Below, one piece after another: positions 1-64,000 of a stretch of DNA of 64,000 nucleotides (the stretch's first letter is position 1; each line of letters starts with the position of its first letter). This stretch comes from Patescibacteria group bacterium. Lineage in GTDB: Bacteria > Patescibacteriota > Patescibacteriia > UBA9934. The position numbers and the translations under genes were made by a program. The notes beneath the pieces were generated by a model. It made no database searches, was not told where the DNA came from, and saw only the letters and a program-made list of their open reading frames with translations. Location: assembly GCA_018062825.1 (NCBI GenBank), contig JAGORL010000003.1:72333-136332 (forward strand). Reading direction: 5' to 3'.

Positions 1-873
1 TCCAATGGTTCAAGCTCTATGGGCTCAACCTGTGGTGCCTCTTTGGCACTTATGGATGCCGGTGTACCGATCAAGGCACCAGTAGCCGGTATTGCGATGG
101 GTGTTGCTAGCGATGGCAAAGGTAACTTCCAGGTTATTACTGACTTGCAGGACCTTGAGGACGGTAATGGCGGTATGGACTTTAAGATCACCGGTACGCG
201 TACTGGCGTTACCGCTATCCAGCTTGATACTAAGACCGATGGTTTGCCTCGCTTTGTTATTGAGGAGACGATCGCTCGCTCAAAGGAGGCTCGCATGAAG
301 GTACTGGACGTGATGGCAACCGCTATTGCAGAACCTCGTGCTGACCTTTCGCCAAATGCTCCACGTATTCTTACGCTCAACATTAGCGTTGATAAGATTC
401 GTGAAGTCATTGGTCCTGGCGGCAAGATGATCAACGAAATCATTGAAAAGACGGGTGTTAATTCGATCGATATCGAGCAGACCGGTCTTGTGATGATCAC
501 CGCTACTAACGGCGAGGCGGGTAAGAAGGCTTTTGATTGGATTCATAACCTTACTCGCGAAGTTCAGGTTGGTGAGATTTTTGACGGTGAGGTTGTGCGG
601 TTGATGGACTTTGGTGCGTTTGTGCAGGTTTTGCCGGGCAAAGACGGTATGGTGCACGTTTCAGAACTCGCCCCATGGCGCGTTGGCAAGGTCTCTGACA
701 TGGTTAAGGTTGGCGACAAAGTAAAGGTGAAAGTGATTGAAATTGATGAAAAGGGTCGCATTAACCTGTCTATGAAGCAGGCTCCGGGTAATACTTATAC
801 GGATGAAATGAAGGCTCGTTCGCAAGAATCACGCCCGAGCGCCCCTAAGACTTTTGCACCAAAGTCTGAATAG
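1..873 (+). CDS. pnp: Polynucleotide phosphorylase (PNPase), C-terminal part with KH and S1 domains; 5' end lies outside the window
   Basis: Open in frame from nt 1. The translation carries PNPase hallmarks (GVTAIQLDTKTDG, a KH motif VIGPGGKMINEI, and an S1 domain GEIFDGEVVRLMDFGAFVQV). Confidence 0.9.
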   Translation, partial: SNGSSSMGSTCGASLALMDAGVPIKAPVAGIAMGVASDGKGNFQVITDLQDLEDGNGGMDFKITGTRTGVTAIQLDTKTDGLPRFVIEETIARSKEARMKVLDVMATAIAEPRADLSPNAPRILTLNISVDKIREVIGPGGKMINEIIEKTGVNSIDIEQTGLVMITATNGEAGKKAFDWIHNLTREVQVGEIFDGEVVRLMDFGAFVQVLPGKDGMVHVSELAPWRVGKVSDMVKVGDKVKVKVIEIDEKGRINLSMKQAPGNTYTDEMKARSQESRPSAPKTFAPKSE

Positions 874-875
874 CT

Positions 876-2105
876 GTGGCGCATGATCGCCTGTTCATCC
901 CACTTACTCCAAACGTAACGTCACAAAAAGCCTGGCGCGTCCTTCGCGTCGGCTTTTTGTTTGGGGTAGGGGCACTTGTTGGCATGCTCTTCTTTCAAGC
1001 TTTGCGTCATTCTGAGCAGATCAGCGTAACAGGCTATCCGGATGATCTTGTCACGGTTCGTCTTTTTAAAACGCCACGCTCCCTGGCTTTTTTCTCTGGC
1101 ACGCCAGGAGCTTCAACTATATTTCCGGATGCGCCAATGACGGTTCTTGAGGCGCTACGTCAGAGCGAAAGTGGCATTTCTTTGTTTCTGAGTGATGGAA
1201 ACGTTGTCGGGTATCTGACTGATGCCCGTGTTACAAGCGATAACATTAGCCAGTTTGGCTATGTGGCGACGAATTTTGAAGATCATGCGCTTATTAGCGC
1301 GCCGCAGTACACGCCAACTGCTACGCGCTCTGTACGACCGCGCTTCTTATTGAAAACACGCATAGATGGCGAGATTGTCCAGGCTGGTGTTGAAAAATCT
1401 CTACCGATACATTTTAGCGATCAATCGATCATTGTGCGCGGCCTGCCGCTTCTGCAAGAGGCAGCGTCTACGCTGACGTTGCCAAAAAATGCTGAACCAT
1501 TAGCTGCGTTTACGGTCGAGCCGGAACTACTCTCCTTCATGCGGGAAGTGGAGGTGCCACTTGTTTATAGCAATGCATCTTTCATGGTTGACCACGTCAT
1601 CGAACATGGTTTTTCCGCTGTACTTGGCCAAGATTTGCAGGGCATCACCCTTCATATTTCAACCGCCGCTGGCACAATCACCTCAACACAGGCGGCAGCA
1701 TTTGGTAAGGAATTTGTTGAAATTGCAGACGTCACTCACGATGAAGATGATGAGCTACTCACTCTACGACCTAAATCTCCAGGCATGGTATCGGTAACAG
1801 CAGAGAAGGATCTTGCTTTTATAACAGCAAGTGGCGAGAAATCTACATTATCATTGGCGCTATCCTCAGAAACCTTGGCAGCAAACAATCGCTTACTTGA
1901 GGCGGGAAATATCGGCGCAATTGAGCAGGAACTGTGTGGCATCCGAACGTCTGCATACTTACGTCCTCGCGCTTTCACAAAGCTTCTCTTTCCGACCGGA
2001 AAACTTGAAGCAGCGACGATTACTACACTTCTTAATCGTGCCGAAGCCATTGTGACGAAGCGCGCCACCACCACTGTCTGCTTCTTTGGTGTGCAGGATG
2101 AGTAG
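876..2105 (+). CDS. Hypothetical protein with an N-terminal transmembrane anchor
   Basis: 409-aa ORF starting with a hydrophobic N-terminal segment; no recognisable family motif. Confidence 0.45.
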   Translation: MAHDRLFIPLTPNVTSQKAWRVLRVGFLFGVGALVGMLFFQALRHSEQISVTGYPDDLVTVRLFKTPRSLAFFSGTPGASTIFPDAPMTVLEALRQSESGISLFLSDGNVVGYLTDARVTSDNISQFGYVATNFEDHALISAPQYTPTATRSVRPRFLLKTRIDGEIVQAGVEKSLPIHFSDQSIIVRGLPLLQEAASTLTLPKNAEPLAAFTVEPELLSFMREVEVPLVYSNASFMVDHVIEHGFSAVLGQDLQGITLHISTAAGTITSTQAAAFGKEFVEIADVTHDEDDELLTLRPKSPGMVSVTAEKDLAFITASGEKSTLSLALSSETLAANNRLLEAGNIGAIEQELCGIRTSAYLRPRAFTKLLFPTGKLEAATITTLLNRAEAIVTKRATTTVCFFGVQDE

Positions 2106-2587
2106 GTGGATACTTTCAGTGTTCATAAAATTGGTAATCTGGATTTGGTGTTTGCAGATATCGGAAGTTTGCTGCAAATGCTCAATGAAATTGCATGTGT
2201 ACAAATTGTGTTCATGTTTTTTGGCTCGATGTATACTGATTCTGTAATCGTTCTTTATCCAATTCCGTTGCTTTGCTGTGATAGCGAAGCACGACCAGGG
2301 GAAGTATTCCAAAGGTCCCATTCTTTGGAACACCTCAACGCATAGCGAACTAATTTGCTTGCACGATCGTCATTGTGGCACTTGCCTGGTGATCGCGCGG
2401 CGGTTTGTGGGCTGTGTGGGTCGCCGTGGCTGACGGACGATGTTGAGCGTTGCGTTATTAGCAGAAGATATTTTGCTAATACCCCAGCGTTCAAGATCGC
2501 CAGTTCCCACTGCAACCGAGGCGTGTAGACAGGGCTTAATTATGTACCTGTTTCTACCGCCTCTTTTCTGTTTCACGAGCATAGGAT

Positions 2588-3010
2588 ATGCTTAGACAAA
2601 CTCAACAAGTAACGTCCTCTATGGCTAAGGTTAAAGCTCTTTCCGCGTCTTTCATTGAAGATATGAAGAACGCGCTCATCAGTGAACAGGCTAAGCTCGA
2701 AAAAGAGCTATCCAGCTTTGCGCATCGCAACCCAAAGAGCTCTGACGCGTTTGATGTTGATTATCCGGAAGTTGGTACCGATGAAGGCGAAAATGCTGCC
2801 GAGGTTGCTCAATTTAGCGATAATCTGTCACTCGAACAGGAGCTCGAAAGTGCCCTTAAAGATGTAAAGTCAGCACTTACCGCTCTTGAAAAAGGGGAGT
2901 ACGGCTCTTGCAAGTACTGCAAGCAACAGATCGACGAAGCTCGCTTGCGCATTCGCCCAACATCAACTTCTTGCGTTGCTTGTAAGAAAACCCTTACACA
3001 GGAGGTCTAA
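2588..3010 (+). CDS. DksA/TraR-family C4 zinc-finger protein
   Basis: Coiled-coil N-terminus followed by C-x2-C-x17-C-x2-C (CKYCKQQ...CVACKK), typical of DksA/TraR. Confidence 0.7.
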   Translation: MLRQTQQVTSSMAKVKALSASFIEDMKNALISEQAKLEKELSSFAHRNPKSSDAFDVDYPEVGTDEGENAAEVAQFSDNLSLEQELESALKDVKSALTALEKGEYGSCKYCKQQIDEARLRIRPTSTSCVACKKTLTQEV

Positions 3011-3012
3011 TT

Positions 3013-3468
3013 ATGACCTCGGCGACGCGCGCTCGCATACTCGCCGTCACCGTTTTTTTTGGCATTCTTGATGCAATCATGAAGATGCTCGCGCTTCGTT
3101 CTTTTCCTGACGATAGCCAAGCGCAGGGGATTGCCAGTCTTGCGCTCCATCACAATTACGGGATTGCATTTAATATCCCAGTGCCACTTTACGCAGTGAT
3201 TCCATTCACGATCGCAGTGCTCGTTTTTTTTGCAGGATTTGCTTATCATGATTGGTCGATGCACGTTGCACGCTCAATGGCATCATGCATGGTCATTATT
3301 GGAGCTTTAGGCAACCTTGTTGACCGCGTTGTCCATGGGTTTACTACTGATTGGCTGATTCTTCTTGAGCGCTCTGCGGTTAATATCTCTGATGGGATTA
3401 TATTAGTCGGTATTCTTTTGTTCTTGTGGTACAGTGAACATACTCCCCAGGTTAGTGATTCACATTAA
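3013..3468 (+). CDS. lspA: Lipoprotein signal peptidase II
   Basis: Four hydrophobic segments and conserved LspA motifs (NYGIAFNI, GNLVDRVVHG). Confidence 0.75.
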   Translation: MTSATRARILAVTVFFGILDAIMKMLALRSFPDDSQAQGIASLALHHNYGIAFNIPVPLYAVIPFTIAVLVFFAGFAYHDWSMHVARSMASCMVIIGALGNLVDRVVHGFTTDWLILLERSAVNISDGIILVGILLFLWYSEHTPQVSDSH

Positions 3469-3492
3469 TTTTTAGAACTCCCCGTATATTCT

Positions 3493-5010
3493 ATGGGGAG
3501 TTCTTTTATTTCGAGTGTTGCGATTATTGGGCTTACTGGCGTATCCGTGCAGATTGAGGCTGATCACGCGTTCGGACTACCGCGCACGACGATTGTTGGC
3601 CTACCTGATGCGGCCATCAGCGAAGCTCGAGACCGAGTAAAATCAGCAATTAAAAATAGTGGATTTTCTTATCCGCCACACGTCGTTACGATCAATCTTG
3701 CACCAGCTGATGTAAAAAAATACGGTCCGGGCTTTGATTTACCGATCGCGATTGCGATCCTCCTTGCGACCGGTGTCCTTGAGCCGGCGCATGTTGAAAA
3801 TATTGTTTTTCTTGGTGAACTTGGACTTCACGGCGACATTCGTCCGATACGGGGCGCTCTACTTGCAGCGCAGGTTGCGGCGCGAGCCGGTGGCAAGACA
3901 CTTGTTGTGCCGACAGCTAACGCCGACGAAGCGGCGGTGATTGCTGACGTACAGGTTCATGCTGCGCACTCGCTTCGGGATCTTATCTGCGCACTGCAGG
4001 GACGTACCCTCGCTATTTGTAAGCACACGCCATGGAATCCGACGTTCGTCGCTACGGGGCATAATAATTTTGCGGACATACGCGGTCAGCAAGCAACGAA
4101 GCGAGCGCTTGAAATCGCCGCAGCCGGCGGACATAATGCTCTTATTTTTGGCCCACCCGGGAGCGGAAAAACGCTCCTTGCTCGTGCGCTTCCTGGCATC
4201 TTGCCACCACTTAGCTATGACGAGTCACTGGCTGTGACCGGTATTCACTCACTCTATGCAGCCGCGGGTACATACCGGGGACTCATGACTGAGCGACCTT
4301 TTCGAGCTCCACATCATGGAGCCTCGGCGAGCGCGCTTGTTGGCGGAGGAACCATTCCTCGTCCGGGTGAAGTGTCACTTGCGCATCGAGGTATTCTTTT
4401 TCTTGATGAGCTGCCGGAGTTCTCAAAGCATGTTCTTGAAGCACTACGACAACCTCTTGAGGATGGCGTCGTCACCATTAGTCGAGCCGCGGGAAGTATT
4501 GAGTTTCCAGCACAAACAACACTGATTGCCGCACTTAATCCGTGCCCTTGTGGTTACTTTGGAACAGATCGTGCCTGCACCTGCACTGATCGCATGCGCA
4601 TGCTTTATTTACGCAAGATCTCAGGTCCACTTCTTGATCGTATTGACCTTGCAATTCATGCGCGAGCTCTGTCGCCACTGGAACTCACGCAAACACCGAC
4701 ATCTGAATCTTCCGAGGCTATTCGTGAGCGCGTCATTCAAGCTCAGGGCTTTTGTCATGAGCGTGGACAGAAGCGGCGCAACGCCGACCTGCAAGGCAAG
4801 GAGATTGTAGAGATCGTGAAACTGACACGTGAAGCTGAACAGATGCTGCAAGGAGCAATGACTCATCTGCAACTTAGCGGACGCGGCTATCACCGTACAC
4901 TTCGGGTAGCACGAACAATTGCTGACTTAGCGAAATCAGACGCTACAACTGAACTTCATGTTGCCGAAGCTCTGAGCTACCGACTTCCTAAAACACTTCT
5001 GACGCCCTAG
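3493..5010 (+). CDS. comM: YifB/ComM-family Mg-chelatase-like AAA+ ATPase
   Basis: N-terminal Lon-protease-like domain, Walker A GPPGSGKT, Walker B ILFLDEL and a C-terminal Mg-chelatase-like tail. Confidence 0.85.
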   Translation: MGSSFISSVAIIGLTGVSVQIEADHAFGLPRTTIVGLPDAAISEARDRVKSAIKNSGFSYPPHVVTINLAPADVKKYGPGFDLPIAIAILLATGVLEPAHVENIVFLGELGLHGDIRPIRGALLAAQVAARAGGKTLVVPTANADEAAVIADVQVHAAHSLRDLICALQGRTLAICKHTPWNPTFVATGHNNFADIRGQQATKRALEIAAAGGHNALIFGPPGSGKTLLARALPGILPPLSYDESLAVTGIHSLYAAAGTYRGLMTERPFRAPHHGASASALVGGGTIPRPGEVSLAHRGILFLDELPEFSKHVLEALRQPLEDGVVTISRAAGSIEFPAQTTLIAALNPCPCGYFGTDRACTCTDRMRMLYLRKISGPLLDRIDLAIHARALSPLELTQTPTSESSEAIRERVIQAQGFCHERGQKRRNADLQGKEIVEIVKLTREAEQMLQGAMTHLQLSGRGYHRTLRVARTIADLAKSDATTELHVAEALSYRLPKTLLTP

Positions 5011-6395
5011 CGCGCTAGATAATCACCCGGGTTCTTGAAGACACCATTTAAGAGAACCTCAAAGTGTAAGTGTGTTCCTGTTGAATTTCCGGTTGATCCA
5101 CAACGACCAAGAGGGGTTCCAGAGGTAACGCTGTCACCTGATTTAACGTAGAGACTGTTAAAGTGGCCGTAGCGCGTGACAAGACCATCACCGTGATTCA
5201 CCTCAACAGTAAGACCGTAACCCTTCTTGGTGCCGGAGAACTGAATGATACCGTCAGCGGCAGCGTAGTTATCGTTGGTACTTGTGCCGTCGGCATGGCC
5301 ATTGCAGTCGATATCGTATCCGGTATGGAACCAGCTCGTTTTACGTACGATATATTTCAGATCGGTTGGCCAAATCATGGACGCACCTTCAGCAAGAGCG
5401 ATGTCAGCATTTGAATCACTTGGCGCTGAAGTAAAGATTTCTTTTACGGCGACAGTAACCGGGCGGGAGACTGGGGTGGTTACCCGCTTTTCACCGCCAG
5501 GCACAATTAAACGTTGTCCGATTTTGAGGGCGTTCGCGCTTTCAATGTTGTTATAGGCCAAGATCTCTTCTGAGGAAACGCCGTAGGTGTTTGCGATTGC
5601 CGAAAGGGTGTCGCCGCTTCTGACAGCGTGCTCAACACCTGTTACCGGTAGGATGGATAGGGTATTTCCAGGTTTGATAATCGAACGAACCGTAAGACTA
5701 TTTGCCCAAAGCAACGTATCAAGAGAGATGCCAAACTGCTCCGCGATTGATGAGAGGGTATCGCCTGAGGCTACAGTATATGTTTCAACCTCAGTGCGCG
5801 TTCTTGGCGTTACCGGAGCATCAACTGCAACTGTTGCTGCTAGTGACGTATCGGTTGAAGTTGGGACGTCAGCTGCAACCGGCTGAGCTGTGAGTACTGC
5901 GCTACTTAAATATGACGATGGCACGTGCGTGATGGCGGCCATTGGATCAATATATTCTTCAACGATCTCTACATTTTCTGTGGAGACCATGGCGTAAAGA
6001 ATGCTTTTCTGCCCTACTGAATCACGTTCAGCACGGACTGTTCCAATTTGAATATTGCTTGCACCAGCTACAACAGCGATCATAATCGCAACTACGTGCA
6101 CTGCAAACCGATTGGAGAGAAAAAACATGAACCGGTTCTTTGCTGGCCGGTAGAGCGAGGCGAGTTGGTGACGAAATGAAAAGGCGATCTCGTAGAGCGG
6201 CAGGATAAATAGCGACAAGAATAGGCGCCCGAACGGTCTTGCGACAATTAAAAGAAAGCTAGCGACCTTGATGATTAGTCGTTTTAAGGCTACCAAACCA
6301 CGCACGAACATTAGACCAATTTTAGCTAATGTTGGAGAAATATTTGCCATAGGATCGGCAACGGGTAGCATAGCAAACTTCCCGCTCTTCGCCAA
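5007..6395 (-). CDS. M23-family metallopeptidase with LysM domains and an N-terminal membrane anchor
   Basis: Two LysM motifs (GDTLSSIAEQFG.., GDTLSAIANTYG..) and an M23 catalytic region (HxGxD..HLHFEV). The start codon is uncertain; internal Met codons are possible. Confidence 0.8.
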   Translation of the reverse strand: MAKSGKFAMLPVADPMANISPTLAKIGLMFVRGLVALKRLIIKVASFLLIVARPFGRLFLSLFILPLYEIAFSFRHQLASLYRPAKNRFMFFLSNRFAVHVVAIMIAVVAGASNIQIGTVRAERDSVGQKSILYAMVSTENVEIVEEYIDPMAAITHVPSSYLSSAVLTAQPVAADVPTSTDTSLAATVAVDAPVTPRTRTEVETYTVASGDTLSSIAEQFGISLDTLLWANSLTVRSIIKPGNTLSILPVTGVEHAVRSGDTLSAIANTYGVSSEEILAYNNIESANALKIGQRLIVPGGEKRVTTPVSRPVTVAVKEIFTSAPSDSNADIALAEGASMIWPTDLKYIVRKTSWFHTGYDIDCNGHADGTSTNDNYAAADGIIQFSGTKKGYGLTVEVNHGDGLVTRYGHFNSLYVKSGDSVTSGTPLGRCGSTGNSTGTHLHFEVLLNGVFKNPGDYLAR

Positions 6396-6484
6396 TTGCT
6401 TTTATCATAATTTGGCTAACTGTAGCTATTAATTGACGAAAGCTCTGACACTGCTATACTCCTTTCGTTTTAGATGAATATCTT

Positions 6485-7774
6485 ATGGCTTATCGCATTG
6501 AAAAAGTAGACAAGAATCGTGTCAAAATTCACGTTACCGTTCCTAAGGAGCAGGTTGATGCTGGTTTGACACATGCTGTTGAGCATATGGGCGAAGGGCT
6601 CACTATTCCTGGCTTCCGTCCAGGCAAGGCACCGGCGGACGTTGTTCGCAAGCGCATTGGTGAAGCGGCGCTCATGGAACATGCCGCTGAAGAGCTTATT
6701 CGCGCAGCCTTAACCGAGGCTTTGCTTGATGAAGATTTGAGCGTTGTTGGTCAGCCTTATTTTCAAGTAGAAAAGATGGCTCCAGGAAATGATCTTATCT
6801 TTACGGCAGAGATCTCACTCATGCCACAAATCACTAAGCTTGCTGACGTTACAAAGCTTGAAGTGAAGGCTGAAGACACCACACCAACCCCAGAGCTCAT
6901 CGCTGAAGCCAAGAAAGACTTGCAACGCATGCGCACCACCGAAAAGCGCGCTGAGACCGGTGCTGAACTTCAGAAAGGGGACAAGGCGGTTGTTGATCTT
7001 GCCATGACACAGGACAAGGTTTCCGTTGAAGGCGGTGACGCTAAAAATCATGGTGTCTTTACGGCTGACGAATACTACATTCCAGGATTTGTAGAAAAGA
7101 TTCTTGGCATGAAAGAAGGTGAGGAGCGATCGTTTACACTTCCGTTTCCAAAGGACCACTACCAGAAGCACTTAGCTGGAAAAGATGTAGCATTTACCGT
7201 GAAGCTCAATGAAATTTTCAACCTCGTTGTCCCTGAATTTAATGACGAATTTGCAAAAGGCTTTGGCTTTGCAGATCAGGCAGCACTTGAGGTAAAGCTA
7301 ACGACAAATATTGCCGAGGAACGCGTACGTGAAGAGGCGCGTCGCCAGGAAAAGGCGGTGCTTGAAATGGTTGCTGAAAAGAGCACGTTTGATGAGTTCT
7401 CTGAACTCCTTGTTAACCAAGAGATCGATAAGATGGTTCAAGAGCTCCGTGTTTGGGTTACCGACAACGGTATGGAGTTTGATGCGTACCTGAAGAGCAT
7501 CAACAAATCCATCGCCGACATGAAGCTCGACTTTACCCCACAGGCAATTTTGCGCCTCAAGGTAGCACTTATCCTTGATAAAGTGGCGGCTGATGAGAAG
7601 ATCACCGCTGACGCCGCTGAGGTAGATAAGGAGGTTGATGCGCTCGCTGCACAGATGGGTGATAATAAAGAGCTCAAGGAGCGCGTATACTCACCGCAGT
7701 ATCGTGATCGCATTGAGCACCAGTTGCGCAACCGCATGACCGTTGAACACTTGCGTAAAATCATTGTTAAGTAA
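6485..7774 (+). CDS. tig: Trigger factor
   Basis: N-terminal ribosome-binding region with the GFRPGKAP motif, and typical length. A TTGACG-16-TATACT promoter lies at 6433-6460. Confidence 0.85.
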   Translation: MAYRIEKVDKNRVKIHVTVPKEQVDAGLTHAVEHMGEGLTIPGFRPGKAPADVVRKRIGEAALMEHAAEELIRAALTEALLDEDLSVVGQPYFQVEKMAPGNDLIFTAEISLMPQITKLADVTKLEVKAEDTTPTPELIAEAKKDLQRMRTTEKRAETGAELQKGDKAVVDLAMTQDKVSVEGGDAKNHGVFTADEYYIPGFVEKILGMKEGEERSFTLPFPKDHYQKHLAGKDVAFTVKLNEIFNLVVPEFNDEFAKGFGFADQAALEVKLTTNIAEERVREEARRQEKAVLEMVAEKSTFDEFSELLVNQEIDKMVQELRVWVTDNGMEFDAYLKSINKSIADMKLDFTPQAILRLKVALILDKVAADEKITADAAEVDKEVDALAAQMGDNKELKERVYSPQYRDRIEHQLRNRMTVEHLRKIIVK

Positions 7775-7850
7775 AAGAGAAAACCACCCAGCTGACCCTG
7801 ACTCGACGTTCTCGAGACTTGGTCAACGGGTGGTTTTACGTTTGTAGCGC

Positions 7851-8144
7851 TTAGCGGGGCTTACAGCCCTGGCCGTGCGGACGATCACCCCCTTCGAAGG
7901 AGGTATTGATCTGCGGCGCGAGATGGCCCGCGCGCACCGCAGCGCGCTGCTCCGGCGTGGCCGCGTGGAAATCCTCGAGCGTTGGCTGTCCGCCATGGAA
8001 GAACGTGGCCGGGATCGTATCCTCAAGGTCATGCTGGTCGAGCTCGTGGATGATCTTGGTCGCGGGGTCTGCGGAAACATCGCGGCGAGGTGGTGGGGTG
8101 AAGCTGGACAAGATAGCCTCCAATTGGCCGCAAAATAGTAGCAA
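7851..8144. other. Short GC-rich fragment with antiparallel ORFs (87 aa on +, 97 aa on -); possible remnant of a foreign high-GC gene
   Basis: A ~300 bp stretch whose G+C is well above both flanks, with high-GC ORFs open on both strands. No start context is convincing for either frame. Confidence 0.35.
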
Positions 8145-8277
8145 AGGTTAGCGGAAATGTAAAGGATAGAGTAGGTCCACTTCGTCCCAGCGGACTACGT
8201 TAGGACTGGAGAGTAGTTAGTAGGGAGCAGGGTTAGGAGTGATGATTCTTTATTACTTTGTTACACTCAGGATATCT

Positions 8278-9129
8278 ATGCGATTTGGAGCCCATGTGTC
8301 AGCGTCAGGTGGTTTATGGAAGGCGAGCATCCCGGCAAAAGCTTTGGGATGTGAGGTTATTCAGATCTTTAGCCGTGCCCCGCAAGCTTGGGCGGCAAAA
8401 CCAATTACAGATGAAGATGCTGAAAAATTTAAAGCCGCTGTACAAGATGCAGGGGTTCAGGCGACCTATATTCACGCCCCATACCTCATCAATCTGGCAT
8501 CAATGAATAACCGTACGCGCCATGGCTCAATCTCGATGCTTCGCCAGGAACTTGAGCGCGGCACGCAGATTGGCGCTGCTGGCATGATGTTTCACCCGGG
8601 ATCTGCTAAAGATGCTGGGCGAGAAAAGGGGGTTGAGATGGTTGTTGAGGGAATTAACAAAATTCTTGATGGCTACACGGGAAGCTGCCAGCTATTGATT
8701 GAGATTTCGGCAGGCGCGGGCGAAATCATGGGCGATACCTTTGAAGAGATAGCGGCCTTTATTAACGGCGCCGAGCGAGGAGCGGAGGTTGGCGTTTGCT
8801 TTGATACGCAGCACGCCTTTGCGTCTGGATACGATCTGCGCACCAAAAAAGCGGTTGACGAGACTTTTGCTTTATTTGATAAGACTATCGGTCTTAAAAA
8901 ACTCGTTGCTAGCCACTGCAATGACTCAAAGGTAGAGTTTCAGGCCCATAAAGATCGCCACGAACATCTTGGCGAAGGCTTCATTGGAGCTGAGGGATTT
9001 AAATATATTGTTCAGCACCCTCAGCTGCAACATATTGATCTTATCCTTGAGACTCCGTATGACGACGCTGGGGCTGACGAAGGTCGCCAGAAGGATTTGG
9101 CACTACTTAAAAAATATCGAGGTGATTAA
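8278..9129 (+). CDS. nfo: Endonuclease IV (AP endonuclease, xylose-isomerase-like TIM barrel)
   Basis: The protein starts MRFGAHVSASGG and contains HAPYLINLAS, as in Nfo. The track ORF begins at a GTG at 8239, but the ATG at 8278 fits the family N-terminus. Confidence 0.85.
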   Translation: MRFGAHVSASGGLWKASIPAKALGCEVIQIFSRAPQAWAAKPITDEDAEKFKAAVQDAGVQATYIHAPYLINLASMNNRTRHGSISMLRQELERGTQIGAAGMMFHPGSAKDAGREKGVEMVVEGINKILDGYTGSCQLLIEISAGAGEIMGDTFEEIAAFINGAERGAEVGVCFDTQHAFASGYDLRTKKAVDETFALFDKTIGLKKLVASHCNDSKVEFQAHKDRHEHLGEGFIGAEGFKYIVQHPQLQHIDLILETPYDDAGADEGRQKDLALLKKYRGD

Positions 9130-9134
9130 TACCT

Positions 9135-9578
9135 ATGCTTTTCGCTGATCAGCCGGATAATTACTCGCCACGCTTCCGCGTTACCTCATGCTTTGTGGAG
9201 TTTAATGGCAAAGTTCTCTTTCTGCATCGGCAAGGCCATAAGCCGCAAGGAAATACCTGGGGCGTTCCAGCTGGGAAAATTGATGGCGACGAGGACATTG
9301 CAACAGCAACAGCGCGCGAAATCTTTGAAGAAACGGGACTAACGATTTCACCTGATCGGATAGCTGAACAAAAGAGAGCTTTTGTTCGGTTTCCGGACTA
9401 TGATTTCGACTACTTTATGCATAGAGTAGTTCTCGATGCCGAGCCTCATATTCTGTTAAGTGACGATGAACACAAGGCATATACCTGGAAAACGCCGCAA
9501 GAGGCGGTTGCAAGCTTGCCACTTATACTTGATGAAGACGCGTGCTTGGCTCTGTATTACAACACCCCTTCATGTTGA
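9135..9578 (+). CDS. NUDIX hydrolase
   Basis: Nudix box GKIDGDEDIATATAREIFEETGL. Confidence 0.75.
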   Translation: MLFADQPDNYSPRFRVTSCFVEFNGKVLFLHRQGHKPQGNTWGVPAGKIDGDEDIATATAREIFEETGLTISPDRIAEQKRAFVRFPDYDFDYFMHRVVLDAEPHILLSDDEHKAYTWKTPQEAVASLPLILDEDACLALYYNTPSC

Positions 9579-9823
9579 TCACCTGCTTTGTAAAACCAAA
9601 CGCTCGAAAAACGGCCATTCTCAAAAGACTTGATGAGTGGTCTTTTTCGATCGCAATACACGCGGCGCCGATCGATGGGGCGGCTAACGAAGAACTTATT
9701 CGATTTTTAGCTAAAGAGCTGCGAGTTCCACAAAATTCACTGATTCTTAAGCGAGGACATCGATCAAAACAAAAAGTCGTGGAGGCGCCAAGTTCGGCTG
9801 ATCTCTCACGACTTCTTTCCTAA
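9572..9823 (+). CDS. DUF167/YggU-family protein
   Basis: Pattern VKPNARK..I...APPIDGAANEELIRFLAKEL.VP.....I..G..S..K.V matches YggU. The start was chosen at the internal Met overlapping the upstream stop. Confidence 0.6.
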   Translation: MLITCFVKPNARKTAILKRLDEWSFSIAIHAAPIDGAANEELIRFLAKELRVPQNSLILKRGHRSKQKVVEAPSSADLSRLLS

Positions 9824-10122
9824 GGCTCGTCGATACCTGGTTCGTGCCAAGGGTTACAGCGCGTGATGCGCAAGACTCCTTTTACACTTCCATGTACTAC
9901 GCCGTGGAGCATAATTGATCGGCGACAGTACTCAGAGCAACTCGGATAAAAGCGACAAAATCCATAGGGATACAGCGCTTTCATTGGACCATGATCAAAC
10001 GACATGGTTTTTTGATACACCATTATTGGAAAAGTGATGATTGCTCGCAAAAGTTGCTTACGCTTTGGCACTAAGGCGAGCTTTTGCGAGTACGGCAAGG
10101 AATCGTTGCTGTTTGGCGTCAT
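9820..10122 (-). CDS. yidD: Membrane protein insertion efficiency factor YidD
   Basis: CRFYPSCSEY and ITRCNPWH motifs. Position after rnpA is canonical. The start codon is uncertain because the ORF overlaps the rnpA 3' end. Confidence 0.7.
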   Translation of the reverse strand: MTPNSNDSLPYSQKLALVPKRKQLLRAIITFPIMVYQKTMSFDHGPMKALYPYGFCRFYPSCSEYCRRSIMLHGVVHGSVKGVLRITRCNPWHEPGIDEP

Positions 10123-10405
10123 AGTCGAGTGTCAGGGCGGGCTTTTGTACCATGCACAATATATCGTATGGCAGATCGAGAATCTCCGGATGTAGCCTGA
10201 TTATTTCTTGATACTGGCGACGGAGGCGGTTGCGATCAACGGCGTTCTTACTGACCTTTGTTCCAACAACGACCGCGAAGCGTCCGTGATCAAGGCCGTT
10301 TGGGGCGTACTTGATTCCGCATGCGCTATCAAAGACGCCCTTTTTTGAACGAAGGACTTTGTTTATATCTGTCTCTTTTCGAAGTCGATGTTTGGCGGCG
10401 TACAT
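10058..10405 (-). CDS. rnpA: Ribonuclease P protein component
   Basis: Basic ~115-aa protein with RNR-like motifs (RNRLRRQYQE) in the rpmH-rnpA-yidD arrangement. Confidence 0.8.
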   Translation of the reverse strand: MYAAKHRLRKETDINKVLRSKKGVFDSACGIKYAPNGLDHGRFAVVVGTKVSKNAVDRNRLRRQYQEIIRLHPEILDLPYDILCMVQKPALTLDYDAKQQRFLAVLAKARLSAKA

Positions 10406-10454
10406 ATGACACCATTATAGGAACAAAAAATCCCGGATGTCCGGGATGATCTGT

Positions 10455-10607
10455 TTAACGCGGACGCGCAGTGACGGTAAGGCGCTTGCGGCCCTTGAGA
10501 CGGCGGCGTTTTAGAACATTGCGGCCATCTTTCGTCTTCATGCGTGCCCGGAACCCATGTACCTTAGCGCGACGGCGCTTCTTGGGTTGGTATGTTCGCT
10601 TGGGCAT
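10455..10607 (-). CDS. rpmH: 50S ribosomal protein L34
   Basis: Hand-translated 50-aa product [45 protein letters not shown]... It is absent from the ORF track because it is shorter than 60 aa. Confidence 0.9.
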
Positions 10608-10798
10608 ATCAGTGGGTAAATACTACTTCCACCCCTAAAAAAAGTCAAACCCTGGCGGAATTAGGTGAGGTGCGGGGTATTGGAGTTAGGGAATAGAGTA
10701 TAGGGTGTGGGGTGCAGGCCCACTTCGTCCTAGCGGACAACGTTGGGGGCGGGGGGGAGCAGTGAGCGTGATTGACAATTTTCAAGGTGGTGAAAAAG

Positions 10799-10876
10799 TT
10801 ATCCCCATTCTGTGCACTCTTATCCCCAATGTGGACAACTTTTCGCTAATCTTTGTCACATTGTTTGTTGTGGATA
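10799..10876. promoter_or_regulatory. oriC element 1: cluster of DnaA boxes upstream of dnaA
   Basis: TTATCCCCA (twice), TGTGGACAA and TGTGGATAT within ~80 bp, followed by an AT-rich tract, directly upstream of dnaA and downstream of rpmH. Confidence 0.7.
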
Positions 10877-10954
10877 TTTTGACTATGATGGCAGCGTCGT
10901 CACGAACAAAGCAGCAGCCGCTTTTGCGGTCGCGCACACGTTGGAATATCGCCT

Positions 10955-12346
10955 ATGAATACGCACGAGTTATGGCAGGCCGTTCTTGGTGAGTTGGAAC
11001 TTAAACTCAGCAAAGCCCACTTCACTACGTGGTTTCGAAATACCTTTATTGCCGAATATCGCACGAACGAGGTAACGATCGGCGTACCGAATAGCATTTC
11101 CCAATCTTGGCTTAAGAATAAGTACCAACGCGACATTCTTGAAGCGATGCAGAACGTTACCAATCAACCAGTACGCGTTCTTGTTTGCCGCATTGAAACA
11201 AAAATTGCTTCACCTCAGCCAATTTCTTTTGAATCTCCGAAGTCCTCAACTTTTTCGACGGAGGAATATGGATTCTCAACAACAAGCGACTCTGTTCCAA
11301 TGCCGCCGCCATCTGGAAATATCGCCATAAATCCAAACTACACATTTAATACCTTTGTTGTAGGTAAGCAGAACGAACTTGCTCACGCCGCAGCCCAGGC
11401 GGTAGCAGCGCAACCGGGCGGCACCTATAATCCGCTTTTTATCTACGGTGGCGTTGGACTTGGTAAAACCCACTTACTTCATGCTATCGCTAACGAAATT
11501 CGCAAGCGCTGGAATGGGGCCAAGATCATGTACGTAACCTGCGAACACTTCACTACAGATTTCATTCACTCGGTTCGCTCCGGTAAAGGAAAAGAGTTCA
11601 AGGATCGTTACCGCAATGTTGATCTTCTTTTGATCGACGATATTCAGTTTATTACCGGTAAAGAGGGTACTCAAGAGGAATTTTTCCATACCTTCAACGC
11701 GCTTCACCAGGATAACAAGCAGATTGTTATCTCTTCAGATCGACCACCGCGCTCGATTGCTGGTCTTGAAAAACGCCTTCAGTCTCGCCTTGAGTGGGGC
11801 ATGCTTGTTGACGTTGGCACTCCAGACCTTGAAACACGGGTAGCGATTCTTGAGCGTAAGTGTATCGAGAAGGGAATAAACCTCACTCGAGAGATCCTGC
11901 ACTATGTTGCCTCGACGATCATCTCGAATGTTCGAGAGCTTGAAGGAGCCCTGAATAAAATCGTAGCCGTACACCAGTTCCGCAACATGGAGCCAAGTTT
12001 GGAATCCGTTAAGCCAATAATCGCCAGCTTTGAGAGTGACAACGTGAAAAAGACCGTTACTCCACGCCAAGTTATTAATATTGTTGCTGAATACTTTGAC
12101 ATTCAGATTGATGACGTTCTTGGTAAGAGCCGTGAAAAGCGTCTTGCATTCCCTCGGCAGATCATCATGTATCTTCTGCGTGAAGAGATGGCGAGTTCAT
12201 ATCCAACGATCGGAACAGAGCTTGGTGGGCGAGATCACACCACTGCAATGCACGCGCACAATAAAATTTCGGGACTTGTTGATACGGATGAGAAGCTTCA
12301 AAAAGATCTTGAGCTTATTAAGCAACGTTTGTACGCTAGCGGTTAA
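10955..12346 (+). CDS. dnaA: Chromosomal replication initiator DnaA
   Basis: Full domain set: AAA+ Walker A GGVGLGKTHL, Walker B LLLIDDIQF, and a C-terminal DNA-binding domain. Confidence 0.95.
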   Translation: MNTHELWQAVLGELELKLSKAHFTTWFRNTFIAEYRTNEVTIGVPNSISQSWLKNKYQRDILEAMQNVTNQPVRVLVCRIETKIASPQPISFESPKSSTFSTEEYGFSTTSDSVPMPPPSGNIAINPNYTFNTFVVGKQNELAHAAAQAVAAQPGGTYNPLFIYGGVGLGKTHLLHAIANEIRKRWNGAKIMYVTCEHFTTDFIHSVRSGKGKEFKDRYRNVDLLLIDDIQFITGKEGTQEEFFHTFNALHQDNKQIVISSDRPPRSIAGLEKRLQSRLEWGMLVDVGTPDLETRVAILERKCIEKGINLTREILHYVASTIISNVRELEGALNKIVAVHQFRNMEPSLESVKPIIASFESDNVKKTVTPRQVINIVAEYFDIQIDDVLGKSREKRLAFPRQIIMYLLREEMASSYPTIGTELGGRDHTTAMHAHNKISGLVDTDEKLQKDLELIKQRLYASG

Positions 12347-12386
12347 TTCTCCCCAGGTGACTGTGGAAAAACTGCAGATATGTGTA

Positions 12387-12598
12387 CAGTGGATAGCTCG
12401 GGGATAAAGCAGTGGATGAGTGGATGGATAAGTATGGGGATGAGCGTGGGACGAACAAGGGACAAAGGCATGGGCTATGAAACAACTTTGTTTCATACAC
12501 AGGCGACTCCCGCGGTCTTCCCAAACTTCTCCACATCAGGGACAATGGAATCGCTCAATAGACAATGCTTGAAGTGGAGTTATCCATGTCATCCACAG
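12387..12598. promoter_or_regulatory. oriC element 2: DnaA-box-like cluster in the dnaA-dnaN spacer
   Basis: Repeated GTGGATAG, GTGGATGA, TGGATGGATAAG, TTATCCATG and CATCCACAG motifs in a 290-bp non-coding spacer. Confidence 0.55.
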
Positions 12599-12640
12599 AC
12601 TCACAGCTACTATCAGTTTAGTAAATAAATTTATCTCTCT

Positions 12641-13774
12641 GTGAAGATCTCCTGTACGAAAGAGAACTTGCACCAAGGTCTCGCAATCGTGAGTCATATA
12701 AGTGGTAAGAATGCTAACTTACCAATACTCAACAATGTTCTGTTAAAAGCGGATGTATCGGGATTGAAGCTTACGGCAACAAATCTTGATATGACGGTGT
12801 CGTGTCATGTTCGTGGCAAGGTTGAACAGCCAGGCGAATATACGGTTCCAGCTCGACTTATTGCGGATTACGTCAGTTTGCTTCCAGACGAGCGAATCGA
12901 TATTGATTTACTCGATAGTGCGATTGCGATTTCTTGTAAGTCATCAAAGACCAAAATGCATGGTCTTCCGGCGGGTGAGTTTCCACTTATTCCTCAGGTT
13001 CAGGGTGGAATCACTTTTTCTGTACCGGTTAAGGCGCTTGATGCTGCGCTTTCACAGACGCTTTTTTCCGTGGCAACAAACGAGGCACGCCAGGTGCTTA
13101 CAGGTGTTTATCTTTATTTTAATGGTGATGCTCGTACGGTGACGGTGGCTGCGACTGATAGTTATCGTTTAGGGGAGAAGGTTATTCCGCTTATTGGTGA
13201 GCAGCTTGGTGAGCGACGAGTTGTTGTTCCGGCTCGCACGCTTGGGGAGCTGCGTCGAGTTTTTAGCGTGCTTCGTGATAGTGTCGAGACTCCGGAAAAT
13301 GTTGATATCGAACTTACGGATAATCAAGTTGCGTTTCGATACGGTAACGTTGAATTATCTTCTCGGACAATCGATGGAGTTTATCCCGACTATCGTCAAA
13401 TTATCCCCAAGTTAGCCACAACTGAGGTGATTGTCCCCAGAAATGAGTTCATGCAGGCGGTGAAGCGCACATCGCTTTTTTCAAAGCAAGGGCTTTTTGA
13501 TGTGAAGCTCGACATGAAGCCGGACAGTAATGAAATCGTACTTTCTGCTAACGATGCTGGTCGTGGAGAACATACCGTAGCTGTCTCTGGTGATATGAAG
13601 GGGTCAGCTAATGCGGTAACGCTTAACTATCGGTATTTACTTGATGGCGTTAGTGCCATGACTTCTGAGAGTATCGTGGTTAAGATCATTGATTCTATGA
13701 ATCCATGTGTCGTTGTTCCACATGAGCAGAAGGATGAGCAGTATCTTTACATCGTGATGCCGATTCGGCAGTAA
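12641..13774 (+). CDS. dnaN: DNA polymerase III beta sliding clamp
   Basis: 377-aa three-domain clamp with typical N-terminus (MKISCTKENL...) located after dnaA. Confidence 0.9.
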   Translation: MKISCTKENLHQGLAIVSHISGKNANLPILNNVLLKADVSGLKLTATNLDMTVSCHVRGKVEQPGEYTVPARLIADYVSLLPDERIDIDLLDSAIAISCKSSKTKMHGLPAGEFPLIPQVQGGITFSVPVKALDAALSQTLFSVATNEARQVLTGVYLYFNGDARTVTVAATDSYRLGEKVIPLIGEQLGERRVVVPARTLGELRRVFSVLRDSVETPENVDIELTDNQVAFRYGNVELSSRTIDGVYPDYRQIIPKLATTEVIVPRNEFMQAVKRTSLFSKQGLFDVKLDMKPDSNEIVLSANDAGRGEHTVAVSGDMKGSANAVTLNYRYLLDGVSAMTSESIVVKIIDSMNPCVVVPHEQKDEQYLYIVMPIRQ

Positions 13775-13777
13775 ACA

Positions 13778-13815
13778 AAAATCCCCCGAGTTTCCAAGGG
13801 GGGATTTTTGTTTTA
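13778..13815. terminator. Bidirectional intrinsic terminator between convergent dnaN and the 3D-domain gene
   Basis: Hairpin AAAAATCCCCCGAG..GGGGGGATTTTTGTTTT with an A-run on the left and a T-run on the right. Confidence 0.7.
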
Positions 13816-13900
13816 GCGCTTGCGCTTTGCCTTTTTTACATGGCGGAGCAGATCGAAGATGTCGATCATACTGATGAGAGTACCGAGGGCTTCAAACATA

Positions 13901-14476
13901 TTATTTTTGCACCGGGTACACCTCGATCGTTACGGTTTTAAGACCGAATTCACGAGCATCAGGAATTTCCTCCATCCAGATGTCGATACGCTTGGTATAG
14001 CGTGGGTTCATGCGGTCTTCAACGATAAAGATTTGATCGCCGAATACCTCAGGAATACGAACGCGGGTACCGAAGGGAAGGAAGTTTGCAGCAATAACAC
14101 CAAAGCGAGTCTGGGTATTACTTGCGGTTGTAAAAGGCGTATCGTCGGTCTGCCAAGGAACGGAGTTATAAGCCGTTGCCTGCACCGTTACTGTGTAGGA
14201 TGGACCGCGAAGATCGGCCTCGGGAAAGGTTCCATACGGAAGTGATTGGTTCTGCATGGCAGCCACTTCAAGCGCCGTAGCCTTGTTTCCTGACAAGGTA
14301 GCGGCAATGGTGGTGCCAGCTGAGGCAGGAATAGCGGCAAAACCGAAGAGCACAAGAAGGGCAGTGAAGGCGGCGGTTTCCACCGGCGCGCTGCGAAGTG
14401 CTTTTGCGATTTGACGTAATGAGAGTAGCTTCATAGGGGAAACAAAAACTTCCGGAAGAACCGGAAGAAACGTCAT
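13901..14476 (-). CDS. 3D-domain (YuiC/MltA-like) cell-wall-binding protein with signal peptide
   Basis: C-terminal region resembles the 3D domain (TATAYNSVPWQTDDTP...GTRVRIPEVFGD..IVEDR..IDIW). The start may be the internal Met at 14434. Confidence 0.55.
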   Translation of the reverse strand: MTFLPVLPEVFVSPMKLLSLRQIAKALRSAPVETAAFTALLVLFGFAAIPASAGTTIAATLSGNKATALEVAAMQNQSLPYGTFPEADLRGPSYTVTVQATAYNSVPWQTDDTPFTTASNTQTRFGVIAANFLPFGTRVRIPEVFGDQIFIVEDRMNPRYTKRIDIWMEEIPDAREFGLKTVTIEVYPVQK

Positions 14477-14636
14477 TATAGCTTATTTTAGCCACTTTGT
14501 CAAGGAAAAATGCCTATAATTTGGCTAATATTAGCTAAATAGCTTTAATAAGCTTCGCTAGCATTAGCCATGTTTTAGTATTTGGGTAGAAAATTGCTTT
14601 ACATCCCTGATTTTTTGGTACACTTTAGATGAATAT

Positions 14637-17573
14637 ATGATCCGCTACTCCCAAGGACGCGATTCGCGCCAATTTTCGGTCAAAGCTATTGTTCGACGTT
14701 TAAAGCGCATGGATAAGCGTGAGCTTACCGTCACTTTACTCAAGAATGGCTTGCTTCTTGCTTTAGCGCTTGGGCTTTTGGGTACACTTTTTGTCGTTGG
14801 ACTGTTTGCATGGTTCTCACGTGATCTTCCGGACCCAAATGCACTTACTGATCGTGATATTGCTGAGACAACAAAGATCTATGATCGTACTGGAACGCAT
14901 GTTTTGTATGAGATTTTTGGTGAAGAGAACCGTACGCTTGTAAAACTCCAAGAGGGATTTTGTAAGGATGATCCTAGTTTTGAAACCGATCCGAACGGTA
15001 TTCCTAATTACGTTTCGCAGGCGGTGCTCACAGCAGAAGACCGAGCTTTTTGTTCGCACTACGGATTTACCGTGAAGGGTATTGCTCGTGCTGTTTTATT
15101 TGGCGGTAGTCGTGGTGGTGGTTCGACCCTCACACAGCAGCTTGTTAAGAATGCTATTTTGAGTAATGAACAGACCATTACGCGTAAGATTAAAGAGTTG
15201 ATGTTGTCTGTTGAGCTTGAGCGTCGTTATTCAAAGGATGAAATTTTGCAGATTTATTTTAACGAGATTCCGTACGGATCTACGTATTACGGTATTCAAG
15301 CAGCTGCACAGAATTTTTACGGTAAAGAGGTTAAGGATTTGACGCTTGCTGAAGCAGCGACGCTTGCCGGTTTACCGCAGTTGCCGACGTATTACATTAA
15401 TAATCCAGATAGTTTGAAGGAGCGACGTGATTGGATTTTGGATAGCATGGTGGAGTTTGGTCACATTACGCAAGAGGAGGCGGATGGAGCGAAGGCTCAG
15501 GATTCAGCTCTTCAAATTACCGTCAGTGACATTGTTGCCCCGCACTTTGTTTTTTACGTGAAGGAGCAGCTTGAGGCGACATATGGGCAGCGAACCGTTG
15601 AGGCTGGAGGTTTAAAAGTTATTACAACGCTTGATTACGACAAACAGTTAGTGGCAGAAACGGCGATTGATAATGGTGTTATTGCAAATGGTGAACGGTA
15701 CGGCTTTTCTGGTGCTGGTCTTGTTTCCGTTGATCCATCAAATGGTCAGGTGTTAGCCATGGTTGGCTCACCAGACTTTTTTAATGAAGAGGCGGCTGGA
15801 CAGGTGAACGTTACGCTTCGTCCGCTTCAGCCAGGATCGAGCATTAAGCCGCTTGTGTATGCTGCGGCCTTTGAGAAGGGTTACACGCCAAATACGACCG
15901 TGTGGGACGTTTTAACGACCTTCCCAACAGCGACTGGCCCATACATTCCAAAGAACTATGATCTTCTTGATCATGGACCGGTGACTTTTAGAAAAGCGTT
16001 ACAGGGATCGCTTAATATTCCTGCGGTTAAGGCGCTCTATCTAGTTGGAATTGATTATGCGCTTAATTTTGCGCAGCGTCTTGGCTATACAACGCTCAAC
16101 GATCCGTCGCGTGTGGGACTTTCTCTTGTGCTTGGAGGAGCTGAGGTTAAACTCATTGAACACACGATGGCGTATGCTGTTTTTGCAAACGGTGGAACGC
16201 TTTATCCAACAGTGAGTATTTTGAAAGTTGAGGATGCTGATGGAAAGGTTCTTGAAGAGGTGAAGGAGGCAAAAGGTGAGCGTGTACTTGATAGCAATAT
16301 TGCTGCCATGATTACGAACGTGCTTGCCGATAACGAAGCCCGATCATGGGTATTTGGTCCAAACAGTTACCTGCAGCTTGGTAATCGTCCGGCTGCGGCA
16401 AAGACCGGTACCACGAACAATTACAATGATGCTTGGACAATGGGTTATACGCCGCAGCTTGTTACTGGTGTTTGGGTTGGTAATGCTGACGGATCTGAGA
16501 TGATCGGTGCGGCTGATGGATCAAAGATCGCAGCCCCAATTTGGAATGAGTACATGAAGTTAGCGCTAAAGGATGCGCCAATCATGAATTTCCCAGCGGT
16601 TACTATTCCGGTTACAGGTAAGGCGATGCTTGATGGTCAGATTCCAGCAACGACGGTTGTTATCGATCGAGCTTCTGGCAAGCTTGCGACTGATCGTACC
16701 CCGGAGCGCATGCGTGAGGAGAAAGTGTGTGGTGAGTATCACTCTATTTTGCACTACGTTGATACCTCTGCGCCACTTGGAGACGTGCCGGCTGACCCAA
16801 CTCGAGATGCAATGTATACCGTCTGGGAGACAGCGATTTCAGATTATATTGTTCGACATAATGCAGAGCTTGCTGAAGGTGAGTTGCCGATTGAGCGTTG
16901 TGTAGTGCCAACTGAATCTGATGATGTTCACACTCGTGCTAATGAGCCGTCTGTTGAGATTACAGCGCCAAATAATCGTGAAGAAGTTGGTCGGGTTATT
17001 ACTGTTGCCCTTGAGGCGATGGTGAAGCGCAGTTTTGATCGCGTTGAATACTTTATCGATGGTTCGTTTGTGGCGGTTAGCGATGACATGGATGGGGCAA
17101 CTGTTATTTTGCCAGGATGGGTGAGTGAGGGGGAACATACGCTTAGTGTTCGTATTTATGATGACGTTGATAATAGTGCAGCGGATGAAGTTAAAGTTCG
17201 GGTAACAGAAGAGGGCAATTCTGCAAATTTCCGGATCGTCAATCCGTTTAACAATCAGGTGATTGAGCGATCACAAGCGACGTATTCCATGGCTATCGAG
17301 GTTCCGAATGTAGAGGATTTTGCAACCGTGAGTGCGAGTGCGCGGAATTTGTGGACGGGTGCGGATATTGCTATTAGTGACGTTAATAATCCGTCGGCTA
17401 TTGTGCAGATGACATGGACACTGCCGGAAGAGGGTGAATATATTATTACGGTTCGAGGTGTAACAATAGGGGGAGCGGTATCTGAAGCGCCGCCTATTAA
17501 GGTCTTTGTGAAGGATCCGGCTGCTTCCGGCGGCATTTCGCTTGAAGACGTTATTGCTGAGATAGATCTTTAG
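14637..17573 (+). CDS. Class A penicillin-binding protein (PBP1A-type transglycosylase/transpeptidase) with a long C-terminal extension
   Basis: GT51 motifs (EDRAFCSHYG, RGGSTLTQQL) and transpeptidase motifs (SSIKP, SLN, KTGT). Confidence 0.9.
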   Translation: MIRYSQGRDSRQFSVKAIVRRLKRMDKRELTVTLLKNGLLLALALGLLGTLFVVGLFAWFSRDLPDPNALTDRDIAETTKIYDRTGTHVLYEIFGEENRTLVKLQEGFCKDDPSFETDPNGIPNYVSQAVLTAEDRAFCSHYGFTVKGIARAVLFGGSRGGGSTLTQQLVKNAILSNEQTITRKIKELMLSVELERRYSKDEILQIYFNEIPYGSTYYGIQAAAQNFYGKEVKDLTLAEAATLAGLPQLPTYYINNPDSLKERRDWILDSMVEFGHITQEEADGAKAQDSALQITVSDIVAPHFVFYVKEQLEATYGQRTVEAGGLKVITTLDYDKQLVAETAIDNGVIANGERYGFSGAGLVSVDPSNGQVLAMVGSPDFFNEEAAGQVNVTLRPLQPGSSIKPLVYAAAFEKGYTPNTTVWDVLTTFPTATGPYIPKNYDLLDHGPVTFRKALQGSLNIPAVKALYLVGIDYALNFAQRLGYTTLNDPSRVGLSLVLGGAEVKLIEHTMAYAVFANGGTLYPTVSILKVEDADGKVLEEVKEAKGERVLDSNIAAMITNVLADNEARSWVFGPNSYLQLGNRPAAAKTGTTNNYNDAWTMGYTPQLVTGVWVGNADGSEMIGAADGSKIAAPIWNEYMKLALKDAPIMNFPAVTIPVTGKAMLDGQIPATTVVIDRASGKLATDRTPERMREEKVCGEYHSILHYVDTSAPLGDVPADPTRDAMYTVWETAISDYIVRHNAELAEGELPIERCVVPTESDDVHTRANEPSVEITAPNNREEVGRVITVALEAMVKRSFDRVEYFIDGSFVAVSDDMDGATVILPGWVSEGEHTLSVRIYDDVDNSAADEVKVRVTEEGNSANFRIVNPFNNQVIERSQATYSMAIEVPNVEDFATVSASARNLWTGADIAISDVNNPSAIVQMTWTLPEEGEYIITVRGVTIGGAVSEAPPIKVFVKDPAASGGISLEDVIAEIDL

Positions 17574-17600
17574 AAAAAAACGGCCAACTGGCCGTTTTTT
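17574..17600 (+). terminator. Intrinsic terminator after the PBP gene
   Basis: AAAAAAACGGCCAACTGGCCGTTTTTT. Confidence 0.7.
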
Positions 17601-17625
17601 CTTTGATGCGCTATTGTAGCTTTGT

Positions 17626-18183
17626 ATGAAACGATTTCTACTTGCTTTAGGAGTGTTGGTACTTTTTGGTGCTGGTTGTTTGTCAAAATCACAGGAGCCG
17701 GTTGAGGTTGTGGGTGATTGGCATCTTGTTTTTGACCTACCAAGTGGGTGGGTAGCAGCTGCGCCATATGATGCACCAGAAGATAAGATTGTCACACTGC
17801 AGCGAGATCTGTCCGCGGACATGAATGAAGTAGTTGTGCAAAATACAGATCGACCTGTTGTACTTGCTAGCGACGTTGATGACGTTGAAGAGTCAGTTCC
17901 GGTCGATTCTTATACCTCAAGTAATTACGTTAAGGTCTCTGTTTTGCAGCTTGACGCACGACGCAAGATTCCAAGCGAAGCCGAGGATCTTGGCAACGGG
18001 TATTTCCGCGTGAAGCTGTGTGAAGATGGAGGTGGCTGCACGACTGGTGGTAAGTGGAATTACGAGTGGTATCTCAAGACGGCAACGGCTTCGTACCGAT
18101 TTACTGCCGTAAGTGACGGTACGGACTTTAGTGCGGTGGAAGGAATTGTGCGCGGCGCAACTGAAGCGACACGTATTGAGTAA
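17626..18183 (+). CDS. Putative lipoprotein
   Basis: Signal peptide with lipobox LFGAGC; no family motif. Confidence 0.5.
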   Translation: MKRFLLALGVLVLFGAGCLSKSQEPVEVVGDWHLVFDLPSGWVAAAPYDAPEDKIVTLQRDLSADMNEVVVQNTDRPVVLASDVDDVEESVPVDSYTSSNYVKVSVLQLDARRKIPSEAEDLGNGYFRVKLCEDGGGCTTGGKWNYEWYLKTATASYRFTAVSDGTDFSAVEGIVRGATEATRIE

Positions 18184-18221
18184 GTAGCAAAAATCCCTCG
18201 CGTATAGCGGGGGATTTTTGA

Positions 18222-18298
18222 TGGAGGCCGTGGCCGGGCTTGAACCGGCGTATAGCGGTTTTGCAGACCGCCGCGTTAACCAGCTTCGCCACACGGCC
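18222..18298 (-). tRNA. tRNA-Cys (GCA)
   Basis: Reverse complement folds as a cloverleaf. Anticodon arm is GCGGT-CTGCAAA-ACCGC, T arm is GGTTCAAGCC, CCA is encoded. Confidence 0.85.
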
Positions 18299-18371
18299 GA
18301 ACAGCGCCGAGCTTAGCAGAATCCTCACTCGATCGCAAGAGTGAAGTGTTATACTTTGGGAAGTAGCTTTC

Positions 18372-20165
18372 ATGGAGGAAAAGAAATTACCGACACCTCG
18401 CCCGGCTATGTGGCGCGAGATTTTTCACTTCCTAGCCCCATCTTTTCGTGGAACGTTTTTTTCATACGCAACTTCGATTTTCTTCATTGTTTTGACGGCG
18501 GTTTCTCAGGTAGTTGAACCGGTACTTTATGGCGTTATCATTGATCGTCTGATTGCTGCTGTTGATCTTGTGGCGGCGGCAAAGGATATTTTTCTTATAC
18601 TCGGTATTTGGGCAGCGGCGGTTTTACTTAGTGGCTTAGCAAAGGAGCTTGGTCAGTGGTATAGCTGGCGAGGTGCATACTTGGTGTATCAACATTTTGC
18701 TGACTATACGCTACGTAATGTTTTGTACTGGGATCCTGATCGTTATGCGCGACAGTCACTTGGAGCGCTTGCCAAGCGCCTTGATACGGTTTGGACGGCA
18801 ACCTGGACGCTAGCCGGTCGAACGCTCACTGACGTCGTTCCGTCGTTTATCGGCTTCTTTGTTTTTACTGGTGTTGGTTTTTGGCTTGATTGGCGTTTGG
18901 CGCTTGCTACGCTTGCGTGTGTACCGTTTTTAGCGACGTTAACTTTGTTTGCGTATCGACAAGCTGATGAAAAGCAGGAGCATTTGAATGAGGCATGGGA
19001 GGGTACGGCTCGTAGGCTGTTTGAAATTATTTCAAACATCGTTCCGATTAAATCGTTTGGACGGGAAGACGCTATTGCTCACTCGTATGCAAAGGAAACA
19101 ATTCAGGTAACGGGAGGCCAGCGTGATCTTAATATTACTTGGACAACTTTGGATGTTGCTAGTGGTGTTATTAGGTTGTTTGGTCGTGTTGGTGTGTTTT
19201 TACTTGGTCTTGTTTTTATCATCCAGGGTACGTTATCGGTTGGTGGTTTAGTGACATTTCTTGGCATGATGAGTTTCATGTTGGCGCCGTTTGATTATCT
19301 GCTTGCTGACGTTATGCGACGTGCAAGTGAGGTTAAGAGCGCCTTTGGTCGTATTGTTCCAGATCTGACGGCGCAGAATCTTATTGAAGATCCAAAGAAA
19401 CCGGTTAAGGTTAAGCGTCTGAAGGGTTCGGTACGATTTTCTGGAGTGAGTTATCGGTATCCGAATAATAAGGGTTATACCTTATCGGATATTCATTTAT
19501 TTGTGCCGGCTGGTACTAGTCTTGCTATTGTTGGGCCATCCGGGGGTGGTAAGAGCACGCTTACTAAGTTTGTTAATCGGTTTCTTGATCCTACGGTCGG
19601 CACAGTGGCGCTTGATGATCATGACGTGCGATCATATCGAGTACAGGATTTGAGGCGTCAGGTTGGTGTTGTGCATCAAGAGACTGTACTTTTTCACGAC
19701 ACGATTTTTGCCAATGTGCAGTTTGCCCGACCTAGTGCAACAAAGCTGCAAGTAATTGCGGCATGTAAAAAAGCTCAGGCACACGAGTTTATTATGCAGT
19801 TGCCTGATCAGTACAACACGATGGTTGGTGAGCGTGGAGCTAAGCTTTCGGGAGGTGAGCGTCAGCGACTAGCTATTGCGCGCGCTATTCTTGCTGATCA
19901 GCCTGTGCTTGTTTTAGATGAATCGACAAGTGCGCTTGATTCAGAGACCGAGTTAAAGTTGCAGATGGCCTTGAAGACGGTGATGGAGAAGCGAACGACG
20001 ATTATCATTGCGCACCGGCTCTCTACGATTTACATGGCTGACCAGATTGCAGTTATTGAAAAAGGAAAACTCGTCGAGCTTGGAACGCATGACGAGCTTT
20101 TGCGTGAAGGTGGATTGTATGAAAAATTGTGGCGTTTGCAGTCTGGTGGATATTTTCCGAACTAG
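18372..20165 (+). CDS. ABC transporter, fused permease/ATPase (MsbA-like exporter)
   Basis: Six-TM N-terminal half, Walker A GPSGGGKST, ABC signature LSGGERQR, Walker B VLVLDESTSALD. Confidence 0.9.
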   Translation: MEEKKLPTPRPAMWREIFHFLAPSFRGTFFSYATSIFFIVLTAVSQVVEPVLYGVIIDRLIAAVDLVAAAKDIFLILGIWAAAVLLSGLAKELGQWYSWRGAYLVYQHFADYTLRNVLYWDPDRYARQSLGALAKRLDTVWTATWTLAGRTLTDVVPSFIGFFVFTGVGFWLDWRLALATLACVPFLATLTLFAYRQADEKQEHLNEAWEGTARRLFEIISNIVPIKSFGREDAIAHSYAKETIQVTGGQRDLNITWTTLDVASGVIRLFGRVGVFLLGLVFIIQGTLSVGGLVTFLGMMSFMLAPFDYLLADVMRRASEVKSAFGRIVPDLTAQNLIEDPKKPVKVKRLKGSVRFSGVSYRYPNNKGYTLSDIHLFVPAGTSLAIVGPSGGGKSTLTKFVNRFLDPTVGTVALDDHDVRSYRVQDLRRQVGVVHQETVLFHDTIFANVQFARPSATKLQVIAACKKAQAHEFIMQLPDQYNTMVGERGAKLSGGERQRLAIARAILADQPVLVLDESTSALDSETELKLQMALKTVMEKRTTIIIAHRLSTIYMADQIAVIEKGKLVELGTHDELLREGGLYEKLWRLQSGGYFPN

Positions 20166-20166
20166 T

Positions 20167-20607
20167 TTATCCCTCCATGAGGATGCGAACGATATTGTTT
20201 AGGTCCATGGAGGCAAGATTTTTAGGTACGGTATCAAGTAGGGCTTTTTTAACGTCAGCGTGTAGAGCGTCTATCAGGATGTTTTTATTGATTTCTGGAA
20301 CACAGATAAGCACTTCTTCAACTCCATCGTGATCAATCATGGTGCGCAGTTTTTCTGAGATCGCGCTATAGAGTGTGACGAGACGGTTGTCTTTCATGTC
20401 ATCAATATCTTTTTTTGTTGAAGCATGCGCAGCTGTGATTCTCTCGGCGTGTTCAAACTCAGGTGATGCTAAGCCTTCTACTTCTTCAATTTCGCGGTGG
20501 TGCGCAATAAGTAGCCGACACCGTTCGTTGTTGGTGAGTGCGATAACGGTCTTTTTCTCAAAGGCTTTGTAGTGATCCGAGATGCGCATATAGATAAAGT
20601 GTACCAT
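20167..20607 (-). CDS. Host_attach (PF10116)-like protein, eRF1-like fold
   Basis: C-terminal pattern LICVPEINKNILIDALHADVKKALLDTVPKNL parallels the family's conserved block (VVAPPKTLGELRK..HKEV....L..KDLT). Matched from memory, not by search. Confidence 0.45.
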   Translation of the reverse strand: MVHFIYMRISDHYKAFEKKTVIALTNNERCRLLIAHHREIEEVEGLASPEFEHAERITAAHASTKKDIDDMKDNRLVTLYSAISEKLRTMIDHDGVEEVLICVPEINKNILIDALHADVKKALLDTVPKNLASMDLNNIVRILMEG

Positions 20608-20645
20608 TTTTCGTTCAAATTGCGGAAGCTAAGCATGTTACAATA

Positions 20646-21365
20646 GTGAATATGGCACGTGGAGGTATTAAGGACCGCCTGTTTTCAAGTATTCGTGAGA
20701 TTGTTTTTGGTTTGGAGGATAGTTTTGTTTCGACACTTGGTACGGTGAGTGGTGTTGCGGTTGGTAGTGGCAATAAAGAGATCGTGCTATTAGCTGGTTT
20801 TGTGATTGTAGCGGTCGAGGCGCTTTCTATGGCAGCTGGTAGCTATCTTTCCTCCAAAGCAGCAGATGAACTTTATACGGAACGCATGCGGCAGGATGCT
20901 GCTCGCGTTTTAAGTGAGCGAGTTTCTGATAAAGAGTCGCTGAGAGAATTTTTTCACCGTAAGGGATTTTCTGCAGATGAAGTGGCAATTGCGGTGCGGG
21001 CAATTGGACGAGAGCGAAAGTTGTGGCTTGATGAACTGATGCGCGGGGAGTTTAAAATGTCGCCGGCAGCTAGTGGGTCGCCGCTTTTAGCTGGAGTTGT
21101 GATGGGAGTATTTTATTTAGTTGGCGGAGCGCTTGTCCTTGTTCCGTACTTGCTTTTTCCGCTTTCACTCGCACTTCCCATCGCTGTTGTAATGACGTGT
21201 ATTGCACTTTTCATTTTGGGAGCTTGGAAGGCTACGCTTGCGAGTGTTCCGCCTGTGCGAAGTGGGCTTGAGATGATGATGGTTTCACTTGGTGCTGCCC
21301 TTCTTGGCATGGGTATTGGTCAGGTGTTTTCTTTTGTGACAGGAATATCATCCTATGGTCTTTAA
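20646..21365 (+). CDS. VIT1/CCC1-family membrane protein
   Basis: N-terminal GLEDSFVSTLGTVSGVAVG motif and C-terminal TM helices, typical of VIT-family iron/manganese transporters. Confidence 0.6.
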   Translation: MNMARGGIKDRLFSSIREIVFGLEDSFVSTLGTVSGVAVGSGNKEIVLLAGFVIVAVEALSMAAGSYLSSKAADELYTERMRQDAARVLSERVSDKESLREFFHRKGFSADEVAIAVRAIGRERKLWLDELMRGEFKMSPAASGSPLLAGVVMGVFYLVGGALVLVPYLLFPLSLALPIAVVMTCIALFILGAWKATLASVPPVRSGLEMMMVSLGAALLGMGIGQVFSFVTGISSYGL

Positions 21366-22350
21366 GGCGTATACCACCGTGCGAGCACCTGATTTTCCAG
21401 CGGGATTGCGCTGGCTATCTTCTGAGCCGCTTTCACTTACCAAATTACGAGGCAAGCCGGTTTTGATCGATATTTTTACCTATTCGTGCATTAATTGTCG
21501 TCGCACTTTTTCTCATTTGAAGCGCTGGCACGAAACGTATGCGAAATACGGGTTAACAATTATTGGTGTTCATACGCCAGAATTTACTTTTGAAAAAGAT
21601 GAGGTCAAGGTGAAGCAGTCGCTTCGAGAGGCGGGAATTACGTACCCGGTTGTACTTGACCCTGACTATAAGATTTGGCATGCATACGCTAATCGTTATT
21701 GGCCACGAAAGTTTTTGATTGATCGGGAAGGTAAAGTTATTTATGACCATGCAGGGGAGGGGGCATATGCTGAGACAGAGTTTGCTATTCAGAAAGAATT
21801 AAAAGCGATGGGCGTGAAGGATTTGCCAGCGATTGGACCTGATGATTCTATTGGTGGCCGTGTTTGTTACCGTACAACCCCAGAGCTTTATTTAGGGTAC
21901 TTGCGCGGAAGATTGGGGAACGCAGAAGATTTTTACCCAGAAGCGGAAACGGCGTTTACTGATGTGGGGTCTTACGAAGATGATGTTGTGTATCTTCATG
22001 GTCACTTTAATGTACATGGTGAATATTTGGAGCATGCTCGGAAGCTCAGCGCTCCTCATGAATACTTGCGTTTCAAGTACAGTGCTTTTTCCGTGAATGC
22101 AGTTTTTGGTTCAGCGAATAGCGCGACATCTGTTATTGAACTTGAACTTGATGGCAAGCCACTTTCATCTGATTTTGCAGGCGATGATGTTGTTATCACC
22201 AAAGAAGGCAAGGCTGAGCTGTTGGTGCGCGATCACCGTTTGTATTCTCTTGTTCGAGCTGACGTTCATCATCGAGGTGTTTTAACGGTTCGAGTTTTAA
22301 GTGGCAACCTTCAGGCGTATTCACTTACTTTCGGAAGTTGCGAAGAGTAG
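21355..22350 (+). CDS. Thioredoxin-fold (redoxin/DipZ C-terminal-like) protein with an extra C-terminal domain
   Basis: CxxC (SCINC) in a thioredoxin-like context (GKPVLIDIFTYSC..C....L......YAKYGLTIIGVHTPEF). Confidence 0.55.
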   Translation: MVFKAYTTVRAPDFPAGLRWLSSEPLSLTKLRGKPVLIDIFTYSCINCRRTFSHLKRWHETYAKYGLTIIGVHTPEFTFEKDEVKVKQSLREAGITYPVVLDPDYKIWHAYANRYWPRKFLIDREGKVIYDHAGEGAYAETEFAIQKELKAMGVKDLPAIGPDDSIGGRVCYRTTPELYLGYLRGRLGNAEDFYPEAETAFTDVGSYEDDVVYLHGHFNVHGEYLEHARKLSAPHEYLRFKYSAFSVNAVFGSANSATSVIELELDGKPLSSDFAGDDVVITKEGKAELLVRDHRLYSLVRADVHHRGVLTVRVLSGNLQAYSLTFGSCEE

Positions 22351-22375
22351 TCAGGGTTTGTTAAGGTGTTTCCTT

Positions 22376-23503
22376 ATGAAGTCTCCAGGTATCTATTTGG
22401 ATTATGCAGCTGCAACCCCGGTTGATAGACGGGTGTTTGCAGCAATGAAACCTTACTTTTTTGATATTTTTGGCAACCCCTCAAGCGTGCACCGTATTGG
22501 GGTTCTGGCACGTGAGGCAGTGGAGGTGGCTAGAAAGTCGGTAGCTGGGCTTGTTGGTGCTCGAAGTGAGGGTGTTACTTTTACCGCAAGTACAACCGAG
22601 GCGGCGGCAGTTCTTTTTCATTCCATCGCGAAGCAGTTTCCAGGCAAGCGCCACGCGGTAGCGCTTTCGATTGAGCATAAGGCGATTATTGAGAGCCTGC
22701 GGCTAGCGGGTTATGAAGTAACTCTCGTGAAGGTGGATCGATATGGCGTAGCGCGCGCCGAGGACGTGTTGTCGGCGATTCGACCTGATACGGGCATAGT
22801 GAGTGTGCAGCTTGTAAATAACGAAACCGGGGTAGTACAACCTGTTACCGTGATTGGTAAGGCGATTGCGATGTTATCGACCGATAAACCGGTATTTCAT
22901 AGTGATGTTTCGCAAGCGATGGTGACTCAGGTTATTGATCTTTCTGGGATGCACCTTGATGCGGTGACGTTTTCAGCGGCCAAGATGTATGGACCAAAGG
23001 GTGTTGCAGCGCTTGTGGTGAGACACGGTGTGCCGCTAGCACCATTTTTTTCAGGTGGTGGGCAAGAGCGTGGAGTACGAGCCGGTACAGAGAATGTGCC
23101 TGGGATCGTGGGTTTTGGTGAGGCGGCTCGTTTGTGCGTGCTTGAGCGATCCATGCGGGTTAAGCATTTGCTTGCTGCGCGCGAAGTATTTCTTGAGCGG
23201 CTTTCAGGGAGTGGATGTGTTGACTGGGCATCGCAGGCTGAGCGATCCCCGCACATTGCGAGCATTCGGACGCCGAAAGACGCAGAGATGTTGATGGTTC
23301 GTTTGGAGAATGTGGGAGTTTTTGTGTCTGCTGCAAGCGCGTGCACACGTGGCGAGTCAAAATCGCACGTATTGCAGGCTATTGGTATTCCAGATGGTGA
23401 TCTACTTAGAACTATTCGTGTATCCTTTGGGACACCAACGACGCTCTTACAGGCGCGTCGAGCTGGTAAGCTTGTTGCGCAGGCTGCCATTGACCAACTT
23501 TAG
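22376..23503 (+). CDS. Cysteine desulfurase (class V aminotransferase, NifS/IscS-like)
   Basis: Opening YLDYAATTPVD, PLP region (SFSAAKMYGPKG) and catalytic Cys loop (SAASACTRG). Start taken at the ATG at 22376 after the upstream stop. Confidence 0.85.
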   Translation: MKSPGIYLDYAAATPVDRRVFAAMKPYFFDIFGNPSSVHRIGVLAREAVEVARKSVAGLVGARSEGVTFTASTTEAAAVLFHSIAKQFPGKRHAVALSIEHKAIIESLRLAGYEVTLVKVDRYGVARAEDVLSAIRPDTGIVSVQLVNNETGVVQPVTVIGKAIAMLSTDKPVFHSDVSQAMVTQVIDLSGMHLDAVTFSAAKMYGPKGVAALVVRHGVPLAPFFSGGGQERGVRAGTENVPGIVGFGEAARLCVLERSMRVKHLLAAREVFLERLSGSGCVDWASQAERSPHIASIRTPKDAEMLMVRLENVGVFVSAASACTRGESKSHVLQAIGIPDGDLLRTIRVSFGTPTTLLQARRAGKLVAQAAIDQL

Positions 23504-23526
23504 GTGATTTTCTATCCTTTGCCCGT

Positions 23527-23793
23527 ATGAAGCTTCGCATTGTTGTTGACCCGGATTTGTGTATTGGTGCAGCCAGTTGCGTTACGATTGATCCTCAGTC
23601 ATTTGTCATGAATCTTGAGAATAAAGCTGAGGTTCTTGATCATGGCATGGCAGCTGGCGGCCCAGCGTATGAGCGCACGGTTGAGGCAACGGAGAGTGAG
23701 AAGGAAACTATCATTATGGCAGCCCAATCTTGCCCAACCCTTGCGATTAGTATCTTTTTGGAAGATGGCACTCAGATTTACCCTGCTTTTTAG
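23527..23793 (+). CDS. Small [4Fe-4S] ferredoxin
   Basis: 88 aa with Cys at CIGAASC and a distal C (SCP), typical of monocluster ferredoxins. Confidence 0.6.
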   Translation: MKLRIVVDPDLCIGAASCVTIDPQSFVMNLENKAEVLDHGMAAGGPAYERTVEATESEKETIIMAAQSCPTLAISIFLEDGTQIYPAF

Positions 23794-23796
23794 CCT

Positions 23797-24975
23797 ATGG
23801 CACGCCACGTAATCATTGGAGGTGGCATTGCTGGCGTGAGCGCTGCCGAGGAGATTCGTAAGATTGATCCGGCGAGCGATATTACGCTTTTTGAGATTGA
23901 GGAGATCCCATGCTATTCACGGGTGCTTTTGCCGCATTACGTGAAGGGTATTGTGCCGCGAGAGAAGGTTTTTTTACGCGCACCTGATTGGTATGGTCGC
24001 CAAGGTATTGATTGGCGTCACGGTGTGCATGTTGAAGGCGTTGACGTTTCCAATAGCTTTGTCACTACAAGTGAAGGAAGAGAAGAGCCTTTTGATACGC
24101 TTCTTATAACAACTGGAACTGAGGTGACTACGCTTCCTGAGCAACCGCGGGGTGTTTCTTATCTGTCTGAACTCGGAGACGCTGATCATTTACGCGAGCT
24201 TTTAGCTGAGGTTCGCGCAAAGGGCGATGACGCAAGAGGTTTTATTTATGGCGGTGGGTTTATTGCTTTTGAGTATGCGAATATTTTTGCGCATTACAAA
24301 GTTCCATTTGCGATTGCTATGCGTGGATCAGGTTTTTGGTCTAAGGTCTTATCTTCAGCGAGTCAGGCTGTTTTAGCTCAGCACGCACAAGCAAAGGGCG
24401 TTCAGGTTTATTTTAATGAGCCGCAGCCAGAGATTCTTGGAGGCTTAACTCTTGAAGGGGTAAGGCTTTCAGGTGGGGTTTCACAATCAGTAGATATTTT
24501 AGGTATTGGTATTGGTTCTTTACCGCAGCATTCATTAGCAAAAGCTGCGGGACTGGGGGTAGATCGTGGCATTTTGGCGAATGAGTATTTAGAAACATCG
24601 CTTCCTCACGTGTATACTGCCGGAGACGTCTCACAGGCGTTTGATCTCAACGTACGGCGTAACGTGCAGTACGGCAATTGGATGAATGCTCAACGGCAAG
24701 GAATGACCGTTGGTAAAACAATGGCTGGCGAGCGAACGGCGTTCAAGCTTGTGTCCTCGTATGCAACGCAGTTTCTTGGCAAGCACGTTGTATTTATTGG
24801 CGACGTGAGTCGTGAAGCGGCGGATGAGGTTCGTCAGGTGGTTCTTGAGCAAGACGTCGCGCAAGAGATCTTTTTACGAAATGGTATGGTAGTGGGTGCA
24901 TCGCTTATTGGCGATACGTCTCAACGAGCCGCTTTGACCGCAAGTATTGGTCAGCGAGCAGATGATGTTTTATGA
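23797..24975 (+). CDS. FAD-dependent pyridine-nucleotide-disulfide oxidoreductase (ferredoxin/rubredoxin reductase-like)
   Basis: Two Rossmann dinucleotide motifs (VIIGGGIAGVSAA and a second GGGFIAFEYA region), adjacent to the ferredoxin gene. Confidence 0.7.
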   Translation: MARHVIIGGGIAGVSAAEEIRKIDPASDITLFEIEEIPCYSRVLLPHYVKGIVPREKVFLRAPDWYGRQGIDWRHGVHVEGVDVSNSFVTTSEGREEPFDTLLITTGTEVTTLPEQPRGVSYLSELGDADHLRELLAEVRAKGDDARGFIYGGGFIAFEYANIFAHYKVPFAIAMRGSGFWSKVLSSASQAVLAQHAQAKGVQVYFNEPQPEILGGLTLEGVRLSGGVSQSVDILGIGIGSLPQHSLAKAAGLGVDRGILANEYLETSLPHVYTAGDVSQAFDLNVRRNVQYGNWMNAQRQGMTVGKTMAGERTAFKLVSSYATQFLGKHVVFIGDVSREAADEVRQVVLEQDVAQEIFLRNGMVVGASLIGDTSQRAALTASIGQRADDVL

Positions 24976-26048
24976 GTCTAGACACTGGAGCGGTTTATAA
25001 AAAATTTGATCCCGAAGATGTTGGCTATGGCATTGAGCAGTTGCCAGAGCAGATTCGTTTAGCGTGGCATGACACACGTGAACTTGTTTTTCCAGCCGCG
25101 TATGGCCAGATTGATCGAGTGATTGTGGCTGGTATGGGAGGATCATCGCTTGGCGCGCATGCTGCACTTTCTGTTTTACATGATCGTTTGACTGTTCCGG
25201 TGACTATTTTGCGTGATTACGATCTTCCCAAGTGGGCTGACAAGCGTACGGCGGTTGTTCTTTCGAGTTTTTCCGGAACCACCGAAGAGGTGCTTGCGGT
25301 TGGTCAGGCGGCTAAGAAGCGCGGTTGTAAGCTCATTGTGAGCGCGACAGGTGGTGATTTAGAGTCATTTGCTTCCGCCCATAAGTTGCCGGCATACATT
25401 TTTCATCCAGGAGAACTTGCTAAGCAGCCTAGATTTGCAACGGGATTTTCTTTTGTTGGCATGCTCGGTATTTTTGAGCGCCTAGGTCTTTGCAAGATTA
25501 AAGAGGAAGAGATTATGCTCATGGCAAACGCTATGAGTGAGGTTATTGATTCGTGTGCGGTTGATGTTTCACTTGAAGATAACCCAGCGAAGCAGGTGGC
25601 AACAGCGCTCAAGGGTAAGCTCGTTATGATCGTTACCGGCGGGCATCTTGCTGGCGTTGCTCATACTTTGCAGAATCATTTCAATGAAACGAGTAAGCAG
25701 ATGTCGTTTTATGTTGAGCTACCTGAGATGAATCACCATTTACTTGAGTCATTTGTTTATCCAACGACAGCGGTTTCTGCGTCCTGTGCGCTCATGCTCA
25801 GATCAGCTTTGTATCATGAGCGTGTTCAGAAGCGTTTTGTGATTACTGCCGATCTTTTGGAGTCGGCGGGCTTAGAGGTGATTGATTACGAGGCTCATGG
25901 AGCAACACTTCTTGAAGAGGCTGGAGAGGTTTTGCAGTTTGGTAGTTATGTTGGTTGGTATCTTGCGATGCTCAACAAGGTTAATACGACAGAGATTCCG
26001 TACGTGAAGCTACTTAAGGAGCGCATGGGAGGTAGTAAAAAATCCTAG
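24972..26048 (+). CDS. Bifunctional phosphoglucose/phosphomannose isomerase (SIS-domain, PGI/PMI family)
   Basis: SIS-domain core VIVAGMGGSSLG and a second SIS repeat; length matches the archaeal-type PGI/PMI family. Confidence 0.6.
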   Translation: MSLDTGAVYKKFDPEDVGYGIEQLPEQIRLAWHDTRELVFPAAYGQIDRVIVAGMGGSSLGAHAALSVLHDRLTVPVTILRDYDLPKWADKRTAVVLSSFSGTTEEVLAVGQAAKKRGCKLIVSATGGDLESFASAHKLPAYIFHPGELAKQPRFATGFSFVGMLGIFERLGLCKIKEEEIMLMANAMSEVIDSCAVDVSLEDNPAKQVATALKGKLVMIVTGGHLAGVAHTLQNHFNETSKQMSFYVELPEMNHHLLESFVYPTTAVSASCALMLRSALYHERVQKRFVITADLLESAGLEVIDYEAHGATLLEEAGEVLQFGSYVGWYLAMLNKVNTTEIPYVKLLKERMGGSKKS

Positions 26049-26070
26049 CCACATGGCTAGGATTTTTTGA
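26043..26070. terminator. Bidirectional terminator shared by the convergent PGI/PMI and ribH genes
   Basis: AATCCTAGCCACATGGCTAGGATTTTTT overlaps both stop codons. Confidence 0.65.
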
Positions 26071-26584
26071 TGGCAAGTACGGTCTCAATGGCGCTCATGC
26101 CGGCTTCGTACCCTTTTTTCTGACCGCCGAGCGACCTTACCTCGGCTTGTTCTTTATTTTCTGTGGTCAGTACGCCAAAGACGACGGGAAGGTGGTAGGT
26201 AAGTGAAACGTTCGTGAGGCCATTAGCAACAGCGTCCGCAATATAGTGATCGTGCCGAGTATCGCCTTTTATAATGACGCCAAGACAGATGATGGCATCA
26301 AATTTTCCGGATTGCGCTAGGGCGTCAGCGGCGACAGGGAGCTCAAAAGATCCTGGCACGCGAAGTGTGTGTACGTTTGTAACGCTGGCGTCAGTGAGCG
26401 CTTGCTCGCAGTCTTGTACAAGCGCATCGGTGAGCTCTTGATTGAAGCGTGCGCCGATAATGGCGATGCGAAGTTTTGAGCCGTCGAGCGTTGAAAAGTT
26501 ATTTGATTTCATGTGAGGATTTACGGGATTTTTTAGAGCGGTGATCAGTAGCGTATTTTTCACCCCAAGCATGCATTTGCGCAA
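26057..26584 (-). CDS. ribH: 6,7-dimethyl-8-ribityllumazine synthase
   Basis: Clear RibH sequence (IAIIGARFN, LRVPGSFELP, ICLGVIIKGDTRH). The start is probably the internal Met at 26512. Confidence 0.85.
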   Translation of the reverse strand: MRKCMLGVKNTLLITALKNPVNPHMKSNNFSTLDGSKLRIAIIGARFNQELTDALVQDCEQALTDASVTNVHTLRVPGSFELPVAADALAQSGKFDAIICLGVIIKGDTRHDHYIADAVANGLTNVSLTYHLPVVFGVLTTENKEQAEVRSLGGQKKGYEAGMSAIETVLAIKKS

Positions 26585-26861
26585 TGATCGGTTCCAGATC
26601 TTTGCCCTTTTTTGTGAGCGTATATTCTACGCGCTGGGGGTTGTCTTTGAAGGTTGTCTTGATGACGACGCCCCATTTTTCAAGATCTGATAGGCGCTTG
26701 GAGAGGGTACGGGGGTTTATTCCACCTACAGCATCTTGCAATTGGCAAAAGCGCGCCGTGCCAGTTGTGAGGTGGGCTATTAAGCGCGGTGTCCATTTAT
26801 TGCCAAGAACAAGGGCGCTGATGGCAACGAGTTCTAGGGATGTAGAGGGGTTGTCCGACAT
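26499..26861 (-). CDS. HxlR-family winged-helix transcriptional regulator
   Basis: Pattern LGNKWTPRLIAHLTTGTARFCQLQDAVGGINPRTLSKRLSDLEKWGVV is diagnostic of HxlR. Confidence 0.75.
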   Translation of the reverse strand: MSDNPSTSLELVAISALVLGNKWTPRLIAHLTTGTARFCQLQDAVGGINPRTLSKRLSDLEKWGVVIKTTFKDNPQRVEYTLTKKGKDLEPIIAQMHAWGEKYATDHRSKKSRKSSHEIK

Positions 26862-26971
26862 AGTGCTTGACGCTTGTTCGCGTAAGTTACTATACTTTTT
26901 ATACTAGTTGATCTTTTTACTTTTCGCAACGGACTTTGTGATTATTTATATCGTAGCAGACCTATTTTTCT

Positions 26972-28195
26972 ATGCCTAATCCTTTTGAAAATGCTTTATC
27001 CCAGATTGACCGAGCGGCGGCTGTTGCTCCGGTTTCCGATGAGCTCCTAGCGCGTTTAAGAAAAGCCGAGCGTGAGATCTCTGTTTCCATTCCGGTTGTT
27101 ATGGATTCAGGTAAGGAGCGAGTTTTTGAAGGTTATCGAGTTCAGCACAATAGTTTACGTGGGCCGTACAAGGGGGGTATACGTTTTCATGAAGCGACTG
27201 ATATTGACGAGGTTCGGGCGCTTGCTCTTTGGATGACCATGAAAACGGCGGTTGCGGGAATTGGTATGGGCGGGGGCAAGGGCGGGGTAACGGTGAACCC
27301 AAAGGAATTTTCCGCTTTAGAGATTGAGCGATTAAGTAGGGGATTTGTGCGGGCGTTGTATCGTGATCTTGGTCCGCGGGTTGATGTGCCAGCGCCGGAC
27401 GTGAATACCACGCCGGAGATTATGGCAATCATGGTTGATGAGTATCAAAAATTGACGGGTGATACGACGGGTGCGACGTTTACGGGAAAGCCTCTTACTC
27501 ATGGTGGCTCGCAAGGGCGGGGAGCGGCCACTGGTCAGGGTGGTTTTGCAGTATTTTCTGCACTACGATCTGCTTATGGACTTGGCAATGGCTTGACTGT
27601 CGCGATTCAGGGCATGGGAAACGTGGGTGGTCATGCTGCGCGTATTTTTTCTGCAGCTGGGCATAAGATTGTGACCATGAGTGATTCAAAAGGTGGCGTT
27701 TATAACCCGCAAGGACTTGATGTGGCGGCTGTTGAGGCTTACAAGAAGGAACGCGGATCGCTTGAGGGCTTTAGTGGAGGAGAGGCTATTACAAACGCTG
27801 CTCTTCTTGAGGTAGCGTGTGACGTTCTTATTCCGGCGGCGCTCGAGAATCAGATTACTGCTGATAATGCTGCTAGAATTCAGGCAAAGATGGTGCTTGA
27901 ACTTGCGAATGGTCCAACGACTCCGGAGGCTGACGATATTTTATTTGCGAAGGGCATTGCAGTTGTGCCTGATATTTTGGCAAACGCTGGGGGAGTGGTT
28001 GTTTCTACTTTTGAATGGGAGCAGAATCTTAAGCATGAAGCTTGGAGTGAGGAGGATGTTTTGTTGCGGTTGACAGCGCTTCTTGAAGATTCGTCGCGTG
28101 AGGTCTTGGAGCGTGCTCAGCGTTATGGTACTGATTTGCGTCGTGCGGCATTTTTGCTTGCACTTGAGCGCTTAGAATTAGCACGTACCACGTAG
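26972..28195 (+). CDS. Glu/Leu/Phe/Val-family dehydrogenase (glutamate dehydrogenase-like)
   Basis: Motifs KGGIRFH, active-site lysine region GGGKGG and NAD Rossmann GMGNVGG. Confidence 0.85.
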   Translation: MPNPFENALSQIDRAAAVAPVSDELLARLRKAEREISVSIPVVMDSGKERVFEGYRVQHNSLRGPYKGGIRFHEATDIDEVRALALWMTMKTAVAGIGMGGGKGGVTVNPKEFSALEIERLSRGFVRALYRDLGPRVDVPAPDVNTTPEIMAIMVDEYQKLTGDTTGATFTGKPLTHGGSQGRGAATGQGGFAVFSALRSAYGLGNGLTVAIQGMGNVGGHAARIFSAAGHKIVTMSDSKGGVYNPQGLDVAAVEAYKKERGSLEGFSGGEAITNAALLEVACDVLIPAALENQITADNAARIQAKMVLELANGPTTPEADDILFAKGIAVVPDILANAGGVVVSTFEWEQNLKHEAWSEEDVLLRLTALLEDSSREVLERAQRYGTDLRRAAFLLALERLELARTT

Positions 28196-28196
28196 T

Positions 28197-29723
28197 ATGC
28201 GCATTCCACTTGTTGATCGTTTTCTTGATGGCATCACGATGTATCGTTTGATGCTTTATGGTTTGAGTTTGATTGCGTTTGCGGCGATTGTTTTTGGATT
28301 CTTGGGAGTTTTGTCGTATTCGGGGTTGGCGTTACTTGTGTCGCTTGGTGTTTTGTTTGTGAGCGCGTACGCAAGTAATTTTATTTTGGCGAAGTTGTAC
28401 GGAGTGACTACTAACGCCGAGTCTTCAGCGATCACTGCACTTATCTTGTTCTTCTTGTTCATGCCGGCGACAAGCGCAAAAGAATTTGCTGTGCTTGTGC
28501 TTGCAGCGGTGATCGCCATGGCTTCCAAGTACGTTTTAGCGTATCGCGGCCGTCATTTATTTAATCCAGTTGCCGTGGCGGCGGTTGTATTTGGTTTTAG
28601 CGCGACAAGTGCGGCGATATGGTGGGTAGCAACGCCGACGCTACTTCCTTACACGCTTTTGTTTGGCTTCTTAGTTGTTCGTAAGATTGAGCGATTTGCT
28701 CTTGTTGGTTCGTTTACCGCGCTAGCGCTTATTGGCGTTGGAGTGATGGGTGTTCAGGCGGGCATGACAGCTATGCAGATTGTGCAGTTGGCGTTTGTTT
28801 CGTGGCCAATCATTTTCTTCAGCACAGTCATGCTTACTGAGCCGATTACTACTCCGCCAAGACAAAAGTTGCAGGCAGCCTATGGAGCGATTGTTGGTGT
28901 TATTTTTTCATCACAGCTTCATATCGGGCCATTTTTCGCCACACCTGAACTAGCTCTTATCATTGGAAATATCTTTTCCTATGCGGTTAGCAGTAAGGAG
29001 CGTTTAACGCTTGTCTTTAAGGAGAAGCGTCGTTTAGCAAATGATATTTACGAGTTTGTTTTTACGCCGAATAGAAAGATGGCGTTTAAACCTGGTCAGT
29101 ATGCTGAGTGGACGCTTGCGCACAATCCATCTGACACACGAGGCAATCGACGATATTTTACGATAGCCTCATCGCCAACAGAGCACGAGATGCTTCTTGG
29201 TGTGCGTTTACTTGCAGAGGGTGGCAGTAGCTTTAAAAAGTCACTGTATGAGATGAAAAAAGGCGACACGTTGTATGCCGGTCAATTCGCTGGTGATTTT
29301 ACCCTTCCCGCTGATCCAATAAAGAAGCTTGTTTTTATCGCGGGTGGTATTGGGGTGACGCCGTTTCGTAGCATGCTCGCGTATTTACGTGACACAAAGC
29401 AGAAGCGCGATATTGTCATGCTTTACTCGTGTAAAACTCCGGAAGATGTGGCGTACGAAAAGTTTTTCCGTGATATATCAGAAGTTGTTGGATTGCAGCT
29501 TGTTTGTACCGTGACAGACGCTGGTACTTCGGGAACTTGGACTGGGGAACAGGGAATGATCGACGCGGGATTTGTAAAACGAGCCATTCCTGATTTTACT
29601 GAGCGCCACTTTTTCATTTCTGGTCCACCGATGATGGTTAAGGGCATTGATACTTCACTCAGGGCCATGGGAGTTACTCGAAATAAAATTACAACTGACT
29701 TTTTCCCAGGATTTGGTGGTTAA
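28197..29723 (+). CDS. Fusion protein: polytopic membrane domain (RnfD/NqrB-like?) joined to a ferredoxin-NADP-reductase-type FAD/NAD(P)-binding domain
   Basis: About 260 aa of TM helices (FNPVAVAAVVFGF) followed by an FNR-like module (RRYFTIASSP; GGIGVTPFRSML). Confidence 0.6.
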   Translation: MRIPLVDRFLDGITMYRLMLYGLSLIAFAAIVFGFLGVLSYSGLALLVSLGVLFVSAYASNFILAKLYGVTTNAESSAITALILFFLFMPATSAKEFAVLVLAAVIAMASKYVLAYRGRHLFNPVAVAAVVFGFSATSAAIWWVATPTLLPYTLLFGFLVVRKIERFALVGSFTALALIGVGVMGVQAGMTAMQIVQLAFVSWPIIFFSTVMLTEPITTPPRQKLQAAYGAIVGVIFSSQLHIGPFFATPELALIIGNIFSYAVSSKERLTLVFKEKRRLANDIYEFVFTPNRKMAFKPGQYAEWTLAHNPSDTRGNRRYFTIASSPTEHEMLLGVRLLAEGGSSFKKSLYEMKKGDTLYAGQFAGDFTLPADPIKKLVFIAGGIGVTPFRSMLAYLRDTKQKRDIVMLYSCKTPEDVAYEKFFRDISEVVGLQLVCTVTDAGTSGTWTGEQGMIDAGFVKRAIPDFTERHFFISGPPMMVKGIDTSLRAMGVTRNKITTDFFPGFGG

Positions 29724-30586
29724 GCGGTAAATAATTTAGCAGGGAAATTCGGCGAGCGTACTGCCTCGCCGTTTTCTTTTAGATAACAATAGGAAAATGG
29801 CGCAATGGCGAGTAGCTTTTCCGGGGAGGTGAAGAAAAGGGCTGTGGCTAGTCCGTCTGCGGTCATGGCGTCTTTGGCGATTACCCAGGTAGCGATAATC
29901 GCACTTGGTGAGGCAAGAGTGTGGGGATTGATTGTGTGATTAAAACGATCCCAGGTACGACGATTGCCGGCTGAACCGCAGAGGCTTTGATTTTGAATCG
30001 CCGCCACGCCGATAATCTCCTTAGTGTTGTTTGGATTTTCAAGACCAACAGAAATAGGTTTTTGACCGTGTTGCTTCATGTCGCCGCCGGCATCGACACA
30101 ATATTCATGAATATTAAAGCCTTCGATAATTTCACAGACAAGATCGACAAGGTACCCCTTGCCGGCTGCGCCAATATCTAACATGACCGGTTCATGCACG
30201 GTGAGGATGGGGTTTTTCCACGATAGGACTTCTGACCAGTCTTTTGGTCGACTTAAGACGGCTTTTGGTTTCAAGGAGTAGGTGGCATCGTAACCGGCAT
30301 CGATGAGGGTATTGCCGATTAGTGGTGTGACCGCGCCATTTGTCGCCTCGTAGAGTTTTTTATAAAAGGTGAAGAGTTTGTCCGCATCGCTTGGAAAGGT
30401 GTGTAATCCTTTATTTTGTGCGATGTGACTTACGAGTGAGTCATTGCGAAAGCGAGAGTAGACATGATCAAAATCCGCGATGCGTTCGCGGATTTTGATT
30501 TCGAGTGCGGTACGAATTGTGGTATCGAGCGTGTTTGGTAGATCGATTTCCCAGTGCGTACCAATGGCTTCAAACGACCAGGCCAT
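29720..30586 (-). CDS. apbE: FAD:protein FMN transferase (ApbE family)
   Basis: ApbE-family pattern (DIGAAGKGY, CGSAGN) and ~290 aa length. Confidence 0.7.
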   Translation of the reverse strand: MAWSFEAIGTHWEIDLPNTLDTTIRTALEIKIRERIADFDHVYSRFRNDSLVSHIAQNKGLHTFPSDADKLFTFYKKLYEATNGAVTPLIGNTLIDAGYDATYSLKPKAVLSRPKDWSEVLSWKNPILTVHEPVMLDIGAAGKGYLVDLVCEIIEGFNIHEYCVDAGGDMKQHGQKPISVGLENPNNTKEIIGVAAIQNQSLCGSAGNRRTWDRFNHTINPHTLASPSAIIATWVIAKDAMTADGLATALFFTSPEKLLAIAPFSYCYLKENGEAVRSPNFPAKLFTA

Positions 30587-31068
30587 TAGACTTTGGCCTC
30601 GGTTTTAATCTCGGCAACAGCTTCATTGAAGCCGCTAGGAGTAAGTGATGATCCGGAAACTTTATCAAGCTTTACTTCATCCAAGCTTTTGCCAACAACG
30701 GCGGCACTTAGTCCATTTGAGAACTGTGTCTGCCAGTTTACTGAGGCTGGAAGCGTTGCTTGCACCTCGGCGCTTGCCGCGGTTATGATTCCGTTTTCAA
30801 GGGTGAGCGTGATGCCAACGGTTTCTGGGCCGCCTGGAGAGATGTAGTCGCCAGTAGCTGAATACGTGCCATCTTTGTAAGAGTTGTTGGTAGTGTTTGT
30901 GCCATTTGCGTTTGTATCGGTACCGTTATTTGCAGTTTCTGGGGCAGGAGTTGTTTCGACCGCTGTTTTTTGCGACAGGGCGTAGACGCCGGCGCCGATT
31001 GCTAGTACGACCGCACCAGAGATAACGATTGTAGGAACGCTCACATTCTGCTGCTTTGCATCACTCAT
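30586..31068 (-). CDS. Secreted or membrane-anchored FMN-binding-domain protein, likely flavinylation substrate
   Basis: N-terminal TM/signal, low-complexity linker, C-terminal FMN_bind-like segment with a DKVSGSSLT motif resembling the S/TGAT flavinylation site. Start overlaps the apbE stop. Confidence 0.5.
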   Translation of the reverse strand: MSDAKQQNVSVPTIVISGAVVLAIGAGVYALSQKTAVETTPAPETANNGTDTNANGTNTTNNSYKDGTYSATGDYISPGGPETVGITLTLENGIITAASAEVQATLPASVNWQTQFSNGLSAAVVGKSLDEVKLDKVSGSSLTPSGFNEAVAEIKTEAKV

Positions 31069-31193
31069 ACCGAAGGGGAAATAGTTAAGTGCTATACATT
31101 ATATACTAACTCGTTTACATGCTTGTTACAAGCCTGCGTACACAGGAACGTTACCATTGAAGTAATACGTTACGCCTCGCAACTTCTTTCACG

Positions 31194-31625
31194 TTACTTG
31201 TCCTTAGCGTCAGTATTATTGATTACGATGTCGGCGTACGCTAAATCTGCACTGTGAAATGGGCGGTTTGGTCGCTTGATGAAGATCTTTATATCGACAT
31301 CACGAAAAGGAAGGCCCTCATTTTCCACGAAAATAACGGCGCCCTTTTTAGAGCTGTCGTTTAAAAAATAAGGTCGTCTTTCTTCGATGTCTTGAGTTGT
31401 ACTCATTGTGGCTACTTTGAATCCTTTGCTATGCAGTCCTTGGGAGAGATTTTTCAGTAAATGTGTTTTTCCGACGTTGACGCCACTTCCGTAGATTGCA
31501 ATAACAACCTCGTCTTGTTGGGTGAGTGCCTCCTTTATTTTTTCTAAACTTTGTTGCACCCCTCTTTCGAATGACAGCTCAACGTGTTCTTTGCGTAAGT
31601 CTCGTGTGGGTTCTTTTCGTTCCAT
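31194..31625 (-). CDS. Small P-loop NTPase/kinase-like protein
   Basis: Walker A GSGVNVGKTHLL. Start set at the internal Met (31625) because the longer ORF would run into tRNA-Ser. Confidence 0.45.
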   Translation of the reverse strand: MERKEPTRDLRKEHVELSFERGVQQSLEKIKEALTQQDEVVIAIYGSGVNVGKTHLLKNLSQGLHSKGFKVATMSTTQDIEERRPYFLNDSSKKGAVIFVENEGLPFRDVDIKIFIKRPNRPFHSADLAYADIVINNTDAKDK

Positions 31626-31737
31626 AGTGGTTGTAGTGTAACAAAACAACCCCATGAAGGGTTGTTTTTTGTCACATTGGTGCGACGTTGTTGATTCGTC
31701 GTTCGTGACGACGAGGGTACGTTGGTCGCGACCGACG

Positions 31738-31827
<90 letters not shown>

Positions 31828-31946
31828 AAAAACCTACCCAAGTTGGCTATCTACTGTGTCGTCGATATTCGACTCGGCCTCTTCGTACTTATCAGTACGA
31901 TTTGGCCTGCGTCGTATCGTCTCTTTGTATATAGCCAACTTAGTAG
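31828..31946. repeat. tRNA-abutting structured element, copy 1
   Basis: Begins AAAACCT immediately at the tRNA-Ser 5' boundary and ends AGGTTTTT. A ~22-bp imperfect terminal inverted repeat encloses a ~75-nt core that is ~70% identical to copy 2 at 49910-50040. Confidence 0.6.
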
Positions 31947-32113
31947 GTTTTTATCGTGCGTCATTACTGTTTCTGTTTCAAACTATAGCTATTTGCTATG
32001 TTGTGAATTGCTTGATGAACTTGCTTTTAAGCGACATTACTTTAGTGCAGGTGACGTAATTTCGCAACTATGGTTTTATGGTGAGGTTTCATTTGCGTTA
32101 TACTTTTACTACT

Positions 32114-32977
32114 ATGCAGATTCGCAAAGCGATTATTCCGGTAGCTGGTATGGGGACACGATTCCTGCCCGCAACCAAGGCTCAGCCAAAAGAAATGTTG
32201 CCGGTCGTTGATAAGCCTGTTATTCAATACATCGTTGAAGAGGCGGTGGCGGCTGGTATTGAGGAGATTATTTTCGTGACCGCCATGGGCAAGAGGGCGC
32301 TTGAAGATCATTTTGATCGTAACTTTGAACTTGAGTATCGCTTAGAGCAAAAGAAGAAGCTTAAGGAGCTTGAGAGTGTGCAGCGTATAGGTAAGCTTGC
32401 TCGTTTTGCTTTCGTTCGTCAGCAAAAGCCACTTGGGGATGGTCATGCAATTTTAGCGGCTGCGCCTTTTGTTGGGAAAGATGAAGCGGTAGCTGTGTTA
32501 TTTGGTGATGACATTATTACCGGGAAACAACCGGCTATTGGTCAACTTATTGATGTTTACAATAAGTATCAGGATCCCGTGGTAGCTATTCAGGAGGTGC
32601 CGAAACAAAGTGTTTCTAGTTATGGTGTTATTGACGGTACAAAATTGGATGCGCATACCTGGCAGGTTCAGGATTTTATGGAGAAGCCTGATCCGAAAGA
32701 CGCTCCATCAAACTTGGCTGCTGTCGGAAGATATGTGATTACGCCAGAGATCATGCAGATTTTGGTTGATCAAAAACCGGGTAAGGATGGCGAGATTCGT
32801 TTAGCTGATGCCTTCATGACGTTTTTGAAGGAGCGACCAATGTATGGCTGTAAGTTTGAAGGCAATCGATATGATTGCGGAAATAAGTTGCAGTTCATCA
32901 TTGCACAAATTGAACTTGGACTTGAGCACGGTGAGGTGAAGGCTGAGCTTGCTAAGTACTTGAAGAAGATGAAATAG
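32114..32977 (+). CDS. galU: UTP-glucose-1-phosphate uridylyltransferase
   Basis: N-terminal signature KAIIPVAGMGTRFLPATKAQPKEMLPVVDKPVIQY and the expected length. Confidence 0.85.
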   Translation: MQIRKAIIPVAGMGTRFLPATKAQPKEMLPVVDKPVIQYIVEEAVAAGIEEIIFVTAMGKRALEDHFDRNFELEYRLEQKKKLKELESVQRIGKLARFAFVRQQKPLGDGHAILAAAPFVGKDEAVAVLFGDDIITGKQPAIGQLIDVYNKYQDPVVAIQEVPKQSVSSYGVIDGTKLDAHTWQVQDFMEKPDPKDAPSNLAAVGRYVITPEIMQILVDQKPGKDGEIRLADAFMTFLKERPMYGCKFEGNRYDCGNKLQFIIAQIELGLEHGEVKAELAKYLKKMK

Positions 32978-33027
32978 GGTATAGAGAAGGGAGTAGGAAG
33001 TAGTTAGTAGGGGGGGGTAGTGCGAGG

Positions 33028-33062
33028 AAAAGAGCACGCGACGATGAGTCGGTGCTCTTTTG
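33028..33062 (+). terminator. Intrinsic terminator of galU
   Basis: AAAAGAGCACGCGACGATGAGTCGGTGCTCTTTTG. Confidence 0.6.
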
Positions 33063-33082
33063 ATTTCTGTTACAATACAATC

Positions 33083-34477
33083 ACTATGCGCATGCGAAGA
33101 ATTTTTGGCGCCGTCCTTCTTGGCGCAACACTTGTCATGGTAGGTGCTGGCTGTAGTGGTGATAGTGCAAGTACGGCAAATACCACTAAGCCGGTAACGC
33201 TTACCTATTGGCGAGTATTTGATGATGAAGATGCATTTACTGAGATCATTTCTTCTTATCGAGTTTTGCATCCGAACGTAAAGATTGAGTATCGCAAACT
33301 CCGTGCAGAAGAATATGAGGAAGAGCTTTTGAAGGCGCTCGCAAAAGGTGAGGGGCCAGATATTTTTTCTGTACACAATTCACGTGTAGCTGAGTTCCAG
33401 GATCTTTTGCAGCCAATGCCGGCATCCGTACAGATTTCTACGCTTGAAGTTCAGGGATCGCTTCGTAAAGAGACGGTCTATGTACCAAAGACTGTTACGT
33501 TGTATACGCAAAAGCAATTGGAACAGCAATTTGTTGATGTTGTAGCTGAGGACGCGGTATTGCCGTATCAGCCTGATGAAGATACGCCTGCTACTGACCG
33601 TATTTACGGTTTGCCACTTTCGGTAGACACAATGGCGCTTTATTACAATCAGGATCTTCTTAACGCGGCTGGCATTGCCGAGCCACCAACTACTTGGGAT
33701 GCGTTTCAAGAGGCAGTGATTAAGCTTACAAAGATTGATGCCAATGGTCAGGTTACGCAGTCCGGTGCCGCGCTTGGTACATCTGAGAACGTTGAGCGAT
33801 CAAGTGATATTTTGGCACTTCTCATGATGCAGAATGGCACGCAGATGACTGATGATCGGGGGCGGGTTGCCTTTCAGACTATTCCGGTAGGAACGGAGCG
33901 CGGTGTTTTTCCAGCGCTTGATGCTACGCGTTTCTATACTGATTTTGCCAACCCAGCTAAAGAAACATATACCTGGAACGATAGCTTCCCGAATTCGTTT
34001 GATGCTTTTACTCGTGGTCAAACGGCTTTTTTCCTTGGTTATAGTTATCATGCGCCACTTATTACCGCGGCTAATCCGAAATTACGTTTTGAAGTTAGTG
34101 CGGCGCCACAGATTTCCGGTGGTCGACAGGTTAATTATGCTAACTACTGGATAGAAGGCGTTTCTAAGAATACAGATGCGAGTAACTATGCTTGGGATTT
34201 TCTCGCGTACGCTGCTAAGGCTGAGAATGTAGCTTCATATCTTGAGGAGGCCCAAAAACCTACGGCGCTTAGGAGCGTGATCAATGCGCAGCTTGAGGAT
34301 GATTTTCTAGGTGTATTTGCTTCCCAGATTCTTCTTGCAGATTCTTGGTATCACGGAAAGGATGCGCTTGCAGCTGAACAGGCGTTCTATGATCTTATTG
34401 ATGCGATTTTGAACGGCTCAGCTGAACCGGAAGATGAGGTAGAGTCAGCGGCTCGTATTATTTCGCAGACGTATTAG
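33083..34477 (+). CDS. ABC transporter extracellular solute-binding lipoprotein (family 1, sugar-type)
   Basis: Lipoprotein signal peptide (LVMVGAGCSG) followed by an SBP_bac_1-like fold. Start placed at a Met preceding the signal peptide. Confidence 0.7.
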   Translation, partial: TMRMRRIFGAVLLGATLVMVGAGCSGDSASTANTTKPVTLTYWRVFDDEDAFTEIISSYRVLHPNVKIEYRKLRAEEYEEELLKALAKGEGPDIFSVHNSRVAEFQDLLQPMPASVQISTLEVQGSLRKETVYVPKTVTLYTQKQLEQQFVDVVAEDAVLPYQPDEDTPATDRIYGLPLSVDTMALYYNQDLLNAAGIAEPPTTWDAFQEAVIKLTKIDANGQVTQSGAALGTSENVERSSDILALLMMQNGTQMTDDRGRVAFQTIPVGTERGVFPALDATRFYTDFANPAKETYTWNDSFPNSFDAFTRGQTAFFLGYSYHAPLITAANPKLRFEVSAAPQISGGRQVNYANYWIEGVSKNTDASNYAWDFLAYAAKAENVASYLEEAQKPTALRSVINAQLEDDFLGVFASQILLADSWYHGKDALAAEQAFYDLIDAILNGSAEPEDEVESAARIISQTY

Positions 34478-34501
34478 GAAGTAGTTAGTAGGGAGTATTT
34501 G

Positions 34502-34527
34502 CAAAAAAGCCCTGACGGGCTTTTTTG
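34502..34527 (+). terminator. Intrinsic terminator of the solute-binding-protein gene
   Basis: AAAAAAGCCCTGACGGGCTTTTTTG. Confidence 0.65.
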
Positions 34528-34548
34528 CTTGGTGTATACTTTTTGTAT

Positions 34549-35067
34549 ATGCAGGGTCGACGCGCCTTTTTTTTCATCCCGATTGTTCTTGGCTTGTTCT
34601 TTAGTTTTGTACCGGTGCAAGTTCAAGCGCAGGGTGAGGTTGAATCAGAATTTCAGGATATTTTAAGTCAGGGAATTGTCTTTGCCGGCATCTGTGATAG
34701 CGCCACGGCTCCATGTGCGTGTCGGGATGTTGGCCAGTGTCAGTTGGATGATATTTTGCAGTTATTTGTGAATGTGAGCATTCTGATTCTTGGTATCAGC
34801 GGATCGATCGTGCTTCTCATGTTTGTATGGGGTGGCTTGCAGTGGATTTTATCGCAAGGCAATCCAAGCATGATTGAAAGTGGTAAAAATACCATGATTA
34901 ATGCTGCTATTGGTCTGGCGATTATTTTCGGCTCGTACGCTATGATCAATATTCTTATTTCTGTAGCGACCGGGCAAGGTCCGGCAGCTTCGCCAACGAT
35001 TGAGGGCACTATTGAAGGCGCGGTTCCTGGTAGTAATCCTGGTGCGGTAGTTAATACCGTTGAATAA
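34549..35067 (+). CDS. TrbC/VirB2-like pilin-family protein, paralog 1 of 6
   Basis: Signal peptide, Cys-containing variable region, then conserved TM1-(WGGLQWILSQGNP)-basic loop-TM2, shared with the next five genes. Confidence 0.6.
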   Translation: MQGRRAFFFIPIVLGLFFSFVPVQVQAQGEVESEFQDILSQGIVFAGICDSATAPCACRDVGQCQLDDILQLFVNVSILILGISGSIVLLMFVWGGLQWILSQGNPSMIESGKNTMINAAIGLAIIFGSYAMINILISVATGQGPAASPTIEGTIEGAVPGSNPGAVVNTVE

Positions 35068-35071
35068 ACAT

Positions 35072-35434
35072 ATGATGCTTTTAAAACGTATTTCACAAAT
35101 TGGCGTTTCCATTGGATTGTTTCTGTTCCCATTTTTTGTTCACGCTCAGGCGGTGACACTCATTAACCCACTTGGTGAAGGGAGCAATGATCCACGTTTA
35201 CTTATTGGACGTTTGATTGCGGCGGTTCTTTCGATTGTTGGTTCTTTGGCATTACTTATGTTCCTGTATGGTGGTCTTATTTGGATTACCTCAATGGGTG
35301 AGAGTGATAAGGTTATGAAGGGTAAGAAGATCCTTATTTGGGCTACCCTTGGCCTGGTTATTGTGGCGAGCGCCTACGTAATTGTGAATGCCATTATTCT
35401 TGGTTTGACGACGGGAAATGTAACCACCACTTAG
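35072..35434 (+). CDS. TrbC/VirB2-like pilin-family protein, paralog 2
   Basis: LLMFLYGGLIWITSMGESDKVMKGKKILIWATLGLVIVASAY; same architecture. Confidence 0.6.
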   Translation: MMLLKRISQIGVSIGLFLFPFFVHAQAVTLINPLGEGSNDPRLLIGRLIAAVLSIVGSLALLMFLYGGLIWITSMGESDKVMKGKKILIWATLGLVIVASAYVIVNAIILGLTTGNVTTT

Positions 35435-35505
35435 CAGCAATGAGGAATCATACACACCTACCGTCAGAGTCTAGGAATTCATGTATAATATAAAAAAATT
35501 AACCT

Positions 35506-35928
35506 ATGCCTATGATCAAGTCTTTGGTACGTCTCGGGATGAGTGTTGCGCTCGGTTTGGCACTTGCTCTTCCGTTCCTCCGTTTGGCTCCATCAGCAAT
35601 CTCGGTTGCTCATGCTCAGCCACTTGATTCGGGAGATTTCTTGTCAGATGACTTTTCTGACTCTACGGGCCTTGGTCAGAGTGACTTGCAGACGACAATT
35701 GGTAATTTGATCCGCGTTGCCCTTGGTTTTCTTGGTGTGATCGCGGTATGTATCATCTTGTTCGGTGGTTTTAAGTGGATGGTAGCAGGTGGTAATGATG
35801 AGAAGGTTGCCGAGGCTAAGCGCTTGCTCATTGCTGGCGTTATCGGTCTAGCCATTATTTTGTCCGCTTACGCAATTGCTTCGTTCCTACTCACTTCAAT
35901 CTTGAACGCCTCAACCGATTCGCTCTAG
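35506..35928 (+). CDS. TrbC/VirB2-like pilin-family protein, paralog 3
   Basis: ILFGGFKWMVAGGNDEKVAEAKRLLIAGVIGLAIILSAYAI. A TATAAT box lies upstream, so it may have its own promoter. Confidence 0.6.
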   Translation: MPMIKSLVRLGMSVALGLALALPFLRLAPSAISVAHAQPLDSGDFLSDDFSDSTGLGQSDLQTTIGNLIRVALGFLGVIAVCIILFGGFKWMVAGGNDEKVAEAKRLLIAGVIGLAIILSAYAIASFLLTSILNASTDSL

Positions 35929-35974
35929 GTTTTTTACTAACGGTTCTCCTGAACAAATGTTCAGGGGTTCCGCT

Positions 35975-36388
35975 ATGAAGAAACTCGCTGTTGCAGCACT
36001 ATTTTCGATCGGCTTTTTGCTGCCGGGTATTTCTTTGGCACAGCTTTCTCCAGGTGATAACTATGGTTTGAATGATACGGCGCAGGCCGGATACGGTGAG
36101 GGCGTGACCAGCAATAGCAATATCGGCACTTATCTTGGTACTTATATTATTCAGCCAGTACTTGGTTTGATGGGTATTTTGTTTCTTTTACTGACAGTGT
36201 ATGCGGGATTTTTGTGGATGACAGCCCAAGGTGATGATAGCAAGGTTAAGAAAGCAAAAGATATTTTGGTGGCGGCGGTTATTGGGGCGGTGATCATGGC
36301 TTCAGCTTATGTTCTGACTGCGGCAGTTTTTAACGCCTTGAGCACGGGTAGTATTACAGCTGCGGCAACTACTTCTACCCAAGAATAG
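35975..36388 (+). CDS. TrbC/VirB2-like pilin-family protein, paralog 4
   Basis: LLLTVYAGFLWMTAQGDDSKVKKAKDILVAAVIGAVIMASAYVL. Confidence 0.6.
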   Translation: MKKLAVAALFSIGFLLPGISLAQLSPGDNYGLNDTAQAGYGEGVTSNSNIGTYLGTYIIQPVLGLMGILFLLLTVYAGFLWMTAQGDDSKVKKAKDILVAAVIGAVIMASAYVLTAAVFNALSTGSITAAATTSTQE

Positions 36389-36391
36389 TGT

Positions 36392-36787
36392 ATGAAAATT
36401 TCCCGCTCACTTATTTTGACACTTATTTTATCAGTTGTTTTATTTATTCCAGCCGTTGTTTTTGGGCAGTTTACTGACGGACTACCTGACGTCGCTGACG
36501 CCACTCAAGGTGGTTATAATGCAAATTCTAGCTTAGCCGGTACGATTGGTTTACTTATTCAAGCATTTTTGGGAATTTTGGGAGTAATTTTTTTACTCCT
36601 TACTATTTATGCTGGCTTCCTTTGGATGACGGCAGCTGGTGATGATGGCAAGGTCAAGCAGGCCAAAGAAACGCTCGTGCGAGCAGTGATAGGTATGGTG
36701 ATCGTGCTCGCTGCCTACAGTATTACTTTCTTTGTGCTGGGTTATGTTGCAGCTGCCACGTCACAGACGATTATTGGAGGTGTTTAA
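36392..36787 (+). CDS. TrbC/VirB2-like pilin-family protein, paralog 5
   Basis: LLLTIYAGFLWMTAAGDDGKVKQAKETLVRAVIGMVIVLAAYSI. Confidence 0.6.
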   Translation: MKISRSLILTLILSVVLFIPAVVFGQFTDGLPDVADATQGGYNANSSLAGTIGLLIQAFLGILGVIFLLLTIYAGFLWMTAAGDDGKVKQAKETLVRAVIGMVIVLAAYSITFFVLGYVAAATSQTIIGGV

Positions 36788-36822
36788 TAATGTGATACAC
36801 TATATTCATAATTAAAAGCACT

Positions 36823-37215
36823 ATGATTTCTACTTTAAAGAAGGTGTTCGTAGCTGGTGCGCTTGCTCTTTTGCCGTTTGGCGTTGCCGCTGTTCCTAGC
36901 GTGCACGCACAAAGTGCACTTGAGTCTACTTTGGATGATGTTCAGGCAGAATCAGGATTAGGTGATCAGGATTTGACTACCACCCTTGGTATGCTTATCC
37001 AGGCCATGCTTGGACTCCTGGGTGTTATTTTCCTGGTACTTATCATCTACGCTGGTTTCCTTTGGATGACAGCGGGTGGTGATGAGGGCAAGGTTAGCAC
37101 GGCTAAGGACATCATGATCCGTTCGGTGGTGGGCTTGGTGATCTTGCTCTCAGCGTACGCGATCAGTAGCTTCGTTATTGATGCGCTTATCGAGGCGACC
37201 GGTTCCGGTTCCTAA
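36823..37215 (+). CDS. TrbC/VirB2-like pilin-family protein, paralog 6
   Basis: LVLIIYAGFLWMTAGGDEGKVSTAKDIMIRSVVGLVILLSAYAI. Confidence 0.6.
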   Translation: MISTLKKVFVAGALALLPFGVAAVPSVHAQSALESTLDDVQAESGLGDQDLTTTLGMLIQAMLGLLGVIFLVLIIYAGFLWMTAGGDEGKVSTAKDIMIRSVVGLVILLSAYAISSFVIDALIEATGSGS

Positions 37216-37222
37216 TCAATTT

Positions 37223-37254
37223 AAAAAGACCTGCGGAAACCGCGGGTCTTTTTT
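37223..37254 (+). terminator. Intrinsic terminator closing the pilin array
   Basis: AAAAAGACCTGCGGAAACCGCGGGTCTTTTTT. It is nearly identical to the terminator at 50054-50085. Confidence 0.7.
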
Positions 37255-37305
37255 GTTTTATAAATAGCGAACGCCCCAGTTCTCCGAAGAGAATGGGGCG
37301 TGAGA

Positions 37306-37911
37306 TCACCGAGTGGGACACCGGCCGAGATTGAACTCGGAGCGGCGGCTCCACAGAGTGCTGTCCTTCATGATGTGGGCGAGGCTGTTGCAGCTCCCGA
37401 CCTTGTTGCCGGCAACCGTGGCGGGGCCAGCAGCGGTAACGGCCATGGAGTTCAGTGCGAACACTGCGATCCCGTTGTATACGCTGATGGTCTTAGAGCT
37501 TTCCGGCACAGCGCCACCGTAGGTGGAACCGGACAGTTGGACGCGCGGCGTGGACAGGATGGTCCAGGCCGAGCGACCGCTCGGAATGCAACTCACGAAT
37601 TCGGTGGGTGACACCCAGAGGCCGATGGCGATCCGGGTTTCGATCCCGCTTTGTTCGGTGAGGGTCATGACGGCGCTCGGATTTCCCGATCCGTCGAGGT
37701 TCGGGCGCAGACACCACTGGGTGGTGTTGCGCACCTCGAGACACAGCGGGTTGCTGTCGCAGCCCGCGGGCGGCGAGAGCACCCACTCGTTCTGGACGGT
37801 GGGGATGAACAACACCTGCGCGTTGTTCGTGCTTCCGGCACCCGCCAGGGCCGCCGTGGGGGCGAAGAAGGCGAGGACGAGGGTGAACAACGCGATGAGG
37901 GTGCGGATCAT
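37306..37911 (-). CDS. Secreted Cys-containing protein A of the GC-rich island
   Basis: Signal peptide MIRTLIALFTLVLAFFAPTAALA, six Cys, GC3-rich codons, and a GGAGG Shine-Dalgarno before the ATG at 37911. The track ORF extends further to 37962. Confidence 0.6.
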   Translation of the reverse strand: MIRTLIALFTLVLAFFAPTAALAGAGSTNNAQVLFIPTVQNEWVLSPPAGCDSNPLCLEVRNTTQWCLRPNLDGSGNPSAVMTLTEQSGIETRIAIGLWVSPTEFVSCIPSGRSAWTILSTPRVQLSGSTYGGAVPESSKTISVYNGIAVFALNSMAVTAAGPATVAGNKVGSCNSLAHIMKDSTLWSRRSEFNLGRCPTR

Positions 37912-38006
37912 GGGAACCTCCGAACTTGAAAGGGCGAGTGAACTCTGAGGCCTCGGCATCATGATTGATGCTGGTGCCAGTGGAGTGCCCTTCTTGCGAA
38001 AGGCGA

Positions 38007-38090
38007 GTTAGCTAGTTGCGAACGTCCAGGCTCCGTAGAGCATGATGGCTGCGATGGCGAAGAAGAAGATTGTGACGATTGACGCGGTCA
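38007..38090 (-). CDS. 27-aa single-TM hydrophobic peptide (MTASIVTIFFFAIAAIMLYGAWTFATS)
   Basis: Hand-found ORF between island genes B and A on the same strand, preceded by an AAGGAA Shine-Dalgarno 5 nt upstream. Below the ORF-track size cutoff. Confidence 0.35.
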
Positions 38091-38193
38091 TGTGGTTCCT
38101 TAGGTGTGTAACCCGCAGACAGCTCATCTTGAGTGATGAACGGTCAGTAGGGTGCCCGTTCGGACTTCTTGGAAGAAGCCGAACGGGACGTAG

Positions 38194-38826
38194 TCACTCT
38201 GCGAGCGCGTCGTTCGCGGCGCGGAGCGAGACCACTTCGCTCTCGAGCTCGCGGACGCGGGCGTCCGTGGCGGAGGAGGTGGTGGTCGACGGCGCGGGCG
38301 AGGCGGGCGGCGGGGTGATCTGGCCCATCGAGGCGGACTGGAACGCGAGCGTTCCCATCTGGCCGAGACCCGGCATGGCCATGCCGGGCATGAACATGCC
38401 GCCGTTGCCAACCGAGATGGCGGCGTACGGGGCGGCCTGGCCGGTGGCGATGAGGTCGCCGTCGGCGTAGGTCGCGACGTTCGCTTCGATGCCCGCGAGG
38501 GAGACGTCACGGCGGGTGCCGGCGTCGACCTGGCGCGTCGCGGCGTCGATGCAGCCGACGCCTTGCCCCATCATCTCGATGGTGTTCTTGGCGCTGACGT
38601 GCTCGGCGTCGATCGTGACACCGCACGCGTTGACCGACACCGTGGGGCGTCCGGTCAGCTGCGTGTTGCTCGTGGCGTCGACTCGGCCGCTGGTCTGCGT
38701 GCGGGGTGCAGCGGGGCTGCGCTCGGCGACCGTTGCGGTCGGGCGGCTGGTCGCGTTCGGGTTGCCACCGGCGAGGGCCGGGGTGGCGAAGGCGACGAGG
38801 GCGGCGAGGGTGATGAAGCGGATCAT
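38194..38826 (-). CDS. Secreted low-complexity protein B of the GC-rich island
   Basis: Signal peptide MIRFITLAALVAFATPALAGG, a Pro/Ala/Thr-rich region, and a C-terminal coiled-coil-like tail. GAGG Shine-Dalgarno before the ATG at 38826. Confidence 0.55.
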   Translation of the reverse strand: MIRFITLAALVAFATPALAGGNPNATSRPTATVAERSPAAPRTQTSGRVDATSNTQLTGRPTVSVNACGVTIDAEHVSAKNTIEMMGQGVGCIDAATRQVDAGTRRDVSLAGIEANVATYADGDLIATGQAAPYAAISVGNGGMFMPGMAMPGLGQMGTLAFQSASMGQITPPPASPAPSTTTSSATDARVRELESEVVSLRAANDALAE

Positions 38827-39203
38827 GGATGACCTCACAGTGGAAGGAGCGGATACTTTACCTGGCAGGTATTAGCCAGTTCAAGTAACACATATTTATA
38901 GCACAAATTTTGGAAAAAGTCAAGGGGGTTAGTGAGATAATTTGGCTAATATTAGAAGAAAATGTGAAATCGGAGATCGGGGATCGGAGATGGATTGAAA
39001 TGCTTTTTTGTGATTGCTACACGGAGATTTCTCAACTCGGCATTCAGACTCGTTCGGGATCGCAAGACGATACATGTAATTGTTTGTTGAGACCTTCCCG
39101 AACGAAAGTTAGGGATCTTGGTTATGTGTTGGCTCTTGGCACGAAGGCTAGACCCCTCACTTGCGTTCGGGGAAGTTTTCAATACTTTTAATAATGGCAT
39201 TTT

Positions 39204-39221
39204 ATAGCTAATATTAGCTAT
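39204..39221. promoter_or_regulatory. 18-bp perfect palindrome ATAGCTAATATTAGCTAT (candidate operator) upstream of the island gene C promoter
   Basis: Perfect dyad. Related sites occur at 14521-14537 (TTGGCTAATATTAGCTA), 38941-38955 (half-site) and 6411-6430, all in divergent promoter regions. Confidence 0.5.
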
Positions 39222-39239
39222 TTTTGTTTACTTATCCCA

Positions 39240-39268
39240 TTGACAAAACGTCGATTTTATGCTACTAT
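39240..39268 (+). promoter_or_regulatory. Sigma70-type promoter TTGACA-17-TACTAT for island gene C
   Basis: Consensus -35 and near-consensus -10 with a 17-nt spacer, ~85 nt upstream of the ATG at 39354. The hexamers match the rRNA promoter at 57222-57250. Confidence 0.6.
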
Positions 39269-39353
39269 ATAGTGTTCGCAAGTGCGGCACATCGCCCATT
39301 TCGCGAAAGCAACTTCACAATCTGCAGTCACAAAGTGACAATCGGAGATCGCC

Positions 39354-41384
39354 ATGGCCACGGAGTCTACTGGAGACAATCGTCGTATCGTTGAGCAGAC
39401 GCTTGGCGAGATCGGAGAAGAGTGGCTCGAGACGATCGGTAAGGGGATCAATCCCATGCCGTTCCTCGCGACGCCCCACTTCTGGGGTCCGCCGGCGCGA
39501 GCAATCGCGAAGCGCGTGGCTAAGCATCCGAACACGATCCTGGGCGGCTTTTCTTTTCTGGGCGCTGTTGCGCAGGAAAAGTTGCCCTTCGGTCGGGATG
39601 TCAACCTCATCGTCGCCACGATCTTGCGCGGTATCCCGCGTCTCGCTGAGAATTCGTTGGCGGCACATGGTGTGACCGCTGACAACATCGAACAGAAGAT
39701 TGTCGAGTGGGCTGTGCAGCTCGCGAAGGAGACCCCCATGACGACGACCATCGAGTCGAAGCCGGAGGCTCCCGCGACGCCCTCGGCACCCGCGTTCGAG
39801 CTCACGCAGGAGCAGGGCGATGCCCTCGGGCTTCTGCACCGCATCCTTGAGGTTCGCCTCACGGATGCGTTCAACTTCCCGACCGAGCCGCGGCGGTACC
39901 AGGCGCTGTTGCGCCGGCTGTCGGCGAGCCCGATCGCGGTTCAGTTCCTCCCGAAGCTCAAGAAGAAGGAGATCGATGCCACCCTCGCGCACTTGCGCAC
40001 CCTCCAGACCTGGACGGCGCCCAACGTGAGCGAGGACCGGCCGACCGACGAGATGGCCGCGCAGGCGCGGATCGAGGTGGAGAAGGTGCTCTGGCGCTAC
40101 ATGCGCTTCGAGGCCGCCCTCTTCGCCCATGATCACCACCTGAACGGCGCCTATTCGATCGTCATCGGGGCGCTCGATCGTCTCGATGCGAACGTGACGG
40201 ACGAACAGCGTCGCCAGTTCCGGGAGTTTTGGGAGCGTCAGCTCCAGAACCTCTCGGAGGCCGGCATCCCCGGCATGACCCGTGACTTCGCCGAGAACTC
40301 GGCGCGAGTCATCCGGGAACAGGCGGAGCGGCTGTTCGGCTTCACGGTCGACGTCGGCCGACAGGTGTTCGAGTTTGCGGCCTGGGCGTTTGTGGGGGTC
40401 AATAGCCTCCTCATCGCCGGGATCGCGCTCTGCCTCATGGGTATCACCATGGTGGCCGAGCAGACGTTCGTGGCTCCGGCGCTTCTCGGACTCCTCTTCG
40501 TGATCCAGGTCGGAATCGCTGGGCGTCTCCTCACGAGCTCTCTGAGCACGGCGTGGAAGGCGGCCATCGTCATCGCGGCGGCAGCGCTCCTCGTGTTCCA
40601 GGTGTCGTTCGTGTCTGCGCTTCTTGCGCACCCGAGCGTTCTCCTCTTCCAGGTGGGGATCTGCCTCATGTGGATCTGGTACTTCTTCGTCGGACTGTTC
40701 GACGCGGTCGTCAACGGCTTTGCGGCCTTGACGCGCGGAGAGCGGTTCGGCCGGGATGCCGGAACGATCACGAGGGCGTGGATCGCGACGCGCAATGCCA
40801 TCATCGGCCGCACGGTCGAGGGGCAGGGCACGGCGGATGTGCCGGTACAGTTCCGGTGGTTCCGCAATTGGTCGCCGACCGTCGTCATCATCGTCTCCCT
40901 CGTGGGTGGTGTTGGTAGCGCGACGCAGGCGTTCTGGTTCGGTGCTTCGGGCGGCTTGTTCTCGGCGCTCATGTTGCTTGGCTCCGGCTGGCTCACGGGC
41001 GGTTCCGCGATCATGTACACCCGTGGCAATCGGCAGTTGACGGCAGCGGACAAGGATAACTTCTGGTCGCTCGACTTGCGGCAGAAGTACGCCAAGCGGG
41101 CGTTCCTCGTTCCCGGTGTCCTCGGCCAGGTGATGCTCGTCGTTGGCCTTGCGACCCTCTTCGTTCCTTGGTTCAAGGGCGAGGCTCTCGGTCAGCAGGT
41201 CACGGTGGCGCAGCACGTAGTGGTCGAGCCCGCAGCTAAGCAGGAAGCGACGCCCGTCATCTCGACGAGCGACGCGGCCTGCGAGAAGGTCGAGCGAATG
41301 CTCCAGGCGTCTCCGGACGTTTGCACGCTCTCGCCCGGCCTCAAGAGCTGCGCCACTGCCAAGCGGTGCGGACTGCTGAAGTAA
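39354..41384 (+). CDS. 676-aa polytopic membrane protein of the GC-rich island (soluble N-terminal ~330 aa plus ~8 TM helices)
   Basis: Strong GC3 codon bias (ctc/gcg/acg/atc/gag) unlike the flanks, GGAGA Shine-Dalgarno, and no family motif recognised. The antisense 690-aa ORF is a high-GC artefact. Confidence 0.65.
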   Translation: MATESTGDNRRIVEQTLGEIGEEWLETIGKGINPMPFLATPHFWGPPARAIAKRVAKHPNTILGGFSFLGAVAQEKLPFGRDVNLIVATILRGIPRLAENSLAAHGVTADNIEQKIVEWAVQLAKETPMTTTIESKPEAPATPSAPAFELTQEQGDALGLLHRILEVRLTDAFNFPTEPRRYQALLRRLSASPIAVQFLPKLKKKEIDATLAHLRTLQTWTAPNVSEDRPTDEMAAQARIEVEKVLWRYMRFEAALFAHDHHLNGAYSIVIGALDRLDANVTDEQRRQFREFWERQLQNLSEAGIPGMTRDFAENSARVIREQAERLFGFTVDVGRQVFEFAAWAFVGVNSLLIAGIALCLMGITMVAEQTFVAPALLGLLFVIQVGIAGRLLTSSLSTAWKAAIVIAAAALLVFQVSFVSALLAHPSVLLFQVGICLMWIWYFFVGLFDAVVNGFAALTRGERFGRDAGTITRAWIATRNAIIGRTVEGQGTADVPVQFRWFRNWSPTVVIIVSLVGGVGSATQAFWFGASGGLFSALMLLGSGWLTGGSAIMYTRGNRQLTAADKDNFWSLDLRQKYAKRAFLVPGVLGQVMLVVGLATLFVPWFKGEALGQQVTVAQHVVVEPAAKQEATPVISTSDAACEKVERMLQASPDVCTLSPGLKSCATAKRCGLLK

Positions 41385-41388
41385 CAAA

Positions 41389-41419
41389 TACCTCCTTGCC
41401 CACGCGGGGCGAGGAGGTA
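41389..41419 (+). terminator. Terminator-like hairpin after gene C
   Basis: TACCTCCTTGCCCACGCGGGGCGAGGAGGTA, GC-rich with a weak U-tract. Confidence 0.4.
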
Positions 41420-41506
41420 CTCATCCCCTGATTCGAGCACTCGCTCGGGTCGGGGGATTCTCTTTTTAGGGAGTAGGAAGTAGTTAGTAGAAAGTAGGCC
41501 AGGTCA

Positions 41507-42736
41507 TCACTTACGTTCGGGAAGGGGAGTTGATTGAGCGCGACTTAACATCATTGCAAAGAGTAGTGCGCCGATGATTGCGAGATCATTTTTCATTAAT
41601 GGGACGTCTACCAAGCCGTGAATACAAAGTGTGCACAAGGCAGCAAAAGCGGCTAAGGTTAGTGGATCATGATTGCTTGACCTGACGACTTTTGCGGTTG
41701 CGAGCATAAATGCGATGAGCGCGATGAGGCCAAGAGCACCGAGCTCGACCCAGACGTTTAGGATGATGTTGTGCGGGTATTGGAAGGTCTCAAATAGAGT
41801 TGCATCATGGTATGGAGTAATGGCGATTGGGAAGCCGTTTAAGCCAGCACCTTTGAGCGGGTGATCTTTGAGAAGTTCAAAGGTTTCTTGCCAGGTATGG
41901 AGGCGCGCTTGGCCTGACCAGTCACGGAGCAGGATTTTTTCTCGAGTGATTGGGATGAGTAAAGCAGTGACGCCAAGAAGACAGGTCGCTCCAATAAGGG
42001 CGATTTTTTGTTTGCTTGAAATGTTGGCGCATAGGAGGGAGCACAGCATGCCGATTGGAATGGCGATGAGTGCGGCTTCGGTTTGGGCAAGAAGAATTGC
42101 GAGTATGCCGATGGCGCTCAAGCTAAGAAGCGACTTTCGATGCTTTTTTGTGAGGATGGCAAGAGTAGTAGTTAGCGCGACGATGGGCGCTACAAAAAGG
42201 CCAAGTGCGTTTGGATACTCAAAGAAGCCGGTAGCACGACGCTCGATATCCCACGGGAGCGGAATTCCGAATCCGGTTGTCACTTGAAATAAGGCAAAGA
42301 CGGTCATGATGCCGACACTTGCCCCAAGAGCGCCAATGGCCTCTAGATAGTCATTTTTTGCTTTCCACGTGACGCGCATCATTATGAGTACGGCCATTGG
42401 TTCTAGGTAAAATGCTTTCCAAATGCCGAGTGCGGAAAAGATGTCGGGAGCGAGGGCGGCGCTGACTGAGGCTGCGGCAATAAGTAGTAGGAGAGGGGTG
42501 CGATATGGACCAAGAATCTGCAAGGGAAAGAGTTTCCAGGCTTGGTACTTGATCGTAAAAATGATGATGCTAGCAATAACGAGGAGCTCAAGCAGGGTTG
42601 TTGGGATTGGACCAATGTTAAAACGCAGGAGATATGTAGGTAGTAGCGCCATGAGTACCTTGAGGGCCAGTGGAAAATCACGCCAAGCAATAATGGCGTA
42701 TCCAATGACGATCAGTGCGGCCAAGATGAGCAACAT
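41507..42736 (-). CDS. O-antigen ligase/Wzy-like polytopic membrane protein
   Basis: ~10 TM helices and a periplasmic loop with YPHNIILNVWVELGALG, typical of the Wzy_C/O-antigen ligase family. Confidence 0.55.
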   Translation of the reverse strand: MLLILAALIVIGYAIIAWRDFPLALKVLMALLPTYLLRFNIGPIPTTLLELLVIASIIIFTIKYQAWKLFPLQILGPYRTPLLLLIAAASVSAALAPDIFSALGIWKAFYLEPMAVLIMMRVTWKAKNDYLEAIGALGASVGIMTVFALFQVTTGFGIPLPWDIERRATGFFEYPNALGLFVAPIVALTTTLAILTKKHRKSLLSLSAIGILAILLAQTEAALIAIPIGMLCSLLCANISSKQKIALIGATCLLGVTALLIPITREKILLRDWSGQARLHTWQETFELLKDHPLKGAGLNGFPIAITPYHDATLFETFQYPHNIILNVWVELGALGLIALIAFMLATAKVVRSSNHDPLTLAAFAALCTLCIHGLVDVPLMKNDLAIIGALLFAMMLSRAQSTPLPERK

Positions 42737-42739
42737 AGA

Positions 42740-44176
42740 TTAGCTGGTTCCGGGCGTTGTCGGGAGAAAGAGGAGCTTGATATCTCTTGGCTTAGGTCCG
42801 CCGACAAGAATGAGTGTGCAGCCGTACACGATGACGCCGAGGGCCACTGACATAATGGGGTTTGGCATTGGGAGGAAGAAGATTGCAGTACTCATCGTTA
42901 TGGTGGCAATTAGCGCTCGTAACGCCATGCCAATTTTAGGGAGGGAGCCGGTGGTCTTTGTTACGTAAGTGAAGGCAATAGCAGTAATGAGCACTTCTGA
43001 TACGAGCGTAACGAGGGCGGCTGCCCAGGCACCATACGTTGGAATGAAGGTGATGTATCCAATGATTGAGAGGAGCGCAACGACAAGATAGCCAAGCACC
43101 ATCTGTTTTTGTTTGTTGATCGCGACAATGGCGTGACCGTAGAGGGTATTAAAGAAGACGATAGCGGTTACCGGGCCCATGATCCACTGCAAATGACCGG
43201 CAAGAATGAGGTCTGGTTTTACAAACGTCATTAAGGATGTGCCAACAAGCGCGGCACCGGCGGCAATAGGTAGAGCAAAAATAACAAAGAAATCAAAGGC
43301 GTCTTGCAGGCGCTTATGAAAGAGTTCTTTATTTTTTTGCGTCCATGCTGCCACAAGTAGGGGGAGAATGAGGCCCATAAACGTGATCGGGATCATGGTC
43401 ACTACATCAATTACTTTGTAGGCGGCGCCGTACTGACCAATTTCTTCAGAGGTTCGATTAAAGATCCACATGAAGAAGATGTCGCCTTTGAGATAGATGA
43501 GATTGAAGAGGATAGAGAGTCCGATTGGCCAGCTGCGGGTAATGATTTCTTTCCAGATTTTTAGTTCCATTCGTGGAGTGAAGCGTACGGCATGGATTGC
43601 GAAGCCAACCATGATGACGAGCTGTGCTAGCGCTCCAACAAAAAAGCCGATGGTTGAAAAGATGATCGGTAATTGCCAAAAGCCGGCAAGAGCAATAACG
43701 CCGAGGGCCAGTGAGCGATTTGCGAGTTCAGCGGCAACAGGAATTACGAGTGTGAGGCGTTTTTGAAAGACCCCGATGAAGGTTTGCGCCACGGCTGAAC
43801 AGAAGTACGAACCGGTTGCTACAAAGATGAGCGGCAGGATGTTTTCGCTTGGAAGAAAGAGAGCGCCGATCGGGGCAAGTCCCATGAAAATAAGGGCGCT
43901 TATGACACGAAGTGAGAGTAGGTTGCCGAGAATTCGTTTTTCATCTGCTTTATGCTCAGAAATCATCTGTGCGGTGGTGAGCGTGAGTCCGAAATCGACG
44001 ATGATCGCAAAGATGGAGACGTAGGTGGTGGCGGTTGTTATTTCTCCGTATCCGCTCGTGCCAAAGATATGCAATAGGAGATAGAAGGTGGCTAGTCCAA
44101 ATATGGTACTGATCACTTTGCCCGCAACTTGAAGGGCGGTGCTTTTGGCGAGAGCATTTGTTACTTGGTGCGACAT
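42740..44176 (-). CDS. Polysaccharide biosynthesis flippase (MOP/Wzx-like)
   Basis: ~12-14 TM helices, Polysacc_synt-like N-terminus. Confidence 0.6.
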   Translation of the reverse strand: MSHQVTNALAKSTALQVAGKVISTIFGLATFYLLLHIFGTSGYGEITTATTYVSIFAIIVDFGLTLTTAQMISEHKADEKRILGNLLSLRVISALIFMGLAPIGALFLPSENILPLIFVATGSYFCSAVAQTFIGVFQKRLTLVIPVAAELANRSLALGVIALAGFWQLPIIFSTIGFFVGALAQLVIMVGFAIHAVRFTPRMELKIWKEIITRSWPIGLSILFNLIYLKGDIFFMWIFNRTSEEIGQYGAAYKVIDVVTMIPITFMGLILPLLVAAWTQKNKELFHKRLQDAFDFFVIFALPIAAGAALVGTSLMTFVKPDLILAGHLQWIMGPVTAIVFFNTLYGHAIVAINKQKQMVLGYLVVALLSIIGYITFIPTYGAWAAALVTLVSEVLITAIAFTYVTKTTGSLPKIGMALRALIATITMSTAIFFLPMPNPIMSVALGVIVYGCTLILVGGPKPRDIKLLFLPTTPGTS

Positions 44177-44233
44177 ATTGGCTGTGAACGTTTAGCGTGC
44201 AACTCTTTCCATACATTGTATACTCAAATTCAT

Positions 44234-46054
44234 ATGCGCGCTTTTTTGAGAACGCTGTTTTTCGCCGTTTTGATCGCGATCAGCCTACCGTCTTTACCAC
44301 TAGCTACCCAAGCTGCCCCTCTTTCGTTTGAGGCGATTCGTGTTACCACCACTGGAAGTGGCGTTTTATCCATGAATCCTGGTGACGTGAAGAAGGTCAC
44401 GGTTAGTTTCCAGAATGCTGGTAGTAGTACGTGGAAGAATGATGGTTATGGTTATATTTCGCTTTATACCTATGGACCAAAGTATCGCAAGAGCGCATTT
44501 GATCCTGGTACGTGGCTGTCTGCACAGCAGGTGCGCCGTTTGAGTGAAGTTAGTGTTGCGCCAGGGGCAGTTGGAAGCGTAACTTTTGAACTGCGTGCGC
44601 CGCAGACCGAAGGTGCTTATAAAGAGACTTTTCATTTGGCGGCTGAGGATTTGTCATGGGTGCCGGGCGGTGAATTTACCTTGACTGTAAACGTTAGCAA
44701 GCAAGCTGTTTCGACAGCGCCTGTGGTCGCGGTGAATCCATCTGAAGGACTTGATGCAGATTTGTTGGCAGTGAGCGCCAACAGTTTGGCAATGAAAGCC
44801 GGAAAATCGATCGTGCTTTCGGCGGCTTTTACAAATACGGGCACAAAGACTTGGTCGTCTTATGGTCTACAAACGGGAGATTATGGCATGGCGTCAGCGA
44901 CCTCTTCCTCTTTTGCGCACTCTTCTTGGAAGGGAACGAAGTTGGCGGTCGTTGATGGCGCTAGCGTGGCGCCTGGAGCTAAGGCTGAGCTGTCGTTTTT
45001 TCTGACAGCTCCGCAGCAGAATGGCCAACACAGCGTGAAGTTGCAGCTGACGGCAAACGGCAACCCGGTTCCTGAGGCTTTTATTGAGTTGCCGGTTACG
45101 GTGACGGGTGGATCGGGGGAGATTGTGCAGGCGCCGCTTCGTGAGGATATTGAACCGACGGTTGCTTATATTGAAGAGCCCATCATGCGCGTTGGGGTTT
45201 TGATCGTTGACGAGGAGACTAATAACGAGGTGGCGATTACGTCTGAAACAAGTGCATTTACGCTTACCAATGAGGCAGGTGATGTTCTTGGTTCTTATGA
45301 TGCTGGTGACATTGTGTGGGCGGCCTATGTAAGCGGTAAGTATGTGTACGGCACAACGGCGGAAGCTAAGGCACAATCAAGCACTACGCCACTACGCTTT
45401 GTGCCTGAGGTTGATCATGCTGTTATGACGATTGTTAACTTTGATCGTCGAGTCACTCGAGGCACGAGTTTTGCTAATAATACCTTTAGAAATGTTCTTG
45501 AGTTTCGTTACAATGATGATAATGATCGGTCATGGATTATCAATGAGATTGCCATGGAGTACTATTTGCGAGGCTTGGCGGAAACGTCTAATAGCTCGCC
45601 AATGGAGTACCAGAAAGCCATTCTTACCGCTGCTCGTACGTATGCGTATTTTCACTTAACGCGTCAGAATAAGCATGCGGATGAAGGGTTTGATGTCGAT
45701 GCTTATCGGGATCAGGTGTACTGGGGTTATGATCAAGAGGCGAGAAATCCACTCATCACAAAAGCGGTTGAGGATACGAGAGGTAGGGTAGTGACGATTG
45801 CGGGCGAGATAGTTATTACTCCGTATTTTTCTCGTTCAGATGGCATGACTCGAGACTGGGATGATGTTTGGGCAGGCAAGCAAGATCACTTGCGGTCAGT
45901 TGTCGTGCCTTGTGATCAGGGTCGTACGCTTTGGGGACATGGGGTTGGTATCTCGGCATCCGGGGCAATTTGTATGGCTAATGACGGTCAGACGTTTGAG
46001 CAGATTCTGACGTATTTTTATCAAGGGATTGCAATCGAGAAGAAGTGGGAGTAG
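44234..46054 (+). CDS. SpoIID/LytB-domain protein with N-terminal tandem Ig-like domains and signal peptide
   Basis: C-terminal ~250 aa matches the SpoIID/LytB amidase-enhancer domain (YYLRGLAE, ARTYAYFHL, PYFSRSDGMTRDW). Start at the ATG at 44234 gives the signal peptide MRAFLRTLFFAVLIAISLPSLPLA. Confidence 0.7.
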   Translation: MRAFLRTLFFAVLIAISLPSLPLATQAAPLSFEAIRVTTTGSGVLSMNPGDVKKVTVSFQNAGSSTWKNDGYGYISLYTYGPKYRKSAFDPGTWLSAQQVRRLSEVSVAPGAVGSVTFELRAPQTEGAYKETFHLAAEDLSWVPGGEFTLTVNVSKQAVSTAPVVAVNPSEGLDADLLAVSANSLAMKAGKSIVLSAAFTNTGTKTWSSYGLQTGDYGMASATSSSFAHSSWKGTKLAVVDGASVAPGAKAELSFFLTAPQQNGQHSVKLQLTANGNPVPEAFIELPVTVTGGSGEIVQAPLREDIEPTVAYIEEPIMRVGVLIVDEETNNEVAITSETSAFTLTNEAGDVLGSYDAGDIVWAAYVSGKYVYGTTAEAKAQSSTTPLRFVPEVDHAVMTIVNFDRRVTRGTSFANNTFRNVLEFRYNDDNDRSWIINEIAMEYYLRGLAETSNSSPMEYQKAILTAARTYAYFHLTRQNKHADEGFDVDAYRDQVYWGYDQEARNPLITKAVEDTRGRVVTIAGEIVITPYFSRSDGMTRDWDDVWAGKQDHLRSVVVPCDQGRTLWGHGVGISASGAICMANDGQTFEQILTYFYQGIAIEKKWE

Positions 46055-46066
46055 GGCGTAGGAAAT

Positions 46067-46095
46067 AAAAAGATGGCTGATTCAGCCATCTTTTT
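46067..46095 (+). terminator. Intrinsic terminator of the SpoIID-domain gene
   Basis: AAAAAGATGGCTGATTCAGCCATCTTTTT. Confidence 0.65.
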
Positions 46096-46180
46096 GGTAC
46101 CGCGGGCGGGAGTCGAACCCGCACGACCTTTCGGTCAGGGGATTTTAAGTCCCCGCTGTCTACCATTCCATCACCGCGGC
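46096..46180 (-). tRNA. tRNA-Leu (TAA)
   Basis: Class II tRNA on the minus strand with anticodon arm GGGGA-CTTAAAA-TCCCC, a long variable arm, T arm GGTTCGACTCC, and CCA encoded. Confidence 0.85.
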
Positions 46181-46272
46181 GTACCGTGAGATATTTTGTC
46201 TGAAAAACAAAGTTTCTACAAGCCACAGGTGGCCTTTCCCAAAAAACCGCATCCTTCGTACACTAGGTGCGT

Positions 46273-47295
46273 ATGATTGAGGAGAATGACTTTACTCCAC
46301 CTAAGCGTGACATTGCCCCGCAAGCCGGGGAAGAGGAGCGGGTAATTGAGGTCGGGCTTCGTCCGCAGCGACTTTCGGATTTCATCGGTCAGCCGGACCT
46401 GAAGGCTAATTTAGATATTTTTTTATCGGCCGCAAAGGCGCGTGGTGAGGCTTTGGAGCACCTGCTTTTTTACGGCAATCCTGGACTTGGCAAGACGACA
46501 CTTGCGCATATTATTGCAAACGAAATGGGTGCGAATGTGCGAGTTACGAGCGGTCCGGCGCTGGAGCGCGTGGGTGATTTGGCGGCAATTTTGTCCAATT
46601 TAGCAAAAGGTGACATTTTATTTATTGATGAGATTCATCGTTTGCCAAAAGCGATTGAGGAAGTGTTGTATCCAGCGATGGAGGATTATGCACTTGATCT
46701 TGTTGTTGGTAAGGGGCCATCCGCGCGTACGCTGCGATTAGCACTTGAGCCGTTTACGATTATTGGTGCTACGACCCGGCTTTCGCTTTTATCCGCTCCG
46801 CTTCGTGATCGATTTGGTACCATTTTTCATCTCGATTTTTATGGCGATGAAGATATGGCGGCGATTGTTGAGCGTAGTGCCGGTCTTTTGAAGATCGATC
46901 TTGCCGAAGGCGCTTCCGGCGCAGTTGCTAGTAGATCCCGCAAGACGCCGCGCATTGCCAACCGACTCCTTAAGCGCGTGCGAGATTACGCGCAGATGAA
47001 AAATAATGGGATAGTTACACATGACGTTGCTCATGCGGCGCTTACCATGCTTTCTATTGACCCACTTGGTTTAGATACTGTTGATCGACGTTTACTTGAA
47101 ACGATTATTGAGAAGTTTCGTGGGGGACCGGTTGGACTTACCACGCTTGCAGCCGCTACGCAGGAAGAGATGGAGACTTTAGAAGATGTTGTTGAGCCAT
47201 TTTTGATTCAGCTTGGGTTCTTAGAGCGAACGCCGCGAGGTCGTATGGCGACATCGCGTGCTTATGCTCATCTTGGTCGTGAGCAACAGGGATAG
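46273..47295 (+). CDS. ruvB: Holliday junction branch migration ATPase RuvB
   Basis: RuvB signature ([31 protein letters not shown], sensor and winged-helix C-terminus). Confidence 0.9.
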
Positions 47296-47332
47296 GTTTT
47301 GTTTTTGTTAGGGGTGATACAATAGAGGTGCT

Positions 47333-47599
47333 ATGCCTTTGTGGTACCTCATTTTGCCATTTGTTATCGTGAGCCTATTTGCCCTTTTGTTTTTGTTTTT
47401 TAATATTTTTCACTTAAAGCGTTACGCGATTACTGGCTGGAAGACTGAGGCGCTCATGGGGCTTTATGTTGTCGGCTTTTTGATTATCTTTGGAATTGGC
47501 GCTGCGATTTTGAGTTCGTATGATTGGTTTTTGGTTGTTGATGCTGCTGATTTATTGCCGGCTATGTTTAACGGTGGCGCGTCTCAATACGGTTTATGA
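47333..47599 (+). CDS. Small membrane protein (3 TM helices)
   Basis: Hydrophobic 88-aa ORF; 4-bp overlap with the next gene suggests an operon. Confidence 0.4.
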   Translation: MPLWYLILPFVIVSLFALLFLFFNIFHLKRYAITGWKTEALMGLYVVGFLIIFGIGAAILSSYDWFLVVDAADLLPAMFNGGASQYGL

Positions 47600-48186
47600 T
47601 GCATCTTGATAAGCTTCCTAATAGTCAACCAGGCGAGCGCGTTGTACTTGTGCTTCGTCGCCATTGGATTGATTTACTTCGTATTTTAGCTTTTTCCGCA
47701 GTGTTAGCACTCGTGCCGGCAGCGGTTTTTGGGATTATTTTTGTCGTGCAGGTGGATGTATTGTCACATCCGGTTTATGCGCCACTTTCCATTTCACTGC
47801 TGTTTTCTTACGCATTTCTTCTTTTCACCTTAACGATTACTGAGATTACTGATTACTGGCTTGATGTGTGGATCGTGACAACGGAGCGTATTATCAATAC
47901 TGAACAGCACGGATTATTTAATCGTTTAGTTTCCGAGGTGCGTTTGGAGCAGATTCAGGATGTCACTAGTGAAACGTTGGGATTCTTGGAGACTTTCCTT
48001 ACGTATGGAGATGTATACATTCAGACTGCCGGTGAAAAAATGCGTTTTCGTTTCAAGAATGTTGATAATCCAGATGAGGTGAAGATTTCGATCATTCAGC
48101 TTTCGACTGAATGTCAGGATCACCATCACCATACGCCGCCTGCACAGCGTCAGCGACCGCCCCAGGCTCCACAACCCACAGTATAA
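47596..48186 (+). CDS. Membrane protein with bacterial PH (bPH_2/YdbT-like) domain
   Basis: Two TM helices followed by a YdbS/YdbT-like bPH fold (WIVTTERIINTEQHGLFNR..E..L..IQDV). The C-terminus is His/Pro/Gln-rich. Confidence 0.5.
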   Translation: MMHLDKLPNSQPGERVVLVLRRHWIDLLRILAFSAVLALVPAAVFGIIFVVQVDVLSHPVYAPLSISLLFSYAFLLFTLTITEITDYWLDVWIVTTERIINTEQHGLFNRLVSEVRLEQIQDVTSETLGFLETFLTYGDVYIQTAGEKMRFRFKNVDNPDEVKISIIQLSTECQDHHHHTPPAQRQRPPQAPQPTV

Positions 48187-48233
48187 GAAAAGAGGACTTT
48201 CCTCTTTTTTGTTTTAGAGTAAACTCATTTAGT

Positions 48234-48719
48234 ATGTCTGAAGTTTATCGACCAAATGCGGCAGTTATTGTGACCGATGGCAAAGGACGTGTTTTGTTAT
48301 GTCAGCGCATTGAAGACACGTTGAAGCAGCATTGGCAGGTTGTACAAGGCGGGATTGATGAGGGTGAGACCGCACGCCAAGCAGCGGAGCGTGAATTGCA
48401 AGAAGAACTTGGCATCGCCCCAGACTCTTTTCAGATACTAGCTGAATCGCGTGAGGTTTATCGGTATACGTGGACACCTGAGTATTTAGCGTCTCTCCCG
48501 CCTCGACCTATTTCTGAGCAGTACGTTGGCCAAGAGCAGCGTTATTTTTTAGCTCAGTACACCGGTGACTTGGCCGACCTTGATCTCGACGCTCACGGAC
48601 GAGAGTTTGCTGAAGTTCGTTGGGGCACACCTCAAGAACTCGTTGATGGAGCCTGGGAAGGGAAGCGGCCAGGTATTTTGGCGGCACTTACGGAGTTTGG
48701 ACTACTGGCCGCGGAATAG
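48234..48719 (+). CDS. NUDIX hydrolase (RppH-like)
   Basis: Nudix box GGIDEGETARQAAERELQEELGI. Start at the ATG at 48234, after the upstream terminator at 48187-48212. Confidence 0.75.
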   Translation: MSEVYRPNAAVIVTDGKGRVLLCQRIEDTLKQHWQVVQGGIDEGETARQAAERELQEELGIAPDSFQILAESREVYRYTWTPEYLASLPPRPISEQYVGQEQRYFLAQYTGDLADLDLDAHGREFAEVRWGTPQELVDGAWEGKRPGILAALTEFGLLAAE

Positions 48720-49755
48720 TCAGAACAAGATTGTCGATATTCAAGGCAGCTTGCGCTTCATCGTTCCATGAGTCATCAAAGAGTACTTGCCTATAGACGA
48801 TGCGAATGGGGAGGAACTCGATTTTGATTTCCCTTGTTGTTATTTCGAGTACCGCGACTAGGCCCGTCTTTGTCTCTTCAGAAAAATCCTGATCAAATAA
48901 AAAGTTTCCAAGTGAATAGATAACAGGAACGCCGTCTATCTCTTCATATTGCTGTATGACGTGAGGATGTGCGCCGATGATAAGGTCGGCACCGGCTTTT
49001 ATAAATCGTTTTGCGGCTTCTTGCTGGTAGATTGATGGCGTATTGACGTACTCGGTTCCCCAGTGCGGATAGATGATAATAAAACGCCCCGCTTCTTGTT
49101 CGGCTTTAATCGCATCTTCAATATCAATAACGTATTCATTGAAGGCGTGAAAGCCGATGAGACTAATGTTTTGATCGCCTAATGTAAAGCGCTCGATGTA
49201 CTTTCCACTTTCAGTTGCATCGCCAAAGGGGATGATCCCGTATTCTTCGACGGCGGATCGAGTTTCGATTGTTACTTCTTGGCCAAAGTCGTCGGTGTGG
49301 TTGTTGGCTAATGATAGGTGGGTGAAGCCGGCGTCTTTGAGTATTTTTATGTTTTTAGGAATGGTATCGAAGTTAAGTACGTTTTCCTCTTCAATCTGTT
49401 CCGTTTCTCTTACGGTGGTTTCTAAGTTGCCAACAATCACGCTCGCAAGGCTTGGGAGCTCTGGAGTGAGTTGCATGAATGGCCAGTCGGCACCGCGATT
49501 TTTAATCGTTCGCTCAACGTCTCGAGCCAGCATGATGTCGCCTACGAAAAGAAGTTTGGTTGAGGTTGGCGCTATGGGTGTTTCTAGGGTTGGGGTGTCG
49601 GTTGTTGGCTCGGTTATTTCAGGTTCAGGCTGGGGCGTTTGTACGATTGGGGATGAAGGAGCGAGAATTGGAAATGCTATCGCCAGACCAAAGGAAATGA
49701 GGCCTATGCTTGCTGGGATAATGTAGGGGAAGGATGAGCGTTTGCTGATAGCCAT
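48688..49755 (-). CDS. CapA/PgsA-family metallophosphatase
   Basis: Metallophosphatase motifs (GNLE, GFTHLSLANNH, HWGTEY, GAHPHVIQ) and an N-terminal signal/TM. Confidence 0.7.
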   Translation of the reverse strand: MAISKRSSFPYIIPASIGLISFGLAIAFPILAPSSPIVQTPQPEPEITEPTTDTPTLETPIAPTSTKLLFVGDIMLARDVERTIKNRGADWPFMQLTPELPSLASVIVGNLETTVRETEQIEEENVLNFDTIPKNIKILKDAGFTHLSLANNHTDDFGQEVTIETRSAVEEYGIIPFGDATESGKYIERFTLGDQNISLIGFHAFNEYVIDIEDAIKAEQEAGRFIIIYPHWGTEYVNTPSIYQQEAAKRFIKAGADLIIGAHPHVIQQYEEIDGVPVIYSLGNFLFDQDFSEETKTGLVAVLEITTREIKIEFLPIRIVYRQVLFDDSWNDEAQAALNIDNLVLTIPRPVVQTP

Positions 49756-49834
49756 AGGTGATTCTTGGCTTAGTATACAGGTGCGTTGACGACTTTTTGA
49801 AAAACCGTTATATTGCCACTCGTTCAGACTACCG

Positions 49835-49909
49835 GCGGCGGTAGTTCAGTGGTAGAACATCTCCTTGCCAAGGAGAGGGTCGAGGGTTCGAGTCCCTTCC
49901 GCCGCTCCA
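49835..49909 (+). tRNA. tRNA-Gly (GCC)
   Basis: GCGGCGGTAGTTCAGTGGTAGAAC..TCTCC-TTGCCAA-GGAGA..GGTTCGAGTCCC..CCGCCGCTCCA. Confidence 0.9.
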
Positions 49910-50040
49910 CAAAAAACCTCATATAATTTCCCCTGGCTGTGTCGTCGGCCCTAGGCTCGGACTCGTCGTACTTTCTTAGTACGCCTCGTCCTGCGCCGGG
50001 CCATCTCCTTGCCAGAGAAAATTATCTGAGGTTTTTTATT
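49910..50040. repeat. tRNA-abutting structured element, copy 2
   Basis: Starts AAAAACCT directly after the tRNA-Gly CCA and ends AGGTTTTTT. A ~25-bp terminal inverted repeat (sequence differs from copy 1) encloses a core homologous to copy 1 (shared CTGTGTCGTCG, CTCGG, CGTACTT-loop-AGTACG hairpin, CCTGCG). Confidence 0.6.
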
Positions 50041-50053
50041 TACTCATATTTCA

Positions 50054-50085
50054 AGACCCACGGAAAACCGCGGGTCTTTTGTTTT
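50054..50085 (+). terminator. Intrinsic terminator after tRNA-Gly and the element
   Basis: AGACCCACGGAAAACCGCGGGTCTTTTGTTTT; near-copy of the terminator at 37223. Confidence 0.7.
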
Positions 50086-50305
50086 ATGCTGAGGTTGGCA
50101 CTGGCGCTGCTGCTCCGGCCATCTGTTTGCGAATCCAGGAGATTCCGGAGCGATTACCCGCTCGGTACTGGTCTTTAGCGATTGAGACTACGAACTGCTG
50201 AAGTTCCCATTCGATATCTTCCGGCATGTCGTACTTGCGCATGAGGGCTTGGAATTTATCAGTGAGTTCAGTGAACCAGCGACCGGTTGTTTTTTCATCG
50301 GACAT
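50084..50305 (-). CDS. Small hypothetical protein (73 aa) translationally coupled to the upstream LTD protein gene
   Basis: ATG overlaps the stop of the 800-aa gene by 11 nt; charged soluble product, no motif recognised. Confidence 0.45.
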   Translation of the reverse strand: MSDEKTTGRWFTELTDKFQALMRKYDMPEDIEWELQQFVVSIAKDQYRAGNRSGISWIRKQMAGAAAPVPTSA

Positions 50306-52634
50306 ATGTTTCTAGGTGAGAGGTAAGTGAAGTAAGTAATTCAGGTTTTGTTTTTAAGAGCCAGTAACTCATCAGTCCCAGCGCGACTGCGCCAAGCGAT
50401 ATTCCGGCTGCAGTAACAGGAACGGCGCTATTTGTTGGCGCTATTGTGCCTAGCGGTACGGACGTTGAGGGTACGGTTTTTGTTGCAGTATCCTGCTTCA
50501 AATCCTCAAACGATCGCGGATAGACTTCATAGGCGCCAGCCTTATTTTTTACGAGCACGCCTGTTACCGTTATAGCTCCAGTAGTCAGCTTGGCGCTTGT
50601 TACATCGCTTGCAGCTTTGACGTTTACTGCGATATCGCCGGTTTTTGTTTTCAAGGTAAAGCCGGTTTTTGTCAGCAGGCTAAGATCACCAGAGATTGTG
50701 ACAAGGCGTCCGCTGCCAATGGCGGCAAGATCAGCTACTGATGCGATCATGGGAGGCGTTTCCTCGTTTGTGCCATGTAAGACAATATCCTCTGCATTGG
50801 CTACTTTTATGCGGCTATTTGTGCTTTCATGATCTACGATCCCAGTTATAGTTACACTGCTTCCTACGGGAAGCTTTGACCAATCGGCGGCATGAAAATA
50901 GATTTCAAGTCCTTCAAGATACATGACTTGTTTTGCTATTTTCATCGGCTCCATAATCACTATTCCGGTTACTGAGACTTTGTCGCCGTGGTTCATTTTT
51001 GCTATTTCAGTTGTTGTCATTTGCGGCACGCTTTCCTCATTTTTCGTTGTCACTTTGGTGCTACTAGTAGAGCTTTTTACACCTTCTTCGATTACCGGTT
51101 GCGCAATGGCGATAATCCGGCGAATACCATTGGTGGCATCGGTGGTCGTCGCAAGCTTCGACTCTTCCAATTGAGGAGCACTGGTGTCAGAATCCACTTT
51201 AGTGGTGTGAGTGTTGTTGTCTTGCGCATAGATTAGCTCGTCAGTCGAGCTTATATTTTCAATAGATGGCTCGATAGTGGGTTCTGTATTCATCTGATTT
51301 GGAGATGGAGTTCCCGTGAGCCAGCCGTTTGTGGTGTAGTTGAGGCTTTGATCTTTTTCTGGAGCGACTATTTCATCCGTTCCGTAAGTAAGAGTGTCGA
51401 TAACGTCCGCGTACTCATTTCTTATTGTTAGTTCATCGCCGTCATTATTTAGTTTTCCTGCAGGGTTCTTGATAATGAGATAGCTATTTCCTGCAATATC
51501 TCCAGAGAGTACAGTTGCTTTTCCGGAAGCATCCGTAATTGTCCAACCGTCGAGCGTGAACGTTTCCTGCGTTGTGTTATAGATCTCTATCCACTCATCG
51601 CCAGTACTTGGCGCGCTTACGATTTCGTTGATACGGATTTCGCCAGCTTTTCCAGTTCTCTTTGGTGTTACATGTGGGCTCTCTTGCTCTTCTTGTTCGA
51701 TGTCTTCAGGAGTTTCATTCTCCGGTATTTCAACGATATGTGTGGTTGATTCGACCGTCTGATTCGTGTCAGTTTGGGTAATGATATTCTGAACACTATC
51801 TGTATCCACGGCTTCTGATTCGGTCGTTTCCACGTACGGTTCCTCCTCGATTATTTCTACGAATTCATACGAGCTTTCTTCGCTTATGTTAGTAGAATTT
51901 TCCGCATCATCTGCGGTATTTTCTTCGGTAGATATTTGTGTGTCGATTTGAGGTGGTGACACTTCGTTTTGTGACGTACTTTCTGTGTTCACCGTTTGTA
52001 TCTCCGGCGTTTGCATTTCCGGTGGTATATCGTTTTCTGATTGTTGGCTTTCTTCCTCATTTTCTGTCAGCGCTGTGAATATTACGTGGCCCGGCGTTCC
52101 GAATTGTGTTTCAACTGTTAGCCCAAGGGTTGTCACGCTATTTTGCCAAGCCTTGGTGACGATATCTCGTTCAATGCTTGCAATAGGTGATGTGTTGCCA
52201 AAGTCCGGAGTGCCCGTATCTTCATACGAATCGTGCACGAGACCGTGCGGATCCGTAAGAAATACGTGGAGACTAGAGTTAGCGAGCGATAGGGCGGTTG
52301 TAACAAGGTTCGGTTCGGTGCTTAGCGTTGATTTTTCGTCGCTGCTTTTGTAGTTTGCTATGAGTAACGTCTGCTGTGGTTGAAGGATAGTGGCGTCGGG
52401 TAAGGCGATTGCGTCGCCGCCGGTTGCAGCTCCTACGAGCAGCCAACCGGAAATATCCGTAGCGGTATCTTTCGTGTTTACGAGTTCGATCCATTCATCC
52501 GCTTGGCTTTTTTCCGACCCCGCCCAATTGATTTCCGAGATGAGAATCCCGGATGATCCTTGCGCGTTCGTGGGTACAAGAGGCACAGCGGACACGAGGA
52601 TTGCGATTCCTGCGAGCCCATACAGTAGCTTCAT
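50295..52634 (-). CDS. Large surface protein with two lamin-tail-domain (LTD) modules, an acidic low-complexity region and a C-terminal TM anchor
   Basis: Signal peptide MKLLYGLAGIAILVSAVP. LTD-like blocks ILISEINW..DEWIELVNT..DISGWLL and IRINEIVS..DEWIEIYNT..LDGWTITD. Track ORF extends to 52697. Confidence 0.65.
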   Translation of the reverse strand: MKLLYGLAGIAILVSAVPLVPTNAQGSSGILISEINWAGSEKSQADEWIELVNTKDTATDISGWLLVGAATGGDAIALPDATILQPQQTLLIANYKSSDEKSTLSTEPNLVTTALSLANSSLHVFLTDPHGLVHDSYEDTGTPDFGNTSPIASIERDIVTKAWQNSVTTLGLTVETQFGTPGHVIFTALTENEEESQQSENDIPPEMQTPEIQTVNTESTSQNEVSPPQIDTQISTEENTADDAENSTNISEESSYEFVEIIEEEPYVETTESEAVDTDSVQNIITQTDTNQTVESTTHIVEIPENETPEDIEQEEQESPHVTPKRTGKAGEIRINEIVSAPSTGDEWIEIYNTTQETFTLDGWTITDASGKATVLSGDIAGNSYLIIKNPAGKLNNDGDELTIRNEYADVIDTLTYGTDEIVAPEKDQSLNYTTNGWLTGTPSPNQMNTEPTIEPSIENISSTDELIYAQDNNTHTTKVDSDTSAPQLEESKLATTTDATNGIRRIIAIAQPVIEEGVKSSTSSTKVTTKNEESVPQMTTTEIAKMNHGDKVSVTGIVIMEPMKIAKQVMYLEGLEIYFHAADWSKLPVGSSVTITGIVDHESTNSRIKVANAEDIVLHGTNEETPPMIASVADLAAIGSGRLVTISGDLSLLTKTGFTLKTKTGDIAVNVKAASDVTSAKLTTGAITVTGVLVKNKAGAYEVYPRSFEDLKQDTATKTVPSTSVPLGTIAPTNSAVPVTAAGISLGAVALGLMSYWLLKTKPELLTSLTSHLETYVR

Positions 52635-52839
52635 AGAAAGACGGTGTCTTTCTTGACGATTGAAGTGAGGTGATCGATCAAAGTCCCGGCGCCACAAACG
52701 AAAAACCCCACCAGCCTTGCCGAAGCCTCGGAAGGAAGGTGGGGAGTTCGTTTGTTATTTCTATTAAGCGTTACCTAGCTGTGATCGACAAGATATAGAT
52801 GTGGACAACTGAGAAACTTTCAATGTTTTATTGTGCTTT

Positions 52840-52924
52840 TGGTGGGCGAGGAGGGACTCGAACCCTCATGGATTGCTCCACATGTTCCTAAGACATGCGC
52901 GTATACCAATTCCGCCACTCGCCC
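52840..52924 (-). tRNA. tRNA-Leu (TAG)
   Basis: Class II tRNA GGGCGAGTGGCGGAATTGGTA..CATGT-CTTAGGA-ACATG..GGTTCGAGTCCC..CTCGCCCACCA. Confidence 0.85.
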
Positions 52925-52986
52925 ATACCGGAGAGTATTGAACTCTATTTTCAAACTCTTGAAAAGTCACTTGCACCCTGTACTGT

Positions 52987-54162
52987 ATGGACTACACTGT
53001 TTTTAGTTTATTTTTTACCATCTTTATTATGGTACAGGTAGTCACCACTACGGGGTATTTTCAACGGATTATGCAATCCGTTGGCGGCGTTTTACTCGGT
53101 ATAGTGTTGTTTTTTTCCTCTTTTGGAGTTTTGTTTTGGAATGAAGGCCGAGTTGATTTGTCTAAAATTGCTAAGAAAGCAGAAGTTGTTTCAGCTGGTC
53201 AGGTAGATGCCAATAAGAATGGCGTTTTTGCTTCTGTTTCTGGTGAGGTCACTACTGATAGCACCCTTGGTGATGGTTTGTATCTTGCTCCGGGCATGTA
53301 CTTAAGCATTTCCCGCATTGCCGAGATTTACGCTTGGGAAGAGGATTCAAAGTCTGAAACAACCACTAATACCGGTGGATCGGAAACCACAACTACAACG
53401 TATACCTACGAGAAGGCTTGGACTTCAGATCCTCAGGATTCCTCAGAGTTCCAGGAGGTTACTGGTCATGAGAATCAAGTTCAAACGCAGACTGAAACTT
53501 CACTACAGACTGAATCTATCAATGTTGGCGCCTGGGCTGTTGATGGACGTTCTGTTGATCTGCCTGGAGGTGAGCAGCTCACGCTTAACGAGGAGCGCGT
53601 TACACTTCCGGCTGGCGCCCAGATTTCCGGCGGTTACGTTTACTTAAATGGTGCAGATCCTGCGCTTCCTGACATTGGTGATGAGCGAGTGAAATATACG
53701 GCGCTTATGCCGGGTTTTGATGGCACAATCTTTGGTGAGGTTGATGGGGCAAATGGTCAGATTGCACGTTATACGGATAAGAACGGCAATGCTTTTTACC
53801 GTATCTTTGAAGGTGGTCGTGATGAGGCGCTTGCTACCATGCATGGCGAGTATGTTATGGCCTTGTGGATCTTCCGCTTTGTTGGTTTCTTGATGATGTG
53901 GATCGGCTTGTCCATGGTTTTTGGTCCAATATCAGCTCTTCTTGATATCTTGCCAATTTTTGGTCGGTTATCACGTACGCTTATTGGCGGTGTTACTTTC
54001 TTGATTGCGGGGCTCTTGTCTATCGTGACGATCCTCGTATCCATGATCTTGCATTCACTTGTTGCACTTATCATCGCTGTACTTCTTATAATCGGTGGCA
54101 TTATCGGTGGTTTATACTGGTATAAGAACAATAAAATGCAGCCAGTTGTTACTAGCGCTTAG
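52987..54162 (+). CDS. Membrane protein (N-terminal TM, ~270-aa exposed region, C-terminal 3-4 TM; possibly TMEM43/DUF1625-like)
   Basis: Topology from hydrophobicity only; family assignment is weak. Confidence 0.35.
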   Translation: MDYTVFSLFFTIFIMVQVVTTTGYFQRIMQSVGGVLLGIVLFFSSFGVLFWNEGRVDLSKIAKKAEVVSAGQVDANKNGVFASVSGEVTTDSTLGDGLYLAPGMYLSISRIAEIYAWEEDSKSETTTNTGGSETTTTTYTYEKAWTSDPQDSSEFQEVTGHENQVQTQTETSLQTESINVGAWAVDGRSVDLPGGEQLTLNEERVTLPAGAQISGGYVYLNGADPALPDIGDERVKYTALMPGFDGTIFGEVDGANGQIARYTDKNGNAFYRIFEGGRDEALATMHGEYVMALWIFRFVGFLMMWIGLSMVFGPISALLDILPIFGRLSRTLIGGVTFLIAGLLSIVTILVSMILHSLVALIIAVLLIIGGIIGGLYWYKNNKMQPVVTSA

Positions 54163-54233
54163 TAACCTGCACTCACAAAACAAGGCCTCAGGGCCTTGTT
54201 TTGATTTGTGAACGTGTTATCTTTTCTTATGCT

Positions 54234-54584
54234 ATGTCTAGCGAATTTGATATTCGACCCTGGGGGCGCTTTGACGTCTTACAAGATCACGATTATTGCA
54301 AGGTGAAGCGTTTGACGATTGATCCGGGGAAGCGTATTTCCTATCAGCGTCATCAACGCCGAACTGAACATTGGATCATTGTGAGTGGTGTTGCTCAAGT
54401 GACGCGTAATGAAGAAGTGACGCTTCATGAAGTCGGCTCTACTGTTGTTATTGAGCGCCAGATGAAGCACCGTTTACATAATCCAGGAGAGGTGCCGCTT
54501 ATTGTTATTGAGGTGCAGCTTGGTGATTATTTTGGCGAGGATGATATTGAGCGTTTTGATGATGATTTTGGTCGTATTGCTTAG
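54234..54584 (+). CDS. Cupin-domain protein (mannose-6-phosphate isomerase type II C-terminal-like)
   Basis: RPWG..F.VL......KVKRLTIDPG...SYQ.H..R.EHWI.V.G pattern of ManC-type cupins. Confidence 0.55.
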   Translation: MSSEFDIRPWGRFDVLQDHDYCKVKRLTIDPGKRISYQRHQRRTEHWIIVSGVAQVTRNEEVTLHEVGSTVVIERQMKHRLHNPGEVPLIVIEVQLGDYFGEDDIERFDDDFGRIA

Positions 54585-54589
54585 CTTTT

Positions 54590-55183
54590 ATGCGTGTTAT
54601 CGGTATTCATGGTTACAAATCAGCTCCGGGTAAGAATTTTTGGCCGTGGCTTGAGCGAGAATTGCGTGGCCGCGGATTTGAGGTTGTTATTCCTGAGCTT
54701 CCTAATCCAGCCGAACCTGATCGCGACCTTTGGACTCAGGCGCTACTAGATGCAGTAGCCCCGCTTTCTGATAAGGATATTATTGTCGGTCATAGCTTAG
54801 GTGGGGCTGCAGCACTTCGTTTTTTGGAGGCGGCGGAGGCGCGTACCACGCCGCATGCGTGTGTTTTAATTTCGACACCGTGGATGATTCGAGACGAGCG
54901 ATTTTCCGGATTCTTTTTAACCGAACTCGATCACGATGTTTTGATGTGGCGAGCAAGTAAGTTTGTAGTTCTTCATGCTAAGGATGACTCCGTTATTCCG
55001 GTTTCATCCGCGCAGCGCTACGCTGATATTTTTCATGCCCGTCTTGTAACTCCAGAACTTGGAGGTCATTTTGATGGCGAATCGTATCCAGATATTTTGA
55101 ATGAAATTTTGCGTATTGCTCAAGAGCCGATTGTGTACGCCCCAGGGCAGTCGCTTGATGATGAGTATGTCGACGTCCGCTAA
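54590..55183 (+). CDS. Alpha/beta hydrolase (RBBP9/YdeN-like serine hydrolase)
   Basis: Nucleophile elbow GHSLGG, ~190-aa single domain. Confidence 0.6.
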   Translation: MRVIGIHGYKSAPGKNFWPWLERELRGRGFEVVIPELPNPAEPDRDLWTQALLDAVAPLSDKDIIVGHSLGGAAALRFLEAAEARTTPHACVLISTPWMIRDERFSGFFLTELDHDVLMWRASKFVVLHAKDDSVIPVSSAQRYADIFHARLVTPELGGHFDGESYPDILNEILRIAQEPIVYAPGQSLDDEYVDVR

Positions 55184-55838
55184 GCGCGGCTCAGTGTATC
55201 TAGATTTTGATCGAACATTGTTTGATGTAGACGCCATGATGCGGCCGGTTCGGGAGTTTCTTCTTTCATATATTGATGAAGCGATATACCAGCAAGCATA
55301 TTTAGAGGCTAAGCGTGGCGGGTATTCTTTTGAGCGACATGTAGGTGCACTAGGTCTTTCTCAAGAAAAGCAGCAACAGGCACGCATACTTTTTACTTCT
55401 CGAACTGAGCTTGGTGACGAGCTGCTTTTTTCTGACGTAGCTTCGACCCTTTTGCAGTTGCAAGAAGATTTTGACCTTTTTCTTCTTACTTTTGGCGCTC
55501 CGGAGCTTCAGCAACGTAAGTTTCTGGCATGTCGTTTAATCACTGGAATGTTTACTGATTCCTATTACGTGCATGGTTTGCAAACAAAAGGTCAAGTTTT
55601 AGCTGAGGCGGCGACCGGTGGCGGCGTGAGTTACTTTCTTGACGATAGTGCTTTTGAGCTACAAGATGTTCGTAAGCAGGCGCCGAAGGTCGGCGTTGTG
55701 CAGATTGCTCGTCAGGGTTTATCGGTAAAGGTGGGGGAGATCTTGTTGGACAATGATTGGCCGATTGTCCCGGATCTATCATCTTTTCAGGCTTACCTTT
55801 ATGAATCTCTTGAATCCAAATCACGCACCTCAACTTGA
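55158..55838 (+). CDS. HAD-superfamily hydrolase-like protein
   Basis: Motif I (VYLDFDRTLFD). Start codon is ambiguous (ATGs at 55158/55161/55167) and overlaps the upstream gene. Confidence 0.45.
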   Translation: MMSMSTSAKRGSVYLDFDRTLFDVDAMMRPVREFLLSYIDEAIYQQAYLEAKRGGYSFERHVGALGLSQEKQQQARILFTSRTELGDELLFSDVASTLLQLQEDFDLFLLTFGAPELQQRKFLACRLITGMFTDSYYVHGLQTKGQVLAEAATGGGVSYFLDDSAFELQDVRKQAPKVGVVQIARQGLSVKVGEILLDNDWPIVPDLSSFQAYLYESLESKSRTST

Positions 55839-56694
55839 AGTGCCTGAAGAACCTGTTGTGTATATGCGTCGACCACTGTTTGATCGCAAGAGTGTGAGCG
55901 CGGGTGTGTTAGGTCTTTTAGGGGTGATACTTTTTATTGTCTTTGTTTTCCCGCCATTTACGATTGTTTCCGCAGGTCACCGTGGAGTTGCGGTACTTTT
56001 TGGAGCTGTTCAGGACCAGGTTTACGGTGAGGGTTTGCACTGGAAAAATCCGCTCATGAGCGTGGTTGCTATGGATGTTCGCACGCAGATTCTTCAGGCT
56101 GAGGCTGATAGTGCAAGCAAGGATCTTCAAAGCGTGACCGCCACTATTGCTGTGAACTATCGTATTGATACTGCTGACGTGCAGACTCTTTATCAAGAAG
56201 TCGGTCTTGATTACGAGATGACGGTTATTGCGCCAGCTATTCAGGAGTCAGTGAAGGCTGCGACCGCTCAGTTTACCGCGGAGGAACTTATTACTAAGCG
56301 ACCAGAGGTTCGAGCGGCAATTCACGCCAATCTTGAGAATCGTTTAGATGATCGCTCCTTGATTATTGAAGATGTTTCCATTGTTAACTTCCAGTTTTCT
56401 GATCAGTTTGATGCAGCCATTGAGGCTAAACAGACAGCAGAGCAGCAGGCATTGAAAGCAGCGAATGATTTGAGGCGTATTGAGCTTGAGGCCCAGCAGA
56501 CGGTAGTGCGTGCGCAGGCTGAGGCTGAGAGCATTCGCATTCAGTCGCAGGCGCTCACTACAAGTAACTCGCTCATTAATCTTGAAGCTGTACGCCGTTG
56601 GGACGGTGAATTGCCGGTGTATTACTCGGGTGATACATTGCCATTCTTTACGACCTCAACGCCTTCACTTACTACGCAAATTTCCGGAGAGTAA
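55801..56694 (+). CDS. SPFH/band-7 (prohibitin/HflC-like) membrane protein
   Basis: TM helix followed by an SPFH core (SAGHRGVAVLFG...LHWKNPLMSV...) and a C-terminal coiled coil. Confidence 0.7.
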   Translation: MNLLNPNHAPQLEVPEEPVVYMRRPLFDRKSVSAGVLGLLGVILFIVFVFPPFTIVSAGHRGVAVLFGAVQDQVYGEGLHWKNPLMSVVAMDVRTQILQAEADSASKDLQSVTATIAVNYRIDTADVQTLYQEVGLDYEMTVIAPAIQESVKAATAQFTAEELITKRPEVRAAIHANLENRLDDRSLIIEDVSIVNFQFSDQFDAAIEAKQTAEQQALKAANDLRRIELEAQQTVVRAQAEAESIRIQSQALTTSNSLINLEAVRRWDGELPVYYSGDTLPFFTTSTPSLTTQISGE

Positions 56695-56695
56695 A

Positions 56696-56731
56696 TAAAA
56701 AATCCCGCCATCAATATGTGGCGGGATTTTT
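56696..56731. terminator. Bidirectional terminator between the SPFH gene and rlmH
   Basis: AAAAAATCCCGCCATCAATATGTGGCGGGATTTTTG. Confidence 0.65.
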
Positions 56732-56733
56732 GT

Positions 56734-57156
56734 TTAATAGTGATATTTCATGCCTTTTACTATAGAGCAGGCACGGTAGAGCTGTTCTAAGTAGAAGATG
56801 TGCGCAAGATCATGGGTTGTTGTCATTGGGGAGAGGGAGAGGCGTAGATGGGCACGTTTTTTTAGTTCGTCTGACAGGCCATGTGGACCACCAAGAACAA
56901 TAGCAACATGGAGACCGGTGTCTTCCCAGCGTCCAACTTCTTTTGCGAATCCTTCAGAATTGAAGGATTTACCATCTGCATCTAATACGACAAGAAAAGC
57001 GTCTTTAGGCAGGCTTTCTGTGAGGGTCGCTTCGTTCTTGTAGGTACGATGATCAAACCGGGCAAATTTTTTGAGATGCAGCTTTAAATTAGTCGCAATT
57101 TCCAAAAATGGTCCGCGGGGAGTTTCGCCAATGGTCATGGAGGTTATTCGCAGCAT
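56734..57156 (-). CDS. rlmH: 23S rRNA (pseudouridine1915-N3)-methyltransferase RlmH-like SPOUT protein
   Basis: C-terminal knot motif LSLSPMTTTHDLAHIFYLEQLYRACSIVKGMKYH matches RlmH. Confidence 0.6.
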   Translation of the reverse strand: MLRITSMTIGETPRGPFLEIATNLKLHLKKFARFDHRTYKNEATLTESLPKDAFLVVLDADGKSFNSEGFAKEVGRWEDTGLHVAIVLGGPHGLSDELKKRAHLRLSLSPMTTTHDLAHIFYLEQLYRACSIVKGMKYHY

Positions 57157-57221
57157 AACGGCGTATCTTAGCCCAATTTTTTCTTTCTGGCAACGGTGGA
57201 TAACTGGGGATGAGGTAATCC

Positions 57222-57250
57222 TTGACAGGCTTATAAAGCTTTTGTACTAT
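57222..57250 (+). promoter_or_regulatory. rRNA promoter TTGACA-17-TACTAT
   Basis: Consensus hexamers ~160 nt upstream of the 23S processing stem. Confidence 0.65.
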
Positions 57251-57408
57251 TCCGCCGCACTGTTCGTGAACAAAAGTTCACTTCAGAAGAGCTTTTTGGA
57301 CGAAAGTCCAGCGCGCCCTTCTGAACGTTTACAACTAAATATTCTACGAAGAAAAAGCAAACGCACTGATATCATGACCAAAAGGTCATGCGTACTCAGT
57401 GAATGGAG

Positions 57409-60418
<3,010 letters not shown>

Positions 60419-60480
60419 TCCATTCACTGAGTGCGTTAAATCGCACGCGTTTGCTAAACGAATAAAAAAACATTTCATTG

Positions 60481-60590
60481 TCTTGGTGGCATTTCCAGCG
60501 GGGACACACCCGTTCCCTTCCCGAACACGGAAGTTAAGCCCGTTTGGGCCGATGGTAGCCAAGTGTGGCGAGAGTAGGTGGCCGCCAGGA
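60481..60590 (+). rRNA. rrf: 5S ribosomal RNA
   Basis: TCTTGGTGGC..CCGAACACGGAAGTTAAGCCCG..GATGGTAGC..GAGAGTAGGTGGCCGCCAGGA; ends pair. Confidence 0.9.
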
Positions 60591-60604
60591 CAATGCAATG
60601 TTTT

Positions 60605-60629
60605 CCGAACCGTATGGTTCGGTTTTTTG
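60605..60629 (+). terminator. Intrinsic terminator of the 23S-5S transcript
   Basis: CCGAACCGTATGGTTCGGTTTTTTG. Confidence 0.75.
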
Positions 60630-60667
60630 TTTGCCAAAGAGTCTCCGGTCTTTTACCATGGTCTAGT

Positions 60668-61417
60668 ATGCAATCCACTCAAGTCGTTATATTAGCGGCA
60701 GGTAAGGGGAAACGAATGGGCAGCTCTGTTCCTAAGCCACTAGTTTCTATTTCTGGTAAGCCAATGCTTGCGCATTTACTTGAGAATTTACAGAAAGCAG
60801 CTATCGATCCACGTCCGATTGTGGTTGTTCATCCGGATTATCAGGAGCTTTTTCAAAAGGCACTTCATGCTGATGTTATTTTTGCTCATCAGATTGAGCA
60901 GCTTGGCACAGGGCACGCTGTTATGTCGGCATTTTCAGTTATTCGTGAGGGAGCGACGCATGTTATGGTTTTGTACGGTGACCATCCGTTTTTGAGCGCT
61001 GCGCTTCTTCAGTCGCTTCCTGCGATGGCACAAGAGAAGCCGGAAGCGCTTGTCATGCTTACCGCAAAGGTTCCACATTTTACTAATGAGTACGCAGGCT
61101 TTATTTCTTGGGGGAGAATTGTGCGTGATGATCAAGGCAAGGTTATTGCTATTCGTGAGGCAAAGGACGCTACTGATGAAGAGAAAACGATCACAGAGTT
61201 GAATCCAGCAATTTATTGTTTTCCACTTTCGCTTTTGCGAAGAGCACTTCCTCAGTTGTCGAATGCGAATGCTTCTGGTGAGTACTATTTAACCGATGTC
61301 ATTGCTTTTGCGATGCGTGAAGGGATTGAGATTGTTACTCAGTCGGTTGATGCTCTTGAGGTTATTGGTGTGAATACACCTGACGAACTTAAGGTTGCTG
61401 AGTCCATTCACGGATAA
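60668..61417 (+). CDS. Sugar-phosphate nucleotidyltransferase (GlmU N-terminal-domain-like, no acetyltransferase domain)
   Basis: VVILAAGKGKRMGSSVPKPL..G.PML and the GT-A-like NTP-transferase fold, only 249 aa. The track ORF start at 60578 overlaps the 5S gene, so start is taken at the ATG at 60668. Confidence 0.65.
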   Translation: MQSTQVVILAAGKGKRMGSSVPKPLVSISGKPMLAHLLENLQKAAIDPRPIVVVHPDYQELFQKALHADVIFAHQIEQLGTGHAVMSAFSVIREGATHVMVLYGDHPFLSAALLQSLPAMAQEKPEALVMLTAKVPHFTNEYAGFISWGRIVRDDQGKVIAIREAKDATDEEKTITELNPAIYCFPLSLLRRALPQLSNANASGEYYLTDVIAFAMREGIEIVTQSVDALEVIGVNTPDELKVAESIHG

Positions 61418-61425
61418 TTTGTTTT

Positions 61426-62064
61426 ATGGAGGTGCATACTCATTTTCGTCACCCGGCCTACATGCTTATCGCTTCTTTCAAAGATTACGCACGCGATCTT
61501 GGAAAGACATTGCAGGCTTTGGGTGTTTTTGGACCACTATTCTTATTACTTGCGGTAGCTGAGGGTGTGTTTCCTGTTCTGACTCTTCATGCCCTAGGTG
61601 TGTGGTTTGATGCAGTGCTTGGTGCGCGGGCTGTTGGTGCTGTTACGAGTGATTTAACTGATGCTACGCGCATGGTGATTGGGTACTTTGCGGTTAGCGC
61701 TGTCACAACAGGAGTTTCTGAGGTGCTCTTAGGGGGTAGAGCGCGGGAAGTTTTGCGTGCTTTGGCACTTGCAGCATCGATTTTTGTGGTTTTGGTTTTG
61801 ACGGCTCCTGTACTTCTTTTTCTTTTATTAGGATTAGCGCTTATTGTTCTTGCTGTGCTTAGCATTGCTCACGTTAAGGCTCGATCAGCCATGGTGCTTG
61901 TTTTTGCTACACTCTTCATGTCGCAGATTTTTTGGCACATGAGCAAGCTTGTTATGGTGCGTGCGTATACCGCGGGAGAGTCATTGAGCATTCTTTTGCT
62001 TTCTTGTGGGGTATTTATTGTAGGGGTGTTTTTGACTCTGCCAACATATGAAAATCGTCGCTGA
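61426..62064 (+). CDS. Hypothetical polytopic membrane protein
   Basis: ~6 hydrophobic helices, no motif. Confidence 0.4.
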   Translation: MEVHTHFRHPAYMLIASFKDYARDLGKTLQALGVFGPLFLLLAVAEGVFPVLTLHALGVWFDAVLGARAVGAVTSDLTDATRMVIGYFAVSAVTTGVSEVLLGGRAREVLRALALAASIFVVLVLTAPVLLFLLLGLALIVLAVLSIAHVKARSAMVLVFATLFMSQIFWHMSKLVMVRAYTAGESLSILLLSCGVFIVGVFLTLPTYENRR

Positions 62065-63316
62065 TCTGCATGTTCACTCAAAGTACTCCCGAGCTTGTTC
62101 TCAGGAACTGACGCTTCATAATAACGCCGCGGCCTGCATGAAGAAGGGTGTTAATCTGCTTGGTACAGGCGATTTTACTCACCCAGATTGGTTTAAGGAA
62201 ATTGAAACACATCTTGACGAGCGTGAGCCTGGTCTTTTTGGGTTGAAAGATGGATCACATGCGCAGATGCGTTTCATGATTACAACTGAGGTGGCGCAAA
62301 TTTATAAAAAAGGTGGGAAGACACGCCGCATTCACAACCTTCTTTTTGTACCGAGTATTTCCTCTGCGAAAAAAGTGATAGCTTGGCTTACTGATCGTGG
62401 CCATAATTTGAAATCTGATGGCAGGCCGATTCTTGGCATTGATTCTGAAGAGCTGTATAAGCACCTACGAGACATTGATGAGCGTATTGTACTTACACCT
62501 GCTCATGCGTGGACACCGTGGTTTTCTGTTTTTGGATCAAAGTCTGGCTTTGATTCACTTGAGGAATGCTTTGGATCAATGACGCCTTATGTGTACGCTA
62601 TTGAGACTGGCCTCTCGAGTGATCCGATTATGAATCGATCACTTTCTTTACTTGATGGTGTATCGCTTATTTCAAATTCTGATGCACATGGTCCTGCGAA
62701 TTTTGGCAGGGAAGCAAATGTATTTGAAGTTGAAGCATCCAAGTATTCTTTTGATGAAATGATTCGTATTTTGCGAGAGCGAGATAGAAAAGCTTTCTTG
62801 TATACGATTGAGTTTTTTCCTGAAGAAGGAAAGTATCACATTGATGGACACCTGGCGTGTAATTTTTCTTGTGAACCAGATGAGACTAAACGTCTGGGTG
62901 GGAAGTGTCCGACATGCGGTAAGCCTATTACCGTCGGCGTTCTTTCGCGCGTGAATGATCTTGCAGATAGGCTGCGTACGCCTGAGGTGATGCAGGGTCA
63001 CGTGCCGTTTAAATCGATCGTACCGCTACCGATGCTTATTGCTGACGCATGCCACGTGAGAACGACAACTGGAAAGAAAGTTTCAGCGTACTATGAAAAG
63101 TTGGTCTCCGAACTTGGTAGTGAGTTTTACATTTTGTTAGAGGCATCGATTGCTGATATCGCTCATGCTAGTACTGCAAAAATTGCGGAAGCAGTACGTA
63201 GAATGCGTGTACATGATGTGCAGATTTCTCCAGGATTTGATGGTAAATTTGGTGTTGTTCGAGTTTTTACTGACAAGGAACAGAAAAACTCTTTTCAAGG
63301 ATCACTCCTTGAGTAA
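62048..63316 (+). CDS. Endonuclease Q-like protein (PHP-family hydrolase with C-terminal zinc ribbon; TIGR00375 family)
   Basis: DLHVHSKYSRACS, GVNLLGTGDFTHPDW, HNLLFVP, TPAHAWTPW, SNSDAHGPANFGREANVFEV, GKYH and CPTCGKP match the EndoQ motif order. Matched from memory, not by search. Confidence 0.7.
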   Translation: MKIVADLHVHSKYSRACSQELTLHNNAAACMKKGVNLLGTGDFTHPDWFKEIETHLDEREPGLFGLKDGSHAQMRFMITTEVAQIYKKGGKTRRIHNLLFVPSISSAKKVIAWLTDRGHNLKSDGRPILGIDSEELYKHLRDIDERIVLTPAHAWTPWFSVFGSKSGFDSLEECFGSMTPYVYAIETGLSSDPIMNRSLSLLDGVSLISNSDAHGPANFGREANVFEVEASKYSFDEMIRILRERDRKAFLYTIEFFPEEGKYHIDGHLACNFSCEPDETKRLGGKCPTCGKPITVGVLSRVNDLADRLRTPEVMQGHVPFKSIVPLPMLIADACHVRTTTGKKVSAYYEKLVSELGSEFYILLEASIADIAHASTAKIAEAVRRMRVHDVQISPGFDGKFGVVRVFTDKEQKNSFQGSLLE

Positions 63317-63390
63317 AACAAAAAATTCGCTCGGTGACGAGAACCTCCTCCAGGAGTACATCCTCGTTACGCGTGCGAATTTTTTTGTGC

Positions 63391-63531
63391 TTAGCGCTTC
63401 TTGGAAGCTTTTCGCTTTGCCGCTTTACGCTTGGCTGGTGCCTTGCGCTTTGCTGGTGCCTTCTTAGCTACCTTGCGCTTTGCTGGGCGCTTGGCAACTT
63501 TCTTCTTGGCGGCTTTTTTCTTCATCGCCAT
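63391..63531 (-). CDS. Small lysine/alanine-rich basic protein (histone H1-like AKRK/PAKRK repeats), 46 aa
   Basis: Hand-translated MAMKKKAAKKKVAKRPAKRKVAKKAPAKRKAPAKRKAAKRKASKKR; below the ORF-track cutoff. The antisense 79-aa track ORF is an artefact. Confidence 0.4.
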   Translation of the reverse strand: MAMKKKAAKKKVAKRPAKRKVAKKAPAKRKAPAKRKAAKRKASKKR

Positions 63532-63632
63532 AATTTCGCCTGTGTTAACGCCGCGTTAATTGTCACGGCCTAGGAAAATGATAGCAAATTTTTTGCACTC
63601 TTATGAGTTTTTAGTGTGTTGGTGTGCATAAC

Positions 63633-64000
63633 TTACGGTGTAATTTCTACAACAGCACCAACATTTGCCCAGTTGAAAATCCATTCTGCATTTTCCATGT
63701 TGAGATTTACACAACCGTGACTGACACGACGACCGAAATTGTTGTGCCAGTATGCGGAATGAATGTAGTAATGCTTTCTAAATCGTAAATTCCATTTTAC
63801 TCCTGCGAGTGAGTAGTTGCGTGGATCATTTTCTCCGTATGACCATGTATAGGTGTGTACCGGAAGTTTATCAGTAACGGTTGTTGTACCTAGCGGAGTG
63901 TTGTGCCCATCTTTTCCGGTTGAGACGAGAAAAGAGTTTACTAGAATTCCGTTTTCGTAAGCATAGAGTTTCTGATCAGAGATATCGATTTTGATATATT
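63633..64000 (-). CDS. L,D-transpeptidase (YkuD) catalytic domain, C-terminal part; gene continues beyond the window end
   Basis: Reverse translation gives ...RRVSHGCVNLNMENAEWIFNWANVGAVVEITP* with the YkuD active-site motif SHGC(V/I)(R/N)L. Confidence 0.6.
   Translation of the reverse strand, partial: YIKIDISDQKLYAYENGILVNSFLVSTGKDGHNTPLGTTTVTDKLPVHTYTWSYGENDPRNYSLAGVKWNLRFRKHYYIHSAYWHNNFGRRVSHGCVNLNMENAEWIFNWANVGAVVEITP

Follow-up and report, generated by a model that had tools for sequence, protein, structure and literature searches.

A probable two-way control region carrying a lineage-specific insert between divergent genes of a GC-rich module in a Patescibacteria genome

Patescibacteria are uncultivated, host-dependent bacteria, and to our knowledge almost nothing is known about their regulation. 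The spacer between two divergent genes, here called B and C, of a Patescibacteria genome (positions 38827-39353 of the window, i.e., of the whole 64-kb stretch of DNA that was analysed) raises the question of whether the conspicuous hairpins and the short reading frame in it constitute an attenuator and a small gene, or whether its regulatory content lies elsewhere. The original prediction described an AT-rich, native-style regulatory spacer within a foreign GC-rich island, with an antiterminator/terminator pair of hairpins and a Cys-rich ORF of 63 codons. The sequence features listed there are all present, at most 1-3 nt away from the earlier coordinates, and the spacer is indeed AT-rich, with a GC content of 0.39-0.44 vs 0.64-0.72 in the ORFs on either side. 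As a candidate for an attenuator or for a small protein, the finding is not upheld. We consider it reasonably probable that the spacer is a conserved two-way control region, and that the hairpins and the 63-codon ORF are situated in a lineage-specific insert, most likely left by recombination and neither an attenuator nor a gene.

The features of the region are compiled in Table 1. Situated beside a type IV secretion system (T4SS)-pilin operon, the module would be read in both directions, B and A leftward and C rightward, by two outward-facing promoters of sigma-70 type, P_B on the minus strand and P_C on the plus strand.

Table 1. Features of the B-C spacer and its surroundings (positions in the window)
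Feature	Position	Strand	Description
Third palindrome promoter	14499-14535	-	palindrome-N20-TTGACA-17-TATAAT; drives ORF of a 177-aa secreted protein; degenerate palindrome copies at 14481 and 14557
Gene A	37306-37962	-	secreted protein, 218 aa (201 aa in the L012-L014 gene calls); GC3 0.82; lies second in the B-A operon
Gene B	38194-38826	-	secreted protein, 210 aa; NCBI tag KBC55_03585; GC3 0.92
Promoter P_B	38895-38923	-	-35 TTGACT (38923->38918), 17-nt spacer, -10 TATAAA (38900->38895); read from the sequence
Palindrome copy 1	38945-38956		GCTAATATTAGA, 11/12; 21 nt upstream of P_B -35
Lineage-specific core	38957-39206		250 nt between the palindrome copies; GC 0.44; without counterpart in L002, L003, L005 and L006
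Copy of C ribosome-binding region	38960-38993	+	AATGTGA-AATCGGAGATCG like 39331-39351; then partial tandem copy GATCGGAGATGG
63-codon ORF	39000-39191	+	CxC-19-CxC; judged non-coding
Arm 1	39048-39062	+	upstream alternative partner of arm 2; perfect 10-nt pairing at 39050-39059
Long imperfect hairpin	39086-39183	+	arm 2 39092-39118, arm 3 39150-39176; followed by UUUUCAAUACUUUU
Repeated 17-mer	39093-39109; 39159-39175; 41509-41525	+; -; -	putative exchange sites if the core takes part in recombination
Palindrome copy 2	39204-39221		perfect 18-nt palindrome, core 39207-39218; 21 nt upstream of P_C -35
Promoter P_C	39240-39285	+	TTGACA (39240-39245), 17-nt spacer, TG-extended -10 TACTAT (39263-39268), GTTCGCAAGTGC (39274-39285)
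Gene C ribosome-binding region	39340-39351	+	AATCGGAGATCG; GGAGA at 39344-39348, ATG at 39354
Gene C	39354-41384	+	multi-pass membrane protein, 676 aa; KBC55_03590; GC3 0.83
Arm-repeat copy at 3' boundary of C cassette	41506-41525		over the stop and last codons of Wzy_C

P_B aligns with the P_B promoters of two related loci (L005 and L003) and with the window promoter at 14.5 kb. The promoter scan, whose rule demands T as the last base of the -10 hexamer (TATAAA here), did not report it. Its transcripts would start near 38888, leaving B with a 5' untranslated region of around 62 nt. The promoter TTGACA-17-TACTAT of the original prediction proved to be present with TG in front of its -10 hexamer. 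The promoters that lie ahead of C in L002, L003 and L005 are its orthologues, in which the -35, the TGnTA -10 and the subsequent GTTCnnAAnTGC are all kept. P_C should start near 39275, and its initial transcribed motif GTTCGCAAGTGC is conserved. The B-C intergenic regions of the relatives (L002, L003, L005 and L006) contain on the B side a palindrome followed by N21 and TTGACA, and on the C side TTGACT-17-TATA(G/C)T plus GTTCTGAA(G/A)TGC. This orthology was established from anchored alignments of the promoter segments; MAFFT applied to the whole intergenic regions mis-aligned their right half.

The palindrome, GCTAATATTAG(C/A), precedes the -35 hexamers of both P_B and P_C by exactly 21 nt. 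The copy at P_C, anticipated as an operator of the host genome, is a perfect palindrome of 18 nt. With up to one mismatch allowed, the window contains its 12-nt core GCTAATATTAGC three times (0.14 expected), and the combination CTAATATTAGC-N20/21-TTGAC likewise three times (0 expected), each time with a good -10 hexamer behind it. The palindrome 12-mer is identical in L002, L003, L005 and L006, and blastn detected no other intergenic similarity; the fixed spacing of the palindrome before TTGAC is also found at three orthologous P_B promoters. Five further metagenome contigs with 33-57% GC contain the palindrome, N20/21, TTGAC and a -10 hexamer, of which only the -10 is independent, TTGAC and the palindrome spacing having been set by the search pattern. 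A single palindrome with TTGAC on both sides, at N21 and N20, is present in L011. That the palindrome is a recurring cis-element of this genome is supported, and so is the idea of native-style regulation in the spacer.

The palindrome GCTAATATTAGC is a putative site for a dimeric DNA-binding protein that would act from a position typical of activators; alternatively, it may be an UP-like element. As it lies 21 nt upstream of the -35, its centre would be at around -62 from the predicted transcription start. In E. coli, class I CRP-dependent promoters have an activator-type palindromic site near -61.5. Similarities to such regions are a perfect palindrome at a fixed distance upstream of the -35 with its centre at around -62, its service to two outward-facing promoters of sigma-70 type, and the retention of the site while the flanks diverge. 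There are also differences: GCTAATATTAGC, a putative site, is unrelated to the CRP site, the organism is an uncultivated member of the Patescibacteria, and the site is duplicated here, with one copy per promoter. No candidate regulator was found among the window ORFs scanned with Pfam, and a literature search on the palindrome and on promoter mapping in Patescibacteria returned nothing relevant. A 12-bp palindrome that is precisely placed upstream of the -35 and kept across 33% to 57% GC offers a handle for finding the regulator and its regulon.

Concerning the core between the two palindrome copies, the alternative pairing of its central segment is real and lies within 1-3 nt of the coordinates proposed for it. 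Positions 39050-39059 pair with 39096-39105 (10/10 complementary), and 39092-39118 with 39150-39176 (27 nt at 81%), such that two mutually exclusive hairpins share the segment 39096-39105, as in an attenuator. Folding of both conformers, which had been suggested as a check, yielded -23.7 kcal/mol for the 5' hairpin and -41.7 kcal/mol for the long hairpin on the plus strand (vs -35.8 kcal/mol on the minus strand). A perfect 10-nt upstream complement arises in 0.2% of shuffles, and the fold z-scores are -2.7 for the plus and -3.1 for the minus strand. The long hairpin comprises 39 pairs on the plus strand, seven of them G-U, vs 31 pairs on the minus strand with two G-U; this surplus of G-U pairs hints mildly that the plus strand is constrained as RNA. 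The downstream stem, a bulged hairpin of 39 pairs followed by the U-rich UUUUCAAU, was not reported by the terminator scan. The repeats, the palindrome and the triple-arm arrangement exceed chance.

Such an arrangement resembles the attenuators of the trp, his and leu leaders, the T-box and the riboswitch platforms, in which a central segment likewise pairs upstream or downstream and U residues follow the downstream hairpin. It could be read as a device of this kind within an extended leader of gene C, perhaps with translation of the 63-codon ORF coupled to it, and the two pairings of arm 2, the rarity of its upstream complement in shuffles and the U-run after arm 3 would fit. However, the hairpin arms (39048-39176) are situated 64-190 nt upstream of the -35 of P_C and upstream of the divergent P_B too, and therefore in neither leader. 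They precede both the conserved second palindrome and the orthologous P_C, with its predicted start, whereas an attenuator belongs to a transcribed leader, and the promoter scan (38880-39230) found no sigma-70-like plus-strand promoter upstream of them. A terminated transcript would stop ahead of the promoter that the relatives use. The supposed terminator is a 98-nt imperfect hairpin, its stem of around 39 bp being bulged and uncalled by the terminator scan. The Rfam scan that had been proposed gave no match, either for 36000-42000 at E<=1 or for 38840-39360 (521 nt) at E<=10, and returned sub-threshold chance hits only. No sensing element was detected in the form of a match to a riboswitch, T-box or leader family, and the ORF contains no regulatory codon run and extends through the hairpin.

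The comparison with the four orthologous intergenic regions (L002, L003, L005 and L006), all from distant relatives, bears on both halves of the original prediction: the hairpin core is missing there, and neither the pairing nor the ORF is conserved, which was part of the outcome named beforehand as speaking against it. Because these relatives are distant, absence of the core from them does not prove that it has no function in this lineage. They possess one palindrome and no hairpin core; this places the core upstream of both predicted start sites and probably outside both mRNAs. With the arms upstream of both promoters, the core not conserved and Rfam silent on the region, the antiterminator/terminator reading is not supported, and we regard an attenuator at this place as very improbable. 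The mutually exclusive pairings would instead arise incidentally, from one repeat being present three times with its orientation alternating, and the core itself appears to be without function.

The 63-codon ORF that overlaps the hairpins is present as described, with GGAGA upstream of it, but its Cys pattern is CxC-19-CxC and not CxC-20-CxC (Cys residues 4, 6, 26, 28 and 55). Its ATG at 39000 is preceded at 8 nt by GGAGAT, which resembles a ribosome-binding site. An ORF of at least 63 codons is found in 22% of shuffles of the region, and the ORF itself is thus not beyond chance. Its codon score of -0.078 bits per codon lies below the 5th percentile of the host genes (0.053). Searches of Pfam and NCBIfam gave no match for the ORFs of 63, 93 or 82 aa, the exact protein sequence is absent from a collection of 15 billion proteins, and viral contigs scanned with the 93-aa ORF contained no relative. 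It was not called by either PGAP (as judged from the adjacent locus tags) or the annotation of the Logan contigs, and the scan found no promoter for it; a single-sequence AlphaFold2 model of the product reached a pLDDT of 49. Codon statistics, annotation and database searches alike lend the protein-coding reading no support, and the ORF is probably not a gene.

A related possibility is an independent small gene within the core, in which a weak internal promoter would give rise to a small RNA of around 150 nt or, if transcription started further upstream, to the Cys-rich peptide of 63 aa, with the hairpin and the U-run as terminator. A weak promoter, or one not of sigma-70 type, may lie within 38957-39040, a candidate being TTGAAA-17-TACACG at 38994-39022, and the hairpin, which is more stable and richer in G-U pairs on the plus strand, is followed by UUUUCAAUACUUUU; the fold z-score of -2.7 and the GGAGAT ahead of the ATG point in the same direction. 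However, the proposed -10, TACACG, does not end in the conserved T, no plus-strand promoter was recovered by the scan of 38880-39230, and the hairpin would overlie codons 30-62 of the ORF. Non-coding codon statistics, the lack of any homologue, annotation or Rfam match, and the missing core at the orthologous loci likewise make a small gene unlikely in our view.

The structure of the core and its boundaries suggest a different origin. A direct repeat of 11 nt, GCTAATATTAG, marks its two boundaries (38945-38955 and 39207-39217). The relatives possess one palindrome at a distance of 68-70 nt from the -35 of P_C, whereas the window contains two palindromes and the 250-nt core. Removing the core together with one repeat copy restores a perfect palindrome with N21-TTGAC on both sides, and L011 shows such a symmetric arrangement. 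The core ends share only AAAATG/CATTTT, i.e., weak terminal inverted repeats, and neither the 64-kb window nor the loci retrieved for comparison yielded a second copy of the core.

Two short segments within the core have their best matches in the 64-kb window at the two ends of the C cassette, namely at the ribosome-binding word and at 17-19 nt around the Wzy_C stop. The repeated words reported for the spacer were recovered: AATCGGAGATCG is exact at 38968-38979 and at 39340-39351, with an 83% copy at 38982-38993, and a pair of exact copies turned up in 4 of 100 shuffles. At the other end of the cassette, 41506-41525 agrees at 16/17 positions with arm 2 once the latter is reverse-complemented, and it matches arm 3 in direct orientation. 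Local alignment of the core scored 28 against 39331-39351, and 26 (direct) and 29 (inverted) against 41506-41525; in around 2,900-3,000 sampled control windows the 99th percentile was 24.5 and the maximum 28. Between the closely related L002 and L005, an identity of around 98% breaks down at the ribosome-binding site and ATG of C and is regained within the Wzy_C tail. A lineage-specific rearrangement scar is the most likely origin of the core: an insertion or partial duplication would have divided the one palindrome that both promoters once shared, leaving two copies, and the core was apparently assembled from copies of the ends of the variable C cassette. As candidate sources, decayed coding sequence was rejected both for the 5' region of C, with similarity confined to 20-22 nt, and for the 3' region of Wzy_C, with similarity confined to 17-19 nt. 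A relationship to the repeat of around 330 nt in L002/L005 or to the IS1595 in L002 was rejected as well (nhmmer E=4, local alignments at chance level).

The core shares with MITEs and REP/BIME elements that it is short, non-coding, hairpin-forming and intergenic, that an 11-nt target direct repeat flanks it and that the relatives show the empty site, their own locus holding a different palindromic repeat of around 330 nt and IS1595. It differs from them in its single known copy (64-kb window and fetched loci), in the weakness of its terminal inverted repeats, and in its internal repeats, which copy the ends of a neighbouring cassette and not a dispersed family.

The coincidence of the repeats with the cassette ends would also be expected if the 17-mer and the ribosome-binding word were functional recombination sites, at which a hypervariable C cassette is swapped or flipped. 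The core would then be either a cassette that is empty or vestigial, or one terminus of a segment of P_C and C that can invert. The 17-mer is found three times at up to 3 mismatches (0.33 expected), and its inverted copies (39093-39109 and 41509-41525; 16/17) flank P_C, C and the terminator of C, just as inverted repeats bracket a promoter-containing segment at a surface-protein locus in fimS and in the Bacteroides polysaccharide promoters. The two best matches of the core being both ends of the cassette, the agreement of these ends with the breakpoints of L002-L005 identity, and the IS1595 and repeats of around 330 nt that populate the same locus in relatives can be adduced as well. In contrast to those invertible segments, however, promoter and gene are both inside the repeats here, so that expression would not be switched if they invert together; no invertase lies nearby, and no recombinase, integrase or transposase was detected in the scanned ORFs of at least 150 aa (nearly all). 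Independent assemblies of the runs SRR11088486 and SRR11088367 have the same orientation, the Wzy_C/C junction and the aligned B-C intergenic region matching the window in both runs at the level of assemblies, and the 17-mer was not found in related loci. An apparent same-strand gene after Wzy_C in L015 was rejected as a sign of rearrangement: the gene call, made on a cut contig, is an ORF antisense to C, and there is no inversion. Functional recombination sites seem to us a little less probable still than a small gene in the core. Comparably doubtful to the small gene is a more far-reaching variant, according to which the core is a vestigial or empty cassette marking swaps of the GC3-rich gene C at the ribosome-binding word and the Wzy_C stop, and GCTAATATTAGC the operator of an undescribed Patescibacteria-wide regulator.

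The proteins on both sides of the spacer had been regarded as a foreign GC-rich island, and this part of the original prediction does not hold. The trio, with A and B pointing away from C, occupies the same position beside the T4SS-pilin operon in four related loci, and its synteny is kept in the three loci that extend to the flanking genes, L002 and L005 among the related contigs. In L005, synteny with the window is complete, comprising NTP_transferase, SBP, six pilins, A, B, C, Wzy_C, Polysacc_synt and SpoIID. The GC3 of A, B and C amounts to 0.81-0.94 in all four genomes, and the excess in coding-sequence GC and in GC3 is common to the window and to all three related genomes. At the same time, the module proteins of the relatives are only 30-34% identical to those of the window. 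Gene A is weakly homologous to the gene that occupies its position in L005 (34% identity over 98 aa, E 3e-13), gene B is homologous to B of L002 and L005 via the conserved block ACGV...MM.Q..C...TRR, and gene C has remote, colinear homologues (P0003, P0004 and P0005); a full HMMER scan was needed to detect remote relatives, and a subsequent profile search added P0005. In a word-indexed protein search, B and C each matched only themselves, and neither A nor B nor C has a match in Pfam or NCBIfam. The profile of C recovered only the contig of L002 itself among genome contigs and nothing among metagenome contigs. The GC-rich trio of surface-protein genes is an old, resident and fast-evolving module with a conserved control region, not a one-off foreign insert.

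A strongly GC3-enriched trio next to a pilin operon that is resident, syntenic and very fast-evolving, and not a recent foreign island, bears on composition-based calling of islands in Patescibacteria genomes and on which surface proteins may mediate contact with the host. Of more note than the hairpins or the ORF are the palindrome, which is conserved, and the GC-rich module, which is hypervariable. Closer strains were sought through exact matches to the pilin and Wzy_C proteins, and the contigs obtained were all apparently of the same strain; the only closer sequences are L001 and L012-L016, and the B-C spacer, which was aligned for L001 and L012, is identical to the window in both, with no variation. 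At the same locus in relatives, IS1595 and repeats of around 330 nt are present.

The window represents a core chromosomal region of a metagenome-assembled genome of Patescibacteria (candidate phyla radiation), with housekeeping genes such as dnaA, dnaN, ruvB, and those for trigger factor and PBP1A. Its GC background of ~47% rises to 56-66% (1-kb windows) in the block at ~37.3-41.4 kb formed by the genes A, B, and C, none of which has a Pfam or NCBIfam match. The spacer between B and C (38827-39353) belongs to a known kind of element, bidirectional promoter regions whose palindromic upstream site is conserved, and carries in addition a probable scar specific to this lineage.

Positions of the A-B-C block, its surroundings, related modules, and palindrome-promoter copies (window coordinates unless a locus is named)
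Feature	Position	Strand	Remark
A	37306-37962	-	ORF with signal peptide
B	38194-38826	-	secreted protein ORF
C	39354-41384	+	multi-pass membrane protein, 676 aa
T4SS_pilin (PF18895) genes, five or six			upstream of block
Bidirectional terminator	37223-37253		upstream side of block
Terminator	41423-41458		downstream side of block
Wzy_C, Polysacc_synt, SpoIID genes			downstream, past terminator 41423-41458
A-B-C module	window 37306-41384; L005 6345-10181; L002 3456-8127; L003 187-4013
Palindrome-N20/21-TTGAC	39208-39244	+	P_C
Palindrome-N20/21-TTGAC	38955-38919	-	defines P_B
Palindrome-N20/21-TTGAC	14534-14499	-	third copy in window

All features named in the original prediction exist in the sequence. 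The spacer is AT-rich (GC 0.39-0.44 vs. 0.64-0.72 in the ORFs) and contains a perfect palindrome of 18 nt (39204-39221) and a host-type promoter directed into C (P_C; TTGACA-17-TACTAT at 39240-39268, with TG upstream). Three times in the window, with none expected, the palindrome core precedes TTGAC at a distance of 20-21 nt. Since the second copy defines a leftward promoter of B (P_B; TTGACT from 38923 to 38918, 17 nt, TATAAA from 38900 to 38895), which was absent from the original list, the spacer constitutes a pair of outward-facing promoters, each with one palindrome copy, the centre of which lies ~62 nt 5' of the inferred start. Class I activators classically occupy sites centred near -62, to which the palindrome may be compared as a putative binding site of either regulatory sign.

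At 14481-14568, a 177-aa secreted-protein ORF (-) and the PBP1A gene (+) are separated by three palindrome copies (14481, 14524, 14557), two of them degenerate and one perfect; the perfect copy precedes, at N20, a TTGACA-17-TATAAT promoter of consensus type. Half-sites of the palindrome (GCTAATA/TATTAGC) are also found in an inverted repeat at 2433-2504, the 34-nt arms of which are 76% complementary around a 4-nt loop.

Word-indexed searches with B and C yielded self-hits only. Two remote, colinear homologues emerged from a full HMMER scan of 1.84 billion representatives with C as query, and a profile search added a third; the contigs concerned (L002, L003, L005) exhibit the same arrangement as the window. 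L005 is syntenic with it from NTP_transferase to SpoIID (six pilin genes, A (-), B (-), C (+), Wzy_C (-)), L002 follows the order of L005 on the pilin side, and L003 is a short contig holding only A, B, and C. In all three sequences that extend far enough (window, L002, L005), the trio adjoins the T4SS-pilin operon. In the B-C spacer of L002, an IS1595-family transposase element (~4934-5819; target duplication CCAATAGAG) is inserted between the palindrome and P_C, and L005 and L006 represent the empty site.

The orthologous spacers (L005:7600-8000, L006:1-394, L003:1413-1832, and L002 on both sides of the IS) each contain an identical 12-mer, GCTAATATTAGC. On the B side, TTGACA comes 21 nt after it, and the C side reads TTGACT-17-TATA(G/C)T, 5 nt, and GTTCTGAA(G/A)TGC, a motif matched in the window at 39274-39285 (GTTCGCAAGTGC). 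Because both the C-side hexamers and the motif after the -10 match those of the relatives, P_C is the orthologous promoter of C. The native-style regulatory region originally proposed is supported and extended. A strict pattern scan of metagenome contigs added five loci (L007-L011) from genomes of 33-57% GC, in which TTGAC and its spacing from the palindrome are fixed by the search pattern and only the -10 hexamer, found in each of them, is independent. They lie upstream of varied, unrelated genes, including rpmF (ribosomal protein L32) in L009; in L011, one palindrome has TTGAC on both sides, at N21 and N20, as a symmetric divergent pair. To judge from the contigs, the palindrome is widespread in Patescibacteria; a literature search found no mention of the motif.

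The relatives possess one palindrome, 68-70 nt from the -35 of P_C, whereas the window has two, with a core of 250 nt (38957-39206) between them that is bounded by an 11-nt direct repeat (GCTAATATTAG). If the core and one repeat copy are removed, a perfect palindrome is rebuilt, flanked at N21 on either side by TTGAC, an arrangement also seen in L011. No Rfam family matches the core, and comparisons with the relatives' spacers, with IS1595, and with a ~330-nt repeat flanking the module in L002 and L005 detected no similarity. Its best matches within the 64-kb window are both ends of the C cassette: 38960-38979 is similar to the ribosome-binding region immediately 5' of the C ATG (39331-39351; score 28), and the arm repeat resembles 41506-41525 at the Wzy_C stop codon (16/17 inverted, score 29; direct, score 26). 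Control windows reach 24.5 at the 99th percentile and 28 at most. The repeated word reported originally, AATCGGAGATCG, occupies 38968-38979 and 39340-39351, and 38982-38993 is an 83% copy of it. Between L002 and L005, identity is ~98% up to the ribosome-binding site of C, near-random from ~4 bases before the C ATG (L002 5990-6010; L005 7990-8010), and resumes within the last ~20 codons of Wzy_C (L002 8650-8720; L005 10740-10800). In this alignment the variable C cassette has sharp borders, and from the breakpoints it follows that the sequences copied in the core sit at its start and end. The core probably represents the scar of a past rearrangement at a recombination-prone locus, be it an inserted segment, a partial duplication, or the loss of a cassette.

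That these repeats serve as functional sites of recombination or inversion is quite unlikely: the closer sequences, apparently of the same strain (L001, L012-L016; two sequencing runs, two NCBI assemblies), equal the window exactly wherever aligned (L001, L012), the orientation is the same in contigs from both runs, and the scan of ORFs revealed no recombinase. In L015, what looked like a same-strand gene after Wzy_C was considered as a sign of inversion and rejected, being the antisense ORF of C. This ORF of 690 codons (39315-41387, -) is typical of high-GC coding sequence, and the gene called from it on L015 (4779-5627), a truncated contig, is an annotation artefact.

On this reading, the three-arm pairing within the core would arise because three copies of one repeat alternate in orientation. 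Both predicted pairings are present: the central arm 39092-39118 is 81% complementary to 39150-39176 over 27 nt, and its core 39096-39105 is perfectly complementary to 39050-39059, a 10-nt perfect upstream complement being found in only 0.2% of shuffles. The 5' hairpin reaches -23.7 kcal/mol and the long hairpin (39086-39183) -41.7 kcal/mol, with fold z-scores of -2.7 on the plus and -3.1 on the minus strand. In favour of alternatives to a scar in general, the hairpin forms 39 pairs (7 G-U) on the plus strand vs. 31 pairs (2 G-U) on the minus strand, it precedes a U-rich stretch, and a poor promoter-like site, TTGAAA-17-TACACG, is situated at 38994-39022. The two palindromes enclose the hairpins and the ORF. 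That these are situated upstream of both promoters, in neither leader, renders the attenuator originally proposed highly improbable.

The core might also hold an independent small RNA or peptide gene, which we consider unlikely. The 63-codon ORF (39000-39191) exists, with Cys at residues 4, 6, 26, and 28, but ORFs of at least 63 codons occur in 22% of region shuffles. Its frame scores -0.078 bits per codon on the host codon model (calibration: 5th percentile of true frames 0.053, 95th percentile of wrong frames -0.158) and -0.42 on the module's own, and its GC3 is 0.41 vs. 0.85 for the whole module. The 63-aa sequence has no family and no homologue, and is absent as an exact sequence from a 15-billion protein collection; since the PGAP locus tags of B and C are consecutive, nothing is annotated between them, and Logan gene calls contain none in the spacer. 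The single-sequence AlphaFold2 model is unconfident (pLDDT 49), which argues weakly against coding, and the long hairpin would span codons 30-62. The small protein is thus not borne out.

A hairpin, CCCGTTCGG...CCGAACGGG, is situated in the A-B spacer just 3' of the B stop codon (38150-38190) and has the word CCGAACG/CGTTCGG in common with the core repeats.

Concerning the module as a whole, its coding regions have ~60-72% GC in L002, L003, and L005, and the flanking DNA mostly ~46-54% in L002 and L005, the two contigs reaching the flanks. GC3 of A, B, and C amounts to 0.81-0.94 vs. 0.36-0.66 in neighbouring genes. Flanking proteins of the window and L005 share 47-80% identity, and A, B, and C 30-34% over partial lengths; for the closely related L002 and L005, two pilins reach 98-100% and a third 71%, and A, B, and C 33%, 65%, and 55%. 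Given shared synteny, the same GC3 excess in the relatives, and the low identity of A, B, and C, the supposed foreign island is a resident, syntenic, unusually fast-evolving module and no recent foreign insert. One possible source of the persistent GC3 excess is biased gene conversion at a hot spot of recombination. The palindrome itself and this hypervariable, GC3-rich, syntenic module with its sharp cassette borders are the more interesting by-products of the analysis.

The ~330-nt repeat occurs in direct copies, three in L005 (526-857, 5820-6141, 10294-10625) and two in L002 (2796-3125, 8240-8568), on both sides of the module; its centre is self-complementary and its 3' end resembles a terminator. 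It has no Rfam match, is absent from the window, and may represent a MITE or else a structured RNA not described before. L004, on the same contig as L002 (CAZXUX010000002.1), belongs to a record titled 'uncultured Gammaproteobacteria bacterium'; its gene content (PF18895 pilin arrays, A-B-C module) matches the Patescibacteria loci, and the record is probably mis-binned or mislabelled.

Follow-up and report, generated by a model that had tools for sequence, protein, structure and literature searches.

What does a long surface protein built on lamin-tail domains (LTDs) do for a Patescibacteria cell, and what is the role of the small protein encoded directly behind it? The question is raised by two genes on the minus strand of a 64,000-nucleotide stretch of Patescibacteria DNA, which was analyzed as a whole and is hereafter called the window; all positions refer to it. 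According to our analyses, the two genes form a conserved unit, probably an operon, within the core genome of Uhrbacteria-like Patescibacteria. We hold the structural and organizational description of the pair given below with high confidence. As to function, our preferred reading, with a probability of roughly 0.4, is that the large protein serves as a surface receptor or tether and the small protein as its cytoplasmic adaptor.

The large gene spans 50295–52634 (minus strand); read from an ATG at 52634 it codes for 779 aa, an assignment based on the ORF list, Pfam and an AlphaFold2 model of residues 441–779. The first-pass annotation had described an 800-aa protein. That size holds for a TTG start (50295–52697, minus strand), but the ATG, which is the end coordinate that the same annotation gave, yields 779 aa. 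Independent gene calls in relatives use this same ATG, and the ATG form carries a canonical signal peptide at its N terminus (MKLLYGLAGIAILVSAVPLVPTNA/QG). Specifically, the signal peptide covers residues 1–26 (52557–52634, minus strand), with hydrophobic residues 1–24 followed by TNA/QG, and a signal-peptide start is common to every member of the large family, for which we found 186 homologs in Patescibacteria. At the other end of the protein, hydropathy and the AlphaFold2 model agree on a C-terminal transmembrane helix (residues ~736–762; 50349–50429, minus strand), which bears out the C-terminal anchor proposed earlier. This helix is Gly/Ala/Ser-rich, with a family motif around GGGLL..S.GALGYW..R, and is followed by a predicted cytoplasmic tail of 17 aa that is helical in the model (residues 763–779, KPELLTSLTSHLETYVR; 50298–50348, minus strand). 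The relative P0002 shares the final 23 residues (WLLKTKPELLTSLTSHLETYVR) exactly, and the 100-nt block that holds the tail (50265–50364) is 95% identical at the DNA level to the related locus L001. The domain order is thus signal peptide, LTD, acidic spacer, LTD, linker, OB, OB, membrane helix and short tail, and the data support a protein that carries two LTDs, is exported by the Sec route and is anchored at its C terminus.

The Pfam LTD model PF00932 gave two matches in the large protein (E = 4.8e-28 and 98.1 bits for the whole protein; gathering cutoff, 34.3 bits). Both LTDs named in the first-pass annotation proved significant when scanned alone, LTD1 (residues 24–138; 52221–52565, minus strand) with an E value of 4.7e-14 and 53.1 bits and LTD2 (residues 329–418; 51381–51650, minus strand) with an E value of 1e-15 and 58.5 bits. 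No other folded part of the family is as well conserved as LTD1, the domain most distant from the membrane; its consensus is SEINWAGS..StADEWiEL.N ... LIANY. The acidic, Glu/Thr/Gln-rich low-complexity spacer that had been described between the two LTDs was likewise evident: residues 191–325 (135 aa; 51660–52064, minus strand) contain 23% E, 14% T, 10% S and 9% Q, with 39 D/E against 1 K/R, and have a lower sequence entropy than the rest of the protein. No Pfam match and no tandem repeats were found in this spacer, which is only 24% identical to that of the closest distinct relative. A second linker (residues 441–535, 95 aa; 51030–51314, minus strand) is predicted to be disordered (pLDDT 45–68) and also has no Pfam match; these two linkers are the only unassigned stretches of the large protein.

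Between LTD2 and the anchor, the AlphaFold2 model revealed two OB-fold β-barrels (residues ~541–716, pLDDT >90) that the first-pass annotation had overlooked. The first barrel, OB1 (residues 541–625; 50760–51014, minus strand), is supported by pLDDT >90, its β-barrel strand pattern, Foldseek matches to tandem-OB proteins that bind nucleic acids, and conservation, with the conserved motifs PGtfGkQ, lYf, AdWP and R.Ki. Its conserved aromatic and basic residues (F, K, Y, W, R and K) are a hint of a ligand site and favor a receptor. The second barrel, OB2 (residues 633–716; 50487–50738, minus strand), is supported by pLDDT >90, Foldseek and weak sequence matches to PF01336 (E 0.026–0.055, 13.9–14.9 bits) and DUF5689 (E 0.01). 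The large protein does not reach the PF01336 gathering score of 27 bits; PF01336 matches are precomputed for several large-family relatives. By fold comparison, both barrels belong to the OB structural class of closed five-stranded β-barrels. The best PDB matches of the OB pair in Foldseek were the RPA70 DNA-binding domains, Teb1 AB and HIN-200 with dsDNA (E 1e-4 to 1e-3), and a probability of 1.0 was obtained with RPA70 DNA-binding domains, Teb1, HIN-200 and the OB domains of LysRS and AspRS. The nearest PDB sequence relative of the large family, found with the family profile (E 0.029), is YgiW, a periplasmic OB protein. Median net charges in the relatives are −13 for LTD1, −11 for LTD2 and −3 for each of OB1 and OB2. 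Here and in all relatives the ectodomain is acidic throughout, which is unusual for a direct DNA binder and counts against DNA binding.

From this architecture we propose that the first gene would give a Sec-exported type I membrane protein with its OB barrels just outside the Gly/Ala/Ser-rich helix. The protein would act as a noncatalytic surface receptor or tether for an extracellular polymer, with the acidic spacers determining how far from the cell this polymer is held. The polymer would most likely be nucleic acid, possibly bound via bridging divalent cations. We regard nucleic acid as a putative and tentative assignment of the ligand, with the odds somewhat against it; a DNA-capture role for the large protein is plausible, and the part in DNA uptake or nucleotide scavenging suggested in the first-pass annotation is speculative. 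The 30 largest ORFs of the window include no comEC, comEA or pilus genes, and neither the neighborhood of the pair nor the annotated flanks in relatives contain competence, pilus or nuclease genes. Southlakia epibionticum, the only Patescibacterium with workable genetics, grows without comEC (PMC10633639).

The pattern of divergence bears on a different role. Between close relatives the large gene is mosaic, with a dS of 0.09 in the signal-peptide codons and of up to 2.4 in its center, and the 100 nt upstream of the gene are 98% identical. Such mosaicism is typical of exposed, fast-evolving surface proteins and would suit an adhesin for an episymbiotic lifestyle, in which the distal LTD and the OB folds bind a host or matrix polymer, the spacers form a stalk and the small protein is an accessory factor on the cytoplasmic side. 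The LTD has an Ig-like fold, and oligosaccharide binding is the other classic function of OB folds. PKD domains, which are also Ig-like, are inserted in more distant relatives, and an acidic ectodomain would suit cationic or metal-bridged surfaces. In Saccharibacteria, moreover, envelope proteins are prominent among the genes essential for epibiotic growth (PMC10633639). However, no adhesin-type family (such as lectin, cadherin or LPXTG/sortase signal) was detected by Pfam or NCBIfam, the domain set parallels that of nucleases most closely, and no host is known for the lineage. We consider an adhesin unlikely but give it serious weight.

The spacers diverge freely in sequence but keep their acidity: across 50 relatives the spacer between the LTDs is acidic in every case, with medians of 24% for D/E content and −30 for net charge. 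Composition kept without sequence conservation is consistent with a structural or spacer protein of the envelope that has no specific ligand and organizes or hydrates the surface, binds cations or spaces the S-layer or wall. The core-genome location, the single copy of the gene in the window, the complete lack of cysteines and the mature pI of 4.26 fit this role as well. Yet clear purifying selection acts on all four folded domains (dN/dS 0.10–0.19), a surface motif of LTD1 is strongly conserved and OB1 keeps its aromatic/basic set. These features argue for specific binding, and they make a purely structural role improbable.

The small gene (50084–50305, minus strand) encodes 73 aa and is supported by the ORF list, its dN/dS of 0.043, a family alignment and a structure model; judged by this sequence evidence, the ORF is a real gene. 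In one relative its product shows 96% identity, against just 61% for the large protein. The protein is modeled as a three-helix bundle (pLDDT 79), with the conserved patch Q46 Y47.. G50 N51. S53 G54 I55. W57. R59, and its family, which is unannotated, has 79 representatives. It fits no described family in Pfam, NCBIfam, PHROGs, PADLOC or the PDB. Specifically, Pfam, NCBIfam and PHROGs gave no match, a PDB profile search was negative, and the sole PADLOC match, a weak one to PbeC (E 0.0076), was not reproduced with relatives. Fold searches returned generic helical bundles only, with no helix-turn-helix or other DNA-binding match, and the viral contigs searched contained no relative. DUF5363, for which we found no literature, was rejected as the family, as just 3 of 75 members matched it, and these over its own N-terminal half alone.

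The small gene starts within the end of the large one, and the 11-nt overlap reported in the first-pass annotation is present at 50295–50305 (minus strand; ATGTCCGATGA). The overlap also occurs in L001 and is not kept in more distant relatives; across relatives the spacing from large to small gene ranges from −11 to about +300 nt. Of the two outcomes that the first-pass annotation had named as refuting its view, neither occurred: the LTD model matched significantly, and the small ORF is conserved alongside the large gene in relatives. In a reference-genome search built on 19 closer small-family sequences, the small gene lay directly downstream of a large-family gene at all 26 loci fetched, with a gap of ≤25 nt at 15 of them. 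Look-ups in the reverse direction, from the large gene, showed it in six of six cases, and two close relatives have it too. Beside three distant large-family variants with PKD domains, the small gene is absent. Strict linkage shows that the two genes are a real pairing, and the overlap suggests that they are translationally coupled. A missing Shine–Dalgarno sequence is unusable as a sign of coupling, because most genes of the window also lack one.

Within the receptor-and-adaptor reading, the second gene would give a cytoplasmic three-helix protein made together with the product of the first; in the present case, ribosomes that terminate on the large gene would probably reinitiate on the small one across the 11-nt overlap. 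As an adaptor or stabilizer, the small protein would work from the cytoplasmic side of the membrane on the large one, at the latter's transmembrane or juxtamembrane end. Physical contact between the two proteins is a prediction that we hold to be rather doubtful. A model in which the small protein docks onto the tail of its neighbor is weakened because the tails of other large-family relatives are short (7–25 aa), variable and poorly conserved. The high conservation of the small protein beside these poorly conserved tails speaks against a partner model, as do the generic helical bundles found for its fold and the lack of conservation of the overlap.

If there were no physical partner, the small protein would be a regulator or a housekeeping factor that shares the transcript, and the linkage would reflect co-regulation or frozen gene order. 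The conservation of the small protein, which far exceeds that of any cytoplasmic part of the large one, is in line with this, as is the basic/polar character of the conserved patch, which lies at a helix-turn-helix-like junction. A few members of the small family also carry Cys-motif extensions resembling zinc ribbons, and the surrounding gene order is conserved anyway. Nevertheless, no DNA-binding fold was matched, and in the 36 related loci examined the small family was found only beside large-family genes. The small gene is moreover located downstream, often within 1–25 nt, whereas autoregulators usually stand in front of their operon. We give this explanation a low probability.

Patescibacteria rely on other cells or on polymers from the environment, and few of their surface proteins have been characterized. 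It is conceivable, but with a probability lower again, that the pair is an undescribed Patescibacteria-specific transmembrane device, in which an extended, nuclease-less arm catches DNA or some other polymer and the conserved glycine-rich helix, with the invariant small protein, passes a signal or the caught substrate inward. Such a device would stand in for ComEA, or else sense extracellular polymers through a cytoplasmic effector of a new kind.

The pair is flanked by tRNA-Gly (49835–49909, plus strand) and tRNA-Leu (52840–52924, minus strand). The first-pass annotation had located both tRNA genes correctly, but its description of the site as a typical accessory-gene location was contradicted: the GC content is normal (0.46–0.47 locally, against 0.43–0.52 over most of the window), phage and defense signals are absent, and the pair is not an accessory island because the locus lies in conserved core synteny, with RuvB at 17, bPH at 16 and a Ser-hydrolase at 16 of 36 related loci. 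That the large gene is accessory or mobile cargo inserted between two tRNA genes is therefore hardly credible: the tRNA flanks and a long hairpin element adjoining tRNA-Gly would fit, but the conservation of neighboring genes in many genomes effectively refutes it, and we found no integrase gene among the ORFs of 47–56 kb and no PHROGs or viral-contig matches beyond the single weak, unreplicated PADLOC match. An adjacent TMEM43/LUMA homolog, which would echo the eukaryotic lamin/LUMA pairing, was rejected as a coincidence because this adjacency occurs in only 2 of the 36 related loci.

Within one large lineage, the module is a widespread surface protein of the core genome, with the domain logic of an extracellular nuclease minus the catalytic part. 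Should it capture DNA, competence or DNA foraging would have a candidate receptor at the cell surface; should it bind host surfaces, it would be a candidate for attachment. In both cases the small family offers a new, testable protein family with an obvious partner candidate.

We found no paper linking LTDs with Patescibacteria, and comparisons were therefore drawn with systems from elsewhere. The Ig-fold of the eukaryotic lamin tail belongs to the same Pfam family, PF00932, in an unrelated cellular context. YgiW/YdeI (BOF) and DUF5689 proteins are extracytoplasmic OB barrels like those of the window protein, and relatives of the latter have precomputed matches to PF04076, PF18942 or PF01336. 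Unlike the window protein, however, they are single-domain stress proteins, and we know of no established ligand for the BOF family. ComEA of competent monoderm bacteria, a membrane-anchored, noncatalytic DNA holder, may be a functional analog but is not a homolog. ComEA binds DNA via helix-hairpin-helix motifs and has an N-terminal anchor; a Pfam scan of the large protein (E up to 0.1) found no helix-hairpin-helix family. In substrates of the GlyGly-CTERM/rhombosortase system, Gly-Gly directly precedes the C-terminal helix and a basic cluster comes after it. At this point the window protein has ...PVTAAGISLGAVALGLMSYWLLKTK, without Gly-Gly; P-W-I-G-G-G-L-L is present in many relatives, and NCBIfam sorting-signal models gave no match in relatives. 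The sequence before the helix (...VPLGTIAPTNSAVPVTAAG...) contains no LPXTG-like sortase motif.

LTD proteins are tied to extracellular DNA in two other lineages. In Izemoplasmatales, proteins combining an LTD with a nuclease, among them a 1,049-aa protein, occur in DNA-degradation loci (PMC8289736), and Hvo_1477 of Haloferax, described as a protein of extracellular-DNA metabolism, carries an LTD (PMC5118699). The window protein resembles the 1,049-aa protein and Hvo_1477 in being an extracellular or membrane-associated LTD protein, but theirs carry nuclease domains and it has none. The Izemoplasmatales locus also encodes nucleases and putative nucleoside transporters, neither of which is found here.

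The closest known kind to the large protein is the ExeM/NucH/Xds group (Shewanella ExeM, Vibrio Xds; NF033680, NF033681). ExeM consists of a signal peptide, an LTD, two OB folds, an EEP nuclease and a C-terminal anchor; its OB region is essential for DNA degradation, and degradation persists when the LTD is removed (PMC6085458). An LTD alone is thus not evidence of DNA binding. The window protein showed no match to the NCBIfam ExeM/NucH models at E values up to 0.1. Relatives gave local, subthreshold matches to the LTD part of ExeM (P0003, 5.8e-16; P0039, 2.6e-9) and to the OB part of ExeM/NucH (P0117, 5.8e-7), and none matched the nuclease part of ExeM. The top score of any relative was 57.7 bits, in LTD or OB parts only, against cutoffs of 1300 bits for NF033680 and 300 bits for NF033681. 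The window protein has no EEP or other nuclease domain in Pfam or NCBIfam, and none of the 120 large-family relatives listed has a nuclease Pfam domain; these contain LTDs only, sometimes with PF01336, DUF5689, BOF or PKD. The window protein also differs from ExeM in having two LTDs split by an acidic spacer and, in a comparison that covers the window side only, a dedicated gene for a small cytoplasmic partner. What it shares with ExeM/NucH is the signal peptide, the LTD, the two OB folds and the C-terminal membrane helix. It is this layout of LTD, double OB fold and anchor, as in ExeM/NucH/Xds but minus catalysis, that leads us to read the large protein as a candidate noncatalytic receptor or tether.

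The large gene is an 800-codon open reading frame (ORF) on the minus strand, running from a TTG over positions 50295–52697. An ATG at 52634, the end coordinate given in the first-pass annotation, gives a 779-residue protein with a textbook signal peptide (MKLLYGLAGIAILVSAVPLVPTNA, with QG following the cleavage point), and the same start was chosen in independent gene calls of 99%- and 61%-identical relatives. Pfam matched the lamin-tail domain (LTD) twice, each match being significant when scanned alone: LTD1 at residues 24 to 138 (E 4.7e-14) and LTD2 at residues 329 to 418 (E 1e-15). The 135-residue acidic spacer between them contains 39 D/E versus 1 K/R and is of low entropy (E 23%, T 14%, S 10%, Q 9%); a search for tandem repeats within it found none. 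A hydrophobic helix at residues ~736 to 762 is followed by a 17-residue tail. After removal of the signal peptide, the protein has no cysteine and its pI is 4.26. The first-pass annotation had described a large ORF with two LTDs, an acidic region and an anchor, an overlapping 73-codon ORF and flanking tRNAs, all of which we confirmed.

An AlphaFold2 model of residues 441 to 779, computed from an alignment of 50 sequences, revealed a feature absent from that description: residues ~535 to 715 are predicted, with pLDDT above 90, to form two consecutive β-barrels. In Foldseek searches of the PDB, the barrels matched tandem OB-fold nucleic-acid binders with a probability of 1.0 and E values of 1e-4 to 1e-3, including the DNA-binding domains of RPA70, Teb1 AB, HIN-200 with dsDNA, and the anticodon-binding domains of LysRS and AspRS. 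At the sequence level, the region gave sub-threshold matches only (PF01336, E 0.026–0.055; DUF5689, E 0.01), and precomputed matches to PF01336, DUF5689 or BOF are listed for many relatives. From its N-terminus, the protein comprises a signal peptide, LTD1, the acidic spacer, LTD2, a disordered linker, OB1, OB2, a short stalk, the membrane helix and the tail.

Comparison with the closest distinct relative, L001, showed that the folded domains are under purifying selection, with dN/dS values of 0.19 for LTD1, 0.10 for LTD2 and 0.12 for the OB pair. The spacers diverge fast; the acidic spacer is 24% identical to that of L001 and is acidic in 50/50 relatives analysed (medians of 24% for D/E content and −30 for net charge), so that selection keeps its composition, not its sequence. 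The strongest motif of the family (SEINWAGS..StADEWiEL.N ... LIANY) lies in LTD1, the module most distal from the membrane, and OB1 has conserved aromatic and basic residues within PGtfGkQ, lYf, AdWP and R.Ki. The gene is mosaic relative to L001: dS is 0.09 over the signal-peptide codons and 0.6–2.4 over the rest of the gene, exceeding 2 in the centre, a pattern suggesting that the exposed part has recombined or diversified. The 100 noncoding nucleotides upstream, which include the tRNA-Leu terminator hairpin, are 98% identical between the two loci. The near-identical leader and signal-peptide codons (region 52553–52752) reflect either a recombination breakpoint or a nucleotide-level constraint on the leader.

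The small ORF (50084–50305, minus strand, 73 codons) starts 11 nt before the stop of the large gene, within the overlap ATGTCCGATGA. Its product is 96% identical to the L001 counterpart with a dS of 0.79, a dN of 0.034 and a dN/dS of 0.043, whereas the large proteins of the two loci are 61% identical with a dN/dS of 0.27. The small ORF is a genuine gene and represents a new family, of which 79 members were recovered when 1.84 billion representative proteins were searched exhaustively with HMMER. Nearly all are standalone proteins of 58 to 91 residues, and the family consensus is W-Y..L......L.....(P)ED....(R/K).F....A(K/R)EQY.AGN(R/K)SGI.W.R, in which G50 never varies and W10, Q46, G54 and W57 almost never do. 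Among the variants, P0133 and P0151 have a short C-terminal extension with CPxC...C, P0196 has a short N-terminal extension with CxxC...CxxC, and P0164 carries the domain twice in tandem. AlphaFold2 predicted a three-helix bundle (pLDDT 79). As the protein contains neither a signal peptide nor a membrane segment, it is predicted to be cytoplasmic. Searches of Pfam, NCBIfam and PHROGs gave no significant match, nor did sequence and fold searches of the PDB; PADLOC returned only PbeC, weakly and without replication, and 3/75 family members matched DUF5363, over the first half of that model only.

The earlier expectation that the small ORF is kept with the large gene was borne out. When one genome per GTDB species was scanned starting from the small protein, all 26 loci returned had a large-family gene upstream, ending at most 126 nt away on the same strand in 21 and about 150–300 nt away in the remaining five. 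Starting instead from large proteins that are 31–36% identical (L006–L009, L036 and L037), we found a downstream gene of 68 to 79 codons in 6/6, each recognized by the small-family HMM, and the close relatives L001 and L002 have the same arrangement. An LTD-PKD-LTD-OB layout with a plain hydrophobic anchor characterizes the three most distant relatives examined; a search across their loci found no small-family gene in any. Spacing is −11 nt in the window and in L001; in called genes of other loci it is +10, +4, +1, +1, +4, −4 and +107 nt, and 15/26 reference loci have a spacing of at most 25 nt. Spacing is thus mostly short though not conserved, and tight co-expression is the rule; the overlap is a local feature, and so would be termination–reinitiation coupling, which we infer from it. 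The absence of a Shine-Dalgarno sequence before the small gene is uninformative, because most genes in the window have none. At several of about 20 gene starts in the window, the ATG is preceded by a −10-like box (TATACT, TAGAAT, TAGATG) at a distance of 15–25 nt, suggestive of very short leaders.

The pair lies between tRNA-Gly (49835–49909, plus strand) and tRNA-Leu (52840–52924, minus strand), which the first-pass annotation took for an accessory-gene location. It is a core locus instead: neighbours shared with related loci are RuvB (17/36), a bPH protein (16/36), a Ser-hydrolase (16/36) and NUDIX (9/36). An accessory island is effectively ruled out by these shared neighbours, the ordinary GC content and the lack of any match in PHROGs or viral contigs (PADLOC gave a weak PbeC match only). 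The window holds one copy. The window also contains dnaA, dnaN, trigger factor, a class A PBP and 23S/5S rRNA. The window comes from a Patescibacteria genome; in NCBI, the identical small protein is KBC55_03645 of a Patescibacteria group bacterium, and relatives are labelled Uhrbacteria. Assemblies of L011, L012, L018, L020–L022, L024, L025, L028 and L031–L034 are titled "uncultured Gammaproteobacteria," yet carry the Patescibacteria-type pair, and most also share RuvB, bPH or Ser-hydrolase synteny; their record taxonomy looks wrong.

Several other features of the window were recorded. Directly after tRNA-Gly, a ~125-nt hairpin (within 49911–50090), presumably the "element" of the first-pass annotation, has minimum free energies of −73.6 kcal/mol (z −7.1) on the plus and −91.6 kcal/mol (z −11.7) on the minus strand; a GC hairpin and U-run come after it on the plus strand and resemble a terminator of the tRNA-Gly transcript. 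A TMEM43/LUMA homologue (52987–54162, plus strand; Pfam E 1.1e-47) is transcribed divergently from the LTD gene. Eukaryotic TMEM43 binds lamins; since only 2/36 related loci show this adjacency, it is probably a coincidence. Genes for an 84–88-residue membrane protein and then a bacterial PH-domain protein follow RuvB (47333–48186, plus strand), an order kept in 16/36 related loci; they make another conserved small-gene pair of unassigned function. From about 38000 to 42000, GC is 0.59–0.61 versus 0.43–0.52 elsewhere; this island, with long ORFs on both strands and a 676-residue multi-pass membrane ORF lacking a Pfam match (39354–41384, plus strand), may be horizontally acquired. The 23S (3021 nt versus a 2925-nt model) and 5S rRNAs occupy 57404–60590, an Rfam search of the whole window yielded no 16S rRNA, and the rRNA operon appears unlinked.

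The strict linkage argues that the two genes form a functional unit. The large protein would be a noncatalytic receptor or tether on the cell surface, with ligand-binding modules like those of ExeM. The most likely ligand would be nucleic acid, at a probability of roughly 35–40%. What chiefly speaks against it is charge: the ectodomain modules are all net acidic, in every relative, so direct DNA binding would need cation bridging. A genomic link to competence genes is also lacking, as neither the 30 largest ORFs of the window nor the flanks annotated in relatives include comEC, comEA or a pilus gene, and the dispensability of comEC for growth in the one genetically studied Patescibacterium (PMC10633639) counts against this ligand as well. 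The mosaic divergence of the large gene and the PKD insertions in relatives favor a host or matrix adhesin, which we consider somewhat unlikely. A purely structural acidic spacer protein is improbable. Physical contact between the two proteins is doubtful. The large protein has a conserved C-terminal element, a Gly/Ala/Ser-rich membrane helix with a W-(F/Y)-x-R boundary, and the PKD variants without the small gene also lack this motif. Docking of the small protein onto the tail is a weak model, because the tails are only 7 to 25 residues long and variable. That the small protein is a regulator or simply a co-transcribed factor is improbable too.

Public annotation already names relatives of the large protein lamin tail domain-containing proteins, and it is therefore not new as a sequence. 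We found no description of a family with this nuclease-less LTD-LTD-OB-OB-anchor design, of the small three-helix family or of their obligate pairing, and a literature search found no paper functionally linking lamin-tail domains with Patescibacteria. The pair is a solid, testable module of unassigned function that overturns nothing.

Among described proteins, the extracellular nucleases ExeM, NucH and Xds come closest in layout: their signal peptide and LTD are followed by a YhcR-like region containing two OB folds, then by an EEP nuclease and a C-terminal anchor (PMC6085458). DNA degradation by ExeM requires the OB region, whereas the LTD contributes without being indispensable (PMC6085458). 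No nuclease domain was present among the 120 relatives listed. Relatives of the large protein give local matches to the NCBIfam ExeM models, which fall in the LTD and OB parts and never in the nuclease part.
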